Assembly: GCF_000143415.4 (NCBI RefSeq)
Contig: NW_003314278.1
Span: 2,252,408 to 2,316,407 of the forward strand
Origin: Selaginella moellendorffii
Taxonomy: Eukaryota; Plantae; Lycopodiophyta
Direction of reading: 5' to 3'
DNA: 64,000 nucleotides
How positions within the stretch are numbered: the first letter of the stretch is position 1; every line of letters starts with the position of its first letter. The position numbers and the translations under genes were made by a program. Below the pieces are notes generated by a model. The model made no database searches. It saw nothing but the letters and a program-made list of their open reading frames with translations, and was not told the origin of the DNA. Below, piece by piece: positions 1-64,000 of this stretch.

Positions 1-362
1 TCAGGCTGAAGGTCCTGAGGCCTCCATTCTGTATGTAGTTCCCTGTTATCTTGTAAAAATCTCGCTTCCTATAACTCACTCCCTTCTGACCAGCCGCAAT
101 CTCTCCAAAGCGTCTGGCGCCCACTGGTACGTCGTCTTCGTAGAGTCCAACGACGACGCGGCCTGCCGGTTCTCCATCGATGCTGATGTCCAGAAACACT
201 TTGCGTGTCACAGTTGGACACGGCTCTTCGTCAGCGAAAGCAAAATTGTCAAAAGTACCGTGCAATGCCCCTAGTGTATACACTGCCTGAGCAACAAAGC
301 TGCGTTTTCCAGTTGAGAAACTTAAGAAAGGCTTTTCATTCTCTTTTGCTCCAGCGGATTTC
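1..362 (-). CDS. CYP26-2: Chloroplast thylakoid-lumen cyclophilin, CYP26-2-like (partial; runs off the window, 5' exons unresolved)
   Basis: Manual minus-strand translation: GKRSFVAQAVYTLGALHGTFDNFAFA-DEEPCPTVTRKVFLDISIDGEPAGRVVVGLYEDDVPVGARRFGEIAAGQKGVSYRKRDFYKITGNYIQNGG. This is a cyclophilin N-terminus preceded by an AxA-type lumen signal. Confidence 0.8.
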
Positions 363-950
363 CTATATACAATGTCAGTATAATAAATATCAAGAAACTA
401 CACACCCGCGTTCTTTCGCTTTTCTCTAGCATGCAATGTAAATAGCATACCTTCTGCGACACTAATAACCCTTTCTAATGTGTTTATACCGACCACATAA
501 CTATGAACGGGTTGCTGAATCATGCTCTATCGAAAGCAGAATTCATCTGCCAAAACCGAAAAGGTACTTAGTACCTGTTGAAATGTATGCATATGCATGG
601 TAACTTCAGCACCTAGAGATGGAATAATTCTTACCTTCGAGAAAATGGAAGCGAGAGAATCGCTAGAACAACCTTGACAACCTTTTCAGGAATTCCACTG
701 AAATTAAACATGTCAATAAGGGAAGCAACAAGCAATTTAGCTCAATACCTTTTTTTCTCATCTAGCGCTTTCACTTCGGATTTCTTCGTGGCGTCCGATT
801 CAACCCTGCAGAAGAGGCTATTTAGTAGCTGTTGAAAAATGTGTTTACATTTTGACCACTGCCCATACGCGCAAAACAAACTTACCGGACTTTGCTTTTG
901 CTACAAATATACGAACAAGCAACCACAACATGGAGTTTAAGTTTCGCGCA

Positions 951-3369
951 TTACTTCTCGTCAAAATCATAAATGCAAGATCCATTGTCACTCCTTGCGG
1001 TTGGGTCATAGTTCGCTGCATTGGGATCCGCGCACCCTTCAGGCACTGGAATGTTAACCTGTTGTGCGGCCTTTCCTGAATCAATAATACACAGAGGTCC
1101 AGCAGAGGATAAGAACAAACAAGTAGTTACCGTAAATGTTGGATTTATCGGCGACGGAAATTTTGGGTTTAGAAGCTTCAGCAGAAAAGTCATATTCGCA
1201 AGTTCCATCATCGCTTCTTGCAGTCGGATCGAAATTAGCAGCATTGGGATCGGTACAGCCCTCAGGAACTGGAAGATTGATTTGCTGTGCAGCTTTTCCT
1301 GAAAAAAAAATGGTTAACAATCTCTCAGGTGTTTTAGAAAACGTACCATATAAATTATCTTTTTCAGCTTTTTGACCTTCGGAAAAATCATAAACACAAG
1401 TTCCATCATCGCTTCTTGCCGTTGGATCGAAGTTTATAGCATTGGAATCCGTACATCCCTCCGGCACTGGAAGATTAATCTGTTGTGCAGCCTTGCCTGG
1501 TAGAAATGTTCAAGCAAGCAAATAAAAGAAAAACGCACGAGCTTAAATGCTTACCATACAAATTGTCTTGTTTCAAAGAACTCGTTGCGGGAGTTTTCTC
1601 AGCAAAATCATATTCACAAGTTCCGTCATCACTTCTGGCCGTAGGATCGAAGTTTCTTGCGAAGGGATCAGCGCAGCCTTCTGGAACTGGAAGCTTGACC
1701 GCTTGGGCAGCTTTGCCTGCAGTTAAAATGTTCCTCTAAGAAAAGAGAAAGAACGGCGAGTTTTTCTTTTTTACCGTAGAAGGTATCCTTCTCCCTTTCA
1801 TCCTCATTTGCATCACCCAAGGAACTCCCCTTCATATACTTATCAGCCAGATGATATCGCTTCACATTCTCCTGCTCTTGAACAAGCATATTTCCATATT
1901 CGAGTAGCTTGTCAATCGTCATGGGAGGCTTTGGAAAAGTCGGGGGACCATCCTTAGAGTTGACCAGCTTCGGGCCTATATTTTCCACCCCAACCTGGGT
2001 AATCCACTTTCTAACCTCGTCATCGTAGACTCGGGCCCTCAGAGCACCAAAGAAGTCTGTTTCACTTCACGTTAGTCACAAAAGAATGCAATGCCTATAA
2101 CAGTACTCTTCTTACCTATAGATTGTCCTGGAAAGGTGTCCACAAGTTTAACGATGTCCTCATCAGGTACGTCGTCAGTTCTGAAAATGCCTTTACAAAC
2201 GCCAATCCTGTCCTCCCTCGTAGGCGCCCAGTAGAACTTCTCCATGCGACCGTCACGGATCAAAGGTGCATACAAAGTCGAGAAATCGTTTCCAGTCACA
2301 ATGATCGGAACTCGGGGTAACTCCTCCTTGGTGTAAATTCCAGGCAGTTGGACGTTGGTTGGATTGTCCGCGATGTTCATCAGTGTTGCATTTACCATCT
2401 GGTTGTTGACGGTGTACTGCGTAGTCCCTCCCATTCTTCCAGCACCGGCATCCAGGTCGTTGATAAACAAGACGCACATTTGGCCTTTCTTCTTGATAAT
2501 ATCAGCTGCTTCCCGATATCTCTGTCGGATTAGCTTTGCAGGTTCTCCAGCATTACCGCTCTCGAGCTCTCCAGCGCTCATTGCAATGGGACTGGGGTAT
2601 AGTCACAGAAAACCCAATCAGTTATAGAGTCATCTCGCTTTTACCACCTTACTTGATTCCTAGTTTGGAAAACACCAATTCGCACTGAAATGATTTTCCT
2701 TGTCCTTTGCCTCCCCAAACACCGAGGATAAGAGGAACCTGGAAATGGTTTTCCAATTAGCAAGCAAGCCAGCAGACCATTGGAAGCTACTCCCACCTTA
2801 ATATTCGGAAGAGCCATGAAATTCTTGGAAATGTGAATGACGAGCTTGTCCATGAACGCTGGAGCGATGTATAACCCATCGATGGTGTTATCCATAGAGT
2901 AGCTGAAAATTCCAGTCTAAGATGGAAAAATCCGAGCGAAAGAGAAGAACAAAGAAAGAAACTTACACGCGCTGAGCGGTGTTGAGGTACTCGAGACTCG
3001 ACATAACGGCAGTCTGCGTTCCTCCTCCTTGAGGGCCTTGATACAACGAATCCACCATCCCCTTTCCTCTCGTAATATCCTGCTGATCATCCGACGTATC
3101 GGTCCCCAGGCCTTGCCATCGATCGGTTTTGCTCTGGGAGGATTCATCCACTTGGCAGACTACACGACCTTTAGCCCGGAAATTCCCCGCGCGAGCACTA
3201 AAATCATGCTGATGCACGACGCTGCCATGAAATGCCGATGAGAGTGGCGATCTTGCGCCGATTGGATGCGCGGATGCCTGAATTCCATGGAAATTTCGTC
3301 AGTGCGTAGAGATTTCTAGAGAATGATAGCGCAAGTTACCTGCACTAGGAGCTGCATTGACGCTGCCAT
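951..3369 (-). CDS. RCA: Rubisco activase (AAA+), alpha-type, with four tandem C-terminal extension exons
   Basis: Motifs [93 protein letters not shown] at 3369. CTE exons at 1555-1716, 1347-1496, 1131-1298 and 951-1075, all with GT-AG introns. Confidence 0.97.
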
Positions 3370-3448
3370 TGCTTGATCGAGGAGCCCAGCTCGGCTTACA
3401 AACAGAGTGTTGCCCTACGGATTATTCGTTCTCAACGGCTACAGTCGT

Positions 3449-3500
3449 GCCACGTATGAGGGGCTTATCCCAAGGGAAAGCACTAGAATGCGCCACGTGG
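3449..3500. promoter_or_regulatory. Light-responsive G-box/I-box module in the RCA/LPA3 divergent promoter
   Basis: GCCACGTA 3449-3456, CTTATC (reverse GATAAG I-box) 3464-3469 and GCCACGTGG 3492-3500, within the ~190 bp between the divergent ATGs. Confidence 0.6.
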
Positions 3501-3560
3501 ACGGATTTTTATCCCATGTTTTCCCTCCAAAATTTCAAGGCTTAGGGTTCTAATGTTTTA

Positions 3561-5359
3561 ATGGCGATGGCTTTGGCCTGCCGCTTTCCTTCTTGGCTCG
3601 TAGCTCCGCGCTGTTGCTCGCCATGGAATCGATCTGGATTCTCCTCTTTTTCGCTTTCGCTGCATCCTTCCATTGGCAGCGATTGCATTTCCAGAATTTT
3701 GCGCTTGAACAGGAACTGTGAGCGGTGGAGGAATCGCGCAGCTGTGGACGCAGCGAGCGGATACGATCCACGGGACGGGGTCGCGGTGTACAAGCCGGCG
3801 TCCTATGACGTTCTTGTGAATGGTGAGTTGTTTCGATGAAGAAGAAATTGTTTTACCAAGCTCTGAATTTACAGATGCCGTGGATGCGACATTTTTCGCT
3901 CTCGATGAGGGAAACAATAGACTGGAGATTGAATTCCCGTAAGTGTTTTGTTCTTCCAATTATACGATTGAGAGATAGATTTTTCCATCCAGGCCGCTGC
4001 CAAACGAAATTTCCAGCTACAAGGTATGTTGGATCATTTGAAGGGGTTTCCAAAGAAGAAAAAAAGAGGCAGACAAAGAGAAGAATAAAAAGATTTCTGG
4101 CTAACAACAATGTTTCGCAGGGATCATCAGATGACTTTATCGACGCAAATATACAGCTAGCTTTGGCTTTTGCGAACAAGCTAAACGCAGCGAGAGGCAT
4201 CGTTACCAAGATAGTAAGGTCGCGTTCTGTGCTCGTGCGTTTTCTAAAGTGGAGTCTATTTATCTAGGTGTTTCCAGATAACGTGGAGAAGAGAAGAGCT
4301 TCCAGGGTTTTTCGATCAGCTTTTGATCTCGTAAGCAACTTTTATATGTTGCCAGACTAGAGCATATTTTTGTGTGCTACTCAGAGTAAAGGGATAAGCC
4401 TCGGCTGCCTGGATGATGTTCCAGGAGGCAATGGCTTTCTAAAAGCATTAAGAGGCGCGTTCGAGCTGGACTTTCAAGAAGATGTGTCGGGAAAATGGCA
4501 AACTTCTTCTCCTCCGTCTATGTATGTCGTGGTGAATTGTAGCGGCAATGAGCTCCCGGATCTTCAGAAGTATATGGTGAGGGCTGTGCTTCTGGTTTTA
4601 TGCGCAACTTCCTTCACGGTTTTCTATGCAATGCAGGATGCCGTCGTGGGAAGTGCTTCTATAGTTTTGTTCAACTTACAGCTAGATAAGTTAAGGTACG
4701 AGAAATGTTTAAAACGTTGAGAACTTCCGTGCTAAGGACCGCGACAGGTCAGATCTTGGCCTGTTTGGATTTCCAGGCAAGGACTTGCAGTACGAGTTTC
4801 TGTCGCAGTTCCTCCCCGCCTTCTACATTCGCACCAGAGATTACTCCAAGGTAAAGTAATGTTCTCTCGAAAATCTAATGATGGTAAGAAGATAACGCTC
4901 ACAGAACGTGCCTTTTGCACCTTTCATCGTTAATTACAGTGGAGCACTACTGAGACGTTATCCTGGTATGCCATCGCTCTTAATCTTGTGTTTGCCACAT
5001 TAAGGCTTGGTTTTGTTTGACTCAGGACCATGGCAAGTCATGATTAAACAAGCGAATGGTGTATATGCTTGCGTAGCTGAGAACAGACAGCGGTTTACGC
5101 TAGGACAAGTATTGCCTCTAACGTACATAGCATTCGTCTGATCTGGATAAATCGTGCAGGCCAAAGAAGAACTTTTGCGATCTCTTGGACTCCAAGAAAA
5201 AGAAGGCAGCAACCTAGAGTTCTTGCGTAGAGGTTACAAGGTAAGCCTAGTAGTTGCTTAAACGAAACACTAGAAAAGCTTTCCTTTCGTGTCAATTAGA
5301 CGTCGACATGGTGGGAGGATGATGCAGCTCTCGAGAAATCATCGGCATGGAGAAGCTAG
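3561..5359 (+). CDS. LPA3: LOW PSII ACCUMULATION 3-like (DUF1995), multi-exon chloroplast protein
   Basis: Exons translate [93 protein letters not shown]...SAWRS*. Confidence 0.88.
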
Positions 5360-5770
5360 TTTCCTTCTTGTGGACGGAAGCATGTAAATTAAGGTAACAT
5401 GTTGACTCATTTTGATCTCATCTCTTGCCTCTTTTATCCTGAGGTGCTACATAGCTTCGTCAGACTTGGTGCGTTGGAATTAGGACGTTCCAGCTTTTAA
5501 GAAGTTGAGGTATGTACTTTCTTTCTTCCAATAGTCAATCACCAGAGAAAGACTATGACAGGTCAGCCTTGGGATTATTTGTAACTGTAGCGGCCTACCA
5601 AGGAATTCCAATGTTTCTTTCGCCGCTAGATTAGATTCTAGGCGACTGGACCACCATTTACGCTTCAAAAACGTAGCTTTTCTTCCTCTCGCACGCTGGC
5701 TAATCTCTAGTGTTTGTTTTGCAAAAGGATGGACAGAGCTCTCGCTGCGATTCTATTTGCCGCCGTTGAG

Positions 5771-6090
5771 TGGCAAGTCATGATCAAAGGAAACGAATGG
5801 TGAGGACAGACAGCGTTTTACACTAGAACAGGTATCTCGCTATAAAAATTACCCACATCCTGTCTAATCCGTGCTAAACGAGCAGACAAAAGAGGCACTG
5901 CGCGCGTGGACTGCTGCGAGACAAGGAAGGAAGCATTTTGAAAATCTCCGCAGATGGTAATGGCTTACAAGGTAGGCCACGATCGCTAGTAACTTGTCTT
6001 GTCATCGGTCCCGGGAAATATAGAAAACGCGAAAGAGACTAATTTTCTGTGCTTGGTTTTGTAGGCACGAACGTGGTGGGATCTGGATGG
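5771..6090 (+). pseudogene. Decayed tandem copy of the LPA3 3' exons
   Basis: tggcaagtcatgatcaaagg...acagacagcgttttacactagaaca matches 5031-5108. The ...ttacaag|gta donor and the acgtggtggga (TWW) segment match 5213-5320, with indels. Confidence 0.7.
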
Positions 6091-7504
6091 AATGGATGGG
6101 AGCTGTGTGCTGTTGCCTGCCCAAGATCTTTGATTGATTGATCGTTCGTACCCTGTTGCGCTCTCCGGCAATCAAGTCTGGATCAATGAAGCTCGATCGA
6201 GAGGCCCAGAAAAAGCTTGCTCCAATGGATGGATGTACTTACCATGGGTAAGTGTAAACAAGCTCTTCTTTTCTATGCTTTTCTCGTCGGGAGACTAAAA
6301 CTCTTTGCTTTTGGCGCTATAAATGCAGGTACTTGCTCTTGCGGGACGTCACAAACTCGGGGAGCCTTGGATCTCGATGACAATGCCAGTGCGCGAGTGA
6401 CTCGATCGATCGGTGTCTCTCTCGTGCTAATGTACCTTGGATCTAAATCCTCGCGAGAGGCAGGCACCACAAACATACATTTTCTTGCAATTTTCAAAGC
6501 GGGCTTGGCATGTGGTGGCGAGGATTGCTCCCATATTCTATTCGTCAATGCTGGGCGGATTGTTTACTTGTTTTAAGCGATCAAGGGCAGAGTATGACAG
6601 GGACGCACTAGAAAAAAATTTGGCGGTGCTGGTACCACCTTTGTTGCTAATCCTGTGTTACCTGGATGTTGACTTCTTGGTTTCCTTTGAATGAATTTCA
6701 TAACCCACAAGCAACAGAGGTCACTGCTAGTAATTGTGGTGGTGGTAAGCGGTAGCGTTTCGTTTGGGGGCGGCATATTCCAAATCCAAAACCCAAGTGT
6801 GCACTCATTCAAGTTTCTTAACTGGTTAAAGTCAACTAATGCCAACAAAAGGATGTAACGTAAGGGCGAGAAACTAAAGTAATCAAACCATGGAAAAATC
6901 TTCCATGGTAAAAATCGATCGCATTTTGGTATAAAGGGATTTCTAAAAGCGCATCCAGTCGCTGTCGATCATCGTTCCCACAGCCACCATTTGGACAAAG
7001 CCAACAACAATCATCATGCTTCCAAACAAGTAGCTACATTGGTTAGTCCTTTGCGAGATCCTGTCCGTCGGCGCCGCCGTGGCGCGCCCGGCGCCGTCCA
7101 CCTGGCGCCATCCCCGCCGTTGGGAGCGCACGGGCCCCGATAGCACCACGACCGCATGTGAACTGCCACCACTACCGCGCGCGGTGTGGCTCTTACACGG
7201 TCCGCCATAGCCACAGAGCTTGGCTTGGCTTGGCTGTCCCTGGGAGCGCTCTGCGAGAGGGAATTGGGGGAGTTAGGGTTAGGGTTAGTGAGTAAGCGAT
7301 CGATCAGCGCAGCGTCGTCCCGGCGTACTGATGATTTGGTGGATACATTCGCGAGCCGAGCCTAGATTTGTAGAATCTGGTCCTTTTTGCGCCACCGATT
7401 CCTCCATGGGCAATCAGTCCTTTACTACATTTGTGGCAGCGATTTGTGGAGATGTCGCATTCTCCTGTTCCGGCCCCTTGGCGAGAGTTTTGATATGTGA
7501 GGCG

Positions 7505-7590
7505 CGCGAGCGAGAGTGAAAGCGAGAGCGAGAGAGAGAGAGGTCGAAAGAGAGAGCGAAAGAGAGAGCGAGAGGGAAAGAGAAAGAGAT
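7505..7590. repeat. GA-rich imperfect microsatellite upstream of the F-box gene
   Basis: (GA)n/GAAAGA runs, typical of plant 5' regions. Confidence 0.7.
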
Positions 7591-7685
7591 TTTTGCTCTT
7601 GGCTCTCCCTTCCGCTAGATCCTTGATGAGGAGCTCCTAGGCATCGATCGCGCAGTCCTCGCGAATTCCGCCCCCTCCCCTGGCC

Positions 7686-9179
7686 ATGGGCGAGGAGAAA
7701 TCCAAATCGGGGCCGCCTGGCGCGGCGCTGTGCGGGAGATGCCACGTCTCGGAGGAGCTGGAGCTGCAGGCCAGGAGCATGATCCTTGGTGGCTCTGGTG
7801 GCGGCGGCGACGCCGTGCCTCCTCCTCTGTGCAATAGCCACAACAAGCATTGCTGCTGCAAGCTAGGCCGGCACACCCCAACGCACACGCTCACGTATGA
7901 CGCGGAGCTCATCGCCCTCGACCCCTTCAGCAGATCCAAGAAGATCCGGCGCGGCGCCAATGGCCGATTCGTTCCCAGCGACGCGAAGATCCAGCACCCC
8001 GGCGGCGGCGGCGGCGGCGGCGGCGGCACCAATTCGGAGCTTACGTCAACGGTAGTTGCCATGGAAGTTGACAGCGGCGGCAATTGGCTCGAGAGCGACG
8101 GCGGCGCTGGTGGCGGAGGAGAATTGGCGGACAGCTCGCTCATCCCGGGGCTCGGGGACGACGTGGCGCGCCTCTGCCTCGCCCGGCTGCCCAGATCCTG
8201 CTACGGCCAGTTCTACACGGTAAGCAAGAGATTTTGCTCGCTACTTAGGAGCGGGGAGCTGTATAGCACGCGCCGCGGCCTGGGCATCTCGGAGCAATGG
8301 GTCTATCTTCTCAACAGCGGCCAATCCGTGTGGCGGGCCTTCTGCCTGGTCGATGGCGGGCGATGGCGGCCGCTCCCGCCCACGCCCTCGGATCCATGCT
8401 TCAATATGTGCGACAAGGAGTCGCTCACCGCAGGGACGCAGCTGCTCGTGGTCGGGCGCGAGATCAATGGCCACTGCATCTGGGGCTACGATCTCCTCAC
8501 CGATCGCTGGTTCCGAGCTCCACAGATGAACACCCGGCGCTGCCTCTACGCCTCGGCCAGCTGCGGCACCCACGCGTTTGTCGCGGGGGGGATCGACTCC
8601 ACCACCCAGCTCGAGCTCCGCGCCGCCGAGCGCTACGACTCGTCGTCCGGGCGGTGGGAGGCGCTGCCGGACATGATCAAGCCGCGGAAGATGTGCTCGG
8701 GGTTCTACATGGATGGCAAGTTCTACGTGATCGGTGGCGCCAACGCCGCCAGCGCGGAGCTCACTTGCGGCGAGGAGTTTGATCCCGACGCCGGGACGTG
8801 GAGGGAGATCCCCGGGATGTGTCCTGCCAGGAGCGATACGACGAGCAACTCGCCGCCGCTGGTGGCGGTGGTGGACAACCAGCTCTTCAGCTTGGATGCG
8901 TCGTCCAGGAAGCTCAAGCGGTACTGCAAGCGATCGAACTCGTGGAGGGTGATCGGCGATGTTCCTGTCAAGGCGGACTCGAGCAGTGGGTGGGGGATGG
9001 CGTTCAAGGCCGTGGATGGGCAGCTGCTCTTGATAGGCGGCGATCGGAGGGACGGAGACGCGATCTATGCGTGGAAGCCGTGCGAGGAGGAGGGCGGCGC
9101 CGCTGTAAATTGGAGGTTCATTGCCGGATTGGTACCACCGGGGACGTTCGTCTTCAACTGCGCGGTCATGTCCGCGTGA
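7686..9179 (+). CDS. F-box/kelch-repeat protein (SKIP11-like), single exon
   Basis: F-box LIPGLGDDVARLCLARLPR, DKESL.AGTQLLVVG, kelch repeats, RKMCSGFYMDGKFYVIGG, C-terminal FVFNCAVM. Confidence 0.93.
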   Translation: MGEEKSKSGPPGAALCGRCHVSEELELQARSMILGGSGGGGDAVPPPLCNSHNKHCCCKLGRHTPTHTLTYDAELIALDPFSRSKKIRRGANGRFVPSDAKIQHPGGGGGGGGGTNSELTSTVVAMEVDSGGNWLESDGGAGGGGELADSSLIPGLGDDVARLCLARLPRSCYGQFYTVSKRFCSLLRSGELYSTRRGLGISEQWVYLLNSGQSVWRAFCLVDGGRWRPLPPTPSDPCFNMCDKESLTAGTQLLVVGREINGHCIWGYDLLTDRWFRAPQMNTRRCLYASASCGTHAFVAGGIDSTTQLELRAAERYDSSSGRWEALPDMIKPRKMCSGFYMDGKFYVIGGANAASAELTCGEEFDPDAGTWREIPGMCPARSDTTSNSPPLVAVVDNQLFSLDASSRKLKRYCKRSNSWRVIGDVPVKADSSSGWGMAFKAVDGQLLLIGGDRRDGDAIYAWKPCEEEGGAAVNWRFIAGLVPPGTFVFNCAVMSA

Positions 9180-9691
9180 GCTAGGCTCCGACCATTAGAA
9201 AAAGGAGTTCTTCGGTCGATCGATTGCGAGGTTCCATCTTTTTTGGTGGCGGAGTGGCGGTGGTGGAGCAGAGTTAAGTTCTTCCGCTTTTCTTTTTTCT
9301 CTTTTTCTCTTTTTTATTCTTCGCTCAAAGTTTTCCAGGGGATAGCTTATAGGATCAATGACAGCACCATTGGCTGCGCTGCTCATCTATATAAAACCTC
9401 CATCAAAGTGGAATCCACTTTTTTTTAGTTTTCCCTTCTTTCCTGCTTGAGCTCGATCGATCGCGCGACTGTGAGACTAAATTCGCGAATCGAGCCAACC
9501 ACTACTGCGAGGATCCCCGTCCGTATGCTGGCCACCAACCGTACGGCTGGCTGACAAAAACACCAAAACCAAAAGAAAAAACTTAGCGCGGTAAAATCCA
9601 CTTTTAAAGACCCAAAGACCTTTTAACATCGCCTCCTCTCCGGGCAAAATGGGTAAGTTTTTAGGAGGGTCTCGCTCACACGCCGGAGACG

Positions 9692-10408
9692 ATGAAGGAC
9701 GAGCTCGAGGAATCGAGGAGTAGTAGCAGCGGCCATGGCGGATCCGGGAGCCCTAATCCTGCTCGAAGATCCATGGAATCTAGTAACAGTGCCCACGGAG
9801 CGAGATCTCCCTTGCATCCCAGAGCAGGAGCAGCGGGCAGTGGAGCTAGAAAGCCTCCGGGCGAGGCCACTCCCACCAGGAAATCCCACAGTCGATTCGT
9901 GGATCCAGTTGAGTGTCTCTGTAGAGCTAGGCCTAGCTAGGTAGAGTGTGATCTTCGATTTTTGTTTCTCTTGGTGCGTGCGTGCATTGGTGGACTGGTC
10001 AATTCTTAAAGACCGAGCATGACTTTGTTTGACTTTTTCTCTCTTTGTCTTCTTGGGCTGCGATCTAATTCGCAAACTTGTTCTTTGTTTTTGGCCACTT
10101 CCAGCCGGAGCGCGTGGCGGCGCCGCTGCCCAAGTTCGGGCAATGGGACGTGAACAATCCCTCCTCGGCCGACGAGTTCTCGGCGATCTTCGAGGACGCT
10201 GTGGTGGAGAAGAGGGGCGATTCCAGAGGGGGAGGGATTGCGTATGGCTACTCCGACCGCGATCGCTCGTCGTCTTCGTTTGACAGGAAGAAGCCCAAAT
10301 CGATCACGGTAACGATGCTGCTAAAAATCTCTCCTTTGCCCTCTAAATCGATTGGATTGATCCCCGCAGGAACGATTGTGCTGCTGCTTCACGCCGAGAA
10401 TTGGCTAG
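9692..10408 (+). CDS. RIN4/NOI-domain protein with a C-terminal Cys cluster
   Basis: PLPKFGQWDVNNPSSADEFSAIF is the NOI/AvrRpt2-cleavage motif. The last exon, after ccccgcag|, gives ERLCCCFTPRIG* (acylation motif). The exon 1 donor is inferred. Confidence 0.8.
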
Positions 10409-10593
10409 GTTGGGGAAAGTTTGTGGAGTTTTCTCGGTTTTTAGGATACTAAAAAAAATGTAGCAACGGTCAAGTGGCACGTCATTTGCCACGTGTGATT
10501 CCCCCCATTCCCATTTTGAATGCTCCTCCCTCCCTGTGTAATTGCTCCATCCAGCCGCTAGAACCCTAATCGCGGGGGAGCTCGACCGCATCC

Positions 10594-11139
10594 ATGCCGA
10601 ACAAGGCGTCCTCCTCGTCCTCCAGCGGCCGCCACAACAAGGTATTCGTGCTGCAGAGGAGTCTAGGGAGCTCGCCGGTGCTGGAGGGAAGCTATGGCGA
10701 GCAAATCGGGATCCCTGGGCACCAGAGCGGCCTCGTCGGGGTCTATGTCTCGGAAGAACAGGCCTACGCCGCCGTGATCCAGCGCCAGGTCGCCGGGATG
10801 GAGCAGATCGCCGGGAGCATGCTCACGGATCTCCGCAAAGTGGTGTCGGTCAAGGGGCTGTCGTTCAAGGAGCGCTACAAGAAGATGCTCGAGTGGGTTC
10901 GCGACTGCGATTGGTACAGGGTCGCCGACGCCGTGAGCTTCCAGATCAAGGAGTGCCCGCTGGTGCCGTTTGAGAAGGTGAACGAGTCCAAGCTCTTCGA
11001 TGGCGTCCAGGATCTCCAGTCGGCGGTGTCTGACAATGGGTCTTTCGTGGACGACGAGGAGGACGATGAGCTCTACGACGAGGCTGGTGTTGGCGGCAAG
11101 GGAGGAGGAGCCAAGAAGAGGAGATATGCGCACTACTAG
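10594..11139 (+). CDS. Hypothetical 181-aa protein with acidic tail and KKRR NLS-like end
   Basis: Intronless GC3-rich ORF. Telo-box-like AACCCTAAT at 10562 and a G-box upstream. No family recognised. Confidence 0.7.
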   Translation: MPNKASSSSSSGRHNKVFVLQRSLGSSPVLEGSYGEQIGIPGHQSGLVGVYVSEEQAYAAVIQRQVAGMEQIAGSMLTDLRKVVSVKGLSFKERYKKMLEWVRDCDWYRVADAVSFQIKECPLVPFEKVNESKLFDGVQDLQSAVSDNGSFVDDEEDDELYDEAGVGGKGGGAKKRRYAHY

Positions 11140-11716
11140 CTCAAGGTGCCGTATTGCATTTCTTCTTGGATTGTTTTTCTAGCTTTTTAGCTTCCTTTCC
11201 TCTGTTTTCTCTCATGCTTTGCTGCTTGCAAAGGTCATGACACATTCATAGCTAGCTAGAATTGTTTGCCTCGCTCAGTTGGAGCCAGCGTCCACAGTTG
11301 AGTGAGGCATTCCAGTGTTCTTTCTAAGATGCAATGCAAGTTGTGCTCTTAATTTATTTGCATCGGTGTGGAACGTCACTGACTGTTTTGGCATCTTTTA
11401 ACTAATTTCTAGTTCTCCAAGTTGGTCCTCTGGATGGGAATGAGTCATAGTTTTCTGCAAGTTAAAGGCAGGCGTGATTCCTGGAGAACTATGGCATAGG
11501 CAATCGGTACGTACCATTTTTTTATCTATCGATCTATCTGTATGCTGTTTTGAGTTTTGAGGTGCCCATCAAGAAGCATGGACTACTGACATCAACTTGT
11601 TTGCAGGATTTCTGTCCTTTACGATAACGCGGCCACAGTGAACTGCAAAATCGCTGTCGAGCGTCACGTGGGTGAATTCCGTAGTCAATACTAGGCTTTC
11701 TGTTTCTCATTTTGCC

Positions 11717-12456
11717 ATGGCTGCTTGGGCTGAACGCCTGTGGGATTTTGAGTCCTCTAGTGCTCTGATTGATCATTATTTCGATGCCCCCAGTTTTTGT
11801 AAGGATGCAGCTGCTGCTGAGGCTCCACAAACTCCGGATTATCGAAAGAAGCTGCGCGTCGTGGGGTCCAAACGAGAAAGCCACGTCTTGGGCGAGCGAG
11901 AGAGGAGGAAGGAAATGAATCAGCTGTTTGCGCGGATGGAAGCTGTGTTGCCTGAGCCACCTCCAAAGGTAAACCCATCATCCACTCGGTGCTACTAATG
12001 AGGGCCAAACTTCTTGTCTCTTCACAGATGACCAAGCCAGCTTTGGTGGACGAGGTTCTAAAGTACATTCAAGGACTACAAGTCGAGCTCGAAGATCTTT
12101 CCGAGAAACGAAAGGCCGCACAGAAGGCAGCGCGGATGCGACGTGCTCTCCATCCAACGCCAGCGCCAAATGTGGCTGTGACTATGTGCGGAAGCAGTGC
12201 ACTCGTGACTGTGATCAGCAAACGGCAGCAAGACCTCTTCAGCAAGATTCTTCATTTGGTAGCCAGGTTTCAAGTGGAACTGGTCGGCGCGAGCGTCTCT
12301 ACTGCTAGTTCATCCATGTTTCATCACATTCATATCAAGGTAAACATCCCCCTTTGTTCCTCGGTTTTCTCCTCACATTGCGTCTGGCAGGCTTGTAAGC
12401 AGGATTTCTCTTCCGAGGCTCTTGAAGAGGCTCTCCGGCAGCTGGTTAGTAGATGA
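11717..12456 (+). CDS. bHLH transcription factor with a C-terminal ACT-like domain (3 exons)
   Basis: HVLGERERRKEMNQLFARMEAVLP...K|MTKPALVDEVLKYIQGLQ, followed by VAVTMCGSSALVTV...; GT-AG introns. Confidence 0.88.
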
Positions 12457-12614
12457 TACATCACTACCTATTGACAGTGTCCCTTCCGGAAGAATCACAC
12501 AATTAATATAGTTTAGGCAGTTTGTCATCACATAGAATAAGCTTGCAATCTCACAAGGTATATATATATTAGTACCACCATGAAACAAAGCTTGAACAGA
12601 GTAATGTGTGATTT

Positions 12615-13374
12615 TCAAGTGAGATTTCGGAGGAACTCGGCCGCGGTCGCAATCGCTCCGCCAGTAATCGCGCTCGAAATGACGCGCTCGTGGGTCACGT
12701 TTGAATCGGTCAGCGACAGTGCCGCTCCCGTCAATGCTCCACCCAGCAATGCGTTCTTCTGCGCACCCAAGAACAATTGTTTTTAGAAAAAATCGTCATA
12801 AAAAAACTAGAAAAATCGAGAACCCAGTCATGGACTCCGCGAGCTTCCTGCATCGTGTAGGTCATCCCGGAGTAAATCCCAGCCACCATTCCTGGAGAGC
12901 GAGCAAGCATTTGATCAAAAGCGTGTAAGAAACGCTTTAGAGGAGACCGAGTTCTTTACCCCACTGCAAGCACTCCTTCCCCATTTGATTCACCTGGAGA
13001 CCAGCAAAAGAAAATTGAGATTTTGGTAAAGTTTTCAATAGTGAATAAAGAATCCTTACCGATTTCTCGAGAGACCTCTTGTTAGCACTCTCTGCCGCAA
13101 GCACAAAGCCCTGTTAGCACAATGCTGAGGAGAATATCCAATCCACATACCTTGAGAGACGTAGCGCATGGACTCTTGGGCTGCCGCATGGAGGGCGCCG
13201 GTCTGTAAATGGAAGATTAGAGAGACAAGATTGGAACTATCAAGCTATTCCATGGCTCACCCCTCCGACTTTGATGAATCCATCCACAATCCGGTTGAGA
13301 AGAGGATGCCCCATGTCGATCAAAACATCCACATTGGGTCCATCGAAGCTAGTGTTGACGCGTGCTTGCGGCAT
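12615..13374 (-). CDS. OEP16: Plastid outer envelope pore protein OEP16 (Tim17/22 family)
   Basis: Manual translation: MPQARVNTSFDGPNVDVLIDMGHPLLNRIVDGFIKVGG...KECLQWG...EARGVHDW-KNALLGGALTGAALSL...AITGGAIATAAEFLRNLT*. Confidence 0.9.
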
Positions 13375-13646
13375 TTTTCCCTCTCCTGGATTGATCGATT
13401 CTAGCAGTTACTGCGCAATCTAAAAAATTTCTCTAGAACAGTGAAGGACAGGGGCTAGAAGGGCAACGCTGGGTTTTGATCTGCGAGATATCTCCTTCGG
13501 TGCAACACGTGTTCGCTCCTTAGCGGTGCTGGAGCATGCAAGTGTGACGCGTGCCCTATGACATTGCTAGCCAGCGTGGCGTAGGATATTCGTATACTTT
13601 GGATTTATCTTTAGGGTTTAAACTGTCATTCTCTAAAGCCCTAGCT

Positions 13647-16600
13647 ATGGCGGGAGCTTCGAAGCGATCGCCTCCTCCGCCTCCTCCTCCTCCTCCGGGA
13701 TCGGCCCCAGCGCCAGCGGCGTGCCAGGTACAATGCGCTGGATGCCGATGCGTTCTCAATGTGCCTCCCGGAGTGATCGAGTTCCGCTGCCCCAAATGCA
13801 AGCTCGCGCAAATGCTGCCCCCGCAGCTCCATCCCCAGGTGATGCTGCCTCCGCCGCCGCCGTTGCCTCATCTTCCGCCGCCGCCGCGGCCATCGTCGGC
13901 TCCTCCGCGCGCTCCCGCGGATTCTTCCAAGATACAGCTTCCCTGTGCGAATTGCCGGGCCGTGCTGAGCGTCCCGCCTGATCTGTCCAGGTTTGTGTGC
14001 CCGCAGTGTAGGGTGGAGCTCGCAGTGGATCCCGCGAAGCTCGCGGGGTACATGAACTCGCTGGCACACCTTTCCTACTTGAGCGCGGGCAACAAGGACG
14101 TGGACGATCCTCTTTTGTGGAACAAGTTTGGCGATGCTTCTTTGGAAGAAATTAACGAGGTAAGATCGTTCATGGGAAGGAAATGCTTATATCTTTGTTC
14201 TTTTGATGAGCTTTCCAGGTAGCTCTAGAAGTGGAGAAAGAAGAGGATGAGAATGGAACAGTTGGAGATACTTTCATGGACTACGTGAGTAATGCCTGTT
14301 TCTTCTCTAGTGGTTCTGACTAGTACTACTTTGTGTAGAGGCCATCGAAGTTGTCGATCGGTCCACCACATCCCGATCCGATCGTGGAAACTTCATCACT
14401 TTCGTCAATCCAGCCTCCAGAGCCTACATATGGCCTCAGAATATCCAAAGAAATGGAGGATTTGGGAGCACTATCATGCCTGCAGTTGGAGACATTAGTA
14501 TATGCATGCCAGGTAGGCTTTGTTGCCTTCGAACTATCTTATCAAAATGTTTTATAGAGGCATCTTCAACATCTGGCCGATGGAACTCGAGCAGGATTTT
14601 TTGTAGGAGATGGTGCTGGGGTTGGGAAGGGTAGAACAGTAGCTGGACTTATCTGGGAGAACTGGAAGCATGACAGGCACAAAGCCTTGTAAGGTTTGCT
14701 TCGACATGCCTCACTTGGAAACCTGGTCTTCATGTTGTTCGCAGGTGGATCTCTGTCGGATCAGACCTTAAATTTGATGCTCGGAGGGATCTGGACGATA
14801 TCGGCGCTACTAGCATAGAAGGTTTCTTGTATGCAAATATCATTACAGCTGATGTGTCTCGTGTATGCAGTGCACGCTTTGAATAAGCTTCCATACGGAA
14901 AACTTGATTCCAAGGCGATAGGGGTGAAAGAAGGCGTCATATTCCTGACATACAACAGCTTAATCGCTTCGTCTGAGAAAGGCCGTTCCAGGCTACAGCA
15001 GCTTATACAGTGGTGTGGACCAGACTTCGATGGACTGATTACTTTTGACGAGGTTCGTCGCTTGTGTTAGTTGCATTCTGTTTTCATATTTTTATATTCT
15101 AGTGTCATAAAGCCAAGAACTTGATCCCCGACAGTGGAACTCACGCTACTCGAACGGGTGAAGCAGTTGTCGAGATTCAAGTGGGAATTGATCTTCTTTG
15201 TGGTTTATAATTGATTAATCTATGTATCTGGCAGAAAAGGCTTCCTGAAGCACGAATAGTATATTGCTCGGCGACGGGAGCATCAGAACCTCGAAACCTG
15301 GGCTACATGTGTCGCCTGGGGTTATGGGGAAAAGGAACAGACTTCCCTCATTTTCACGCTTTTCTTGGTATGCTTTCGCTATGTTTTTCTCTTTAGAACC
15401 CGGGCTTTGCAGCGGCTTTAGAAAAAAGAGGAGTTGGCGCACTGGAGTTGGTAGCAATGGACATGAAAGCCAGGTCAGTCTTAAGCTACTTAGCCACAAC
15501 GAGAAAACGTTTTTTCTGCGTTCCGCAGGGGAATGTATGTGTGTCGGACCTTGAGCTTTCAAGGCGCAGAATTTGAAGTTGTTGAGGTTCCGCTAGAAGC
15601 TGCAATGAAGGTAAAACAGCATTGTGTTTCATCATAACTGGTGAGACGTTATGATTTAACAGGACATGTATGCAAAAGCCACGCGCATTTGGGGTGATTT
15701 ACGTGTTGAATTTATGCAAGCTTCTGAGCTCCTTCAAGATAAGAAGCCTTTAAATCAATTATGGAGAGTGTTCTGGGCAAACCATCAGGTACTCCTTCAA
15801 CACTCTCTACCTTAACTGAATCATTGTGCATTGTTTCCAGCGGTTTTTTCGACATATGTGTATGTCCGCGAAGGTCCCAGCTGTTGTACGATTGGCAAAG
15901 CAAGCCTTGTCTGAAGGAAACTGTGTTGTCATTGGATTGCAGAGCACGGGAGAAGCCCGCACAGAAGAAGCAATAAGCAAATACGTAGGCGTTAGTCCTC
16001 TTGCCATATAAAACACTGACTGTGAACAAATCTCAGGGTGCTGAACTCGACGATTTTGTTTCGGGTCCCAAAGAGCTTCTGCTGAAGCTGGTTGAAGACT
16101 ATTATCCACTTCCACAGCAATGTAAAGGTAATATTTTATATTCGTAAGCCTCCCGAGGTTGTATTTTTTTTTCTTTTTTTTCGCTTGGAAGATGGCAGTG
16201 ACAATGACGCTTTGGACGAAAACGTTATGGAAGCGAGAAAAGCTAAGCCCAAAGATGGTTTAAGTGGCGATGAGGAAGAAGAATTTGAAAGTAAACCTTT
16301 TCTTCTTCTTCTTTTATTAATTTGTAAGTTCCTATTTCAGCGGAATGTGAGACCGATTCTAGCGGAAGTGAAGAAGATACCAAAACTTGCAATGTTTGCG
16401 CCGTGGAGAACGTAAGAATCTTTATTAAATTACGATGCATATCTAATTTTGTGCGCATGGGTTTTAGAGAACGCTCAAACTCGTGGATTGTGCACTCTGT
16501 GGTATGACCGTTCATTATCAGTGTCTTCCAACTTCAATTGCGGAAACTGCTGAACCAAAATGGTTATGCCCTCCTTGCGCTGACGAGTTGCGTGAAATAC

Positions 16601-19020
16601 GTCAGGCGCGGAAACTCTACTTTTCTGAACTTCGGCGCAGGTACATCTCGGTGATGATCTCGAAACGAACTAACTACATTACAGACACGCAGAAGCGAAG
16701 TCAAGAAAAATGGCAGCTTTGGAGGTCATCCGTTCCCTGGATTTTCCAAACAATCCTTTAGATGATATTATTGATCAGGTACTCCCGTCCGAAGCGTCTT
16801 AACGGAAGTCACTCTTTGTTTATTGTCTCAGCTCGGAGGTCCCGATTGTGTAGCCGAGATGACTGGACGTAGGGGAATGTTAGTCCGTGCCTCAAATGGC
16901 AAAGGTGTCGTCTATCAAGCTCGAAATACGTAAGTCTGCTTAGCACTTTTGTATTTTGAACATATTTTGTTTTAGGAAGGATGTTCCGATTGAGATGATA
17001 AACATGCACGAGAAGCAGCAGTTTATGGATGGGAAGAAACATATTGCCGTTATTTCTGAAGCTGCTTCGGCTGGTATATCTCTGCAAGCTGACCGTCGAG
17101 CAATCAATCAGGTTGGATTTTTGGACCGTGTCATTTCGTATAATCATCTGTTCCTGTAGCGTCGAAGAGTACACGTTACGCTAGAACTGCCATGGAGTGC
17201 CGATCGGGCGATTCAGCAGTTTGGCAGGACACATCGGTCGAATCAAGCTTCTGCTCCACAATACAGGTGTTTGAAATTATAGCTAACACGATTCTCACAT
17301 TGCGTTTTTCACAGGCTGCTCTTTACAAACCTTGGTGGAGAACGTCGATTTGCGTCCGTAGTGGCCAAGCGCTTGGAAACACTGGGCGCACTCACTCAGG
17401 GGGATCGTCGGTGTGTACATTTTGAAATTGAAACAGGTCTCTATTAACAATGCTTTTCACATCAGAGCTGGTCCGTCACTGAGTGCGTTTAATTATGACA
17501 GCGCTTATGGGAAGAAAGCGTTATCTATGATGTACAAATCTGTCATGGAACAGGTATGAGTTTCTTTCAACTATTCAGTATTTTACTACTTTCTTTCAGG
17601 TCGATTTACCCGTGCTTCCACCTGGTTGCACTTCTGGTAACAAGGAGGTGGTGAGAAATTTTCTCATGGAAGCAAGGGCTGTGTTGCTAGCTGTGGGGAT
17701 AATTCGTGACGCATTTCCAAGTGAGACTTTGTTATCTTAGATCTTGTTTTCTATAATTGCATCTATGGCAGTGGACTCCGAGGATAGGCGGCCATCTGGA
17801 AGAATCGCCGAGGGTGATATGCACGATGTAGCGCGCTTTCTGAACCGACTTCTAGGTGTTCCACCGGATGTGCAAAATTGGTACGACTGTTTCGTATAAT
17901 CACAGTTTTGAGGTTGGATATGCAGGCTATTTGAGTACTTCGTTACTATTTTTGACGAGCTCATTCACGATGCTCGCAAGGAGGGACAATTTGATTCCGG
18001 AATTGTTGATATCAAAGCAAGAGTTATTGAACTACAGGGCCTACCAAAGGTAAACTGTTCGCCGTGGTCATCGCACTTAGTATCTTTGGTGGTATTTATG
18101 CAGACAGTTCATGTTGACCGGATGTCAGGAGCTCCTACTACACATTCTGTGCTTTTGATTGACCGGGGTTTGACATTTGAGGTAAGGTTCTTTAATTGCT
18201 GCATGTACCTAACCCTTTCTGATAGGCCGCATGTCTAGAGTTGGAGCGTGCGAGCGGCAAAGATAAATTCGCAGATAATGGATTTTACAAATCCAAGCGA
18301 GAATGGCTTGGTCGGATACACTTTCTGCTAGCAATTGAAAGGTAATTTAACTTTGGGGAGCTTGCATTGTTTCTGAAACACATGTCTAGGACGGGTCTAC
18401 TGCCCCGTGCTTTTAAAATTCTTCGTCCTTCTACCGGGGAAGCCTTAAGGTAATTGCTGGTTTTGTTAAAGCTACTGAAGAGTTTATTGTAATGCAGAGA
18501 AATGCCATCTACAGAACTCTTTGCTAAGTATGAGAAAGTGAACCTCAACGATCAAGTAAAAGAAGGATGGATACAGGATTACACATTGTCTGCTCAACAG
18601 GTAGCTATAAGAACAATACTCATAATTCTCAATGCTGTTATTTGGTTAGTGTACCCACGGACCACAATGCAAGCTTGGAGCTGCATGCACTGTCGGGAAA
18701 CGCGTACAGGAAGTCCATATTCTCGGGGGTTTGATACTTCCCGTTTGGGGCAGCGTGGAAAACTCCCTTGCAAAGCAGGTACTTTGACACAATATTCAGA
18801 AGACTTTCAGACTCATTTGATCTGCAGGACCGAGCTGCTCACCGGAGATTGAGAGTCGCCCGGTTAGAAACGACATCCTCTGACAGGACGAGGGTCGTGG
18901 GCCTCCATATTCCAACTATTGCAATTAACGCCGTCTTAGAAGGTGTCTAACATTGTTTCAATGTTTAACGTATTGATTTTGTGCTTGTATTTTGCAGGCC
19001 TGGGATGGCTGCAAAACTAA
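13647..19020 (+). CDS. FGT1: Strawberry notch homologue FORGETTER1/EMB1135 (zinc ribbons, DExD-like, PHD, helicase C), ~30 short exons
   Basis: [76 protein letters not shown] Cxx[40 protein letters not shown]. Ends LGWLQN*. Confidence 0.95.
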
Positions 19021-19719
19021 GCTTAAGGTACACAGGTCAAAGTTTTTGCTCTGACAGGAACATAGTTGTTGGACTCATTTGCCATAGAGCGCCTTATTTG
19101 GTGGAGACATCGTACAGTGAAGTGCTAGAGTCAAATTCATCATCTCATATCCCATATGCCCCAACGTCTTTCTCCACACCATCATTCCCTTTGAGCGCCA
19201 AGTGAACAGTAGTGAAATTTACTTACAGATATTCCTCATCTTTCTTCTCCTTTAAAACTCAGGACATCTTCAGCTTCTCATCAGTGCCTTGGTTCATCAT
19301 CCAGGAGCACTCAATCACAGCATCAGTTACTGTGGTCACTAAACGCTGTGATCTATTGTTAAATAAGCGGATAGTTTTTCCAGAATTCCACGTCCACATT
19401 CCCTTTGCTTGCCTCCACAAACTGTGATGTAATTGGCTTCCACCTTTCACATTCAGTTCCGTACTTCTCAAGCATGTCAACCCTGGAATGCCCAATCCCC
19501 ATGAGTGTCACGTAGGGTATCCGCAAGAGTACCATGCAGCATAGTCGAAATAGCTCTTTAGTGTGGACATGAGCATAATGCTTCCAGACATCACTGGTTG
19601 TGGGCCAAGACCCCAGTTTAGCCTTTTGGTTAACAGATCAAGGTGTATGTTCGCGCTCTTGATCTGTGATTGGTTATGATCGCAAGCCATGCCTAAACCC
19701 TAATCTTTTCTCGAATAAG

Positions 19720-19830
19720 AATGTTCTTTGGATAAGTGAAAGCGTCCTGAATGTTGTACAACATGTCTTCTGGTTATGTCCTAAAGCACAGTCAGTTTGC
19801 TGTAGTTTGTTGTTTCTGGTACAAGGTTGA
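19720..19830 (+). mobile_element. Highly degenerate LINE remnant (zf-RVT-like)
   Basis: Translates VVQHVFWLCPKAQSV, resembling the HxFxxCxxAxxVW motif of LINE ORF2. The surrounding sequence has many stops. Confidence 0.35.
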
Positions 19831-20099
19831 TCATCAAAGTTCAATTGAAAACGAAGGGCCTGCAAGACATTGCGCAAGGAACTTACTGGGGAAAAGAAGT
19901 TCCGGAAGGTAATGTCAATTCAGTTATATAAGATTCCTATATAAGCACGCCCCAATAACTTTTTTTGAGCGTTCTTTGATCATCCAAAACTTAACTTAAC
20001 AATAAAGGAAACTGCGAGAGTTTTCTTCTTTTCTTCAGTGGATTCCGGGGAATTTGTCTAAGTTGTCCATGGTCATGCCGTAATGCTTGTCTAGGTTGT

Positions 20100-20940
20100 A
20101 GCAGCCGTAAAACTTCGCTCGCGCCTCCTCCCGCCAACGACGCCGCCGCACCGGTCATGCCTACTGGAACGCCAAAAATGGTCGCCACCGTGGGCGTGCT
20201 TGCTGGAGCTCCACCTCCCGACGTCGCCGTCCCAAAGGGTGTGCTAATCGGCGGCGCCGTAAAGGAAGTGCTTGCTCCTCCGCCCAAAATCGGCGCCGCC
20301 GTTCCGCCAAAAATGGACGAGCTCCTCCTCTGCCAAAAATTGTCCGCATGAATGGGGTGCTTGCTTGCGCCGCTGGAGCTCCGGAAGTATTCGGTGTGAA
20401 GAGCAAGGGCGGGAAGGCTAGCGACGTTTTCTTGCTCTTGAGATGCGCCGCCACCTTTTCGAGCACCACGTCCGAATTGGAGCCGCTGTTCGTCCCCAGC
20501 ACCAGCGCCAGGAGTTCGCCGACGTTGCTCTCCTTCTCCCGATCCATCATCAGCCCCTTAATCTCGCCCAGGAGCCTGTGATCCTCCACGCCCAAGTGGA
20601 GCTTCAGAGTCCTCTTGAGCATCTGGAAGCCATGGCCGCGTAGAAATCGATCCGGCTGGCAGCCCGGGAAGACGGTGTCCGGCTTGGATTCGTCCGCATG
20701 AATACGAAGATCCTCTCGTCCGGAGCCCACAGTCCATCGCTCATGTCCAAAACATCCGCCATCTTCACCGATCCCATGAACACAGCCTCCCAGATTGCCA
20801 TCAGTTGTGCCTTGCGCCACCAAGCCAGTATTTAGATTGTAAACATCGTAGCCGAGCTTGTTGGCTATGGCGGCCACAAGCTGCTTGTTGCCACTTGCCT
20901 GGCAGCCGAAGACGAGGTAACTCCTCTTCTTCCTAATGTA
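20100..20940 (-). pseudogene. Degenerate BCS1-like AAA-ATPase fragment joined to an FG/T/A-rich low-complexity segment
   Basis: KRSYLVFGCQASGNKQLVAAIANKLGYDVY (degenerate Walker A region) and DVLDMSDGLWAPDERIFVF lie in different frames. They are followed by STPFG/TIFG/IFGGG repeats. Confidence 0.6.
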
Positions 20941-21497
20941 ATAATCCCGAGTTTGAATATTAATACAAGTTTTAGGGTGAAAGCCCAAAGTGGGTTCAAT
21001 TAAAAGCTGCCACGTGTTAATTCCTGAATTGATGGAAGCAAAAGCTGGCCAAGGATCTAGAAGTGTTTGTGAGAAGGCTTTGATGGGAAGTGAAAAGCAA
21101 GTGGATGATGTAATGAAAAGTAACATTAGCACTATCAACAAGGAATCTTAAGAACAAAAAACTATAATCAAGAGCTCTTTCAACTGTACAAAAGTACTTT
21201 AATAAGCTAGTGTTCAATGAAATAGTATAATCTATCCTTATTATACTTTTGGAACCTCTGGAATGTTGACACTTAGTTAACACGTGGCAGAAAATAAAAT
21301 ACATGGCACAGTTAATTCGTTTCTTTTGCACAGAAAAAAGAATGGAGAGCGCCTGCATTGTCCTTTGCTACTTTGGAGATTGACAAAGCATCCAGGTAGT
21401 GGAAGGATGACTTCAACAAGGACTTGAATCCTAACGTAATACTCATCCCAGCAAGCTTGAGGCCATACTTTGGCTTCCCAGTCTACTGCTTTGTAAA

Positions 21498-23498
21498 TTA
21501 TGGTAAGTTTGCTAGCTGCAAGTTCGATTGATCCTGTTTGGAATGCCGAATTCTTCGTTTGCCGAGCACAGAATAAGCATTTGCGAGCAAGACGTAGGCA
21601 GCTGCATTCTTGGGATCCAAATCTAGCAGGCTTCTCGCGGCGCCTTGTCCAAGCCGGAGATCATTGTAGCTCCTGCAAGCTCCCAGCAAGCACGTCCACT
21701 CCAAGGCGTCGGGAACGAAGGGCATGCTGTGGAGAAGATCTCTAGCTTCCGAAAGATATCCTGCCCTGCTCAGCAGATCGACCATGCAACAGTAGTGCTG
21801 CTTGGACGCCGCCAATCCATAGTCGAGCCTCATGGAGATGAACCAGCAGCGACCAAGGTAAACTTTCCCCCCGTGGCTGCAAGCCACGAACGCCGCCAGG
21901 AAGCAAACGTCGTCCGAGAAGTCGATCGAGTCGAAGAGCTCCAGAGCTGCGGCGTAGTGCCCCTTTTGGACGTAGACCACTAGCAGGATCGTCCACGAGA
22001 CAAGGCTCCGTTCCGGCATCTCATCAAACACTTTCTTCGTGGATTCCACTAATCCGGCATGGGCATATGCCGAGAGCATCACGTTCCACGACACTGAGCT
22101 CCTCAGTGGCATCTCGTTGAACGTTCTCACGGCCTCCTCAAGATGCCCGTTCTCGGCATATGCCGCGAGCATTGCCGTCCAGGATACCAAGCTGTGCTGT
22201 GGCATCTGGTCAAACGCGTGCTTGGATTCTTCGAGCCTTCCTCTGCGGGCATACGCGACGGTCAACGCGGTCAGCGAGACGAGATCGACACGCGGCATGC
22301 GGTCAAAGAGATCCTCGGCTTCCCGCAGATGCCCGTTTTGGGCATACACTGCGAGCATAGCGTTCCACGAAACTACGTCTTTCTCGGGCATTTCGGAAAA
22401 TATGCGCTTAGCACATTTCACATTCTCTTCATGGGCGTAGGCAGTCAGCATTGCACTCCACGAGACGAGGTTATGCTCGGGCATGACGTCAAAAAGCCTC
22501 TTAGCCTGCAGTATATGCCCGCTCGCGGCAAATGCCGACAGCATAGAGTTCCAAGAGAAGAGATTCCCGTATGGCATGGATTCGAATATCCGCCTGGCCT
22601 GCACGACAGCGCCGCATTGTCCGTAAGCGTGAAGCATTGCCGTCATGGCAACGAGATTATGCTGTGGCATCGAATCGAAGGTTCTTTTTGCCGCCTCCAA
22701 ATGCCCAGTAGTGGCATATGATGATAGCATCGAAGTCCAGGTTACGATGTCTCTCTCCGACATTTCGTCAAACATTCTCTTGGCCGATTCGAGATCTCCA
22801 CGCTGCGTGAAAACGTCCAAGATCGCCGTGGAGGAGACCCTCTCGTGTTCCGGCATCTGGTCAAAGATAAGCTCGGCTTGATCCAGATGCCCATGACGAA
22901 CATACACTGCGAGCATCTCGTTCCACGCAACCAGATCTCTCTGGGGCATGGAATCGAAGAAAATTCCAGATTCTAGCAACAAATCCTTGCACGAGTACGC
23001 TGTGAGCATCGCGCTCCAGGACACTAGCGTTTTCTGCGGCATTGATTCGAAGACTCTCTTGGCCTCTTCCAGATGCCCCATGGCGGCATACGCCGACAGC
23101 ATCGCGTTCCAGGCGACGAGATCCCTCTGTGGCATTCCGTCAAAGAGCTCCCTGGCATGGATCCATCGCCCGTGCCTGGAGTTTGCCGCCAGCATCGTCG
23201 TCCAGGAGATCAAGCTCTTCCTCGGCATGGCATGGAAGATCGCCTCCGCCTCGGCGAGGCTCCCGTTCCTCGCGTAAGCGCACAGCATCAGGTCCCAGCT
23301 CATCGAGTTCTTGGCGACGATCCTGTCGAACACCGCCCTCGCGTTCTTGGGGCTCCCACACTTGCCGTGCATCTCGATCAGCTTGTTGGAGACGAAGGGA
23401 TCGAGCCGGAGCGAGAAGGGGATGCGATCTTCGATGCTCCTGGCGGCGGGGGCTGTCCGGCAAGACCGGATGAGCGCAAGGCATTGCTCGCGATCCAT
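21498..23498 (-). CDS. PLS-class PPR protein (SS-motif array plus E domain, no DYW)
   Basis: About 16 repeats of 31 aa (FDxMPxxxLVSWxAMLxAYA), then HYCCMVDLLSRAG, WTCLLGAC, AYVLLAN. First ATG at 23498 (the ORF track starts at TTG 23519). Confidence 0.93.
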   Translation of the reverse strand: MDREQCLALIRSCRTAPAARSIEDRIPFSLRLDPFVSNKLIEMHGKCGSPKNARAVFDRIVAKNSMSWDLMLCAYARNGSLAEAEAIFHAMPRKSLISWTTMLAANSRHGRWIHARELFDGMPQRDLVAWNAMLSAYAAMGHLEEAKRVFESMPQKTLVSWSAMLTAYSCKDLLLESGIFFDSMPQRDLVAWNEMLAVYVRHGHLDQAELIFDQMPEHERVSSTAILDVFTQRGDLESAKRMFDEMSERDIVTWTSMLSSYATTGHLEAAKRTFDSMPQHNLVAMTAMLHAYGQCGAVVQARRIFESMPYGNLFSWNSMLSAFAASGHILQAKRLFDVMPEHNLVSWSAMLTAYAHEENVKCAKRIFSEMPEKDVVSWNAMLAVYAQNGHLREAEDLFDRMPRVDLVSLTALTVAYARRGRLEESKHAFDQMPQHSLVSWTAMLAAYAENGHLEEAVRTFNEMPLRSSVSWNVMLSAYAHAGLVESTKKVFDEMPERSLVSWTILLVVYVQKGHYAAALELFDSIDFSDDVCFLAAFVACSHGGKVYLGRCWFISMRLDYGLAASKQHYCCMVDLLSRAGYLSEARDLLHSMPFVPDALEWTCLLGACRSYNDLRLGQGAARSLLDLDPKNAAAYVLLANAYSVLGKRRIRHSKQDQSNLQLANLP

Positions 23499-23587
23499 CC
23501 ATCGAGAAGAGACGCGCAAGAGGATGATCCTAAATCTCAGCCGTTGGATAAAAGAATATCCGGTCCCTTTGAATCTCAGCCGTGGAT

Positions 23588-25027
23588 CTACACCCAGAAG
23601 GCGAGTAATGACATTAAGGTAGCTCCAGTGAAGAGCGAGAGCAACGACAGCGTTTGCAGCCTGTGGTCACACCTCATTCTTTTGCTGAGAAAATCCGCTG
23701 CGATGAGATTTACAAGCGCCATGTACACTAGAATCCCCGCTGACACCGAGTAGAACACCCCCTCCACCACCAAAGCTTTTACGCTTTTTGGATTGTACAC
23801 TTCCGAGATCCCAATTCCAATGGCTATTCCACCCGGAGTCGTGATCGCGAAGAACACTGCCATGATTACCACGGACAGCGGCTTGAAACCGGCCTGTGGA
23901 GTTCTGGAATTTGAGAAAACCCAGCTTGAGGGAAGAAAGGGAGATTTTACCTGAGAGATACATCCTCCAAGCGCAAATCCCTCGAAGAACTGGTGAAACG
24001 AGAGTGCCCCTAGGAGTGGCCTGATCGTGCATGGGCTTTGCGAAACACCCAGGGACAAGCCGATGATGATCGAGTGTGTTATGATACCGAGCTCCAGCAC
24101 CTAGAAACTCTTCGAATCAATCTCAAGGAAACGGAAGGAAGCGAACGCAAACTTACTTGCGAGATGATGATATGCCGGATGCGAGCAAACTCGTCGTCCT
24201 CGTCACTGAAACTGGCAGAATGAGCGTGCCCGAGGTGCTCGAAACCGAGTTCCTTGCCGTGTAGTCCCTGAGGATGACTGTGACTGTGAGAGGCAGCGTG
24301 AGCGTGCATCCCAACAATGTGAAGCTTGGGTTGGGAGCCATTACTGTCGGCCCCTGCTTCCACGTCCAAGTCTTGGTCCTCCAGCGAGCTTGAACTTGCG
24401 TGCTTATGGTGCTTTCTCTCGAAAAACCCCGTGCTGAGAAGATCCACCACCAAAGTTGCCATGGCTGAAAACATCGCTATGAAGCCTCCAAACGGGAACC
24501 TCTTCCACGGTATCTCGGGCAGGCACTCGCTCTGGAGGACCAGCATCGCGTCGGGGAGGATGTGCACGAAGGCCGTCGCTAGAATCACTCCCGCCGCAAG
24601 AGCCTTGGCAATGAGGAAAAACCCACGGTCCGTCCTCAAGCACGTCAACCTCTTGCCGAGAAGTGGCAGAGCTACGCCCATAACGCCGGTTACCAGGATT
24701 GCCACCATCGCCAAGATCTTAAGGAACAGTGCCTCCCCTTCGTTCCGACAACCACCATCGCCATCACTCTCGCACATAGCCGCGGCTGCTGTTCTCACTA
24801 TACCTGGTTGGAATCGAAGAAAAAAGAAAGAAAAAGAAGTGAGTCCACGCACAGGTTTTCAAAGGCTAGTCTAAGGAACGCTCAGCGGGAATCCTAAAGC
24901 TTCGCGAGAGCGGCATAGCATAGCTTTAAGCAATTTCAGTACCTGCAGCGTCGAGAATTCTCTCCGGGAGATTTAGCAGGCAAGGCCCGAGCACTCGCAG
25001 CAAGATATTTGACGGAAGACTTATCAT
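23588..25027 (-). CDS. ZIP-family zinc/iron transporter (ZIP4/IRT3-like)
   Basis: [15 protein letters not shown], His-rich loop ([16 protein letters not shown]), [33 protein letters not shown]. Four exons; exon 1 ATG at 25027 is inferred. Confidence 0.93.
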
Positions 25028-25538
25028 TTTCTCCTCCCCTAAGTTAAATTTGTTCCTTGGAGAGCGACGCACACCTCTAAGCAGTCGCTACCAAAAAGAC
25101 GTGAAAGTCTCACCTGATGTCATTACGCACCAAAGCGATCGGCCAATTCCTACCTGAGGAAGGGGAGAGACAAAGGGAAAAGGAAAAGGGAGAAGGGAGG
25201 TGTGAGAAAGAGCTTCCGCAATGGAGTCATTCTTCCTACCAGCGATCATCCCATCGCCGCCGCGATCCCTTCCTTCTTTCCCACTTCAATAATCCGCGCG
25301 CTGCACAGCATTCCTGGACTCGCAGCCCCCGGCGGCGTGAAAATTTCAAGAAGGAAGGCGCCGATTCTCCAAAGATTTACCTCGTCTGATCAAGCGCTGG
25401 CGCGCTCCAGCTGCGCAGCGAATCGCTCCGCTCTCTCTGGCAACGAGCGCATTGTAGCACACTTGGTTGCGTGCCCTCATTGTAGCGCGGCTTTAAACTT
25501 TTAGAGCTCGGAAGGCCGCACGTCCACGCGCCGGCAGA

Positions 25539-25548
25539 ATGTCGACAC
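25539..25548. promoter_or_regulatory. Zinc Deficiency Response Element (ZDRE)
   Basis: ATGTCGACAC matches RTGTCGACAY exactly, ~510 bp upstream of the ZIP ATG. Confidence 0.8.
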
Positions 25549-25827
25549 TCTCTCTTTTTATTTTTGGCTTGTACGGAATCACACTTATCCACTACTAATC
25601 TAACCCTCTCACCATACACAGTAGCAGCCTTGGAAGCTTTCGATCGCGGATTGGATTGTTCGCATCATCCTGTATGGAAAAAGGAGGAGCAAAACAAACA
25701 ACTTAGCTCAGCCATGCGTTTGGAATCGATCGTACCTCGAAAGAAGGCCAAAGTTTTTGGAGGATGGATGGTACTACGAGCCTGTTCTTTCAGTGCCGAC
25801 CCGTGATCGCAGGAAGAAGGAGATCAC

Positions 25828-27537
25828 TCACTCGTGATGGCAGTCCTCGACGCTGAAGTCCTCGTACAGGAGCACTCCCTCTGACGAGTAGTGGAGGGAA
25901 TAGTAGCAGCTGTCGCAGAAGAAGCAAGGATTTGACGGGGCGAGCTTGTCGTCGCGGACGATCTTCCTGGCCCGGTACACGGAGCAAATGCTGCACTTGC
26001 GGTAGCGGAGGCGAGGGAGGAATCTGAGCACCGGATAAGTTGACGGACTCCGAGTATCGTCTTCATGGATCAATCTCATGTCTCGAATCACGAACACATG
26101 CTTGCAATCGCCCTGTGAAGACAGACGTCCATTAAGTGAGGTGAAAGAAGAAAGAAAGTACTTGCCTGATGGCAGTAGAGGTACTTGGACCCCAGCTTAA
26201 AGTTGAGATCGCGAAAGTGCGTTTCTTCCATGCTCGCCTTTTTAAAAGAGGGAAGCTTTGAAAGCTTGCTCCTCGAGCGTCTCGTCTGTCGAGTATCGTC
26301 TTGTTCCGCTATCCAGCTGATTATGTTTTCACTGTAATCGACGGCGTCAGGGTGTCGCATGTCATTGTAGAATACATCCTGTGCAGCAATGTCAGCTTGA
26401 CAGACACCAAAAAAGAGTTTTAAACCATCGAACCTCTATAAGTAAGTATCCCGACGGAGATGCCACCCCCTTTTTTCTCGCCAGCTCGTCCGTCAGACAA
26501 TGGAGTTGATCCCTGAATTCACAAAGCGACTGTCTACCAAGAACAACCAGCTCTTGAATCTGTATTTTTCTCCGATGTTAGAACGACCAGAAAAGAGAGA
26601 TGGCGACATACCTTCAAATTTGTCCCATTGTGGAAATCTATCGAGATTAAAACTTCAGCGCCAGGGGCTATTTCGTTGCCCTCAGTCAAAGATAACGGCG
26701 AGGTTGGCTGCAGGAAAAGCGTAAGTACTTCGTTTACGTTTTGAAACTCGAATTTACCTCTTCTATCAGTGAAGTCACAAACCTCAATGGACCAGCAGTT
26801 CGAAGCCTTCTGCCGAAGCGTCTGGTATCACCTTGCGCTTGAGTTTCAGTCACACTGGAGAGAAAGAAGAAAGAGCAATCAGGACTTGCGCTGGAACACT
26901 CAGAGAAATACTACCGGAGCGAATGCAGGGTGGCAGCCGCATTTGCCTTCGCTGTGTTTCGCTCCTCGATCAGCCTGTGAAGCATGCTTTCGACTTGAGG
27001 ATCCTGAATTCATACCAAAGCATGAGAATACAAAAGAGAAGAAAACGAAAACGGTTACCGTTTGCAAGGTCGCTCTAGAGGGTCCATCACAAGGTCTCCC
27101 AGTTCTTGCACCTCTTCGTCTCCCCTCCGATTGTGCAAGTATACTGGCGTGGTTCGTGAGACAGATTTCTCGCTACGAAAAGGGGTGTAAAGGGGGAAGA
27201 AATCAAAAGAATGACTTACCGTAGACGTGTTCTCAACAGCTATGTTGATGAGATCGTCGGGGCTAAGAAACTTGAGATCGTCCACCCTTCAGGAAAACAA
27301 AACACTCTGAGCACACGAGATTTCTTTCATCCTACCTTATTTGTTCATCCATTTCCATGCATTCGTCGCCAATCTCTGCTTCCAAAGCCTGGTAAGCGCC
27401 AGTCATGAGAAAAAAAAAAAATTAACACAAAGCGATCGCACCTCGAGCAGCGCTTTGCACGAGCTATGGTACTCGGCCACTGAGACCAGCGGCGATTCGT
27501 AGCCTAAGACGTCGAGAGGGCCTCCGCGGGCACCCAT
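25828..27537 (-). CDS. SRD2: snRNA-activating protein complex subunit 3 (SNAP50/SRD2)
   Basis: MGARGGP..., YLYCHQ|GDCKHVFVIRDMRL, CSICSVYRA...PCFFCDSCYYSLHY zinc finger. Contains a GC-AG intron (donor near 26165). Confidence 0.9.
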
Positions 27538-27596
27538 TGCTCGCCAAAACCCTAATCACTGACTCAAGAACCCTAAAAACAGAGAAATGCTCTTTT

Positions 27597-28718
27597 TCAT
27601 TTATTTATTGGCTGCCTTTGATTTTGGTTTCCATTTTCTATGTCGGTTTGGGCTTGATTCGGGACGCCAAGCTCTTCCTCAGTGATCAAGCCGCGTTCCT
27701 GATCTATCGGGAATTGCTGCCTGTAGCACAACGCTCCAACGACCAAACCTGTGAAAGAGCCACGGCCGTGAGAAACTCTCGCAAAATGGAACATAGAATG
27801 GTACCAATGACTGCTCCAGCAACGACATCACTCCAGTGGTGCCAGTAGTCATTCATAATCGAAATGGCAACCAAGGTGGCTCCAACGAGAGGAAGCGCGG
27901 CGATCACAAACTTGATAATGCGACCCCTATGACCAGCAAACTTGATTCTACCTGCGAGGTACCATGACAAGTATCCCAACCCCGCGAAAGACCCTGTGAA
28001 GAACAAATGATCGTTTTAAGCTCCCTTGCGACGTAGAGAAAAGAAAAAGGAAAACTTACAGGAAGCGTGACCACTTGGGAAGCTCTTGTAGCCTTGACGA
28101 ACTTCGCCTGCCGAGCCAGTGCAAGCGACGTCTCCAGAGATTGGCTTGAAATGCTAGAAGCAAGAACCAACAAGGATTTACCTCGAGACTCTAGAAATTC
28201 CAGGAAACAATACCGGAACGCCGTCTGGAAAGCATCTCCAGAAGAAGTCTGGCCGGGGTCGGCCCGTCAAGTTCTTCAAGGAATCGGTGATCACGGAGGT
28301 GATGATAACCGTGAAGAACAAGCCTGGATCGATAGGAGAGAGATATGAGAACTTAGAAGCCAGAAAAAGTTCTTACCAAGAATCGCATGATGCAAATCAC
28401 GGGTGTTCCTCTTGAAGAAATAGTAGCCAAGAATGAATAGAAGAGGAATCGCGAACGATATCACCTGATCAGAATGGAACTTAGCGAGAAAGCAAGTAAA
28501 GATCCCTCTTTTCTTACCACAAGCGCCGCGATTGGGACCGTGAAGCTCTTCACCGGGAACCTGAGATCATTGATCATGTACTCGTTCATGTACCTCCTGA
28601 AGGGATGGATCACTTTGAGCAAAAGCAACTCGAAGATGGCCAGAGCAATGAGAATCGCCCAGTCGTGAGCATGGTGTCTCAACAAGCAATGCCTCCATCT
28701 CAGGGTGCGATCGCTCAT
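27597..28718 (-). CDS. Lipid phosphate phosphatase (PAP2 family)
   Basis: HAHDW, DLHHAILG, C1 KNLTGRPRPDFFWRCFPDG, C2 KSFPSGH, C3 SIMNDYWHHWSDV. Confidence 0.9.
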
Positions 28719-29085
28719 TGCGCTTCCTGGTCACAGCAGTTAGCAAAAAGCACCACTTTTGAGCAAGGGCTCCTCACCTGTTATCGCGTTTTTGCTATGC
28801 AATCCCTTCCTCTCACGAAACTCTTGTTGCCACGATCGAGGCCCAAGCTCACCACCGTGTGTAGATCTTTCCCGTTGAAGCTCCGTGATCACCGCTTGCA
28901 AGAGAGTAACGCCATCTGTCCATCAAACTAAGCACGACACCTGTAGAAATAGAAAAATACCTCGAGATTCCTTTGTCCGAATGGCAATCAAGGTATATTC
29001 GACAGGACGAATCCAGTCTGCGAATCACTGTCAAAAGTTCCACGCACCAAGTTAAAAAAAAAATGGAGCTTTTGCTATATGTACC

Positions 29086-31047
29086 TCATAGTTCTTCTGG
29101 CTCCTTGGACTCCCCAGCGTATATGTTTGAGACGAGGACGTATGGAACACCGCTCTCTGGTTGCAACTCGGACATTTTCGTCCCGGCTCGCGAGCCGATC
29201 TCCAGATTTCCATGAACCCGGCACGAGTTTAAGAGCGTCGTCCACACCACGGCGTCAGCTTTGAACGGCATTTTCTCGATCAGTTCCGCGGCCTCCTCGA
29301 GCATGCCAGCTCTCCCAAGAGCATCGACGACGCAGCAGTAGTGATCCAGCGAAGGATCCAATCCAAAGTCGCCGGACATGGACACGAAGTATTGGGTCCC
29401 GCGATCGACGAGGCCGATATGGATGCACGCCGTCAGAGCACCAACAAAGCTGCTACCAGTCGGCGTCACCCCCTCCAAGAACATGAGCTCCACAAGTCCG
29501 AGAGCCTCGCGAGCGTGGCCGTTCTCGGCGTAGCGCTGGATCATCGAGTTCCAGAAGACAACGTCGCGGTGCGGGATGGACTCAAACATCTCCCTCGCCA
29601 CCTCCAGCCTCGCGTTTTGAGCGTAGAGCATCAGCACGCAGCTGCACGAGAGAAGGCTCCACTGCGGCATCCTGTCGAAGAACTCTTTTGCTCCCTGGAT
29701 GCTACCATTCTGAGCGTGGCCGGCGATCATCACCGCCCACGAGACCACGTCCCTGTGAGGCATACCATCGAACAATCCCCGGGCTTCCACCAAAAGATCC
29801 TTTTGAGCGTAGGCCGAGACGATGGTGTTCCATGACACCATGCTCCACTGCGGCATTCTCTGGAAGGTTGTTCCAGCTTGCTCCAGATCGTTGCCTTGTG
29901 ATGCATACGCCTGGATCATCGAGTTCCACGACACGACATCCTTGTGAGGCGTATCATCAAAGATTTCCTTTGTGGAATCCAGGTCTCCAGCTCCTGCAAA
30001 TGCCTGCGAGATCGCGTTCCACGATATGGTGTTCCGCTCAGGCATACTGGCAAACAAATCCCTTGCGTCCTCCAAGTGCCCACTCTCGGCATATGCTGAT
30101 ATCAAGCAGTTCCAGCAGATCACACTCCACTCCGGCGTTCGATCGAACACTTCCTTCGTTTCTCTCACAAGTCCAGCTTGTGCATAGCTCGCGAGTACAT
30201 CCGTCCACGAGATAACATCTCTTTGCGGCATCAAATCAAACAAGAGCTTCGACTGGGAGTAATGCCCGTTCTCGGCATATGCGTGAATCATCGCGTTCCA
30301 GGCCACAAGATCCCAGTGGGGCATTTTCTGGAAGATCCGGGCAGCCTCGATCGTATGCCCATTCTCCGCGCAAGCCCCCAGCATCGCCGTCCACGACACC
30401 ACATTCCTCTGGAGCATCCCCTGGAAGAAGAACCGGCTGGCCTCGGCGGAACTGCGCGTGTAGGCCTTGGCCATGGCGTTCCAGCACGCCACGTCCCGCT
30501 CGGAAGCGCTGATCCCATCGAAGATCATCCGCGCCTCCCCGACGCGCCCGCTGTGCCCATACGCCGCGATCATGATCGTCGCGGAGAAGATGTTGGGGCG
30601 ATCGATGTCGTCGTAGACCATCCGTGCCTCCTCCACGCTGCCGCATTTGCCATACATCTCCACCAGGAGATTCGCCAGGAAGCGATTGCCGTGCCAGGCG
30701 CTGCCCAGGATCCGGGCGTGGATCGATCGCCCGCGCAGCAGATCCCTGGCGCCGCCGCACTCGCGGACGATCCGCGCGAGCGCATCGACGCTGCTCTCCT
30801 CGCTAGGGCAGAGCCGCATATTCCACGAATCTTCGAATTTATTTGAAAGCATTTGGGGGCAAAGTTCTCGCAGTCCGTACAGCAACTTACACTGGAAATT
30901 TCGCGGGTATAAAAAGGGATTCCAATGAGCTAAGTGCGCGTACGTCAGTGCTGGGATTGAATGCAATGGATTGGCCAACACATTGTCGTGAGTGTCCGGA
31001 AAAGAGAAAGAGCGCACCACGCAATTTGTGATCGCCCCAAATTCCAT
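29086..31047 (-). CDS. PLS-class PPR protein (SS array plus E domain, no DYW); real start probably the ATG at 30819
   Basis: LLVEMYGKCGSVEEAR, repeated VVSWxxM motifs, HYCCVVDALGRAG, WTTLLNSC, PYVLVSNIY. Confidence 0.92.
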   Translation of the reverse strand: MEFGAITNCVVRSFSFPDTHDNVLANPLHSIPALTYAHLAHWNPFLYPRNFQCKLLYGLRELCPQMLSNKFEDSWNMRLCPSEESSVDALARIVRECGGARDLLRGRSIHARILGSAWHGNRFLANLLVEMYGKCGSVEEARMVYDDIDRPNIFSATIMIAAYGHSGRVGEARMIFDGISASERDVACWNAMAKAYTRSSAEASRFFFQGMLQRNVVSWTAMLGACAENGHTIEAARIFQKMPHWDLVAWNAMIHAYAENGHYSQSKLLFDLMPQRDVISWTDVLASYAQAGLVRETKEVFDRTPEWSVICWNCLISAYAESGHLEDARDLFASMPERNTISWNAISQAFAGAGDLDSTKEIFDDTPHKDVVSWNSMIQAYASQGNDLEQAGTTFQRMPQWSMVSWNTIVSAYAQKDLLVEARGLFDGMPHRDVVSWAVMIAGHAQNGSIQGAKEFFDRMPQWSLLSCSCVLMLYAQNARLEVAREMFESIPHRDVVFWNSMIQRYAENGHAREALGLVELMFLEGVTPTGSSFVGALTACIHIGLVDRGTQYFVSMSGDFGLDPSLDHYCCVVDALGRAGMLEEAAELIEKMPFKADAVVWTTLLNSCRVHGNLEIGSRAGTKMSELQPESGVPYVLVSNIYAGESKEPEEL

Positions 31048-31170
31048 GTCAATCCCTTCGACTCTATGTTGGTGTGCATACGGACGATACGGAAAAGAAG
31101 AAGCAAAAAACTATGGAAGCCTTGTAGTGCCATGAGCATCGCAAATTGCTCGCTTTGCCCTCTCAGTGAC

Positions 31171-31564
31171 GTACGTAGTCCGGCCATGTGCCCCATTGCG
31201 AGATTTCTTAACAAGAATTTATAGTTTCCCAGTGTTATCCGTACACAGGGCGCTGGATGGATGGAACCCTAATCTCGGAACAACGCAAAAGCAAAGTGGA
31301 AATGGCCAAGTGTCGCATTTATGCCATGGCCGTGTCGCATGTGACAGCCGTACGAAACGGCACCTCTCGGGCCTGGCCCAAAACCCAGCCCCACGGGAAC
31401 CAGTCCGTACCGGCCCCCCAATTGTACGGCGCACGCGGACATGAGGCTTGCACCGGCCGTACAAGACCCACCGACCCTCCCTGCGGTGTTCGTACAGCAT
31501 TTAAAAGGGTGCGGCCGTACAGAATACGGAAGTGGCCACGTTAGGGTTGAGCGGGAGCGTACGG
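31171..31564. promoter_or_regulatory. Cluster of SBP-binding GTAC/CCGTAC sites upstream of the SPL gene
   Basis: CCGTAC on either strand at 31239, 31348, 31405, 31424, 31457, 31515 and 31559, plus GTAC at 31171 and 31492. Confidence 0.7.
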
Positions 31565-31901
31565 ACGGGCGCTCACCACATAGAGCCTGTTTGTTTGTTT
31601 TGGTATATTGGTATTTTATTCTCCCTCTCTCTCTCTCGCGCTGGTTGTGCCCTTCCTCTCTCTCTCTCTCTGTTCTTCCCAGGCTAGGGCTACCAGGAGA
31701 ATCCTTCCTCTCGCCAATTCCTTCGATCGCTGAGATTAGGGTTCTTCGCTTCTTCCTCTTTGTCCGTCTCGCCAAGAAAACCACGCCAATTTCTTCTCCC
31801 TCTCCTTTTCTCTTTTTAGGTCGCGAGCGCCTCGGCTTCCTCATGGCTTGATTGATTGGCAGATTGATTGATCCCGCGGCGCGCGCGCGCTCCACAGCAG
31901 G

Positions 31902-34106
31902 ATGATGGGTCAGCAGCCGCAGCAAATGGTGGGGATTCACCACCATCACCACCTCCACCACCACGAATCCGAGCAGCAGCCGATTGTCGTGGACCAGCAG
32001 CACAAGCAGCACCACCACCATCACCACCAACACCACCACCACCACCAGCAGCTCATGGAGGAGGAATCCGGCCAGGCAGGAGGAGGAGGAGGAGGAGAGG
32101 GCCTCCCGGAAGACGAGGAAGACGTGGAGGAGGACCCCGAGGACGACGATCCCGCCGAGCTCGCCGCGGCAGTGCCATCCTCGGGCGCCATCGGCGAGGG
32201 GATGGCTCCCGGCAATGCCGACGCCGCCAGTCTTGTCCCGGTTCTGGGAGTGGATTCCTCGCGGAGGCAGCACCAGCGACCAAGAGGAGGAGGAGGTAGC
32301 GGTGGTGGTGGTGGAGGAGGAGGAATCTCGAGTTCTTCGTCGGGGTCTGGCGGAGCTGCTACAGCGGTGGTGGTGGCCGCCGCCGCCGCCGCGGCGGGGC
32401 TCGTTCTTCCAGTTCCTTGCTGCCGAGTGGATGGTTGTGGCGAGGATCTGTCCACTGCCGGGGATTACCACCGGCGGCACAAGGTTTGCAAGCTGCATGC
32501 TACGTTGCCCAAGGTCATGAATCACGGCCAGGAGCAAAGATTCTGCCAACAATGCAGCAGGTTGGATCTCTCCTCCATATTTTCTCTCTCTTGCGTTTCA
32601 TTTCTTCGTTGTTCTTCTTTCCAATCTTTGATAGCGAGAGTGGAATGATTTTTTTTGGCGTGTGTTTCTTTGCATGCTTCTGCTTGCTTGATCCAGTGAT
32701 CACTGACAGAAAGATTTTTCTCTCGGTTGAGTTGGCTGATTTTTTTTCTGGTGGCTACTTTCAGATTTCATTCCTTGTCGGAGTTTGACGAAGGCAAGCG
32801 GAGCTGCCGGAAGCGCCTGGCGGGGCACAACGAGCGGAGGCGGAGGCACCAACCGGATTCGCTCGCCACAACTTCCAGTGAAAGTCCTCCATTAACTCAG
32901 GGTACGCTTTCTCCGCTCTCTTGCATGTTCATGAGTTCAAGTCTCTTCTCTCTCTTTTTTTTTTTTCTCTTCTGCGTGTACGGAAGTTCCTTTTTTTGTG
33001 ATCGATATAAGTTTTTGGTTCTTCCCTTTTCCTCATCTATTTTTGGTTTTCAGGCCGGGAGAGCAATAAAAAGCCGCGAGAGTGGAAAGGGCGTGGAAGG
33101 GGAGGGAGGAGAGGAAGAAGTGGGCTATCCTTCTCCGCACGGGGACCCGGAGACGACCCCAGCAGCCCCCTCGTCTTGCGAGACGAAATCCAGAGTATGT
33201 CCTCTAAGCGAAGAGCGGTGAAGTCAGGTGAAGAGTCATTCTCCATCATTTTCAATGATGCATTCCCAGAGCGTGACAGTGTCAAGGGTAAAATGAGCCT
33301 TCGAGTAGCAGACATGATGGAGAAGAGAGTTGCCGGAGAGTATAAGGAGATTGACGAGCTTGATATTGATATAGCAGACATGGAGCAAGTCAAGGAGGGG
33401 CTCGACCTGGGTGAAGGCGTCGTCATACCTCCGCTGCCGCTCAAAAGGGACGGGAAGCTGTCGGTGCTCAAAGGCTGGCCACCCCAGGAAGGCGCTGTGC
33501 TCAACCCGGACGAGATGCAAATCGAGACGAGCCTGACACCAAAAGACGAGCTTGAGAACAAGCGAGCATGGCAGAGAGGTACGCTCTTTTTTCTTCGATG
33601 TTGTTCTAAACCGCCAACTCGTTCGTTGCACAGATGACAAAGAGACGCTGCTCCACTGCTTCTGGGAGTGCTCCAAAGTCCAGCCGGTGTGGAGATGGGC
33701 CGCGAGGCAGCTGAGCAAGCTCCGGGGCAGCAAGGTGAAGCTGGAGCTCCGGCAGGCGGTGTTCGGCGGGAAGCTGGATAGCTGGGCCTCGCAGGAGAAC
33801 GTTTCGGTGTGGAAGCTCTTGCGGGGGATAATCCTCTGGCAGATATGGTTGGCGAGGAAGGGGAAGGCCTTGTCCGGGATCCAGTGGACTTCGAACAAGG
33901 TGATCCGGGCGGCGTGGGTGGACCTGATGATGTACGCCATGCAGGATTGGTTGGAAGTTTACAAGAAGAAGGAGACCGGCAAGATGGAAGACGCTCACGA
34001 GCTGCGCGGCAAGTTCGATTCCAAGTGGCTGGTGAACCAGTTTGCTGGGAAACGGGCCGAGTGGAGCATGGTTTGGAAGGATCCCGACGACGTTTTGCTC
34101 GATTGA
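31902..34106 (+). CDS. SBP-box (SPL) transcription factor, ~597 aa, last exon LINE zf-RVT-like
   Basis: SBP domain [11 protein letters not shown]...YHRRHKVC...RFCQQCSR|[26 protein letters not shown]. Exons 31902-32560, 32765-32901, 33054-33578 and 33634-34106 join in frame (1794 nt) through GT-AG introns. Confidence 0.85.
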
Positions 34107-34519
34107 CAGGGACGCTCGCTGGTGTCACTGCAAGAACAGTAATAGAGAAGCAAGAACCGATTAAAATCTCACCAGGAACTTACAGCGTCAGCAGCTTTGG
34201 CCTATTAATCTGGACGAGAAAGGACTGAAGCAGCTCCTCGTCTGCTTCGCTCTTTATAACACTTTGTACACACGACGGACAACGATTGTTATACTTACAA
34301 AAGGCTTTTAAGATGGTGGTGGTGGTGATGGAACGATCAAAGTCGACAGCTAGCTGGTAGAAAATAATCTCCTTTTCTTCTTCTTCCTTTCTTCTTTTCA
34401 TTTGATGGTCTGGTCTGAAAGAACGTTTAATCCCTTGTACGAGGGCTGTAACCATAGCCATAGTTACAGTTGAAGTGATTGATCCTAAAAATACGGCCTG
34501 GGATATAGCAAACTTTAGC

Positions 34520-35120
34520 TTCGTCCACTGGAGTTCGCTGCTTTTAGGGAACAACCAACAAGTTCACCATGGACGGAGCCGGATCAAGCAAGCGGTGGAG
34601 GACTGCTTTGATGGGTGCCGGGCGTAGTCGACTGGGCCTGCTGCTCCATGACATCCAGTGGAGTTTGAAAGCGAGTTCTTAAACCTTAGTCTCCGATAAA
34701 CCCAAGAGCGCCAGCGCCTCTTGGCAGCTCTTGTAGCTGCGAGATCATCACGTTCCTGGACACCACGCTCCAGCAGTGCGGCAAAGCGGGCGCTCTGGCC
34801 GAGGCCTGGATCCTCTACCTCGGCCTCGAGGCCGAGAAGCTCGTCGCCAACTTCCTCATCCTCATGTACGGCAAGTGCTAGAGCATCGACCACCTATTCG
34901 AGCGGATGGAACGACTACTCGTACAGCATCATGCTCCAGGCATTTGCCGAATGCGAGAAAATGCTCTTGCGCACCAGTCACCCGACGACGGTCAGGCTGA
35001 TGGAGTCGGGTCCGAGTTGGAAGGCCCGGAAGCTTGCCCATTCTACGGCCTCTTCGCGAAGCTCGCTCGCTCGCTCTTCGACGAGCGCAACGTGGACCAC
35101 CATGGTCGCGGCGTATGCCC
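34520..35120 (+). pseudogene. Deleted and decayed copy of the 5' part of the PPR at 36955
   Basis: Blocks such as ctccagcagtgcggcaa, gtcgccaacttcctcatcctcatgtacggcaagtgc and aacgactactcgtacagcatcatgctccaggcatttgccga match 37080-37400 and 37800-37890. Confidence 0.85.
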
Positions 35121-35139
35121 CATCTTCGTGTCCTACGCT

Positions 35140-35267
35140 AGGCTGCACCACAGTCATGACGTACACGCGCTCGCTCTCGGCCTCCTCCGCTCCCCCGCTC
35201 TGCTCGAACCGGCGAAGCGAGCGGCAGTGAAGCAGCATGCTGCGACAGTCTCGAGCATCATGGCTCG
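35140..35267 (-). pseudogene. Inverted fragment of AOX exon 3
   Basis: Reverse complement reads [39 protein letters not shown] and matches 39820-39995 with deletions. Confidence 0.85.
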
Positions 35268-35351
35268 AGTTTACTGTAGTGAACCTTTTTTTGTTTTCCA
35301 CTCTAGAATAACTCCTGGCTATTGGACTCAAGCACTCCAAACCCTTGGTCA

Positions 35352-35948
35352 TCACACCTGAATAACATCACGATCTGGATAGTTCACGAACAAATCGTAC
35401 TCCTCCGGCGGGATCATCCTGGTGTCGACTCCAGCCTTGAGCACCTTGAGATTGTTCTCAGCGTCGGTGCGAGCTTCCATCAGCATTCCGCGGATGGTCG
35501 GCCCGATCACGTCGCGAACCTCGTACGAAATGTTGAAATTGAAGGCGGTATCGCACACGTCCTTGCGCACCTCCTCGCCATAGTCAAGCCGCTCCCACCT
35601 GTAAAAGGTGACGCGAAACCCCCTGGACAGGAGCACGCCGAAGAGGAGGTAAGGCCCATCGTTCTTGTCCATCTCCCTGTCCAGGCACTCGTACATGTCA
35701 TAAGGGGTGCGGCCACAGAGGAAAATGACATCGCCATCCCGCTTGCCCTCGAGCTCGCCACTGCGCAGTGATCAGGAGGACTATGGAAGTTCTTCTTACC
35801 TGTAGACAATCACTCTTGATACATAGCCAGTCAGGAAGCCCACGGGATCTTTCCAGTAATCAGGAAGACCCAGTTCCTTGATCTTCCAGCTCTTGTCGCC
35901 CAGCACATTATCCGGAGTTACCAGATCCCTGAGACTCACGAACCCCAT
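35352..35948 (-). CDS. Orphan 2-exon gene (~185 aa) with a 39-nt intron
   Basis: ATG 35948 MGFVSLRDLV...RVIVY S(AG|T) GELEGK...MYECLD...DRDVIQV*. The GT-AG intron 35761-35799 removes an in-frame stop and the phases match. Confidence 0.55.
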
Positions 35949-35964
35949 CCCCAGCCCTAGAATG

Positions 35965-36310
35965 TTTCGAGCATTGCTGTTATAAGTCTAGTCTCGTGAA
36001 TTTATCAAAGAACTGATTTGGTCCCTCTCATCACAGTCGTCCTCGTCCATCGCAAGTGATAGACGCTACATTGGGATTGAGCTTGCGAGCTTTCACTCCA
36101 GCACAGGCAGCTCGCGGCATATCCTTCTGGACCTTGGCAGCGGCGAGCCAGGTCATTCAAGGGATGGCGCGGCATGGTATCGGCAAGGTCCTCGGCCTAG
36201 CATCCCGGCTCGGGTGACTCCATAGTCGGAGGTGATGGAAGACTATATGCCATCCTTGAAGATGGCGAACGCTGACCTCGTCCGGTGGCAGGACGAGATG
36301 CTCAATGGCG
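35965..36310 (-). pseudogene. Inverted, decayed copy of the 3' end and 3' flank of the PPR at 36955
   Basis: Reverse complement matches 38320-38830 (tccgactatggagt, gccgctgccaaggtcca, aagctcgcaagctcaatcc, agcgtctatcac, taacagca.tgctcga). Confidence 0.8.
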
Positions 36311-36340
36311 ATGGAGTGTTTGGAGTGTTTCCCTTGTCAG

Positions 36341-36925
36341 CTAGAGCTCCGGCAGGCTGTCTTCGGCGGGAAGCTGGATAGCTGGGCCTCTCAGGAGAAC
36401 GTTTCGGTGTGGAAGCTCTTGCGCCCTCGAGCAGATATGGTTGGCGAGGAAGGGCAAGGCCTTGTCCGGGATCCAGTGGACTTCAAACAAGGTGATTCGG
36501 GCGGCGTGGGTGGACCTGATGATGTACGCGATGCAGAACTGGCTGAAAGTTTACAAGAAGAAGGAGACCAGCAAGATGGAAGACGCTCACGAGCTGCGCG
36601 GCAAGTTCGACTCCAAGTGGCTGGTGAACCAGTTTTGACTGACAGGGTCCCGACGACGATTGACAGGGACGCTCACTCCAAGAACAGTATGAGCAGAGAA
36701 GCAGGAACTTACAGCGTCAGCAGCAATCCGGACGAGAAAGGACCGCTCTTTATAACACTTTGTACACACGACGGACAACGATTGTTATACTTACAAAAGA
36801 TGGTGGAACGATCAAAGTCGACAGCTAACTGGTAGAAAATAATCTTCTTCTTCTTCTTTTACAGCCTGGGATCTATAGCAAACATAGTTGAAGTGATTGA
36901 TCCTCCAAGATCAAAGCCTGGGAGA
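36341..36925 (+). pseudogene. Frameshifted duplicate of the SPL last exon and 3' UTR
   Basis: Near-identical to 33741-34520, with a frameshifting deletion near 36424 and a premature end. Confidence 0.9.
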
Positions 36926-36954
36926 TAGGCAAACGTTACAGAGGAGGATGTAGA

Positions 36955-38760
36955 ATGCGCTATAGATTACTTGCGTTCACTAGAGTTCGCTGCTTCCACC
37001 GCCACCACCGACGATCTTACAGTAGCCTCAGCCGCCGGGGACTCGTGAAAGTCGAGCCATGGCGGAAGGGAAAGACCAACAAGTTCACCATCGACGAGGA
37101 GCAGTGTAGGAGCCGGATCAGGCAGGCGGTGGAGGAGCTTTGCACCGATGGCTGCCGGGCGGACATCAACACGTACGCGTCGCTGCTCCAGCAGTGCGGC
37201 AACGCGGGCGCTCTGGCAGAAGGCAAGCGCGTCCACGCCCGGATCCTCCACCTCGGCCTCGAGGCCGACAAGCTCGTCGCCAACTTCCTCATCCTCATGT
37301 ACGGCAAGTGCAAGAGCGTCGACCTCGCCACCCAGGTGTTCGAGCGGATGCCCAGGCGGAACGACTACTCGTACAGCATCATGCTCCAGGCATTTGCCGA
37401 CTGCGGGCAAATGCGGCTGGCGCGGGAAGTCTTTGACAAGATGCCGCTCCAGGCCGATATCTCGTGGACCGCGCTCATCTCCGGCTACGCCAAGAACGGC
37501 TTCCTCGAGGAGGCCGAGGCGATCTTCCGGAAACTCCCCCGCCGCCACTTCGTCGCCTGGACCGCCCTCGTCACAGCGTATGCCCAGAACGGGCAAGCTA
37601 CAAAGGCGTTCCGGACCTTCCAACTCATGGACCTGGACGGCTCCCAGCCCGACTCCATCGCCTTCATCAGCGTCTTGGATGCCTGTGCGACCGTATTCGC
37701 GCTGGACGCGGGGAGATTGGTCCACAGGACAGTGGCGGATGCCGGAGTGAGCCTGGATGCCCGAGTTGTCAACATGCTCATCCACCTTTATGGACGCTGT
37801 GGCGCTCTTCGCGAAGCTCGATCCCTCTTCGACAAGCTGGACGAGCGCAACGTTGTCTCGTGGACCACCATGGTCGCCGCCTATGCCCAGAACGGCTACC
37901 CGGACGAGGCCCGAGCCATCTTCGATGAGATGCCTCGCCGCAACCTTGTGTCCTGGAACGCCATGGTGACGGCCTACGCCGAGAATGGCCGCGGGAAGAA
38001 GGCGCTCGACATCTTCCGGCTCATGGACCTGGAAGGCACCCAGGCTGATGGATTCACGTACTTGGGATCGCTGGATGCCTGCTCCACGATCCCAGACCTG
38101 GCCTACGGGAGACTCATCCACGCCGAGATCCGCGAGAGTCGCAGCTCCAGCGATCCCAAAGTTGGCAACGCGCTGCTCAATCTCTATGCCAAGTGCGGCC
38201 ACCTCCGGGACGCGGTGGCGCTGTTCGCAACGATGCCGATGAAGATCCTTGCGGCCTGGAACACCATGATCGGGGCCTTCGCTCAAACCGGCCACGGCAA
38301 AGAAGCCATCGAAGTCTTCGAGCATCTGGCGATGGAAGGCCTGCTACCGGACGAGATTAGCTTCATCAGTGTTCTCTCCGGCTGTGCCTACGCCGGGATC
38401 TTCAAGGACGGGCTCCGGATCTTCGTTTCCATCACGTCCGACTATGGAGTGACCCGAGTCTACGACCACTTCGTGTGCGCTGTGAACATCCTGTGCCAGG
38501 CCGGGATGCTGGAGGAGGCCGAGGAGCTTGCCGATACCATGCCGTTTGTGACCGACGCCATCCCGTGGATGACTTTGCTCGCCGCTGCCAAGGTCCAAAA
38601 CGATATGCCGCGAGCTGCCCGTGCTGGAGAGAAAGCTCGCAAGCTCAATCCTAATGTATCGGCGCCTTACGTGATGCTGTCCAGCGTCTATCACATGCGG
38701 CGCCAGCAAGCCGGCGAGAGCGAAGACGAGGACGAAGAGGTGATCCTGTCCGAAAGGTGA
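36955..38760 (+). CDS. PLS-class PPR protein (E domain, no DYW) with a putative mitochondrial presequence
   Basis: Arg/Ser-rich N-terminus, P/L/S motifs (YASLLQQCG, MYGKC, NVVSWTTMVAAYAQNG), WMTLLAAA, APYVMLSSVY. Confidence 0.93.
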   Translation: MRYRLLAFTRVRCFHRHHRRSYSSLSRRGLVKVEPWRKGKTNKFTIDEEQCRSRIRQAVEELCTDGCRADINTYASLLQQCGNAGALAEGKRVHARILHLGLEADKLVANFLILMYGKCKSVDLATQVFERMPRRNDYSYSIMLQAFADCGQMRLAREVFDKMPLQADISWTALISGYAKNGFLEEAEAIFRKLPRRHFVAWTALVTAYAQNGQATKAFRTFQLMDLDGSQPDSIAFISVLDACATVFALDAGRLVHRTVADAGVSLDARVVNMLIHLYGRCGALREARSLFDKLDERNVVSWTTMVAAYAQNGYPDEARAIFDEMPRRNLVSWNAMVTAYAENGRGKKALDIFRLMDLEGTQADGFTYLGSLDACSTIPDLAYGRLIHAEIRESRSSSDPKVGNALLNLYAKCGHLRDAVALFATMPMKILAAWNTMIGAFAQTGHGKEAIEVFEHLAMEGLLPDEISFISVLSGCAYAGIFKDGLRIFVSITSDYGVTRVYDHFVCAVNILCQAGMLEEAEELADTMPFVTDAIPWMTLLAAAKVQNDMPRAARAGEKARKLNPNVSAPYVMLSSVYHMRRQQAGESEDEDEEVILSER

Positions 38761-39152
38761 TGATCCTCGGTGAGACAAGCGATCGATCGCTAGATTTCTT
38801 CTGACGGTATTAACAGCAGTGCTCGAGGGAATAAATCGAGCCAGTTTTTCGCGATCCATGCTGGAACAATTTTCCAGACAATGATCCAAGAAAGAAGGAA
38901 ATGACTAGAGACTAGATTTCTAACTAGGAACTATCTATCTTAGCTAAGTGCTGGAATCAAGCGAAACAAGAGGGAAAATTTCCAAACAACGATCCAAGAA
39001 AGATTGCATGGATAGAACGAGCTTACTCTAGATTTCCATAGCGATCGCGCCAGCTTAAGAAAAGAGTTTGAAAGTGGACACAATTAAATTTGCCGAGCAT
39101 ACCCCCTTTAAGCCTAAATATTTGGGTCCTTTTTCTTTCTCCCAGCTAGCGA

Positions 39153-40413
39153 ATGAAGAAAGGCGTGACAGGGATCTTCTACGCGATCAGCGAGCAGCAG
39201 GAGCGATCGGTTTTCCTCCGCCACTACTCCGTCGCGCCTGCGCTCCTTCGCTACTTCAGCTCTAAGGGATCGGCCTCCTCCACCGGCGAGACGCACACGC
39301 CGCCGCCATCGGTGAAACCCAGTAACAGCGGCAGCGCTGGCGGCGATGGCAATGACAAGCCTGTGCTCTCACATTACTGGGGGATCGTCACCAAGAGGCC
39401 GGTTCGCGAGGATGGCAAGGCTTGGCCTTGGAATTCGTTCAGGGTAAACTAAGCTCTTCTTTTTGGGTTTTGGTTTTCTTTGCTTTGTGCTAGCTTGATG
39501 AATGGATGGATTCTTTTGTCTTTTTTTTTTCTTGCAGCCTTCCGATGCTTACACTCCAGATGTGAGCATTGATCTCAAAAAGCACCACACTCCACTGTCG
39601 TTCGTGGACAAGTTCGCCTACTGGACCGTGAAAGCGATGCGTTTGCCCACAGACATTTTCTTCCAGGCAAGATATCTTTCTTTCTTTCTTTCTATCTTTT
39701 GAATATGAATGAGCATGTTTATGTTGAATCCTTGCGAAGTTCCTGGGGATCAAACGAGTTTTTAGTTTGCTAGTCTTATAAACTTGGACTGATTTTATTT
39801 TTGCAGCGACGATACGGCTGCCGAGCGATGATGCTCGAGACTGTCGCTGCGGTCCCGGGGATGGTCGGGGGGATGCTGCTGCACTGCCGCTCGCTTCGCC
39901 GGTTCGAGCACAGCGGGGGTTGGATCAAAGCCCTGCTGGAGGAGGCCGAGAACGAGCGCATGCACCTCATGACTTTCATGGAGGTGGTGCAACCAAAGTG
40001 GTACGAGCGAGCGCTGGTGTTTGCGGTCCAGGGCGTCTTCTTCAACGCCTACATGGTGTGCTACATCGCCTTCCCCCGCCTCGCGCACCGCATCGTCGGC
40101 TACCTCGAGGAGGAGGCAATCCACTCGTACACCGAGTACATCAAAGAGATCGACAAGGGAAACATCCCAAACACGCCGGCGCCCGCCATCGCCATCGACT
40201 ACTGGAGGCTGCCAAAGGACGCCAAGATCCGCGACGTTGTCCAAGTTGTCCGCGCCGACGAGGCTCACCACCGGGACGTGAACCACTTCGCAGCGGTAAG
40301 CCTCGGATGCAAGAAGAAGGGATGGGAATTCTAACGAGTTTGCTCACGCCCAGGATATTCATCTCAAAGGCAAGCAGCTGCGAGAGGCCCCCGCTCCTCT
40401 AGGATACCACTGA
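39153..40413 (+). CDS. AOX: Mitochondrial alternative oxidase (4 exons), CysI-to-Ser type
   Basis: [40 protein letters not shown], ends [12 protein letters not shown] intron donor at 39667. Confidence 0.96.
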
Positions 40414-40541
40414 GGATCACTGGAGATCGCCATAGCCAAGTAAAACAAGGTCAGGACTTTGCTATCTTCTGCAAGCTCGTTTCATTTACTAGAAGTTTCG
40501 ATTTGCTTTCAAGAGTGTTGCTTTCTCTGGAAACCATTTGC

Positions 40542-41715
40542 TCAAACGTTTTCTTCTTGACAGCGTTTGAGCAGAAAGGCTTCCACTGTCATGCCCGGTC
40601 CAAATGCCACAAGAGCTCCCCACCGGCATGGATCTTCGCCACCTTTCACCGCTCGTCTTCTCACCTCGTCAATCACAAAGAGGCACGCCGCGCAGGACAT
40701 GTTTCCACACTCGGCAAGAACGTGTCTGCTCGCAGCAAGCTTGTGGCGATCGAGCTCCAAAGCTTGCTCGACAGCATCCAGGATCGCTGGTCCGCCCGGA
40801 TGAACAGCCCAAAACAAATCGTTGTAGAACGGGAAGCCCGGAAGAACTCGAGACATAACTTGGGCAATGTTGGTGGATATGGCTCGAGGCACCTCCCGCG
40901 AGAGATCTACGTGCAAGCCGCTGGGCCGGAGTTTGATCGTGATGTGCTCGCTGGTGTCAGGGACTAGAACTTGAGCCGCGGAGGAGATCTCAAAGAGTGG
41001 TTTTTCCTGGAGCTCGAGAGAGAAGCTGGAGCCGACGATGACGGAGCTGGCTCCATCGCCGAAAAGAACCGTGCTGATCATCATCGACACGTCGCGGAGG
41101 TCCTCCTCGTTCTGCCGATCGATGTGCGGCGATGTGATATCACAGCATGCGACGAGGACACGCGCTCCCGGAGAGCTGTCCACGATGGTTTTAGCGATCC
41201 GGAGTGCCGTTCCTCCGGCGGCGCAGCCTTGGAAGGAGATGGCGAGCCTCTGGACGTCGTGGCGGAGATTGAGAAGCTTGGCGAGGTGGATGTCAGCTCC
41301 GGCCTCGCTAGTGTTGGAGGCGAAGACGGCTCAGGGCTGGTCGTCCCCACTCATCCAGAGCGTTTCGTGCAGCTCTGGCCGCTAGCTCTGGGACTCGCTC
41401 GTTCGCCACCGCGAAGCCCTTCTCCAGGGACCGGGAAGATGTTTCGTCTGGGTCGAAGCGCGGGAGCACGGAGAAGTGCTGCCTTTCGATGCCCGACTTC
41501 TCACCTTCGCGAAGAGACAGTGCGCTGGGATGAGCGAAACGAGCAGAAGAGTGAGTGGCAACTTACAAAGTTTTCGCATCTTTGGCTTGATGAGAGCTTG
41601 CCCGTGCTCCTCCGCCTCGCTGAAGTAGGAGTCGACGAAGTCTCTCTGCGAGCAAGCATCTGATGGGAGAGCGGTGCCGATGGAGAGGATAAGTGTGTCA
41701 ACATTCTCTACGCAT
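40542..41715 (-). pseudogene. Type III polyketide synthase (CHS-like), frameshifted
   Basis: ILSIGTA, conserved intron in the Cys codon (T|GT), QGCAAGG, LFGDGA, HPGGPAIL, GNMS, AFGPG. The frame breaks near 41330 (ITHL segment lost, giving TAG) and the upstream ATG is out of frame. Confidence 0.8.
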
Positions 41716-42275
41716 TATATTCTGTGAGAGAACTTTGTCCAGTGTGCTTGGGCTGACTTGCTTGATCTCACTGTGATGTCACTGATACAAACACTTCCAA
41801 CGTAGTTATAACGGAAACTTCAGACGTATGATCCTAGAAAGAACTCCCAAGTTGCGATTGTGATGATCAAATGCGAGTACAACGTTTCAAGGTTATCACG
41901 AGATAAGCTAGGAAAGCTTTGATCGGAAACTCTCCACTTACTTTTGATAAATAGATTTTGACACCAGATCGCCATGTCTGCTCGTCACTCTTCACTGGAT
42001 CATCACATTGCGAGAAGCTTTGATCACGGTCGAGACGAATCCATTCTTCTGGAGCTATATCTTGTCGCATGGATTCTCAGGCACCGGCCACCATCTTTCT
42101 CCTACTTTAAACACCAAACTTGAGCATGGAAGTCAAAAGTGGCAGCAAGGGAGCTTCCAATTTCCCTGTGACGCGGATGGACGGACTTTACACTCTCCAG
42201 TCGAGCTCCTTTTTCACTGCCACTACTCGGAGCTCGAGAGAAGCTCGAGGAACAACTGATCAGTGACTATAAGGA

Positions 42276-42740
42276 TCATGGGACAAGCTCGTCTTCTGTT
42301 GCAAAGACGTACGCGTTCCCTGTATGGCTCGGGCCCGACGGCGGGACTGGAGTGTTCTTGGGCAGCATCTGCGAGAAGAAAGAGCCACCGCGATCGTCCC
42401 TGGGAGAGTCGAAAGAGAAGCGCTCGCCACCGCTGTGAAAATCCAGCTCCGAGGTTGGAGAAGCAGCAGCAGCAGCTTCTTCTCGGCGCGATCGATGAGA
42501 GTAGCTTGCAGAAGGAACTGTTGCTGTGTCGCTTGATTTTGGAGCACCGGGAGTGAAAGAACTCGGTAGACTTCTCGAATCTGTGTCACTGCTGCCTAAG
42601 TGCCTCCACTGAAAGCCAAATCTCCTCGCAGCACACTGTGAAGTCTTCCACTGGAATCCCATCAGTATCCACAAGCTCAAGACCACCAACACCGGCCGAA
42701 AGCTTCCTCTTGTCCTCCTGCTGCTAAATCCAAAAGCCAT
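42276..42740 (-). CDS. IDA/PIP-like secreted signalling-peptide precursor
   Basis: Hydrophobic signal (VLVVLSLWILMGF), low-complexity middle, C-terminal FSQMLPKNTPVPPSGPSHTGN resembling IDA FGYLPKGVPIPPSAPSKRHN. Confidence 0.75.
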   Translation of the reverse strand: MAFGFSSRRTRGSFRPVLVVLSLWILMGFQWKTSQCAARRFGFQWRHLGSSDTDSRSLPSSFTPGAPKSSDTATVPSASYSHRSRREEAAAAASPTSELDFHSGGERFSFDSPRDDRGGSFFSQMLPKNTPVPPSGPSHTGNAYVFATEDELVP

Positions 42741-43521
42741 GCTCGCCGACGCCGACGATGATTTGAGCTGACAAGCGAGCATGGAAGTGGAGGGAGTTGC
42801 CGCTGCTGCTTGTCTCGAGAGCCTTGTCGTCATCTCTGGAGCCGGACCACAGGGAATAGATTCGATGACGAAGTGCGCGAATCGTGAGACTAGATAGTGG
42901 CTGCCCAGCATCGCGCATGGATTGAGGAGCACGCTGTTCTTCCGAGAGATAGTGAGAGAGCATTAACTCCTCCGTGTTTCCCTCCAGTCCTGCATGGAAA
43001 CAAACCGAAGCAAGGCTCCAACAACACGTCAAGAAGAAAGGAAAAAGAAATGCGAGAAAGAGTAAGTTACTGCGGCAATGCTGACTCCGTGAGGAAATGC
43101 GAGGACAACAGTTGGTTTACCACTGTTTTGCGAAGACTTTCGAGCGCGGGGCCAATGGGGAGGCCTCCACAATCCATCGTGGGAAGGAAGAAGGCAGCGT
43201 TCCAAGCGAGAGTGGATCGAAAAAACCTGCGAGTCAATGGTGGCAGCAGCAGCAGCCACACAGACGCTAGATTCAAGGCCCGGAATTATTACAATAGTGC
43301 CACCTTTTGGAAGAAAAAAAGAAAAGAAAAACACGAGACAGGCTTTAGCTTCTCATCAACGAAACGCATCTCATCACTCACAGCGTTAAAAAGGAGTTTT
43401 TTGCGCGCTTTCTATCCATCGCTGTAAAAGTTTGAATGCACTGGGCAAAGATCAATGAGTAGAATAAGCAAGGAAGCGAAAGTTTTCTTACCGTGAAGAA
43501 GAACAAGGGAAAACTTTGGTT

Positions 43522-44555
43522 TCACGAGAGCCTGGCAAGCATCTTAACTTGCTCGCTCACTGCTGCCAGTTCCGCTTCTTTGTTGTCAAGTCGAGCTTGG
43601 AGCTTGTCATTCTCGAGCATGAGCTTTTGGACCTCGGCCTCTTTGTTTCGCTTTCCAGCTTCCAGGCCGCCAACACGAGCTGTTAGCCTGAAAAGCAAGA
43701 TAGAAAACACTATTACAAAAAGAGAGGATTTTTTCTAGATATCCTTCACGCAAAGCTTCCTGTGAAAATCGATATGAAAAGAGGAACAAAAGGAGATGAG
43801 CTTTACCGCTCGGAGATTCTCTCCACTTCTTCGATGCGTCTCTCCATCGATCTTATGGTCTCGCGAGCTTTTACCAGGCTATCCACGCTCGATCTTAGAA
43901 TCCCAAAGTCACGCCGGACTTTGGAGAGCTCCTGCTCGTTCTCGTTGGCACGGTGCCGCTGCCGCGACGTCTCCATCTCCATGTCCTCGAGCTTGACTTG
44001 CATCTCCTTTAGAATCCCGCTGGTTCCCACCGCCACCCTCTCCATCTCCTCCACGCGACACCACATCTCCTCGATCTGTATAGACTTCCTCGTCACCTCC
44101 TCCTCGCTCATCCTCGCCCGGACTTGCTCCACCTCCACCTCCGCCTCGGCTATGATTGCCCTCTTGAGCAAAGCTTCCATGGCGTCCGCGACCTGTGCCA
44201 CCGCCACCGTCGTCCTCTGGACGTACTCCACCTCGCCTCGCTCGGACAAGCTTCGCAAGACGTTACTCTCGATGGCGGCCACGAGTTCGTCGCTCAATCC
44301 CCGCGCTCCTCCGGCACAATCGTTCTCGTCTGGATTCGTCGCTGCCCCTTTGAGCCAATCCGCCATTGGGACGCCCCTCTTGTCGACATAGCCGACGCCT
44401 TCTTTCTTCCGGATGCCGCACGAGGCGAAGGCGTACCTTGGAAGAGCCATGACTCTGGCCTTGGATTTGAGGTACGCGAGGAGCGTCTCCACTGTGGTGG
44501 CTCGATCCTGCAGCACTTGCAGTCCCTCCATTCCCGTGGCTTTGTTTTTCACCAC
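43522..44555 (-). CDS. Conserved plant coiled-coil ('myosin heavy chain-related') protein; 5' end uncertain
   Basis: TLLAYLKSKARVMA...SCGI...GVGYVDK.G, long heptad region, final exon EVQKLMLEN..L...LD.KEAEL.A..EQ. Confidence 0.75.
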
Positions 44556-45445
44556 TCCACCGATTCAACCGCTTACATTCTGTGGAATAAGTGTCTTTCT
44601 GCCCTAAAATGACTTGACCAATACCTGAAGCGAGAAAGGTGGCAGCTTCCCATTTGTAAGGATTTCGTGTGTACTTATCCTGAAAGCCTGGAGAAACATT
44701 GACTAGTGGAATATGGTCTCTAACCTTTATATTAGGCACTATTTGTATATTGATATTTTGTATGACCATATAAGTTATATAATTATATTATTCAATTTTT
44801 GGTGTGATATACCTAGAATTTTCTTGGATATTCTAGAATATTCTAATGGTTGTTATTCATTTAGATTAATTATAATTATAAACATGTTTATAATTTATTA
44901 AATTTCCTAAACACGTCCTAGTATATTCCAGTTTATTTTACCAGCTAATGGTGGATATTCAATAAGATTAATCTTGTATTTATAAATTATAAAATATTTA
45001 TAATTATAAACCTCCATTTGATCAATTAAATTAATAAATAGAAATAACAATATTATTAAGCAAACCAAAAAACTAAATTAACACAAGTTGTGAAGATATT
45101 TCTTAAACTAAATATATATATGAACATTAAGTTTATATTATTATTTCCAGAAAATTTATAATAGTAATCATTCCTACTTAAAATAACTCTAAGATTTTCT
45201 TATTCAAAAACTTTTTAAAAAATATTTTCCAGGATTTATATTTTTTTTTCTGATACAGAATAGGAGACGTTTTGCCTCATGTTTTTCTCTTTGAAAGCTC
45301 ATCTATATATTCTTGCACAATTTCTTTAAATAAACATTTATATTGAGTATCTTGTAAGGTTAACCATTTTGGGCTTCTTTGCAAAGTATACTTTTCAATT
45401 ATTTCTATTTAATACAGAAAAAAGTTTTTTAAATAAAAAATATAT

Positions 45446-47385
45446 TGTGAATGCATGGAATATGGAAAGGGAATACAAAAATTATACATATCAATTAGCC
45501 CAAAAACCCTAACTTATATACAGAAGCAAGTGGTCTAGATTGAAACTAATCCAATAGCTACCAAAATCCCACTACGCTAATATTAATATATGGCATTATT
45601 GTTGTACACTTGGCCCTCACATCATTCCCTCCTCTTGGAATAATGAAAGAGCATTAGGGTTCTCTTGTAGATGGGCCGGGATTGGGAAGAATGTCAGAAG
45701 GAGGCATTGGCGGATCTGTAGGTGGTATTAACTGCTCTTGATCCCTTGGTATGAAGCATTTTAACCATTGCACATGCACAATCTTTGGAGGATCGGTTTG
45801 TTAGACGTCATGCAGAACCTCATAAACTTGCAGTCCAACTTGCTATAACATCCAATACAATCCTTTCCACTGAGCAAGGAGCCCCTTAGATAAACCATGT
45901 ACCGTAAGATGGGGAAAACAGATTAATACCAAGTCATCCACTTTGTATTCTGCAAGTGGACGATGGTAGGAGTTGTAGCACCGTTGTTGTCCCACTTGTA
46001 CGCAGCTTAAGTGTTTAGCAGACTTTGCTCGGACAAGTGGAAGAATGCTTGTCAAATACTGATCTTACGACCTAGCATTGCCAGCTTGTGGCAATCGTGA
46101 AGGTAAACCCAGCTCCGTTGGTAATATTGGATCATGACCATATAAAAGTTTATATGGTGAAGCACCAACAGAACTTTGCACCCTTATGACATATGCATAT
46201 CGAAAAAATGGCAAATAACTATCCCAATCCGAATGCTGAAAGTTCACGTACTTCGTAATCATTTCTTTGAATGTCCGAACAAGCCATTCCGCCAAACAGT
46301 TTGATTGTGGATAATAAACACTTGTGAAAGTGTGGTGTATCCCCAACCAAGACATTAAAACATAAAATGCTTCAGCCATAAATGTGGGACCATTATCTGA
46401 AAGAATCTGCTCTGGACAAGAATGTTGGAACACCACTCGATTGAGGAAGAAGTATCCAACAGTAGTTATAGAGGTGCTAGCAAGAGCACCAACTTCCACC
46501 CAATGAGTCAAGTAGTCAGAAGAAATAATAACATACTCATTGCTAGTAGTCGATCGTGGAAAAAGTTTCAAAAGATCAAATGCCACCAACTTAAAATGGA
46601 TGGGAAATTGCAATTGACTCCAACCATCCTTCTGAGGCACGAGGGGAGTATTACAGGCTTGGCACCAAATGCAGGTACGCACATACTAGATAACATTATG
46701 TCACATCTCTAGCCAGTAGAAAGACCTGCGTAGCTTCTTGGTCACACGACGATATCCCATATGTCTGTATAGAATAGGAGAATTATCATAAGCATGGAGA
46801 AAATGTGGAATAAAGACAAGCCATAAAGGATCATCAGAATCCATCCCCACAAAATAAAGAAGGCCATTCTTAAGATGATATTGAGAATATAATGGCAAAT
46901 CATCAGCAAGTGAGGCAGAACTCTCAAACCCATCTTAGCCTTTGAATCCACAACTCAATCTTTTGAGCCTTGCGAACCTCATCAATAGAAGGTAAATCTT
47001 GCTCTGCACCTTGTGGACACTAAACATCAAGTATAGAAACTGCTGACAACATAGAATCCTTGTTTAGAAAATCCACAGATGCTGGAATAATACGCTCATT
47101 AGAAACATGAGAAGAGAGCGAAGAAGGAAGAGGAGCTTGAGAAAGGGCGTCAACCTCAGCCATAGAACTCCCTTGGCGATGAACAACATCAAAATTATAT
47201 ATTTGAAGCTTCAAAACCCACTGAGCAGTACAACTAACCAGGTTCTTTCACTTCAATAATGAAGTAACGGCAGCATGATCAAGTAACATCCGAGAACGAT
47301 GTAGATATGCATAAAGTTTTTCAAAACCCCAAATTGCTACTAAACACTCCTCTGTTATGGAATAATTCACCTCCGCTATATTCAT
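45446..47385 (-). mobile_element. Degenerate Ty3/Gypsy 3' portion (RNase H, integrase, PPT, 176-bp 3' LTR)
   Basis: WVLKLQIYNFDVVHRQG..VDALS, H...C..CQ, DYLTHWVE, ILSDNGPTF, YYPQSNCLAE, SPYKLLYG. PPT AAGAGGAGGGAA precedes a TG...CA LTR at 45446-45621. Confidence 0.9.
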
Positions 47386-48124
47386 GCCTAGGAAGGACCC
47401 ACTAGTGCCGTGCTAAACAACTACAAACTAACCTATTTGCCACTCATAGCAAACCCAAGGAGGTTTGCTTTCACCCATGGTACATGGAACAACTTACAGA
47501 ACCACAAGAACCATCAATCGGCTTACATTAATCCTGCCAACTCAAAGTATAATTTCGAGTTGCTAATGTGCCTCACTCACGAGCCCAAGCGCAAACTCGT
47601 GTAAACGGAACAACTCAATCCACCCTATGAGCCCAAGAGCAAGCTCACATAATATGGAGCAAAAAGGTAACCAAATTTCATACCCAAGGAACAATTGCGA
47701 AGCTTTTGCACCAAAACGTGTACCCACTCGGATCATTGTTTTCATCTCTGCGTATGCAACGAGACTAGTTGCCCAATCTCATTGAATAGTACTCGCTGAG
47801 ACTCTGCTCTGATACAAAATGTAGCACACGTGGTTTTTAACCTTTATCCTATGGTGATTTACCATAGGATAACACCACGAAGCGGAACCTAAACCCTCTT
47901 TGTGCCACGTGTCACATGCCACGTGTCCATAGGAACCCGAGGTTCAGGGCCTTGGGCCGTTGAACGAAGGAACAGTGCCAAACTCCCAAGCGTGGAGCCA
48001 AGGAGTGATGGAACCGGACCACGGAGCAACTCCTGAGCATACAGCCCAAAGAGCAAAGGGACAGGGGCTCGGAGCGACTTGGAACAGTCTTGGAGCAACT
48101 AGCATCCTAATGCCAGGACCAGCA

Positions 48125-49750
48125 TGTGAGACACAAAATCCCTAGGCCCCAAAGTGGAGCCGGAAGGGCGCCATGTGGTAGTGGCCAAAGCGAAAGCCAA
48201 ACGAGCGTAACACGTTTGGACTAAAAGCTCTGACTGGAAAGGTCGAGAGCGGGAGTGGAACTCCCAGCAAAGTGCTCGAGGAATAAGCACGAAGCGAGCC
48301 ATAAGCGAGGCTCTAAAAAGGGACCCGAAAGGACCAACACATGACACATGGAAGAGTCCGAGATGGACCCGAAGTGGAGTCCGATATGGAGTCCAAGATG
48401 GACCCAAAGTGGAGTCCGATATGGAGTCCGAGATGGACCCGAAGTGGAGTCCAATATGGAGTCCGAGATGGACCAAGATGGAGTCCGAGATGGACCCGAG
48501 ATGGAGTCCGAGATGGAGTCCGAGATGGACTCGAGATGGACCCAAGATGGAGTCCGAGATGGACCCGAGATGGAGTCCGAGATGGAGTTCGAGAAGGACC
48601 CGAGATGGAGTCCGAGGTCGAGACCGAGACCGGGACCGAGACCGGGACCGAGACCGAGACCAGGACCAAGACCGAGACCGAGGCCAAGGCCTAGACCGAG
48701 CCCGAGCCCGAGTCCGAGTCCGAGTCCGAGTCCGAGTCCGAGTCCGAGTCCGAGAGGGTGAAAGCCCAAAGCGTTCGTCTCCCAGACCCTAGGGGGTTTG
48801 GTGAGCTCCAAAAGTATAGTAAGGGGGAGGACTGCAGTGGAGCCAGTTTGGCCAGGAAAGGCCAGTTTGGCCCAGGAAGGCCAGACCCTGTGTTGGGTGA
48901 GGAACTGACCACTGGGAAGTCCAAGACTAGAGTGAATACGGACCGACAAGCGGGGTAGCTTGGTGAAGTGTTCAAGAGCCGGCTCTAGTTCCCCCGGGAG
49001 ATCGACTGGCCGATGCTCCCAGTCCAAGTGTGGGTGGCACTACCTACTTGGATACCAGGCGTGGCTCAACGGAACCTCGCTTTAAGCCCATGGCTAGAGC
49101 ACCCAAGGGCGGAAGGCGGGGAGAGTACCCAGGTGGCTCGCGTAAGGCCACGGTGTTTCGAAATGTTGTCCCAAAGGCCCAGACTGTGGAAAGGAAGAGG
49201 AGCAGTCCTCTGGGGTAGTGACCAAAGACACAGTCATGTGGTGAGGAAGTCCCAGAGGACCATGGGACTTAGTGGTCGGGCCTGTGGGCCTCGATCCAGT
49301 GGCAGTGTTGGCAAACACGGCCAGGGGCAGAAAGGGACTTAGTGGGGACGGACAGAGGGATATTGGGGAAGGCTATTCCCCTTGTTGGTGGGCATCCTAA
49401 GGATGCTAAGGAGTGGATCTGAGACGGCCACTCACGGATGGTTTGCCTAGTCTTGGAGAGCCAAGACTGTGATGCAAGTGGTATTGGACTACCAGTGTGG
49501 CAAAGGTGATTGGGCATGGCCTTAGCGTAATAGGCTGCCATGTCGGTGGTACCTTTGAGTGTCGGTCATGGGATCGGACACGTGGAGCACTTAGACCAAA
49601 TGCAAGTGTTGAGTGGCGTGGATGTCGTTCTCGGGGCTAGCAAGTCCCAAGTCCTGAATTGGACTTATGGAGGTTGTGAATGAGACTCCTCCAAGTGGTC
49701 GGAGGTGTGGTTAAGTGACTAAAGTAGAATGGAAAAATTAGTCACTTACA
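48125..49750. mobile_element. Nested solo LTR (1626 bp) with a perfect 5-bp TSD
   Basis: Starts TGTGAG and ends CTTACA. CAGCA flanks both sides (48120-48124, 49751-49755). Absent from the two sibling LTR copies. Confidence 0.88.
48352..48755. repeat. GC-rich hexamer-based minisatellite (GAGTCC/GAGATG/GAGACC units)
   Basis: gagtccgagatggaccc arrays grade into (gagacc)n and (gagtcc)n. Confidence 0.95.
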
Positions 49751-50523
49751 CAGCACGCAAAACGGAGCTAAATGGAGTCTGGCGCTATTTCGGCATACCA
49801 GTGGCCTAACGTGAGGATATGGGTACTCCACCAGCTAGCATGGAATGGAACTTGGGCTTAGACCCAAGCCAGACGCAAAACAAGGACAGGCACGCAAGTG
49901 GGAGCTAGACTATGCCTCAGGTTGGTCGGCCATGCCCGACCTACCCACTATCCCTACTATACATTTGGAACCCCCCACAGCCCCTTAGTATCAGGAGTTA
50001 ATCTCTGGGATAAGCTCGAAACTAACTAAATATGGAATGTCCTTAGATTGTGAATTTGGACATGGGACGAACACCATTGTGTTCAGGCCGATCTCTACAT
50101 TCCGTAGATATGCTAAATGAGCGAATCTAGACACTTTCCATAAATAGCATTTGGGACCGAAATGAGACTAACACAAAGGGCATGACAGCGAGGGTGTTTG
50201 GCAGACACGGTAAGCTATCATGTAGCAATATTGAGGGACTAGTCTCAATACGCGAGGGTTCTTGTCAAGCCAGTGCAAGACAGAGCAAAAGAGAACTAAC
50301 AAGCCGGGCCGAGTATGCTCAGCTAAATAGACACTTAGAAATTCCTTCCTTATGCTCATCCGGCTAAGTACAGATGCTAAGCCCAGTTTACTAACACTTG
50401 AATAAGAGGGGCTTATAAAGGGTCCAGCAATACCGACCTCCTGCCATCGTGGCAGTCAGGTAAGAGTGTCCGTAAGGACCGGCCAATAGGTAACTTTCGA
50501 TACTCGAAGTCACATTCGCGACA

Positions 50524-50790
50524 GGCACCACCTATAGATCCACTGATACTTCTTCCTAATGTTCCTCAAGATCTCAGCCCATCCATAAGAGAACTCCAGT
50601 GGTCTTCCATCATTCCGAGAGGAGGGGATAATGTGAGGTTCAAGCATATAGCTACAATGCCATATACTAATATTAGCGTAATGGGATTTTAGTTGCTATT
50701 AGATTGGTTTCAATCCGGACCACTCGTTCTTATATATAAGCTAGAGTTTTTGGGCTAATTGATATGCACATTTTCTTTATTCCCTTACAT

Positions 50791-50794
<4 letters not shown>
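50524..50794 (+). mobile_element. Second Gypsy 3' end (UTR, PPT, short LTR), inverted relative to 45446-45730
   Basis: gagaggagggg PPT followed by TGTGAGG...cattcac from 50632. Reverse-complement similarity to 45446-45730. Confidence 0.85.

Positions 50795-50841
<47 letters not shown>
50795..50841. repeat. (TA)n microsatellite
   Basis: About 23 TA units. Confidence 0.97.
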
Positions 50842-50845
<4 letters not shown>

Positions 50846-51250
50846 TACTACATCCTCTCCCTTTCAAAAGATGATAAGTTAGGTGGAATCTAAAGCTTCT
50901 ATTAGGGAATTTAAGAGCTACTACAATTTATAAAACATTATTGTAGCAAATAATACATCCCATCTCTAATTTTATTAGTCAATGATCATTCAAGACCACT
51001 ATTAACTTGAACATACTGCCATAAGCAAAATTTGTCTTTGTGTCCTTTTGTTAACATCCAAAATCTGTATTAACTTAGATCATGACTTTCATCCTCGTTC
51101 AACACCACATATGGGAGGTTAGATTTACTCCATTTGTCTTCCACATCCTCCCTATCCCCTCCTTGAAGGAAAAAAAAATCTTGAAGCACTAACATCATTT
51201 AGACTTATTGTGTTTATCCTCACTCCACCTTTTATATTCAATTTCACTCT

Positions 51251-52263
51251 TGTAACATATATAGTTTTCACCTTTTATTTTATGGTGATTTACCATAGGA
51301 TAACCACGAAGCAAAACATAAACCCTCAATATGCCACATGTTATATGCCATGTGTCATATATCATATGTCCAAGGATAGTGGAGTAGAATCTGAGTTTTA
51401 GAGCCTTAGGCCACTGAATGAAGGAACAAAGCCAAACTTCTAAGCATGGAACTAGGGAGTAAAGGAACTAGAGCACGGTGTGACTCCCAAGTGTATAGTC
51501 CAAAGAGTGAAAAGATAGGAGCACGGAGTGACTCCCAAGTGTATAGTCCAAAGAGTGAAAAGATAGGAGCACGGAGTGACTCCCAAGTGTATAGTCCAAA
51601 GAGTGAAAAGATAGGAGCACGGAGTGACTTGGAACAGTCTTAGAGCATCCAATATTCCAATGTCAGGACTAATATACAAAACGGAGCCAAATGGAGTTTA
51701 ACACTATTTTAGCATACCGTTGACTTAACACGAGAATATGGGTATAGGACAAACTTGAAACTAATTAAATATGGTATAGCACTAGATTGCAAATTTAGAC
51801 ACGGGGACTAACACCGTTGTGTTTAGGACAATCTATACATTCTATAGATATACCAAATTAGAAGATCTAGACACTTTTTATAAATAGCCAATAAGATAAG
51901 AATAAGACTAACATAAAGGGTATGATAGCGAGGGTGTTTTGTAGACACGGTAAGTTATCATCTAGCAATATTAAAGGATTAATCTCAATATGTGGGGGTT
52001 CTTGTCATTAGCCAATGTGAAACACAACAAGATAAGAACTTCTTATTAGGCCAAGTATACTTAGCTAATAGCACATAGGAATTCTGTCCTTATGGTTATT
52101 TGGTCTCAATACACTCGAAATGTCCAATTAACTTCACTAGCATAAAAGGAACTAATAAAGGATCTAACAATACTGACCTCCTACCATTGTGGCAATGAGG
52201 AAAGAATATTCAAAAGGACCAACCGACAAATAATTTTTGATACCCATAATCAGATTTCTGACA
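51251..52263 (-). mobile_element. Solo LTR of the ~1.07-kb family
   Basis: TGTAAC...TGACA, homologous to 47820-50523. (A)CTCT flanks on both sides. Confidence 0.8.
51471..51629. repeat. 48-bp tandem repeat, about 3.3 copies, inside the solo LTR
   Basis: gagcacggagtgactcccaagtgtatagtccaaagagtgaaaagatag, almost perfect copies. Confidence 0.95.
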
Positions 52264-54018
52264 CTCTCGCCCTTTTAGGGAAGATTAACATCCTCATTAA
52301 TGCATACTCTAGTCTAGAATATAACCAAGGAAACAACTCTAGAAAAAGTTCACACTTTATGAGAAATGCACCAACTTAAATGCATTAGGCAAATGCGCTA
52401 CTAACTCAAACACTTTCTAGCTATCGCTAACAAAGAAATGACTAATGGAGTTAACCACACTTACTACTTTAAATGTCACCTAACTTACAAAAGTGTGATA
52501 CACCCCTACCTAGAAAAGATATAGATAAAGAAGTTAAAGGCCCCAACCCTCATGAGCAAAGAAACCAAACCCATTAGTAAAGTTTAGATAAACTATTGTA
52601 AATAGGCAGGTAAAGTTATTTATACAGTCACACCTGTTTTAAATGAAATAAAAAACATTGAGAGAAAGGCAAATGATGTGACCAATCGATAGTAACTACC
52701 TCATGACTAAAGATTTCATCATACACACAAAGTGCTAAAGCAATTCTACCTTTACTGGCCCAAACCCAAAGATGAAAAAATGGACAATATCAAAGTCATA
52801 GATAATGATATCTTAGAGACTTAATTATCAGTGAATAAATCTTAAATTACGACACAAAATTATTCCAAATAAGTTATCATCTGATAAACTAGTATTAGAG
52901 TACAAGAACCACCAAAATCATCATATGTGGAAAATATAGGATTCACCATCTAACAAAATTCAATAGTAAGTGTTATAAAAAACACTTAATGATAGATCCT
53001 AATTATCAAAAATTGTAGATAGTATGCCAAACAACTTACGAAAAATAACTCAAAGAACACAAAGTATTATTAACTATCAAGTAAAATGCTCACAAATGTA
53101 TTATCCAAAGGAAATAACATTTAAATCTATTAGAACTAATTTGAGTAACAATCAACAGAACAAAATAAATTTTGCAAAGCAAATAAACATTTGTTCATGC
53201 TAACCATCATACTAACCAATTTAAATAGATCCTAGTCAATAATATAAAGGAACTTGAGTTGCTTAAACAGGTGTCAACAATTCTACCAATATCTCAAACC
53301 TATAATACCAATCTAGAGCAATATCTCAAACCCAAGAGATCAATCTAGAGTGGACCACAAAGAACATGTGGTATTGTAAAAAGCTAAAAGCTATAAAAGA
53401 GAACACTAACTATCATGAAAAATCATCAATCATCATATCAATAAAGAGATGTAGAATCATCATTAAAGAAGGAATCCACCATCCCGAAGAACAACAAATC
53501 ACACTATATCAATAATAATCAAGCAAAATCTTTTGAAAAGGATAATCAACTATTCTAAATGATAGTCAATCATCACTAATAATTGCTAGATGCAAATACT
53601 AATTTCAACATCGAAGCTAATAAGCCAAAATGCCTTCTTTAATAACTTTTAACAAATGGAATAATGAGCATGACAACTTAAGAAACCAAAAGTTCGAAGA
53701 AACCTATAGCAAAGTTTTGCCTAATAATGATCATAAGTCTTGCATAAACTAATATCAATGCAAAAGAAAAAATCATAGTACAACTCATAATAACATTTCT
53801 AACACATCCATAAGCAAACTTTATAATGTTAAAACTAATGAAGAGCATATTTGCATCAATCCAAAAGCTAAACACAATGAAACTATACTCAACAAGTGAT
53901 CACGAAATGATCCTTTATGAATCCATATTTTATAGAAACATGGAAAAGCACAAACCAAATGACTACTCAAATCCAATTGAATTGCAATAAAGTCATCCTC
54001 TATAATTGGCTTCACTCA

Positions 54019-55128
54019 TGTAGCACATATGGTTTTCACCCTTTATTCTATGATGATTTACCATAAGATAACCACAAAGCAAAACTTAAACCCTCAATGT
54101 ACCATATGTCAAATGCTATATACCACATACCACATATCCAAAAACAACAGAGTGGAACTTAAGTTTCAATACCTTGGGCCACTGAATAAAGAAATGGAGC
54201 TAAACTCTTAAACATGGAGCTAAGGAGTAAAGGAACTAGAGTATGGAGAAACTTCTGAGAGTACAACCCAAAGAGCAAAAGGACAAAAGCACAAAGTGAT
54301 TTGGAATAGTCTTAGAGCATCTAACATTCCAATGCTAAGACCAATACACAAAATAGAGCTAAACAGAATTTAGTGCTATTTCAGCATACCGATGATCTAA
54401 CGTGAGGATATAAGTATTCCACCAAGTAGCATGGTGTGGAATTTGGGCTTAGACCCAAACTAGACATAGAACAAGGACAAACATACAAGAAGGGGCTAAA
54501 ATATGCCTTAGGTTGGTCAACCATGCCTAACTTACCCACTATCCTTACTATACATCGACTTACCTCCACCCTTAAGGAACACACGCTTTGGGTTTAAACC
54601 CCTAGCCTCCCTTAATACCAAAAGTTAGTCTCTAAAACAAGCTTGAAACTTATTAAATATGGTATGGTGCTTAATTGGTATTGTGTTTAGAACAATCTCT
54701 ACATTCCATAAATATGCCAAATTAGTATATCTAGACATTTTCCATAAATAGCCAATAGGACTGAAATGAGACTAACACAAAAGGCATGATAACGAAGGTG
54801 TTTGATAAACATAGTAAATTATCATTTAGTGATATTAAAAGACTAATCTCAATATCTGGGGGGGTCTTCTCACTAGCTAGTGCAAAATACAATGAGACAA
54901 GAACTCCTTACTGGGCTAAGTATGCTTAATTAATAGCACATAAGAATTCCATCATTATACTCGTCTAATCTAAATACACTCAAAATGCCTAGTTAACTCT
55001 ATTAGCACAAAAGGGAGTAATAAAGGATCCAGCAATACTAACCTCCTACCGTCGTGGCAATAAGGAAAAAATATCCAAAAGGACTAGCTGACAGGTAACT
55101 TTCGATACACACAATCACATTCGCGACA
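54019..55128 (-). mobile_element. Solo LTR of the ~1.07-kb family
   Basis: TGTAGCAC...TTCGCGACA with flanks ACTCA / ACTCG (TSD with one mismatch). Confidence 0.85.
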
Positions 55129-57203
55129 ACTCGACTATCGCATTTATTCAACCTTATTACATTAAGGATAAATATTTCATTCGGACTTGTTATACTTATC
55201 ATCACTCCACAATCCATATTTTTCATCCTCACTCCACTATTGTATTCACTTGTTCTCATTGTATTATTGAGGTCAGACTCCTATCCATCACCTCTACCCC
55301 CTCCTTCTAAAAAAAAGTTTGAAATATCAGAGTAAAGAGGAAAAAAATGGAAACAATTAAGAAAAATATTATGAGAGAAAAAAAGTGGATTAAAAAATAT
55401 TGAAAAAGGAATTTTCAATAGCTATCAAATTGGAAATAGAAAAAGGACATAGGTTTAAAGCTTAGAAAACATGGGACTTCCTGTCATAAAATATTACACA
55501 ATTAACTTGAAACTTTGGCTAAAGTGACTCAACCCTTAGAATATTAAAATATTCAACACCAGAACTGATCAAAGGCTCTAGCAAGGAAACAAAAACAAAA
55601 TTCTCAACTTCATATATACATTTAACATTTAAATTAGTATGAAGAAGACAGAAAGCATTTAACTCAACACCAAACTGAGAATGAGAATCATAAGAGTCAT
55701 AAATAATTGATATGACAAAAGAAAGAAATATTGTAGATAAGGAAAGAACACGAATAACATAAGAAGGGGGCTAAAGTTGATAAATAAGGAAATGTTAAGA
55801 AAGATCAAAAGGTAAAGAAAAAGGATCAAATAATAGGTTGAAGGATTGATATTTACCATATGAAATTTTTAACTTGTCTCAAAAACTATCTCTATAATAA
55901 TGAAACTCATCAATTCTAGAATCCATTTGAGCTCATGAATATCATCTTTCCATAAACTCAATATTTGAACATTCTCTAAAAGTTGGATTTTGTCACTCAT
56001 AACTCACAATTCAATATCACAATTACACTCCATATCAAAGGGAAATAACAGAATATTGAGAACAATATAAACTGTATAATCATGTCCCACAAACAGCAAC
56101 ACACTAAGGATGGGTGTAATGAAGATCAAAAGGGAGAGAACAAAGGATAAGAATAAAAACACAACCCCAAACACTGAGCAAAACATTACTAAAAAACTTT
56201 GCCCTCCAAAAACAATTGTAATATCCCTCACCTTTACCAATATGAGTGCTCTACTTATATACAAGAATGAATGGATTATATTCAATCCCAAATAGATAGT
56301 TTATAAGTACTATAATTAGCATATTATCAAGGTAGGGTATATACATACATATATATACACATACATTTATAGACATTACACAACCATATAAGATATTTAG
56401 TAATATAAAAATATTTAGTTGTAGATTAAGTTAAAAGCTGGACCAAACTAACTTATTCAATTGAACATAATGGACTCCTATATATTTTACTAACTAAAAC
56501 CCTAATCAAGAATATTTTATTTAAATTGACTATAAGAGTTAATTATAAAAAAATGTGTGTCTATATTTAATTAGGTGCAAAATTTCATGAATTATGTGGT
56601 TGTGAGGAAACTTTGAAGCTTTTTTGTGTGCGCCTAATGTGAACAACTATGTTTATAGTAATTTTAATATTGCTACATTTATAAATAACTTTTCTACTTG
56701 TTTTTGGTCATAAAGTTTTTTTAATTTTTAAAATATTTTTATAGATGTTAAAAATGTTTTTTATAAATGCTAAAAAGAAATAACAGAAAAGTGAAATAAA
56801 TATAAATATTTAAGAGATGTTTATTTAGTGTAATATAAACATAATCTCCAAACTGAAATGGAAAAATAAATGCCCAAACTATGTATATGCCATGCTCATC
56901 ATATGAATACTGAACATTAAAAAATTACTAACATATGCCTGAAAAAAGCACCAAACACTTAAAATTGTTAAAAGGAGAAAGCAGTGATGCCCAATGATAT
57001 ATAATGCATTGAACTTTAAGGATTACATTGAGAAGATGAGTTGTTTGATGTGTCATGTTTTTACAAAGAATCCAACAGAAGTTTTTTTAGAGTGATTCCA
57101 GCGACATCTTACTTCCAGAGCTGCTGCTTTTTGGATAATGTAGCCGAGATCTCACAGAAAATTGCGTGCTCGAGCAATTGAGACCCACTCGACAATGAGA
57201 GCG

Positions 57204-59381
57204 TCAGAGCTTCGTTGCAGTCTTGTACAATTCCTGATTTTGATTTCTCCTTAGAGCCTTGTAAACCTCCGGCTCGACCCCATCAATGACAAACAAGTTA
57301 GCAAGCAAAACATAAGCACAGTTCCCTCCAAGACGGCTCCCACACTTTGGGAGCAAACTTAATATCTCACCGGCTGCTCTCGTGCCTCGCTCCACCTGCT
57401 TGTGACTCTTGCAAGCCCCAAGCAGTGAGGTCCACTCCAACACGTCCGGAACCACAGGCATTGTAAGGATGAGTTCTTCTGCCTCAGCCAAGTAGCCCGA
57501 TCGAGCAAGAGCGTCGACCATGGAGCTGTAGTGGTGCTTCTCTGGAACGATCCCAAAATCCATTTGCATCGACACAAAACAGCACCGGCTCGCGTAAACT
57601 CTCCCGTGGTGGCAGCAAACCCCGAGCACGGCCGAGAAGCAGGCATCGTCCGGTCGAGCGTCCCCGACTTTCATCTCCTCGAACAGATTCAGAGCCTCGC
57701 TCGAGTGTCCTTTGATTACAAAGCTCGCCAGCATTGCTCCCCACAGCACCGTGTCCCTCTCGGGCATGCGATCAAACAGCTTCTTTGCTCGAGCGACGAA
57801 CCCGCTTTGGGCATACGCGGCCAGCATCACCGTCCACGACACCAGGTCCTGCTGCGGCATCACCGTCTCGAACAAAGCTCTCGCCTGGCTCAAGTCGCCG
57901 AGCTCGCTGTACGCGGCCAGCATCACATTCCACGAGAACATATCCCTCTGGGGCATCTCGTCGAACATATGCTTGACCTCGTCGATATGCCCGCTCCGGG
58001 CATACGCGTCCTCCATAGCCGTCCAGGACACCAAGTTCTTCTCCGGCATGGAGTCAAACACCATCTTCGTCTTCGTGACATGCCCAGACACGGCATATCC
58101 GGTCAGCATGGCCGTCCAGGACACGATGTTCCGCTGTGGCATCGCGTCAAAGATGGCCTTCGCTTGCTCGACATGCCCGTTTTGAGCATACGCCGTGAGC
58201 ATCGCGTTCCATGTCACAATGTCTCTTGTGTCGAGCCCGTCAAAGGCTCGCCTGGCCTTTGCCACATCCCCCGTGAGCGCGTGAAGCGAGATCAAAGTGC
58301 TCCACGAAACCACGTTGTGCTGCGGCATCCGGTGGAAGAGCTTCTTTGCTTGATCCACCAACTCATTCCTCGCGAGCGCGCCCAAGAGCTCGTTCCACGA
58401 GCCTAAGTTCCTCTCCGGCATGTCAGCGAAGGTCTTCCTGGCCTCGGCGAGGTGACCGTTCTCGACGTAGGCCGAGAGCATCGCGTTCCAGGAGATGAGG
58501 TTTCTCTGTGGCATGGAATCGAAGACTCGCTTCGCGTCCTCGAGATGGCCATTTTGCGAGTAGACCGACAGCAGCGCTGTCCAGGCGACGAGATCTCTGT
58601 GTGGCAGCTCTTGGAACATTTTCTGTGCGTCTTTGAGCCGGTTCTGGTGAGAGTAAACGACGAGGATCGCCGTGGCTGCGATGAGATCCCACTGAGGCAT
58701 CTGGTTGTAGACAGCAATCGCAAGATCCAAATGCGCGTTTTGGGCATATGCTGAAAGCATTGTGTTCCACGTTATGAGATCTCTAAGAGGCATTTCATCG
58801 AATATAATCTTTGCGCCTTTCACGTTTCCGTTTTTTCCAAAAGCGTCCAAGATCGTGCTCCACGATACGAGGTTCTTCTGCGGCATACGATCAAACGCCT
58901 GCTTGGTTTTGGAAAGATGCCCATTTTGGGCATACACAACTACGAGTGCGTTCCAAGAGATGAGATCCCACTGCGGCATTGACTCGAGCATCACTTCCAC
59001 CTCGTCGATCTTCCCCCTGCGAGCATAGGCCGCGAGCATCGCGTTCCACGACGAGAGCACCTTGCAGGGAAACGGCATGGAATCGAAGAAGCTCCGGGCC
59101 TCTTGGAGGCTGCCGGTGCGCGTGTAGGCGCCAAGCATGAGCTGCCATGAGAAATCGTCCCTCTCCCACGCCGCGATGCCATCGAAGACCTCCCGCGCGC
59201 GCTTGCTGCTGCCGCATCTGCCATACATCTCGATCAGCCGGTTGCGCACGAAGCACACAGCGTAGAGCTGCGGCTGCTGCTCCTGGATGACGAGATGGAC
59301 GTCCTCCGCCATAGCCAGCGTCGCGCAAGCTTGGATTCGCTCGTAGCAGTCGCTCACAGTCTGGAAGAGGAAGACGATCAT
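57204..59381 (-). CDS. PLS-class PPR protein (long SS array plus E domain, no DYW)
   Basis: About 17 repeats of 31 aa, HHYSSMVDALARSG, WTSLLGAC, AYVLLAN. Alternative start MAED at 59312. Confidence 0.93.
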   Translation of the reverse strand: MIVFLFQTVSDCYERIQACATLAMAEDVHLVIQEQQPQLYAVCFVRNRLIEMYGRCGSSKRAREVFDGIAAWERDDFSWQLMLGAYTRTGSLQEARSFFDSMPFPCKVLSSWNAMLAAYARRGKIDEVEVMLESMPQWDLISWNALVVVYAQNGHLSKTKQAFDRMPQKNLVSWSTILDAFGKNGNVKGAKIIFDEMPLRDLITWNTMLSAYAQNAHLDLAIAVYNQMPQWDLIAATAILVVYSHQNRLKDAQKMFQELPHRDLVAWTALLSVYSQNGHLEDAKRVFDSMPQRNLISWNAMLSAYVENGHLAEARKTFADMPERNLGSWNELLGALARNELVDQAKKLFHRMPQHNVVSWSTLISLHALTGDVAKARRAFDGLDTRDIVTWNAMLTAYAQNGHVEQAKAIFDAMPQRNIVSWTAMLTGYAVSGHVTKTKMVFDSMPEKNLVSWTAMEDAYARSGHIDEVKHMFDEMPQRDMFSWNVMLAAYSELGDLSQARALFETVMPQQDLVSWTVMLAAYAQSGFVARAKKLFDRMPERDTVLWGAMLASFVIKGHSSEALNLFEEMKVGDARPDDACFSAVLGVCCHHGRVYASRCCFVSMQMDFGIVPEKHHYSSMVDALARSGYLAEAEELILTMPVVPDVLEWTSLLGACKSHKQVERGTRAAGEILSLLPKCGSRLGGNCAYVLLANLFVIDGVEPEVYKALRRNQNQELYKTATKL

Positions 59382-59690
59382 TTGACTGGCAATGTGTCAA
59401 AGTGAATATTGTAATTTGACTCCGCCAGCTGGCCAACCGCTAGTTAAACATTGACTAGCATTGACTAGATAACTCGGCCGCCGATAAACATTGACTAGCA
59501 TTGGCTTTGACATGGCACTAGAGCTGGCTAAACATTGACTAGCTAAACATGACGAACATTGACTAGATACTCTAGAAACTGGACCGTTGACTAAATATTG
59601 ACTAGCATTGACTACATACTGTGCCACCGTTGACTATAGCTGTTGCTAGATAGTGCTTTGACTCGGCCACCGTTGACTAGAACTGACTAA
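59382..59690. repeat. Degenerate CATTGACTAG tandem repeat (13 TTGACT W-box cores)
   Basis: TTGACT at about 59382, 59416, 59451, 59461, 59491, 59535, 59559, 59587, 59598, 59608, 59630, 59658 and 59673. Confidence 0.8.
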
Positions 59691-59806
59691 AGATAGAGAG
59701 CACTCGCTACAAACAATGTACAATTTCGCCGTTCTCCTCCTCTCTCGTCCTTGGTCGCGGGGAAGAAGCCAGTCTCACGCAGAGATCTCCAACTCGAGAG
59801 AGCGCG

Positions 59807-61702
59807 CTAAAACTGCCAATCCAGATACTCGTCCAGATCCTTGCTCGCCGCCGCCGCCGCCGCGTAGTCGAGCGCCGGGATGCTCGCCTTCATCTCCTTC
59901 TCGTACCAGCACAGATAGTTGAGCCCCACCAGGAGCTCCACGATGGCCGCCTCCGCCTTGATCTGGTCCGCGAAGAAGAGCGTCTGGAGCAGTAGCACAT
60001 TCGTCCGCGACACAACCTGCTGCTCGAAGTTGTGCTCCGACTGCCACCGGATCATGTTGTGCGCCAGCGGCGCCAGCCACCCAAGAATCTCCTCCAGGCT
60101 CTCCCGCCACGCCGCCGCGGTGGAGTTTTCCAGCCGGAGCACCGCCGCCTCGCCACCGCCGCCGCCATTGCTGGGCTTGAAGCAGGCCCTCAGCCTGGTG
60201 CGGAGTCCCACCCGGACGCTCTTGGGGAGCATCCGGTAGAGATCGTCGCGCGCGTCGTTGCCAACCAGCTGCGGGAACTTGACCATCTTCTCCACGATGA
60301 TTATCACGTTTGCGTAGTGGAGCGCCAGCGCCGAGCCGCCCAACGTCGATGATGGCGCCGTCTGCTGGATGAACTTCGGATCGAAGAAGAGCCGGCTGCT
60401 CGTCAGCCTCCCGTTCGGAACGTGGTGCCTCGATGGCTGCGACAGGAAGGTCCTGCTTGATCCGTTCCGGTACCCGTTGGTGGTGACGAAGGATCTCACC
60501 TCTTGTATCGCTGCCGGGTGTTCTTGAGGAGCATCGGTCGCGGGCGACGAGTTCTTGGGAGAAGGATCCATCACCGCCACCTCCGCCGAGGAAGTCCTCC
60601 GCGTCACCTCCGCCGACTGCTCCACCGGGGACGTTGCTTGCGAGGTCTCCGTCCCCGACGATGGCGACGTGGAAGCTCCCAGAGACGACCCATTGCAAGG
60701 CGACGTAGCGGAGCCATTGCACGCTTCCACGAACGTCTGTGCTTTAGCACCACCTTTGGCACCGCCACCTCCTCCACCACCACCTCCGCCACCACAAAAC
60801 TGGAGAAACGATCCAGAGGAAACCGTCTGCTGCTGCTGCTGCTGCTGCTGCTGGGAAAGAACTTGCGAGTGATTCGCCGAGAGCTGCTGTGAGAACCGGC
60901 CGCATCGATCGAACCTCGCGAGCTCGCCCAGGCCGAGGAAGCCGCTGTTGCAGTTCCCGTGATCCAATGCGGCCGGGGGACCGAAGACGCTGACGATCCG
61001 GCCATGGATCGTACAGATGGTCCGGGCGAGCAGCATGACGATCTTGTCATACGTGCGGTTCCACAGCGACATGTCACGCAGGTACTTGATCTCCTGCCGC
61101 TGCCACGAGATCTTGTGCTCGAGCGCGCTGAGGTTGTCCCGCTGCTGCGACGAGGCCTCCGGATCGTCCTCGTGGATCCGCCGTACCGCCTGCTCCAGGT
61201 CCGCCAGGATCTCCAGCTCCTGGTAGAGGTTGCTGGTGCTGGCGATGTAGCGCTCCATCTTCTTCACCTTGGCCTCCATCTCCCGCGCGCTAAACTCGAG
61301 CGCGCTCACATCGATGGCCTGGCGGAGGATGTCCGCGAAGACGTGCTCGAATCCCTGCAGCGCAGCCTCCTGGCACCGCTTGCCCAGCCGCGCCACCGAT
61401 CCCGCCAGCGCCACCAGGTCCTGGAGCTTCTCGCGGCACGCCAGCCCCAGCAGCGCCGCCTCGCTGTCCGAGACGAGCTTGAGCACGCCCTCCGCCCGGA
61501 TCACCTCGCCGCGCAGCCGGATCATCTCCTGGTCGCTCAGCGACTGCCACAGCACGATCGATTTGGACATGACGTTGGCCACCTCGAATGCCAGGATGGA
61601 GATCTTTGCCTTGTCGCCCCGCCCACCACCGCCCCCGCCGCCGCCGCCGCGCCGCTTATCCAATTTCCCTGCCGCCGCCTTGATCGAGCTCACTTGCCCC
61701 AT
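59807..61702 (-). CDS. DUF3475/DUF668 protein (PSK SIMULATOR family), intronless
   Basis: ISILAFEVANVMSK, SLWNRTYD, TLGGSALALHYANVII, ARDDLYRMLP, WLAPLAHNMIRWQSEHNFEQ, LLLQTLFFAD. Confidence 0.93.
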   Translation of the reverse strand: MGQVSSIKAAAGKLDKRRGGGGGGGGGRGDKAKISILAFEVANVMSKSIVLWQSLSDQEMIRLRGEVIRAEGVLKLVSDSEAALLGLACREKLQDLVALAGSVARLGKRCQEAALQGFEHVFADILRQAIDVSALEFSAREMEAKVKKMERYIASTSNLYQELEILADLEQAVRRIHEDDPEASSQQRDNLSALEHKISWQRQEIKYLRDMSLWNRTYDKIVMLLARTICTIHGRIVSVFGPPAALDHGNCNSGFLGLGELARFDRCGRFSQQLSANHSQVLSQQQQQQQQQTVSSGSFLQFCGGGGGGGGGGGAKGGAKAQTFVEACNGSATSPCNGSSLGASTSPSSGTETSQATSPVEQSAEVTRRTSSAEVAVMDPSPKNSSPATDAPQEHPAAIQEVRSFVTTNGYRNGSSRTFLSQPSRHHVPNGRLTSSRLFFDPKFIQQTAPSSTLGGSALALHYANVIIIVEKMVKFPQLVGNDARDDLYRMLPKSVRVGLRTRLRACFKPSNGGGGGEAAVLRLENSTAAAWRESLEEILGWLAPLAHNMIRWQSEHNFEQQVVSRTNVLLLQTLFFADQIKAEAAIVELLVGLNYLCWYEKEMKASIPALDYAAAAAASKDLDEYLDWQF

Positions 61703-62257
61703 GACACCCGAATCCTATCCTGAGCCGCGTTCTAGTTCCTCCACTCCGCCATAGCCAGGGCTTGCTCTATCACTCCCCGCCCGCCATAGCCAGAGCTTCC
61801 ACGGCGCTGAAAACCACGGATGATCCCGAGACCCCATCGCCAGTGCGCTGCCTGGATTCAATGCGGCGCTGCTGCATTGTGGATGAGAACAGGAGTTACC
61901 TCGCGAAGAACCCTAGCGCCGGGAATTCCTGGATCTGGCCGCGCGCATTCGCCATAGCCTAGTAGTCTCCTCGAATCAATGCCGCAGGGGGGAAAGCCGA
62001 GCGACCCACGAACAGCTCCTCACCTAACAATCTCCAGCCCGGGCCAGAGACTGGATTGCTGACGCTCGCTCGAGAGAATCAAGCCAGTCCATCGAGCTGC
62101 CGCTCGCCGGTCTTCCTGCTACCGCCATAGCCCCTGCTGGAGACGCGATTCAAGGGCAAGGGCGCAGAAAAGGAGAGAGGGAGAGAGGGCACGAGGAAAT
62201 CAATGGGAGTGAATGCGCCCAGAGTGAATGCCAATGCCCTAAGCGCGAGAGAAGAGA

Positions 62258-62259
62258 GA

Positions 62260-62298
<39 letters not shown>
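62258..62298. repeat. (CT)n microsatellite
   Basis: Direct observation. A second (CT)n lies at 62802-62830 and a (CTG)n at 63120-63141. Confidence 0.95.
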
Positions 62299-62300
<2 letters not shown>

Positions 62301-62797
62301 GGCGTACGCGCAAAGGCAAAGACGAGGGACGCGAGAAAGGGAGACCAACAAAACAAACAAAAAATAAAGCCTGGCGAAGGCTGGCTGGAGTTAGCTAGGA
62401 TGCCACTTCAGTTGGAAAGCTATGGAGAGAAAAAAAGAGAGAAAAGAGTTTTTCCATCTCCATTCAAGGAGAGCGCATCTATCCGGGAATATGCTCTGTC
62501 TCCCCCACGGCAAGGTATATTCCGCCGGCTTAAGCGCTTTAAGAGCTCCTAGGAAATGGGAATAATTTGCGATTACATGACGACGAATCGCCTCGTCGTT
62601 TCCTGCCATTGTTTTCTTATATGGTTTTCTTTTCCTTTGATTTGATGATCCAGGAAAATTTCTTGCCGGAATAAAGAATCTCGATCGAAACTCGGGTCTT
62701 TTCCTTCCTTTTTTTCTTTGGATCGTTTCGGAGGGACTTGATGCTTGATGTTGCCATAGTTGAAAACCGTGACACAGCGGAACTCCCTCCCATAATG

Positions 62798-62832
<35 letters not shown>

Positions 62833-64000
62833 CCTCCTTTTTTCTTGGTTCTTTAACATCGCCCATCTGTAAAGCAGCACCTACAACTGATGAGTATAAT
62901 CTCAACATGGCCAACCCAAACAACCGAAAATCTCACCTGGCCTCCATGGCTTTTCGGCTCGCTCGCTTGCTTGCCACCTAACAAGCCATCGTAATCTAGC
63001 GCAGCCTGCCCCGCCTTCGTTCGAACCAACGACAAGGCCGTGTCGATTGTGTTGTGTGTCCATTCCAGAAGTGGTGGCTGCTTCCATTTAAGAAAAAAAT
63101 CACACATATGCTCCTGCCACTGCTGCTGCTGCTGCTGCTGCTACTTCTCTGCATCGAATTCCAGATAAATCTTTAGAAAACAAAAATATATAAAAGAAAG
63201 AAAAACCAAAGCTTAGCTTGGCAGTAAGTGGCATTTGTCACTGTACCTTAAGTTCGTGGATTTTATTCGCCTGCTTGTTGCGGATTGTTTGGCGCTTTTG
63301 CGAGCTGCTGGCGCTCGCTCACGGTCTTTTCCTTGGAATCCGTCCATGGCCGCAGTTAAAACTTCGTGTTCTTCCCGATGGGGTTGCTGGCATGGCTGCA
63401 AGTACGCGTTCCTGTTCCTGTGTGCGAGAGGAATAAAATACAAATCGCTGCTTCAGAGTTTCGAAATATATGCTTAACTTTAGGAGACGAATCGGTACGG
63501 GTCGAGACGCGCTTTGGGAAGATTAAGAAACGCGATTATGTGCATGCTTTTCGTAAATCGCTGTATATATGCTGCAAAAAGAATTCACAGCGAGAAATTA
63601 GATGAGAGTGCTCTCCAGACAGACAATCGATTTGGTTTCGTACAGAAACTGAATCCTTGTTTTCATGGAACCTGGAAAAACAAGATCTTGCTTAGAAATG
63701 CACGCGTGACCTGGCCTCCCGGAGTTCATAATGCTCGCGATTTGTCATCATTGTCCGTAGGCTGCAAAACGAGAGAAATGTGGGATTTCGACGCGAATGC
63801 TTGATTCACACTTACGTCGCCGCCTTCCACTTTACGCTTCCGCAGATCCAATGTTTGGGACGGGTCCTTGGAACCAATGCCTCCCACTTAAAAACCAGTA
63901 ACCCAATGTGAACATCGACACGCCTCCCAGTGCGACCGGAGCATAATTGAGCGTCTCTATCGTGACGGGATACGCCACCGGCAGGCAAAACAAGACGGTG

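Follow-up and report, generated by a model that had tools for sequence, protein, structure and literature searches.

The C-terminal extension (CTE) of Rubisco activase (RCA) appeared in streptophytes, and textbooks present the single CTE of the alpha-type enzyme as what couples Rubisco activation to photosynthetic electron transport (thioredoxin, ATP/ADP). To our knowledge, the docking of the CTE on the RCA hexamer is still unresolved in the field, and the necessity of the CTE is debated. Among chloroplast regulators, CP12 and the C-terminal extension of GAPDH subunit B are short and flexible and use thioredoxin-controlled disulfide loops to switch Calvin-cycle enzymes, CP12 carrying two cysteine pairs on one chain. 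Both differ from the RCA modules described here, with which they have no sequence relationship, in acting on another target and in forming two loops rather than four. The closest described systems are the alpha-RCAs of Arabidopsis and spinach, for which two articles report a single CTE with two cysteines, its control by thioredoxin f and its role in ADP sensitivity (PMC12596110, PMC9951593, citing Zhang and Portis, 1999).

The analyzed window, a stretch of 64,000 nucleotides, matched the Selaginella moellendorffii scaffold GL377582.1 and contained a minus-strand RCA gene of 10 exons (3369-951), whose stop-retaining form has a 1896-nt open reading frame encoding 631 amino acids (Table 1). All nine introns were of the GT-AG type with lengths of 48–64 nt each, and introns 6–9 were all in phase 1. 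In the translation, the Walker A motif GGKGQGKS was located at residue 158 and the Walker B motif LFINDLD at residue 219. Exon 5 matched the Pfam AAA domain (E 4e-12), while the RCA-specific helical subdomain PF21228 (RuBisCO_activase_AAA_helical) was detected in exon 6 (E 1.2e-23) and at the end of exon 5 (E 2.8e-9). These domains indicate that the gene is a green-type AAA+ Rubisco activase, with a Rubisco-activating function predicted from them. The preliminary description of this DNA had already called the gene a Rubisco activase; the AAA and RuBisCO_activase_AAA_helical domains confirmed this identity, and the exon coordinates given there proved exact, the ten joined minus-strand exons yielding an open 631-aa frame.

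Table 1. Features of the Selaginella RCA locus and its downstream neighbor (window coordinates)
Feature	Position	Strand	Details
RCA exons (all ten)	3369-3340, 3277-2967, 2902-2797, 2738-2653, 2591-2116, 2056-1775, 1716-1555, 1496-1347, 1298-1131, 1075-951	-	
RCA exons 1-6	1775-3369	-	Transit-peptide-like N-terminus, N domain, AAA+ core, helical subdomain; ends ...KDTFY-G; from translation, Pfam and RNA-contig junctions
Module-bounding introns (four, phase 1)	1076-1774	-	1774-1717 (58 nt), 1554-1497 (58 nt), 1346-1299 (48 nt, divisible by 3), 1130-1076 (55 nt)
Module 1 exon	1555-1716	-	162 nt, phase 1-1; CTE core and linker ending DNLY-G; Cys codons 1675-1673, 1618-1616
Module 2 exon	1347-1496	-	150 nt, phase 1-1; Cys codons 1455-1453, 1398-1396
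Module 3 exon	1131-1298	-	168 nt, phase 1-1; Cys codons 1257-1255, 1200-1198
Module 4 exon	951-1075	-	Cys codons 1034-1032, 977-975; TAA 953-951, used only if the exon extends to the 886 donor
Alternative 5' splice sites	886-955	-	69 nt apart, same phase; both join acceptor 806/805
Bridging exon	749-805	-	57 nt, open only in the RCA-continuing frame (VESDATKKSEVKALDEKK-); contigs of 4/4 runs cover it and continue 749 -> 697
Bridging exon	635-697	-	63 nt, open only in the same RCA frame; loose-end contig letters at 749 match the exon start
Candidate exon	451-574	-	Good splice sites, 60-nt and 88-nt flanking introns; read from sequence; RNA contigs were placed on 700-3500
Large cyclophilin exon, start	1-362	-	Extends beyond the window to L001:1943; Tat-like lumen signal (GKRSFVAQ...AFA), then CYP26-2-type PPIase domain

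Each of the last four exons encodes one complete alpha-type CTE and is bounded by phase-1 GT-AG introns. In a gapless alignment of the four modules over 38 residues, 25 positions were invariant, including both cysteines of every module, and the alpha-CTE signature (KAAQQxNxPVPEGC, 18 residues, CxYDF) was complete in each of them. The arrangement that marks the alpha type, namely two cysteines 18 residues apart in PVPEGC...DPTARSDDG(T/S)C after ...FYG, occurred four times, and linkers of 12–18 residues between the modules re-created the ...(L/I)YG junction. Structure prediction gave a compact module core, with a pLDDT of ~90 over residues 11–30. The computed mass added by the extra modules was 17.4 kDa, close to the ~17 kDa estimated previously. 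The precursor of 631 aa has a calculated mass of ~69 kDa; the form with the downstream tail described below would weigh some 4–5 kDa more and a fusion with the downstream cyclophilin ~100 kDa, and removal of the transit peptide would reduce each of these masses. The gene resembles the Arabidopsis and spinach alpha-RCAs in its AAA+ core, its helical subdomain, the ...FYG|KAAQQ... junction and the two cysteines 18 residues apart; an intron at the same place before the CTE and an alternative 5' splice pair, in which the retained segment supplies the stop, are also common to them. However, the Selaginella gene has four CTEs, one per exon, separated by the linkers, and its alternative site lies after the last CTE and not before the first, so that use of this site does not yield a CTE-less beta form.

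Transcription was assessed with RNA-derived contigs of four runs from four studies, which were placed on positions 700–3500 of the window; such contigs drop rare forms. In the contigs of all four runs, nine of nine introns were spliced out and modules 1–4 were contiguous on one molecule. Thus, the fourfold two-cysteine extension on symmetric phase-1 exons (162, 150, and 168 nt) that had been proposed from the sequence was borne out by both the gene model and the RNA contigs. The transcripts did not end after a single extension, an outcome that had been put forward as contrary to the proposal: contigs of all four studies carried all four modules.

A comparison with plant RCA sequences from metagenome contigs returned only single-CTE enzymes. 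In these contigs, 38 loci representing 15 distinct plant RCA sequences each had a single module and a stop 0–5 codons after it, and no second module was found in the downstream flanks (up to 3 kb) of these 38 loci. The single CTEs of other land plants were 68–83% identical to the modules of Selaginella. Those of moss-like sequences ended in ...CVYDFK, ...CVYDFKF or ...CVYDFKNL, sharing the YDF ending with Selaginella. Fragment searches likewise returned only single-module plant fragments. Two sequences with an open reading frame continuing past the CTE, P0179 and P0194, were inspected and rejected: neither has a second module, since one stops under the standard code and the other enters non-coding sequence. 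The CTE is single in the other plants sampled and fourfold in the Selaginella gene. No description of a multi-CTE RCA or of an RCA-cyclophilin fusion was found in the literature searched.

The divergence of the modules indicates their age. Between modules, pS was 0.59–0.96 and dN was 0.05–0.18, with dN/dS not exceeding 0.13. The core nucleotides differed by 18–31% between copies, and the module introns and linkers were mutually unalignable. Tandem Repeats Finder detected no DNA-level tandem repeat in positions 850–1850, which shows that the duplication was neither recent nor made by the assembly. Moreover, all five allelic differences found within the module cores in the RNA contigs were synonymous. 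All four modules descend from old duplications of a single symmetric phase 1-1 exon, and purifying selection has preserved them well past synonymous saturation; the earlier remark that all eight cysteines were retained despite diverged synonymous sites agrees with the conservation at the protein level and with the saturated synonymous sites. The symmetric-exon structure shows the CTE behaving as a mobile module.

The explanation we favor, at about even chances, is that of an expressed RCA1 gene encoding an alpha-type RCA whose redox-sensitive CTE was multiplied to four by an old tandem exon duplication, with a putative multi-loop redox control. The preliminary reading of the modules as a “redox rheostat” is a plausible hypothesis. 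As in the single CTE of Arabidopsis and spinach, the only species for which thioredoxin f is known to act on this disulfide with an effect on ADP sensitivity (PMC12596110), each module would form a self-contained loop, in which its own Cys-x18-Cys disulfide closes upon oxidation, and thioredoxin would open these loops in the light. The four tethered loops of each subunit (24 per hexamer) may act as multivalent autoinhibitors in the dark, resulting in higher ADP sensitivity or less ATP binding, and full activation would need the reduction of several disulfides, giving a steeper or more graded redox response. Some observations count against this explanation. Redox control via the CTE is not universal, as reducing the alpha-RCA of soybean was without effect on Rubisco activity (PMC9951593). 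In addition, in the bacterial extracellular arrays considered below, the module disulfide presumably has a structural and not a regulatory function. With its four conserved CTEs, this natural enzyme represents a ready-made dose series for relating CTE number to the steepness and midpoint of redox and ADP control, and it could also reveal if a CTE works in cis or on neighboring subunits.

The 3' end of the gene was more complex than previously described. The donor after position 955 (AA|GTAATG) removes the stop, and the corresponding joint 804-954 was observed in contigs X1, X8, and X16 from three runs. The donor after position 886 (CG|GTAAGT) retains it, and the joint 804-885 was observed in contig X11. 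The splice-site choice after module 4 decides whether the protein ends in ...YDFDEK or gains a charged-then-hydrophobic tail. Placing the gene end at 951 was therefore right for the form with the 886 donor, in which the stop 953-951 is used, but not for the form with the 955 donor, which removes that stop in contigs of three runs. In most contigs the RCA frame does not end after module 4; in that isoform, module 4 thus does not form a free C-terminus, a further point against the favored explanation. Of the two bridging exons that follow, exon 697-635 encodes the hydrophobic stretch GIPEKVVKVVLAILSLPFSR, with a 15-residue Kyte-Doolittle mean of up to 1.75, and ends at a strong donor, AAG|GTAAGA. 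Inclusion of candidate exon 574-451 would bring in a stop of the RCA frame, TAA 570-568, after the tail ...SRRY.

Downstream lies an exon that matched Pfam Pro_isomerase (E 3e-17) and whose best protein matches were bryophyte and fern proteins of 264–353 aa and angiosperm proteins named CYP26-2. Judged by these matches, it is a CYP26-2-type cyclophilin. It shares with CYP26-2, a thylakoid-lumen cyclophilin, 44–63% identity, the Pro_isomerase domain and a Tat-like signal at the equivalent position, but the spliced Selaginella exons provide neither a start codon nor a transit peptide for it, and the annotation assigns them to the C-terminal part of RCA. Its acceptor at 362 needs phase 2, which is the phase left by the 635 donor, and the exon has no in-frame ATG.

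These features raise the alternative of a single precursor that would comprise RCA, the four CTE modules and the CYP26-2-type cyclophilin, joined via 955|805, 749|697, and 635|362, with the modules serving as an internal linker, a reading we regard as possible though rather doubtful. It agrees with the GenBank gene L001:1711-5684, a 961-aa model with AAA, RuBisCO_activase_AAA_helical, and Pro_isomerase domains, and the reading frame that starts at the RCA ATG stays open through the three junctions for 950 aa, ending at the cyclophilin stop. Junction 955|805 was present in the RNA contigs of three runs and 749|697 in those of four, no frame other than that of RCA is open in the bridging exons, and all junctions are in phase 2. 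Enumeration of independent cyclophilin start codons gave none in the spliced exons; the only clean candidate, and the only one with strong splice sites, was ATG 711, located inside intron 748-698. Furthermore, a stand-alone Selaginella cyclophilin of 134–427 aa was absent from the protein collection, in which bryophyte orthologues of 298–353 aa were present; however, such a protein may hide within the 90% cluster of the fusion.

Several other observations speak against a single precursor. Candidate exon 574-451, with consensus splice sites and introns of 60 and 88 nt, would close the RCA frame at 570-568. The alternative 635|362 intron would measure 272 nt, compared with 48–64 nt for the other introns of the gene. 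The RNA contigs were placed on positions 700–3500, and the 635|362 junction lies below this range. Contigs can also merge adjacent transcripts: one contig of 3745 nt exceeds RCA plus cyclophilin and, judging by its length, probably runs on into the lipase gene that lies in convergent orientation. The 961-aa model was predicted automatically, and its exact length was not reproduced. The RNA-guided chain gives 950 aa; enumeration of splice chains giving 961 aa returned 247 solutions and was hence uninformative. In other plants, the orthologue is a protein by itself and has its own transit peptide, and we know of no precedent for a lumen-targeting signal behind a 670-residue stromal enzyme. The fusion precursor and the favored explanation with the retained stop are compatible, since they concern different isoforms.

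A more far-reaching version of the fusion, which we consider unlikely on balance, is that one transcription unit and one transit peptide would deliver both a stromal RCA and a lumenal CYP26-2. The ~950-aa RCA-CTEx4-CYP26-2 precursor, whose cyclophilin part lacks its own start and transit peptide, would then be a natural polyprotein linking Rubisco activation to protein folding in the lumen, with the four loops as a tether, hinge or processing region. If the stop-removing splice yields protein, this would represent an unusual case of one precursor common to a stromal and a lumenal protein.

A further alternative arises from the resemblance of the module to other proteins. The CTE core matched a widespread unnamed C-x18-C repeat with the consensus GCTDPxAxNYDPxAxxDDGSCxY, which occurs in thousands of repeat proteins and is covered by no model in Pfam or NCBIfam. 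A profile built solely from unrelated repeat proteins scored 34–40 bits per RCA module, versus 9.4 bits for the best of 2000 shuffles, although the repeats themselves were found with the RCA profile; only ~23 alignable residues are available for distinguishing common descent from short-motif convergence. Repeat proteins of 9–74 units were among the matches listed in the profile search with the four modules. In the giant surface proteins of bacteria, the units are arranged head to tail with a period of ~24–27 residues, are extracellular, and in some cases accompany T9SS sorting domains. Their cysteine spacing is identical to that of the RCA modules, and the residues G, C, A, N, A, G, and C are invariant in the gapless alignment, but they are without the RCA-specific KAAQQxNxPVPE lead, YDF flank and TARSD core. 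The only solved structure with the motif is the truncated EGF-like hinge of perforin-2/MPEG1 (PDB 6u2j, 6u23, residues 332–353). In the fold comparison it was likewise the predicted module's sole match (27–30 columns, 43–48% identity, rmsd 2.1–2.3 Å), although a weak one (sequence E 0.033, Foldseek E ~1). Unlike the modules, the hinge occurs as one copy, in a pore-forming protein of animals, and a redox role has not been described for it (PMC6989145). The match to such a common unnamed repeat leads to a testable idea on the origin of the CTE.

On this basis, the extra modules could have a role other than redox regulation of the ATPase and serve as spacers or binding units stapled by disulfides, like the units of the bacterial arrays. 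Possible roles are keeping the hydrophobic tail at a distance from the hexamer or binding another partner, such as Rubisco, the surface of the thylakoid or, as a decoy, thioredoxin; the modules might also be nothing more than tolerated length. The repeat does build arrays of 10–70 units in secreted proteins, T9SS sorting domains being present in some of these, and one copy lies in the perforin-2 hinge; the dominant contigs, moreover, run beyond module 4 into the tail. However, all four copies also conserve the RCA-specific flanks KAAQQxNxPVPE and YDF, which are absent from the bacterial repeats. This is the pattern expected if selection had maintained one and the same RCA-specific interaction in every copy, and the dN/dS of at most 0.13 argues against mere tolerated length. 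We judge a spacer or binding role to be distinctly unlikely.

We consider it very improbable that module number is tuned by alternative splicing, with in-frame skipping or retention producing a ladder of isoforms with 0–4 modules, as had been suggested previously. The gene structure would permit such a ladder: the module exons are all multiples of three in phase 1-1, the 48-nt intron 8 is open in frame, and retention of intron 6, 7 or 9 leads to early stops. The predicted frame consequences were correct, retained intron 8 being in frame, intron 9 bringing a stop within the intron, and intron 7 causing a frameshift that reaches a stop after 21 codons. In a review table, the RefSeq isoforms of the S. 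moellendorffii RCA1 loci carry numbers up to X5 (PMC9951593). However, no exon skipping or intron retention was seen in the module region in the contigs of four runs, which showed only the four constitutive joints, and the proposed isoforms with one to three modules were accordingly not among them; the sole alternative event was downstream of module 4. At intron 6, before the CTE, the contigs of the four runs showed only the spliced-in form and no beta-type transcript. Minor isoforms are under-reported by contigs, which drop rare forms, so the absence of skipped, retained or beta-type forms constitutes weak negative evidence. Finally, the possibility that the repeat is an assembly artefact, or that the extra copies are untranscribed pseudo-exons, has a negligible probability given the 18–31% difference of the core nucleotides, the unalignable introns and linkers and the lack of any report by Tandem Repeats Finder, and it was ruled out by the spliced RNA contigs of four studies, which contain all four modules in order.

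The four module exons M1-M4, each encoding a two-Cys C-terminal extension (CTE) of the alpha type, were joined with six upstream exons on the minus strand into a Rubisco activase (RCA) open reading frame of 1896 nt (631 aa). All nine introns had GT-AG ends and lengths of 48-64 nt, introns 6-9 were in phase 1 throughout, and the three internal module exons measured 162, 150, and 168 nt. The AAA and RuBisCO_activase_AAA_helical domains were encoded by exons 5 and 6. The 38-residue cores of the modules aligned without gaps, with 25 positions invariant, including both Cys of each copy; the eight Cys codons were verified one by one. Every copy kept both the lead KAAQQxNxPVPE, which is specific to RCA, and the closing YDF, and every module linker terminated in (L/I)YG, a remake of the ...FYG junction before M1. 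Splice joining and alignment showed that the preliminary description of this region was exact with regard to the four exons, their lengths, the phase-1 introns, and the eight Cys; its estimate of ~17 kDa of extra mass agreed with the 17.4 kDa computed for the residues past the first module.

Nucleotide identity between the module cores was 69-82%. Synonymous differences were saturated or nearly so (pS 0.59-0.96), non-synonymous distances were 0.05-0.18, and dN/dS did not exceed 0.13 wherever it was computable, which bore out the earlier statement that the Cys had been kept while synonymous sites and linkers diverged. The four module introns and the linkers could not be aligned with each other, and Tandem Repeats Finder detected no repeat in the module region. 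Among allelic differences in RNA contigs, all five sites within module cores were synonymous, and the sole non-synonymous site fell in a linker. Judged by these distances, M1-M4 are old duplicates, each maintained by selection. An assembly artefact as the source of the copies was ruled out by their divergence, both in pS and in the unalignable introns and linkers.

Between 24 and 63% of the sampled words from window 900-3400 were present in 20 public runs, 15 of which contained at least half; this share fits the spliced RNA content of the region. RNA contigs from four runs, belonging to four studies, were aligned to window 700-3500, and each of the nine RCA introns was cleanly spliced out, with GT..AG ends. 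A single contig per run spanned 2056/1774, 1715/1554, 1495/1346, and 1297/1130 and continued to 954; thus, M1-M4 are contiguous on assembled RNA, and the case of transcripts that always end after a single extension fails in all four runs. Joints indicating module skipping or intron retention were absent from the contigs of these runs, which is weak evidence against such isoforms because contigs suppress minor forms; within that scope, the earlier proposal of a module number tuned by splicing gained no support.

Protein searches at the fragment level returned only single-module alpha-RCA C-termini. Scanning of metagenome contigs with RCA-specific patterns yielded 38 plant-type loci with 15 distinct sequences among them, including an Arabidopsis-type one and moss-like ones ending in ...YDFK, ...YDFKF, and ...YDFKNL. 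In all 38 loci, the module was single and a stop came no more than five codons after it; the downstream flanks, covered for up to 3 kb, contained no second one. The protein P0179, derived from a one-module, plant-like RCA fragment (L002, ENA metagenome contig k141_815892), reads through the stop after ...YDFKEEK and differs from the standard-code translation of L002; its gene was apparently called in the source under a different genetic code. Two plant RCA C-terminal fragments (P0187 and P0188), deposited under the names Alteromonas sp. and Leptospira interrogans, look like plant contamination of bacterial assemblies.

A profile of the four modules, searched exhaustively, matched 12,213 proteins. 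The best 150 of these were proteins of 409-6618 aa with 9-74 matching stretches each, built on the repeat unit GCTDPxAxNYDPxAxxDDGSCxY, and the two Cys were 18 residues apart in 1737 of their 1756 units. At least one of the repeat carriers examined had a T9SS sorting domain; the repeat, although very common, is unnamed and lacks a Pfam or NCBIfam model. A profile built solely from 1500 such C-x18-C units, themselves taken from matches of the RCA-module profile, gave each RCA module 34-40 bits, the best of 2000 shuffles reaching 9.4 bits. The mixed alignment of RCA modules and repeats had no gaps, and G, C, A, N, A, G, and C were invariant in it; over the ~23 alignable residues, common descent and convergence would account for the likeness equally well. 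AlphaFold2 predicted the module core with a pLDDT of ~90. The sole PDB relative was residues 332-353 of perforin-2, a weak match in sequence (E 0.033) as well as in fold (E ~1, rmsd 2.1-2.3 A); perforin-2/MPEG1 (PDB 6u2j/6u23) has one copy of the motif within a truncated EGF-like hinge. From its sequence, the alpha-RCA extension resembles a single unit of a widespread disulfide-loop repeat to which an RCA-specific lead has been added, and this fits its behavior as a duplicable, exon-sized module in Selaginella RCA. In the fetched loci L043 and L044 (near 3001-3072), one module stands straight after a signal-peptide-like N-terminus (...AAAQW, then 24 residues). Over 24 residues it shares 75% identity with RCA module 1, the nearest non-plant match seen, and the protein is probably bacterial.

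Each RCA subunit therefore has four complete alpha-type CTEs, all transcribed and under purifying selection. Arabidopsis and spinach alpha-RCA have one CTE, whose Cys pair is disulfide-bonded in the dark and reduced by thioredoxin f; the oxidized CTE renders the enzyme more ADP-sensitive (PMC12596110, PMC9951593). By analogy, every Selaginella module would close its own disulfide loop, and the four loops may act as multivalent, redox-reversible autoinhibitors, which would make the response steeper or graded. That every module copy has conserved its RCA-specific flanks favors this autoinhibitory role over that of a pure spacer.

The dominant contigs had a further tail after module 4. Contigs of three runs continued past 951, with the donor after 955 (AA/GTAATG) joined to the acceptor 806/805, so that the TAA at 953-951 is removed and the frame kept. 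The fourth run paired the same acceptor with a donor after 886; this site is 69 nt further downstream, has the same phase, and retains the stop. The angiosperm alpha/beta RCA switch follows the same two-donor logic, in which the retained piece supplies the stop; however, the Selaginella donor pair sits after the last CTE. In all four runs, contigs went on from 749 into an exon starting at 697, as loose contig ends. The two bridging exons encode a charged and then a hydrophobic stretch. A candidate exon further downstream, if used, would close the RCA protein at ...SRRY (stop 570-568).

Features of the RCA locus. L001 is the fetched locus on scaffold GL377582.1.
Feature	Position	Strand	Remarks
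M1	1716-1555	minus	CTE module exon
M2	1496-1347	minus	CTE module exon
M3	1298-1131	minus	CTE module exon
M4	1075-951	minus	CTE module exon
Bridging exon	805-749	minus	open solely in frame inherited from RCA
Bridging exon	697-635	minus	open solely in frame inherited from RCA
Candidate exon	574-451	minus	good splice sites; flanking introns 60 nt and 88 nt; typical size
Cyclophilin downstream of RCA, including bridging exons	window 1-805 and L001:1711-2677	minus	
Kelch gene, single exon	7686-9176		exact product match to scaffold GL377582.1

If the exon ending at 635 were instead joined directly to the strong acceptor 363/362, the reading frame would run on without a stop through a CYP26-2-type cyclophilin to the stop at L001:1713-1711, giving a chain of 950 aa in total. 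GenBank likewise models one gene here, at L001:1711-5684, whose 961-aa product has AAA, RCA-helical, and Pro_isomerase domains. The cyclophilin exon carries a Tat-like signal and is 44-63% identical to CYP26-2-like proteins (264-381 aa) from bryophytes, ferns, and seed plants; these are separate proteins with their own transit peptides. The spliced Selaginella exons contained neither an in-frame ATG nor a transit peptide for the cyclophilin, and its only clean independent start was an intronic ATG at 711. No stand-alone Selaginella cyclophilin of 134-427 aa was found in the protein collection, where it could hide in the 90% cluster of the fusion. Merging of neighboring transcripts was visible in the contigs; one of them (3745 nt) is too long for RCA and cyclophilin alone and, by its length, probably extends into the convergent lipase gene. 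We consider it rather unlikely that a genuine RCA-CYP26-2 fusion protein is made.

Public gene models already imply the four-exon structure: the 961-aa GenBank model does so, as do the RefSeq isoforms, which are numbered up to X5 for S. moellendorffii RCA in one listing (PMC9951593). Among the papers covered by our literature search, none described a four-CTE RCA or the stop-removing splice, and none connected the CTE with the C-x18-C repeat.

With an offset of 2315 bases, L001 matched the window without a mismatch across 19,179 bases of scaffold GL377582.1 (GCA_000143415.2). The RCA gene, on the minus strand, is head-to-tail with the cyclophilin, after which the convergent GDSL lipase gene is next, and divergent from a DUF1995 gene; the RCA and DUF1995 start codons are ~190 bp apart (window 3369-3561). 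An RNA contig extended beyond 3377 into letters that do not match the genomic sequence, suggesting that RCA has a spliced exon in its 5' UTR.

What the first reader, a model, noticed from the sequence alone, without database searches (positions are those of the whole stretch)
31171..31564. Dense array of SBP-binding CCGTAC sites in the SPL gene's own promoter: candidate autoregulatory or copper-response module
Seen: 7 CCGTAC (either strand, two as CCGTACAA) within ~330 bp plus 2 more GTAC, 340-730 bp upstream of the SPL ATG. About 0.2 would be expected under uniform base composition. The flanks differ, so this is not a tandem repeat. Known: SBP domains bind a GTAC core (CCGTAC), and clustered GTAC is the CRR1/SPL7 copper-response element. 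Inference: a feedback loop on this SPL, or control by an SPL7-type factor. The region is also upstream of the divergent PPR gene.
Basis: partly seen in the sequence, partly recalled or inferred. Interest (0 to 1): 0.75.

Follow-up and report, generated by a model that had tools for sequence, protein, structure and literature searches.

The report
SBP-site cluster in SPL promoter
A lycophyte SPL transcription-factor gene has eight binding sites for its own protein family packed into the 300 bases before its transcription start, and related genes in a clubmoss and in liverworts have similar site clusters, which points to an old, untested circuit in which SPL proteins control an SPL gene.

Summary
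There are 7 CCGTAC and 9 GTAC in 31171-31564. Simulated 64-kb sequences gave at most 3 CCGTAC per 400 bp. The cluster is not a tandem repeat and shows no sign of being a dispersed repeat.

Spliced RNA-like contigs of the SPL gene begin at 31540 at the earliest, and none covers 30806-31409. The sites therefore span about -300 to +19 of the probable transcription start and bracket a TATA-like box.

Six of the 7 sites fit the published SBP consensus CCGTAC(A/G). The gene's own SBP domain is intact.

The only orthologues found (Diphasiastrum, two homeologues) keep a pair of GTACGG 24 bp apart. The pair lies in the one conserved island of an otherwise unalignable upstream region. Marchantia MpSPL2, the best-scoring bryophyte relative, has 13 GTAC in 430 bp upstream, and M. 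paleacea keeps this cluster. Two other SPL genes used as controls have no cluster.

Best reading: a real array of SBP-binding sites that puts this SPL under control by SPL proteins. Whether that is its own product or another SPL is unresolved. A knock-out of MpSPL3 lowers MpSPL2 in Marchantia (PMC12993094).

The copper-response reading has little support. An earlier scan note reports another CCGTAC cluster in this genome, upstream of a KIN17 paralogue. No binding or expression data exist.

The parts
31239..31564 (.). Core array of eight SBP-type sites. Seven are CCGTAC (31239+, 31348+, 31405+, 31424-, 31457+, 31515+, 31559-) and one is TCGTAC (31491+). GTAC cores lie at -299, -190, -133, -116, -81, -48, -23 and +19 relative to 31540.
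   Evidence: Six of the 7 CCGTAC are followed by A or G.
31166..31175 (.). TGACGTACGT: a GTAC core inside an ACGT/TGACGT context. It is one arm of a 12-nt inverted pair with 30939-30950. It is probably not an SBP site of the CC-flanked kind.
   Evidence: (I7).
31500..31508 (+). TATA-like TTTAAAAGG, 32-40 bp before the earliest RNA contig end. It is bracketed by TCGTACAGCA (31491) and CCGTACAGAA (31515).
   Evidence: TTTAAAAG occurs only twice in the window.
31540..31901 (+). 5' UTR of the SPL gene. RNA-like contigs begin at 31540 (X5), 31668 (X17) and 31704 (X7). It is CT-rich and contains telo-boxes at 31541 and 31736.
   Evidence: table 8.
31902..32557 (+). SPL exon 1: a His/Gln/Gly-rich N-terminus and the first 46 residues of the SBP domain.
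   Evidence: PF03110, E 1e-16; joint 32557/32762, GT..AG, in three RNA-like runs.
32762..32900 (+). SPL exon 2: the second part of the SBP domain and the nuclear localisation signal.
   Evidence: PF03110 positions 47-74; joints.
30875..30880 (+). Outlying site GTCCGTACAGCA, 58 bp upstream of the likely PPR ATG (30819, minus strand). It shares 10-12 nt with sites in the array.
   Evidence: D2, D9.
29086..30819 (-). Divergent PPR (E-motif) gene. The ORF is open back to 31047, but the likely start is the ATG at 30819.
   Evidence: In one search, an in-frame 12-nt insertion in a DNA variant after 30802 is consistent with coding sequence there.

Best explanation
This is an array of repeated binding sites for SBP-domain (SPL) proteins. 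It forms the proximal and core promoter of a group-2-like SPL gene in a lycophyte. Eight sites (KCCGTAC[A/G]-type) lie between about -300 and +19 of the transcription start, and two of them bracket a TATA-like box. One or more SPL proteins occupy the array, so transcription of this SPL depends on the SPL level in the cell. The regulator could be the gene's own product (feedback) or a broadly expressed SPL of another group (cascade); sequence cannot tell which. Shown here: the sites exist far beyond chance, they lie upstream of the transcribed region, they fit the published consensus, equivalent sites are kept in orthologous promoters, and the gene's own DNA-binding domain is intact. Inferred: that SPL proteins actually bind, the sign of the effect, and which SPL acts.
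For: Enrichment: 7 CCGTAC in 326 bp against 0.07-0.24 expected, with a maximum of 3 per 400 bp in simulations. Flank bias: 7 of 9 GTAC are CC-flanked inside the cluster against 10 of 133 outside. Position: spliced RNA-like contigs from three runs begin at 31540, 31668 and 31704, and none covers 30806-31409. Motif fit: CCGTAC(A/G) is the published SBP element (PMC6508781, citing Liang 2008 and Franco-Zorrilla 2014). GTACGG is the top DAP-seq and ChIP motif of SlSPL-CNR, and the crystal structure shows contacts to all six bases (PMC13458263). Own domain: Pfam SBP hits in both exons, and the translations show the zinc ligands and the QQ pair. Orthologues: an HMMER search with exon 3 finds only Diphasiastrum proteins. 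Locus L001 has GTACGG at -162 and -138 of the ATG, 2 of only 6 sites in 35.7 kb. Locus L003 has GTAC at -332, -315, -296, -147 and -123, and all 5 CCGTAC of that 34-kb locus lie between -298 and +596. The GTACGG pair sits in a 58-column island that is 79% identical, against 36% further upstream. Marchantia MpSPL2 has 13 GTAC in 430 bp at -2043 to -1611 (corrected P about 1e-7) and M. paleacea keeps the cluster. Controls without an upstream cluster: S. moellendorffii SPL14-like (L004) and Diphasiastrum 12G023300 (L006). Published genetics: an MpSPL3 knock-out strongly lowers MpSPL1 and MpSPL2 mRNA (PMC12993094). OsSPL9 binds its own promoter (PMC13222354).
Against: There are no binding, chromatin or perturbation data for this locus. 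The transcript start comes from contig ends, which cannot fix a start. The Diphasiastrum orthologues have only 2-5 sites, and their transcription starts are unknown, so those sites could lie in the 5' UTR. The Marchantia cluster lies 1.6-2 kb from the ATG, has different flanks (only 2 of 13 are CC-flanked), and sits in a region that is 82% conserved as a whole, so its GTAC cores are not singled out. Only two control SPL genes were available. The allelic variant contig keeps all the cores, but only about 0.5 hits were expected, so this carries no weight. Calling this gene group 2 rests on best hits, not on a tree.
Confidence: 0.6

Rival explanations
1. Copper-response module. The array is a set of copper-response elements bound by an SPL7/CRR1-type factor, so this SPL is switched on or off by copper deficiency.
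For: Clustered GTAC cores close to the start are typical of SPL7/CRR1 targets (established knowledge: Kropat 2005 and Yamasaki 2009, as cited in PMC10796333 and PMC12993094). An unchecked scan note (s1-408586) reports another dense CCGTAC cluster in this genome upstream of a KIN17 paralogue, and KIN17 is a physical partner of SPL7 in the copper-deficiency response (PMC4091612). The rice SPL7 orthologue OsSPL9 is copper-sensitive and binds GTAC motifs (PMC13222354).
Against: No site has the GTACT form that I recall for the moss copper element (the moss motif is from memory and was not looked up). The gene is a developmental-type SPL whose SBP half-domain scores lowest against SPL7 among solved SBP domains (35 bits, against 57 for SPL12). 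No copper-related gene lies nearby. In Marchantia it was loss of MpSPL3 (the SPL1/12/14/16 orthologue) that lowered MpSPL2, not loss of the SPL7 orthologue MpSPL4; an MpSPL4 knock-out was not reported (PMC12993094).
Confidence: 0.15
2. The motif density is real, but the sites serve another factor or the divergent PPR gene. Alternatively it is a by-product of local composition with no role for SPL proteins.
For: The region is a shared 720-bp intergenic space between the PPR ATG (30819) and the SPL start. It also holds telo-boxes, one GGCCCA and a TGACGT element. One further site, GTCCGTACAGCA, lies 58 bp from the PPR ATG.
Against: Site density rises toward the SPL start: 6 of the 8 sites lie within 135 bp of it. 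The orthologous SPL genes keep such sites with no gene called in the 10 kb upstream. Local composition predicts 0.24 sites. No other plant factor family known to me has a CCGTAC consensus (from memory).
Confidence: 0.15
3. The segment is a copy of a dispersed repeat or a transposon remnant that happens to be rich in CCGTAC.
For: A LINE-derived exon and LINE fragments lie nearby. A second CCGTAC cluster exists elsewhere in the genome (note s1-408586).
Against: Nothing beyond the 10-12-nt site matches is repeated within the window. In the DNA run, one contig spans 30643-31505 at a depth (250) close to its single-copy neighbours (212-246), and no contig fits two places. The flanks of the sites are unrelated to one another. 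The findings index shows no look-alike, though a blank there means little.
Confidence: 0.05

Closest known systems
OsSPL9 autoregulation in rice (PMC13222354)
   Same: [quoted passage not shown]
   Different: OsSPL9 is the SPL7-type, copper-sensitive member, and its binding was shown by experiment. Here the gene is a group-2-like SPL, binding is untested, and the site density (8 in 320 bp at the core promoter) is a sequence observation only.
MpSPL3 control of MpSPL1 and MpSPL2 in Marchantia polymorpha (PMC12993094)
   Same: One SPL controls the mRNA level of the group-2 SPL that is the best-scoring bryophyte relative of this gene. I find a dense GTAC cluster upstream of MpSPL2, which could be the direct target.
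   Different: The paper shows expression changes in a knock-out and names no cis element. The Marchantia cluster is 1.6-2 kb from the ATG with mostly TGTACA/AGTAC flanks. The Selaginella sites are CC-flanked and abut the transcription start.
Copper-response elements of CRR1/SPL7 targets (GTAC cores in CYC6, miR398, FSD1 promoters)
   Same: Several GTAC cores lie close to the start and are read by an SBP domain.
   Different: Those genes serve copper economy and respond to copper. This target is itself an SPL, and neither a copper link nor GTACT-type flanks were found.
SlSPL-CNR binding of unmethylated GTACGG (PMC13458263)
   Same: The hexamer is identical (GTACGG = CCGTAC). The Gln-Gln pair that reads it is present in this gene's SBP domain (RFCQQCSR).
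   Different: SlSPL-CNR is a repressor of a flavour gene in tomato fruit. Whether CG methylation gates the array described here is unknown.

Membership tests
SBP-domain binding site (GTAC core, CCGTAC[A/G] / TNCGTACAA) | GTAC core with a C-rich 5' flank matching the published consensus | tested here: met
   There are 7 CCGTAC plus 1 TCGTAC. Six of the 7 are followed by A or G, 2 read CCGTACAA, and 3 read TCCGTAC. The consensus is taken from PMC6508781, PMC13458263 and PMC12993094.
SBP-domain binding site (GTAC core, CCGTAC[A/G] / TNCGTACAA) | Located in promoter DNA, not in transcribed or coding sequence | tested here: met
   RNA-like contigs start at 31540 or later and none covers 30806-31409. 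Contig ends give only an approximate start.
SBP-domain binding site (GTAC core, CCGTAC[A/G] / TNCGTACAA) | Bound by an SBP-domain protein | not testable with these tools
   This needs EMSA, DAP-seq or ChIP.
Conserved repeated-site cis-regulatory module | The same motif is kept upstream of orthologues while the surrounding sequence diverges | tested here: met
   The Diphasiastrum homeologues have their GTACGG pair at aligned columns 470 and 494, inside a 79%-identical island against 36% upstream. Marchantia and M. paleacea both have clusters. Two other SPL genes have none.
Transcription-factor autoregulatory loop | The factor's own recognition motif lies in its own promoter, and its DNA-binding domain is intact | tested here: met
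   The array is shown. SBP Pfam hits are found in exons 1 and 2. The C-x4-C-x16-C-x2-H and C-x2-C-x3-H-x11-C ligands and the QQ pair can be read in the translations.
Transcription-factor autoregulatory loop | The factor occupies its own promoter and changes its own transcription | not testable with these tools
   No ChIP or perturbation data are available. Control by another SPL is equally compatible.
Copper-response element regulon (SPL7/CRR1) | Multiple GTAC cores near the transcription start | tested here: met
Copper-response element regulon (SPL7/CRR1) | Expression responds to copper supply through an SPL7-type factor | not testable with these tools
   No run with a known copper treatment was available. 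The run descriptions were coded.
Copper-response element regulon (SPL7/CRR1) | GTACT-type flank, as in the bryophyte copper element | tested here: not met
   None of the 9 cores reads GTACT or AGTAC. The moss motif is recalled from memory.
Dispersed repeat / transposon fragment | Further copies at other loci; repeat-like depth or contig breaks | tested here: inconclusive
   The window holds no second copy. A single DNA contig covers the segment at neighbour-like depth. The whole genome could not be searched.

The most novel reading that the evidence does not exclude
Arrays of GTAC sites upstream of the group-2 SPL gene (the MpSPL2 clade) are an ancestral land-plant feature, kept in liverworts and both lycophyte orders for some 400 million years or more. 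On this reading, SPL proteins controlling an SPL gene at the level of transcription is an ancient layer beside, or older than, miR156/529 control. In this Selaginella gene, which has no miR156-type site within 3 mismatches of the canonical target, it may be the main control.
Probability: 0.3. Interest if true: 0.7.

Novelty: new member of a known kind. Interest (0 to 1): 0.55.

Why it matters
SPL factors time developmental phase change across land plants. Most work on their control concerns miR156 and miR529. A dense and conserved array of the family's own binding sites at the core promoter of one SPL clade would give a concrete cis element for SPL-on-SPL control. A 2026 Marchantia study proposed such control from knock-out data but named no cis element. 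The array defines short, mutable targets in Selaginella (31239-31564) and in Marchantia (L005:3958-4393). That makes the question of feedback versus cascade directly testable in Marchantia, which is transformable.

Tried and rejected
- **Tandem or dispersed repeat:** rejected.
- **miR156-type target site in the gene:** none within 3 mismatches. The only match in the window is intergenic, at 59684.
- **Word search with exon 1, residues 100-218:** returned only generic SBP proteins and no orthologue.
- **Contig look-ups for P0027, P0028, P0042 and P0078:** these found nothing on record, so the third Diphasiastrum paralogue and two intended controls could not be examined.
- **Allelic variants in a DNA run:** they spare every GTAC core, but only about 0.5 hits were expected, so this is not evidence.
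- **Bacterial-type promoter scan:** irrelevant to a plant promoter.
- **Copper reading:** considered and ranked low, for the reasons given under rival explanations.
- Exon 3 alone was used for the single HMMER job. I spent that job because the word search had left orthologues unfound and conservation was the decisive test available.

Full report
**1. Observation**

CCGTAC occurs 18 times in the 64-kb window. Seven of these lie between 31239 and 31564: five on the plus strand and two on the minus strand. This is the densest 400-bp window for both motifs. At the sampled positions, all others hold at most 2 CCGTAC and at most 4 GTAC. GTAC is under-represented overall (142 against 250 expected from uniform composition).

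Local composition predicts 0.24 CCGTAC, and the window's own background rate predicts 0.07. The Poisson tails are about 7e-9 and 1e-12. Sixty simulated 64-kb sequences for each of Markov orders 1 and 3 never exceeded 3 per 400 bp. The flank is biased as well as the core: 7 of 9 GTAC inside the cluster are CC-flanked, against 10 of 133 outside. There is no tandem repeat, and the only internal similarity is 10-12 nt around the sites themselves.

**2. Where the cluster sits**

Downstream lies an SBP-box gene. Pfam SBP positions 1-46 map to exon 1 (31902-32557) and positions 47-74 to exon 2. Contigs from three RNA-like public runs are spliced at 32557/32762, 32900/33053 and 33576/33632 with GT..AG ends. 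They begin at 31540, 31668 and 31704. None of the three runs has any contig over 30806-31409, whereas the DNA run covers that stretch. Contig ends cannot fix a start. Even so, the array lies upstream of everything seen as RNA.

- Relative to 31540, the eight CC/TC-flanked cores lie at -299, -190, -133, -116, -81, -48, -23 and +19.
- A TATA-like TTTAAAAGG lies at 31500-31508, 32-40 bp before 31540. It is bracketed by TCGTACAGCA and CCGTACAGAA.
- On the other side is a divergent PPR gene whose likely ATG is at 30819. Six of the eight sites lie within 135 bp of the SPL start, so the array belongs to the SPL side of the 720-bp intergenic space.

**3. Fit to what SBP domains bind**

The published SBP element is CCGTAC(A/G) (PMC6508781, citing Liang 2008 and Franco-Zorrilla 2014), or TNCGTACAA with GTAC as the core (PMC12993094, PMC10796333). 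GTACGG, the same hexamer read from the other strand, is the top DAP-seq and ChIP motif of tomato SlSPL-CNR. A crystal structure shows contacts to all six positions, with a Gln-Gln pair critical for affinity, and binding is blocked by CG methylation (PMC13458263).

Six of the 7 CCGTAC here are followed by A or G, two read CCGTACAA, and three read TCCGTAC. PMC6508781 found the single element within 1 kb upstream in only 523 Arabidopsis genes, so six in about 330 bp is extreme.

The gene's own SBP domain has both zinc-ligand sets and the QQ pair (translations). Its first half scores best against SPL12 (57 bits) and SPL13A, and worst against SPL7 (35 bits), among solved SBP domains.

**4. Conservation**

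A word search with exon 1 found only generic SBP proteins. I therefore used the single HMMER job on exon 3, the part specific to this orthologue group. It returned two proteins, both from Diphasiastrum complanatum. A further search added a homeologue that is 84% identical. The earlier scan note s1-418130 had named this orthology; here it was recovered independently.

- **Locus L001 (O6H91_23G037600):** GTACGG lies at -162 and -138 of the ATG. These are 2 of only 6 such hexamers in 35.7 kb.
- **Locus L003 (O6H91_05G070000):** GTAC lies at -332, -315, -296, -147 and -123. All five CCGTAC of the 34-kb locus lie between -298 and +596.
- **Alignment of the two upstream regions:** identity is 36% (noise level) until a 58-column island at 79%. 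That island contains both GTACGG at the same columns (TGTAGGCCCCGGTACGG.ATCTGG ... AGTACGGA). Identity is 50% from there to the ATG.
- **Marchantia:** MpSPL2, the best-scoring bryophyte relative, has 13 GTAC in 430 bp at -2043 to -1611 of its ATG. The best 400-bp window holds 12 against 1.05 expected, corrected P about 1e-7, and the cluster is not a tandem array. M. paleacea keeps 10 of them in an 82%-identical region.
- **Riccia fluitans:** a weak group of four lies at -2525 to -2320.
- **Controls:** two SPL genes of other clades, S. moellendorffii SPL14-like (L004) and Diphasiastrum 12G023300 (L006), have no upstream cluster.

*Limits.* There are only two controls. Transcription starts are unknown outside the window. 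The Marchantia sites have different flanks and lie in a region conserved as a whole. Assignment of this gene to the group is by best hit, not by a tree.

**5. Mechanism**

The best-supported reading is an array of SBP-binding sites that makes transcription of this SPL depend on SPL proteins. The steps shown and the steps inferred are listed under Best explanation.

Two sites flank the TATA-like box and one lies at +19. Occupancy could therefore either recruit the transcription machinery or obstruct it. Negative feedback is as compatible with the layout as activation.

Two published cases frame the options. OsSPL9 binds its own promoter (PMC13222354). In Marchantia, loss of MpSPL3, the orthologue of AtSPL1/12/14/16, strongly lowers MpSPL1 and MpSPL2 mRNA without any change in MpARF3, and the authors propose that MpSPL3 regulates them (PMC12993094). 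That paper names no cis element. A family-wide promoter survey looked only at 1.5 kb with PlantCARE and reported no element set shared within a group (PMC10796333). The MpSPL2 cluster lies beyond that 1.5-kb limit.

**6. Rivals**

- **Copper response.** Clustered GTAC fits, and an unchecked scan note reports a second CCGTAC cluster in this genome upstream of a KIN17 paralogue. This is notable because KIN17 physically partners SPL7 in copper deficiency (PMC4091612). Against it, no site has the GTACT form, the gene is not of the SPL7 type, and nothing ties it to copper. I give this 0.15.
- **Another factor or the PPR gene.** The position of the sites and the orthologues argue against this. I give it 0.15.
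- **Dispersed repeat.** No support was found, but the whole genome could not be searched. I give it 0.05.

**7. Novelty and score**

Both the motif and the idea of SPL auto- or cross-regulation are known. New here are this array, its position at the core promoter, and its recurrence upstream of the same SPL clade in two lycophyte orders and in liverworts. My paper searches found no report of this. I file it as a new member of a known kind and score interest at 0.55. The wider reading is an ancestral land-plant SPL-on-SPL circuit, in a gene with no miR156-type site. I give that a probability of about 0.3.

Noticed in passing
window 31265-31272 (+), 31541-31548 (-), 31736-31743 (-); 14 sites across the window: The telo-box AACCCTAA occurs 14 times in the window against 1.4 expected. 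Three copies lie in this SPL promoter and 5' UTR. The Diphasiastrum orthologue has TTAGGGTT about 245 bp before its ATG.
   Followed up: partly
L005:3958-4393 (Marchantia polymorpha) and L008:3716-4094 (M. paleacea): There are 13 and 10 GTAC cores in about 400 bp, 1.6-2.3 kb upstream of the MpSPL2 ATG. The two regions are 82% identical. This is a candidate direct target for the MpSPL3-dependent expression reported in PMC12993094.
   Followed up: partly
L007:12723-12908 (Riccia fluitans): Seven GTAC lie in 190 bp between the 3' ends of two convergent SBP genes, the presumed orthologues of MpSPL2 and MpSPL1. This is the densest GTAC window of the locus.
   Followed up: no
L004:11445-11460 (S. 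moellendorffii SPL14-like gene): The only two CCGTAC in 21 kb lie 10 bp apart, about 50 bp past the end of this other SPL gene.
   Followed up: no
window 59684-59703 (-): A 20-mer lies within 3 mismatches of the canonical miR156 target sequence, in intergenic DNA between a PPR gene and another gene. It may be chance.
   Followed up: no
window 30939-30950 and 31164-31175: An inverted 12-mer, CGTACGTCAGTG / CAGTGACGTACG (92% complementary), has a TGACGT core, and its arms enclose 213 bp of the intergenic region. It accounts for two of the GTAC cores that are not CC-flanked.
   Followed up: no
window 33195-33377, 32402, 31703: RNA-like contigs show three variants: an optional in-frame 183-nt intron inside exon 3 (two runs), a 9-nt in-frame insertion after 32402 (one run), and a 13-nt insertion after 31703 in the 5' UTR (one run).
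   Followed up: no
window 30504-30805: Contig depth rises four- to five-fold and many contigs branch off at 30626-30663. Many paralogous PPR genes appear to share this repeat-motif stretch. A DNA variant carries an in-frame 12-nt insertion after 30802.
   Followed up: no

Follow-up and report, generated by a model that had tools for sequence, protein, structure and literature searches.

When a retrotransposon-like reading frame follows directly on a transcription factor gene, does it belong to that gene, and if so, where does it come from and what might it do there? This question is raised by a locus of Selaginella moellendorffii on contig NW_003314278.1, which we analyzed within a window of 64,000 nt (positions below refer to this whole stretch of DNA). 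A first-pass annotation of the window had proposed an SPL transcription factor fused in frame to a LINE-like C-terminal domain. We found that an SBP-box (SPL) transcription factor is encoded and expressed at this locus, and that its final coding exon derives from part of the ORF2 protein of an L1-type LINE, which has been domesticated here (Table 1). The explanation as a whole, namely an SPL protein with a domesticated ORF2p segment, its origin by exonisation and its use as an accessory module, is in our judgment probable, with the individual steps graded below.

Table 1. Features of the SPL-LINE fusion gene and its partial duplicate in the window
Feature	Position	Strand	Content and evidence
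5' UTR, minimum extent	31540..31901	+	From the start of the longest transcript contig (X2); contigs cannot fix the true start
Exon 1, CDS	31902..32560	+	His/Gln/Gly-rich low-complexity N-terminus and first 46 SBP positions; frame and junction, Pfam, splice joint in 4/4 runs
Intron 1, 204 nt, GT..AG	32561..32764	+	Within the SBP domain; joint skipping 204 nt in 4/4 runs
Exon 2, CDS	32765..32901	+	Second half of SBP with basic NLS-like stretch; Pfam SBP positions 48-74, 37.6 bits
Intron 2, 152 nt, GT..AG	32902..33053	+	Joint in 4/4 runs
Exon 3, CDS	33054..33578	+	No Pfam family; collinear with Diphasiastrum orthologues; conserved motif in tail
Alternative in-frame intron inside exon 3, 183 nt, GT..AG	33195..33377	+	Removes 61 residues; joint 33194->33378 in 3/4 runs
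Intron 3, 55 nt, GT..AG, phase 1	33579..33633	+	Joint in 4/4 runs, 199-255 nt each side; acceptor 'tgcacag'
Exon 4, CDS, 156 full codons and stop	33634..34106	+	Domesticated L1-type LINE ORF2p C-terminal segment; phmmer, Pfam on matches, AF2, VIA-align, Atlas, selection
3' UTR	34107..34458	+	Extent from transcript contigs, which end at 34404-34458; X2 contig enters adapter sequence at 34458
Broken partial tandem duplicate	36339..36850	+	Last two thirds of exon 4 and 3' UTR, ~94-95% identical; 8-nt and 26-nt deletions and further gaps; outside the functional gene

The four exons proposed in the first-pass annotation indeed join through canonical GT..AG introns into an uninterrupted frame of 1794 nt, made up of 597 codons and the stop, and the LINE-like peptide quoted there is the translation of exon 4. 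Spliced contigs from 4 transcript runs, belonging to 4 studies, lack all three introns, and the 33578/33634 junction, singled out earlier as the one to check, is present in every run. A 2537-nt contig covers 31540-34458, from the SBP domain through exon 4, with all three introns spliced out; together with the removal of the 55-nt intron in 4/4 runs, this contradicts the possibility that the SPL mRNA ends before exon 4. The transcript evidence consists of assembled contigs whose RNA label was guessed by the tool, with the spliced contigs implying RNA; isoform proportions and poly(A) sites are beyond the reach of such contigs, and the mapping skipped the low-complexity repeats at 31935-32106, 32278-32329 and 32939-32979. 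The alternative intron of 183 nt is represented by short contigs only, with a side of 30 nt. Exon 4 is also rich in GC at third codon positions, as had been noted (GC3 of 0.86, versus 0.62-0.68 in exons 1-3).

The first two exons carry a complete SBP domain. The Pfam SBP model (PF03110, gathering threshold 27 bits) was passed with 61.4 bits in exon 1 (residues 174-219, profile positions 1-46) as well as in exon 2, and the two halves are joined in the spliced transcript. In the SPL family, the zinc ligands of this domain follow a Cys3His and Cys2HisCys pattern, and the translation has all eight of them, in addition to a basic stretch (K-R-S-C-R-K-R ... R-R-R-R), as do the short members among the SBP-box/SPL factors. 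The intron that splits the domain lies after C-S-R, which is its usual position in the family, both here and in two loci of Diphasiastrum. No miR156-complementary site was found at up to 3 mismatches in 31540-34458, in agreement with the first reading of the locus, using as query the canonical flowering-plant target, which a divergent lycophyte miR156/529 site could escape; the sole miR156-type match in the window at this threshold lies at 59684, outside the gene. Compared with the SPL clades that have been named by RTYF, TIG and Ank2 features (PMC9179412), the gene has none of these features, their absence being read by eye from the sequence. In the literature that we found, no LINE-derived C-terminal domain is reported for any SPL clade, and zf-RVT and SQUAMOSA occur in no common paper.

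Searching 1.84e9 proteins with exon 4 (phmmer) retrieved 164 matches at E<=1e-3, with E-values from 1.5e-18 to 1e-3. Apart from two SBP proteins, the matches that we examined were C-termini of the LINE ORF2 type, accompanied by zf-RVT, RVT_1 or an APE endonuclease, and zf-RVT was present in 28 of the 54 long matches. In P0003, P0012, P0023, P0046 and P0074 the alignment with exon 4 takes in the end of zf-RVT and extends beyond it, and RVT_1 and Exo_endo_phos were found in the same proteins as such zf-RVT-adjacent matches. Related ORF2 C-termini come from algae, bryophytes, cnidarians and chordates, and include those of Haematococcus, Ceratodon and Riccia. P0034, P0076 and P0145-P0147, by their appearance C-terminal fragments of a mammalian-type L1 ORF2, were excluded from every alignment, tree, fold and remote search, and took part only in the scan of all 150 best matches for an SBP domain.

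Exon 4 itself encodes the second half of a zinc knuckle, with H and C, followed by the helical domain. Of the zf-RVT pattern C-x2-C ... H-x4-C, the H and the last C are kept and C-x2-C is absent, in Selaginella as in all three Diphasiastrum proteins, so that the earlier remark on a missing upstream CxxC is borne out. With only about the last 18 profile positions represented, exon 4 stays below the gathering threshold of zf-RVT (PF13966, 27.5 bits), and a Pfam search of exons 3 and 4 and of the duplicate retrieved nothing even at E<=10 (exon 4 being searched as ORF 33552-34103). Profile-profile comparison (hhalign), on the other hand, aligned exon 4 to the zf-RVT region; thus, of the profile check suggested for this exon, the Pfam model was not reached and the profile alignment was obtained. 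Since hhalign aligned exon-4-encoded residues only, we rejected the tail of exon 3 as the missing upstream part of zf-RVT. No endonuclease or reverse-transcriptase coding was found upstream of exon 4, a place occupied by SPL exon 3, which has neither a Pfam family nor similarity to the upstream zf-RVT profile. Some phmmer alignments reach into intron 3 (ORF 33552-33635), where there are almost no identities except for one Cys, and LINE homology upstream of the acceptor is therefore unsupported.

The predicted fold points to the same source. The AF2 model of exon 4 is confident (pLDDT 94.1, pTM 0.87) and, in the structural check that had been proposed, superposes on the C-terminal segment (CTS) of human L1 ORF2p: VIA-align to residues 1136-1259 gave Z-scores of 8.9-10.0 with an rmsd of 2.8-3.0 A over 122-123 residues in four entries, the next-best, unrelated folds reaching Z<=5. 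The zf-RVT, RVT_1 and DUF1725 clusters of the Atlas matched the model at TM 0.6-0.77. Foldseek alone gave non-significant E-values for ORF2p (1.2-4), the match being clear only with VIA-align, and a family profile run against PDB sequences matched only L1 ORF2p (1138-1163, E 0.38). Together with the phmmer E-values (1e-18 to 1e-3) and the zf-RVT, RVT_1 and Exo_endo_phos domains of the matches, this fold match contradicts the notion, set out beforehand, that exon 4 might be unlike LINE ORF2. Relative to ORF2p, exon 4 starts at the His of the CCHC knuckle and covers the rest of the C-terminal segment (about human 1136-1259).

Exon 4 therefore shares both sequence homology and fold with the CTS/CTD of L1-clade ORF2p (the zf-RVT PF13966 region in plants, the DUF1725-type C-terminus in mammals), and it retains the knuckle His, the last Cys and the Trp residues that are invariant in the helical core. 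Unlike L1 ORF2p, its product has no reverse transcriptase, no endonuclease, neither of the first two knuckle Cys and nothing else from upstream, and it falls short of the Pfam zf-RVT threshold. It also differs from the L1 segment in being spliced to an SBP factor, in its slow change under purifying selection, and in its clade-specific conserved C-terminal residues.

The two best phmmer matches were SBP proteins of Diphasiastrum complanatum, a distantly related clubmoss with three such paralogues. All three end in the exon-4 domain, with 66-70% identity over exactly exon 4 and the same last residues, and their genes are likewise divided into four exons, with a phase-1 intron at the matching place after W-Q-K/R (acceptor 'tgtgcag'). 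The similarity extends upstream: the exon 2 product is 94% identical to Diphasiastrum P0001, and the exon-3 tail has a motif in common with Diphasiastrum (G-L-D/E-L-G-x-G ... P-P-L-P-x-K-R-D-G ... W-P ... K-x-W-Q). When the Diphasiastrum exon-3 tail and exon 4 were modelled with AlphaFold, the tail came out at low confidence (pLDDT of 40-70). In the tree, whose midpoint root serves for drawing only, the SPL domains, four in all, group into a single clade with short branches (SH-aLRT 92) amid long-branched LINE sequences. Because the fusion is common to Selaginella and Diphasiastrum, these sequences indicate that it is ancient: the capture by all appearances predates the Selaginella/Lycopodiaceae split, and the domain is an ancient domesticated transposon domain rather than an annotation accident. 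The first-pass annotation had described a novel architecture under selection; the architecture and the selection hold, and the suggested orthologue search yielded three proteins with the same domain, layout and intron phase, whereas novelty to Selaginella does not hold, since the fusion is shared with Diphasiastrum. With the fusion and its intron common to both genera, and with strong constraint on the exon, the fusion counts as an innovation of lycophyte SPL genes that is old and fixed. The sampling comprises two lycophyte lineages, with Isoetes, ferns and bryophytes covered through the content of the protein libraries.

In a collection of 5.8e9 proteins, a word-indexed search that used only exon 4, among candidates of 86-273 aa, gave zero matches, and one with residues 334-489 of P0001 (candidates of 269-855 aa, longer and shorter proteins being outside its scope) returned the three Diphasiastrum proteins only. 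Within these length ranges no annotated S. moellendorffii protein with the exon-4 domain was found, so the Selaginella fusion may lack annotation in that collection; this serves as a warning that the reference annotation may miss exon 4.

A clue to how the fusion arose may lie in the acceptor of intron 3. The sequence 'tgcacag', noted in the first pass for its Cys codon, places an in-frame TGC shortly ahead of exon 4, 8 codons before the knuckle His, and an in-frame TGY occurs at the same place in the Selaginella and Diphasiastrum acceptors. Such a codon fits an acceptor born within knuckle-coding sequence, but it is suggestive only, because two lineages are compared and the codon overlaps the splice-site consensus. 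In the scenario that we propose, the 3' end of a LINE located downstream of the ancestral SPL gene would have been exonised by means of an acceptor created inside the sequence coding for the knuckle. This would have happened before Selaginellaceae and Lycopodiaceae diverged, and the fusion would then have been kept by purifying selection.

New regulators are known to arise when host genes capture transposon domains, and host-transposon fusions or domesticated proteins include FHY3/FAR1 (from a Mutator-like transposase), DAYSLEEPER (hAT), SETMAR and L1TD1 (L1 ORF1). As in these cases, a transposon domain is here spliced into a host gene and kept by selection. However, known transcription-factor domestications mostly reuse the DNA-binding domains of DNA transposases, whereas here the C-terminal segment of a non-LTR ORF2p was added to a factor that already had its own DNA-binding domain. 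The captured LINE segment thereby became part of a protein from a transcription-factor family central to plant development, in a lineage-specific SPL clade that is relevant to differences of SPL networks in early vascular plants. For biochemistry, the domain offers a natural ORF2p C-terminal derivative that is compact, well folded by prediction and free of the zinc knuckle.

The role of the ORF2p C-terminal segment in LINE-1 itself has been clarified only by recent structures. In L1, the CTS binds the template RNA at its poly(A) tract and at a stem-loop, with contacts through Trp1208 and Lys1236, and its N-terminal third in the human protein provides an insertion helix and RNA contacts by Lys1107, His1113 and Trp1131 (PMC10830416). 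The positions of Trp1208 and Lys1236 fall inside the part retained by exon 4 (aligned range 1136-1259), and the domain is basic and Trp-rich in all four proteins (pI 9.3-9.7, 13-14 Trp per 156 residues). Exon 4 has no counterpart of the N-terminal third of the human CTS, its aligned range starting at 1136, and the first two knuckle Cys are lost; because two of the four zinc ligands and this N-terminal third are missing, RNA binding may have been lost from the domain.

By analogy with other SPL proteins, the SBP domain would provide sequence-specific DNA binding at a GTAC core. The captured domain, which has lost the integrity of the zinc knuckle while keeping a compact, basic, Trp-rich helical fold that in L1 ORF2p touches template RNA in single-stranded and stem-loop form, would most likely act as an accessory nucleic-acid-binding module (RNA/ssDNA) or else as a module for partner docking. 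Provided that the domain is functional, binding of nucleic acid is a credible role, if short of a probable one, protein interaction is a tentative candidate, and some other role is rather unlikely. The stronger claim, that lycophytes possess an SPL with a working nucleic-acid-binding ORF2p module kept since before the Selaginella/Lycopodiaceae split, is doubtful. If true, a sequence-specific factor would have gained a second, RNA- or ssDNA-binding activity, used for example on nascent or poly(A) RNA at target genes, and the domain would be the first case of an ORF2p C-terminal segment domesticated for a host function, besides offering a minimal natural version of it for study.

An alternative role, which we hold to be possible though on balance unlikely, is that the fused domain forms a surface for protein-protein interaction or oligomerisation, or regulates the SBP domain intramolecularly, binding no nucleic acid and keeping the LINE fold only as a stable scaffold. 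The absence of the CTS third that carries RNA contacts in L1 (PMC10830416) and the broken zinc knuckle would agree with such a role, as would the strong conservation of residues specific to the SPL clade (for example F-A-G-x-R ... W-S-M-x-W-K-D toward the C-terminus), a hint of a new surface specific to the host; the basic and Trp-rich character common to the four proteins argues against it. Far less probable is a decoy directed against LINEs, in which the domain, as a copy of the ORF2p segment, would rival the element's own protein for template RNA or for factors that interact with ORF2p and so link SPL proteins to transposon control. The source module does grip the poly(A) and stem-loop of LINE templates, and green algae and bryophytes have related LINE ORF2 C-termini, but the domain sits on a DNA-binding factor and has changed very slowly across an ancient split, whereas a decoy in an arms race is expected to evolve fast.

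Returning to the reading of exon 4 as a domesticated ORF2p segment, the measures of selection bear on whether it could instead be functionless, the product of neutral read-through, or of chimeric transcription, into the remains of a decayed LINE. A LINE-like ORF lying directly 3' of the gene, a decayed partial copy nearby and an intron of only 55 nt might be expected from such read-through. However, between the Diphasiastrum paralogues the domain has a dN/dS of 0.073 at a dS of 0.53, this being the one informative pair because synonymous sites are saturated between Selaginella and Diphasiastrum, and all exon-4 variants among the contigs of the four transcript runs are synonymous (6/6, versus ~21% expected by chance). 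Judged from these substitutions, exon 4 is under strong purifying selection, contrary to the neutral evolution that had been named as a reason to abandon the fusion. The frame intact over 156 codons with its high GC3, the confident AF2 model and the Diphasiastrum fusion with identical intron phase (66-70% identity) likewise contradict neutral read-through, which we regard as highly improbable. The nearby copy at 36341, which the first pass took for a frameshifted duplicate, is real and broken, but it is a partial segmental copy of the 3' end of the gene and not a second copy of the element: it starts in the middle of exon 4 (33739 matches 36339) and extends past the stop codon and 3' UTR until it reaches PPR sequence.

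It is just as improbable that LINEs acquired an old host domain, or that an unrelated helical bundle converged on this fold: the Foldseek E-values are weak and helical folds easily reach middling Z-scores, but the sequence homology is significant without any structure, the domain occupies the same place in ORF2, directly after zf-RVT, in proteins of algae, bryophytes, cnidarians and chordates, it is linked to SBP in only 2 of the best 150 matches, and the SPL clade is short-branched amid long LINE branches.

The nearest relative of exon 4 outside the SPL proteins is found in the C-terminal ~140 residues of a single-exon hypothetical protein of 263 aa in S. moellendorffii itself (SELMODRAFT_405008 / 414848, P0015). 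This stretch is 32-35% identical to exon 4, is its sister in the tree (SH-aLRT 92) and shares the F-A-G-x-R motif; the protein differs in having neither an SBP domain nor the knuckle His and Cys, has a different N-terminus, and is encoded at another locus amid ordinary host genes.

When the four exons of the SPL gene were joined by script, they gave a frame of 1794 nt (597 residues) with zero internal stops and exon phases of 2, 1 and 1, bearing out the first-pass annotation, which had read them as joining without stops through canonical junctions. As that annotation also held, exon 4 is GC3-rich (0.86, versus 0.62-0.68 in the remaining exons), and the SPL transcript contains no miR156-complementary site with up to 3 mismatches allowed. 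The exons of the 597-residue spliced protein were searched in Pfam separately and not as one query; the SBP domain was found to straddle the exon 1/2 junction (61.4 and 37.6 bits), and exon 3, exon 4 and the copy at 36441 were blank even at E ≤ 10. The gene has the features of the SBP family.

Coding exons of the SPL gene and an alternative intron within exon 3
Feature	Position	Boundaries	Basis
Exon 1	31902-32560	GT..AG-flanked	joined-frame reading
Exon 2	32765-32901	GT..AG-flanked	joined-frame reading
Exon 3	33054-33578	GT..AG-flanked	joined-frame reading
Exon 4	33634-34106	GT..AG-flanked	joined-frame reading
Alternative in-frame intron in exon 3	33195-33377	GT..AG, 183 nt, 61 residues	joint 33194->33378

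Fifteen runs contained at least two-thirds of the sampled words from 31700-34400, and four of these, each from a different study, were aligned as contigs to 31400-34900. All three introns were spliced out in all four, and the joint of the 55-nt intron (33578/33634), which the annotation had placed before exon 4, was flanked in each run by 199-255 nt of contig on either side. Since a single 2537-nt contig is continuous over 31540-34458 except for the introns, the SBP domain and exon 4 lie on one transcript: exon 4 belongs to the SPL mRNA. That the runs are RNA is a guess, intron-less contigs with GT..AG boundaries being the pattern expected of spliced RNA; such contigs carry neither isoform proportions nor true transcript ends. 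The joint of the alternative exon-3 intron occurred in three of the four runs, in short contigs only, and its removal would take out a stretch with a K-S-G-E-E-S motif that Diphasiastrum also has. Contigs of two of the four runs carried a 9-nt in-frame insertion (three additional codons) after 32402 in low-complexity exon 1, presumably an allelic length variant, and contigs of two runs no longer followed the window upstream of 31875 and downstream of 32392.

The resemblance of exon 4 to a LINE ORF2 C-terminus, first seen in the sequence itself, was recovered by database searches. A phmmer search with the ORF 33552-34103, in which exon 4 is extended upstream in frame, covered 1.84 billion representative proteins and yielded 164 matches at E ≤ 1e-3 in two classes, SBP proteins and LINE ORF2 C-termini. 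The top two (E = 4e-63 and 5e-61; 70% and 66% identity) are hypothetical proteins of Diphasiastrum complanatum, both with a Pfam SBP domain; their C-termini align with the query from residue 28/29 through its last residue, a span that coincides exactly with exon 4; a third Diphasiastrum paralogue was recovered by further protein search. Other examined matches (23-35% identity) resemble C-terminal parts of LINE ORF2-type proteins, with named sources including moss, liverwort and green alga. In proteins P0003, P0012, P0023, P0046 and P0074 the matched stretch starts within the last residues of the zf-RVT hit and extends about 110-140 residues further; P0023, P0046 and P0074 also contain RVT_1, and P0046 an APE-type endonuclease. 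zf-RVT was present in 28 of the 54 long matches, with no unrelated family recurrent, and among the 150 best matches only the two Diphasiastrum representatives had an SBP domain. A few short mammalian-type L1 ORF2-like matches were included in this 150-match scan and excluded from alignments, trees, folds and remote searches.

Of the zf-RVT model, exon 4 retains no more than roughly the final 18 positions, followed by a region without a Pfam model, which explains its blank Pfam result. The His and last Cys of the zinc-binding knuckle are present, and the C-x2-C absent, in the spliced Selaginella protein and in all three Diphasiastrum proteins, the missing upstream CxxC having already been noted. 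The sequence matches overlap the zf-RVT end in LINE proteins; exon 4 itself falls short of the Pfam family on both defining features, reaching neither its score nor its C-x2-C.

An AlphaFold2 model of exon 4 (54-row alignment) was confident (mean pLDDT 94.1, pTM 0.87) and helical, with a terminal beta-hairpin. Foldseek ranked human LINE-1 ORF2p first, with an E-value that was not significant. VIA-align superposed the model on ORF2p residues 1136-1259 in four entries (Z = 10.0, 9.5, 9.2 and 8.9; rmsd 2.8-3.0 A; 122-123 residues), unrelated folds giving Z of 5 or less. A shape search of the ESM Atlas returned clusters in which zf-RVT, RVT_1 and Exo_endo_phos predominate, together with 'DUF1725' clusters (TM 0.6-0.77), and the sole match of the family profile among all PDB sequences, at an E of only 0.38, was L1 ORF2p 1138-1163, the same place as the fold match. 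These structural matches agree with the sequence-based LINE assignment, and exon 4 and the L1-type ORF2p C-terminal segment are homologues with a common fold.

When the exon-3-tail profile was compared with a zf-RVT-region profile (22 LINE matches), only residues encoded by exon 4 aligned, so the captured, retroelement-derived part begins at the splice junction or within a few residues of it. Some phmmer alignments enter the intron-encoded extension with hardly any identities, and homology there was discounted. In both genera the acceptor has an in-frame Cys codon (TGY) at -7 to -5 (tgcacag in Selaginella, tgtgcag in Diphasiastrum), eight codons before the His; the spacing from second knuckle Cys to His in some LINE relatives is 8 (P0124, P0126) or 9 (P0004, P0006, P0012). 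The codon, originally read as a trace of exonisation, is present and conserved in Diphasiastrum and fits that reading, but with two independent lineages and an overlap with the splice consensus it is suggestive only.

The same fusion, sought as an orthologue, exists in D. complanatum at 66-70% identity over exon 4. Exons 2, 3 and 4 of the window gene align collinearly with the Diphasiastrum proteins, and the proteins of both genera end in identical residues; two Diphasiastrum loci have the same four coding exons, and in both genera a phase-1 intron interrupts the corresponding codon following W-Q-K/R. This intron spans about 5-7 kb in Diphasiastrum (L001:14440-19461, L002:11440-18256) versus 55 nt in the window, and its Diphasiastrum acceptor is a tandem 'cagaag/cagagg' site producing isoforms with or without one Glu (P0001 versus P0152/P0155). 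The four SPL domains group as a single clade (SH-aLRT 92) in a maximum-likelihood tree, with branches of 0.01-0.2 versus 0.4-1.5 for LINEs. Selection on exon 4, as originally proposed, is evident between the paralogues on Diphasiastrum chr05 and chr23 (dN 0.039, dS 0.525, dN/dS 0.073) and in the contigs of the four runs, where six of six exon-4 variants are synonymous (about 21% expected for random changes), as are three of three in exon 3; between genera, synonymous sites are saturated (dN 0.21). These data are most simply read as one capture event preceding the Selaginellaceae/Lycopodiaceae divergence, with strong purifying selection since. This divergence is a Devonian-age split, several hundred million years old.

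No paper among those searched links SBP/SPL with a zf-RVT or LINE domain, and a Selaginella SPL study that names four clades by other features does not mention an SPL-LINE fusion (PMC9179412). Capture of transposon domains by host genes is already known; the form seen here, in which a plant transcription factor carries a conserved ORF2p C-terminal segment, is new. The architecture, announced as novel, is not confined to Selaginella, since Diphasiastrum has it too. Outside the SPL proteins, exon 4 is closest (32-35% identity, sister in the tree) to the C-terminal half of SELMODRAFT_405008 (allele 414848; S. moellendorffii GL377568.1, locus L003:8001-8792), a 263-aa single-exon hypothetical gene among ordinary host genes, which has neither the knuckle His/Cys nor an SBP domain and may represent another host gene based on this captured domain.

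The SPL gene is expressed, and the transcription factor it encodes combines an intact SBP domain with a C-terminal domain that is folded, conserved and descended from the ORF2p C-terminal segment. In human L1, that segment, whose sequence homologues had previously been found within the L1 family only, contacts the template RNA at its poly(A) tract and stem-loop, mostly through aromatic and basic side chains (PMC10830416); Trp1208 and Lys1236, named there, both fall inside the range retained in exon 4. The SPL domain is still basic (pI 9.3-9.7) and very rich in Trp, with 13-14 per 156 residues. This composition and the RNA contacts of the L1 segment lead us tentatively to favour, by a narrow margin, a possible accessory nucleic-acid-binding role over a pure protein-docking role, neither of them reaching even odds. 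The first knuckle cysteines are lost, as is the segment's N-terminal third with its insertion helix, which argues against simple retention of LINE activity.

The downstream copy begins mid-exon 4 (33739 pairs with 36339) and runs on through the stop codon and 3' UTR to about 34400 (about 36850 on the copy side), and the duplication picks up again in PPR sequence, where 34804-34964 pairs with 37237-37414. Identity is about 94-95% in both its coding and its non-coding parts, and the copy has deletions of 8 nt and 26 nt and further ones; 11 of the 16 substitutions in its ungapped coding blocks are synonymous in the copy-1 frame, as expected if copy 1 remained constrained. The duplicate at 36341 is broken, as first described, but is a partial tandem segmental duplicate, a by-product of local PPR-gene rearrangement and not a second copy of the element.

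The region downstream of the SPL gene (34560-36340 and 36955-38760) is a patchwork of PPR sequence, in which a decayed fragment (34574-34969) pairs with the N-terminal part of an intact PPR gene (36955-38760) and an inverted C-terminal fragment (36064-36169) is 91% complementary to 38556-38661; the SPL 3' end was carried along by the 2.5-kb tandem duplication. Among S. moellendorffii reference proteins, SELMODRAFT_79700 comes closest to the intact PPR gene (36955-38757), at only 95% protein identity, and a second one reaches 92% (BLASTP) or 87.5% (full-length, tblastn); judging from these identities, the window and the v1 reference model probably come from different haplotypes, accessions or very closely related species.
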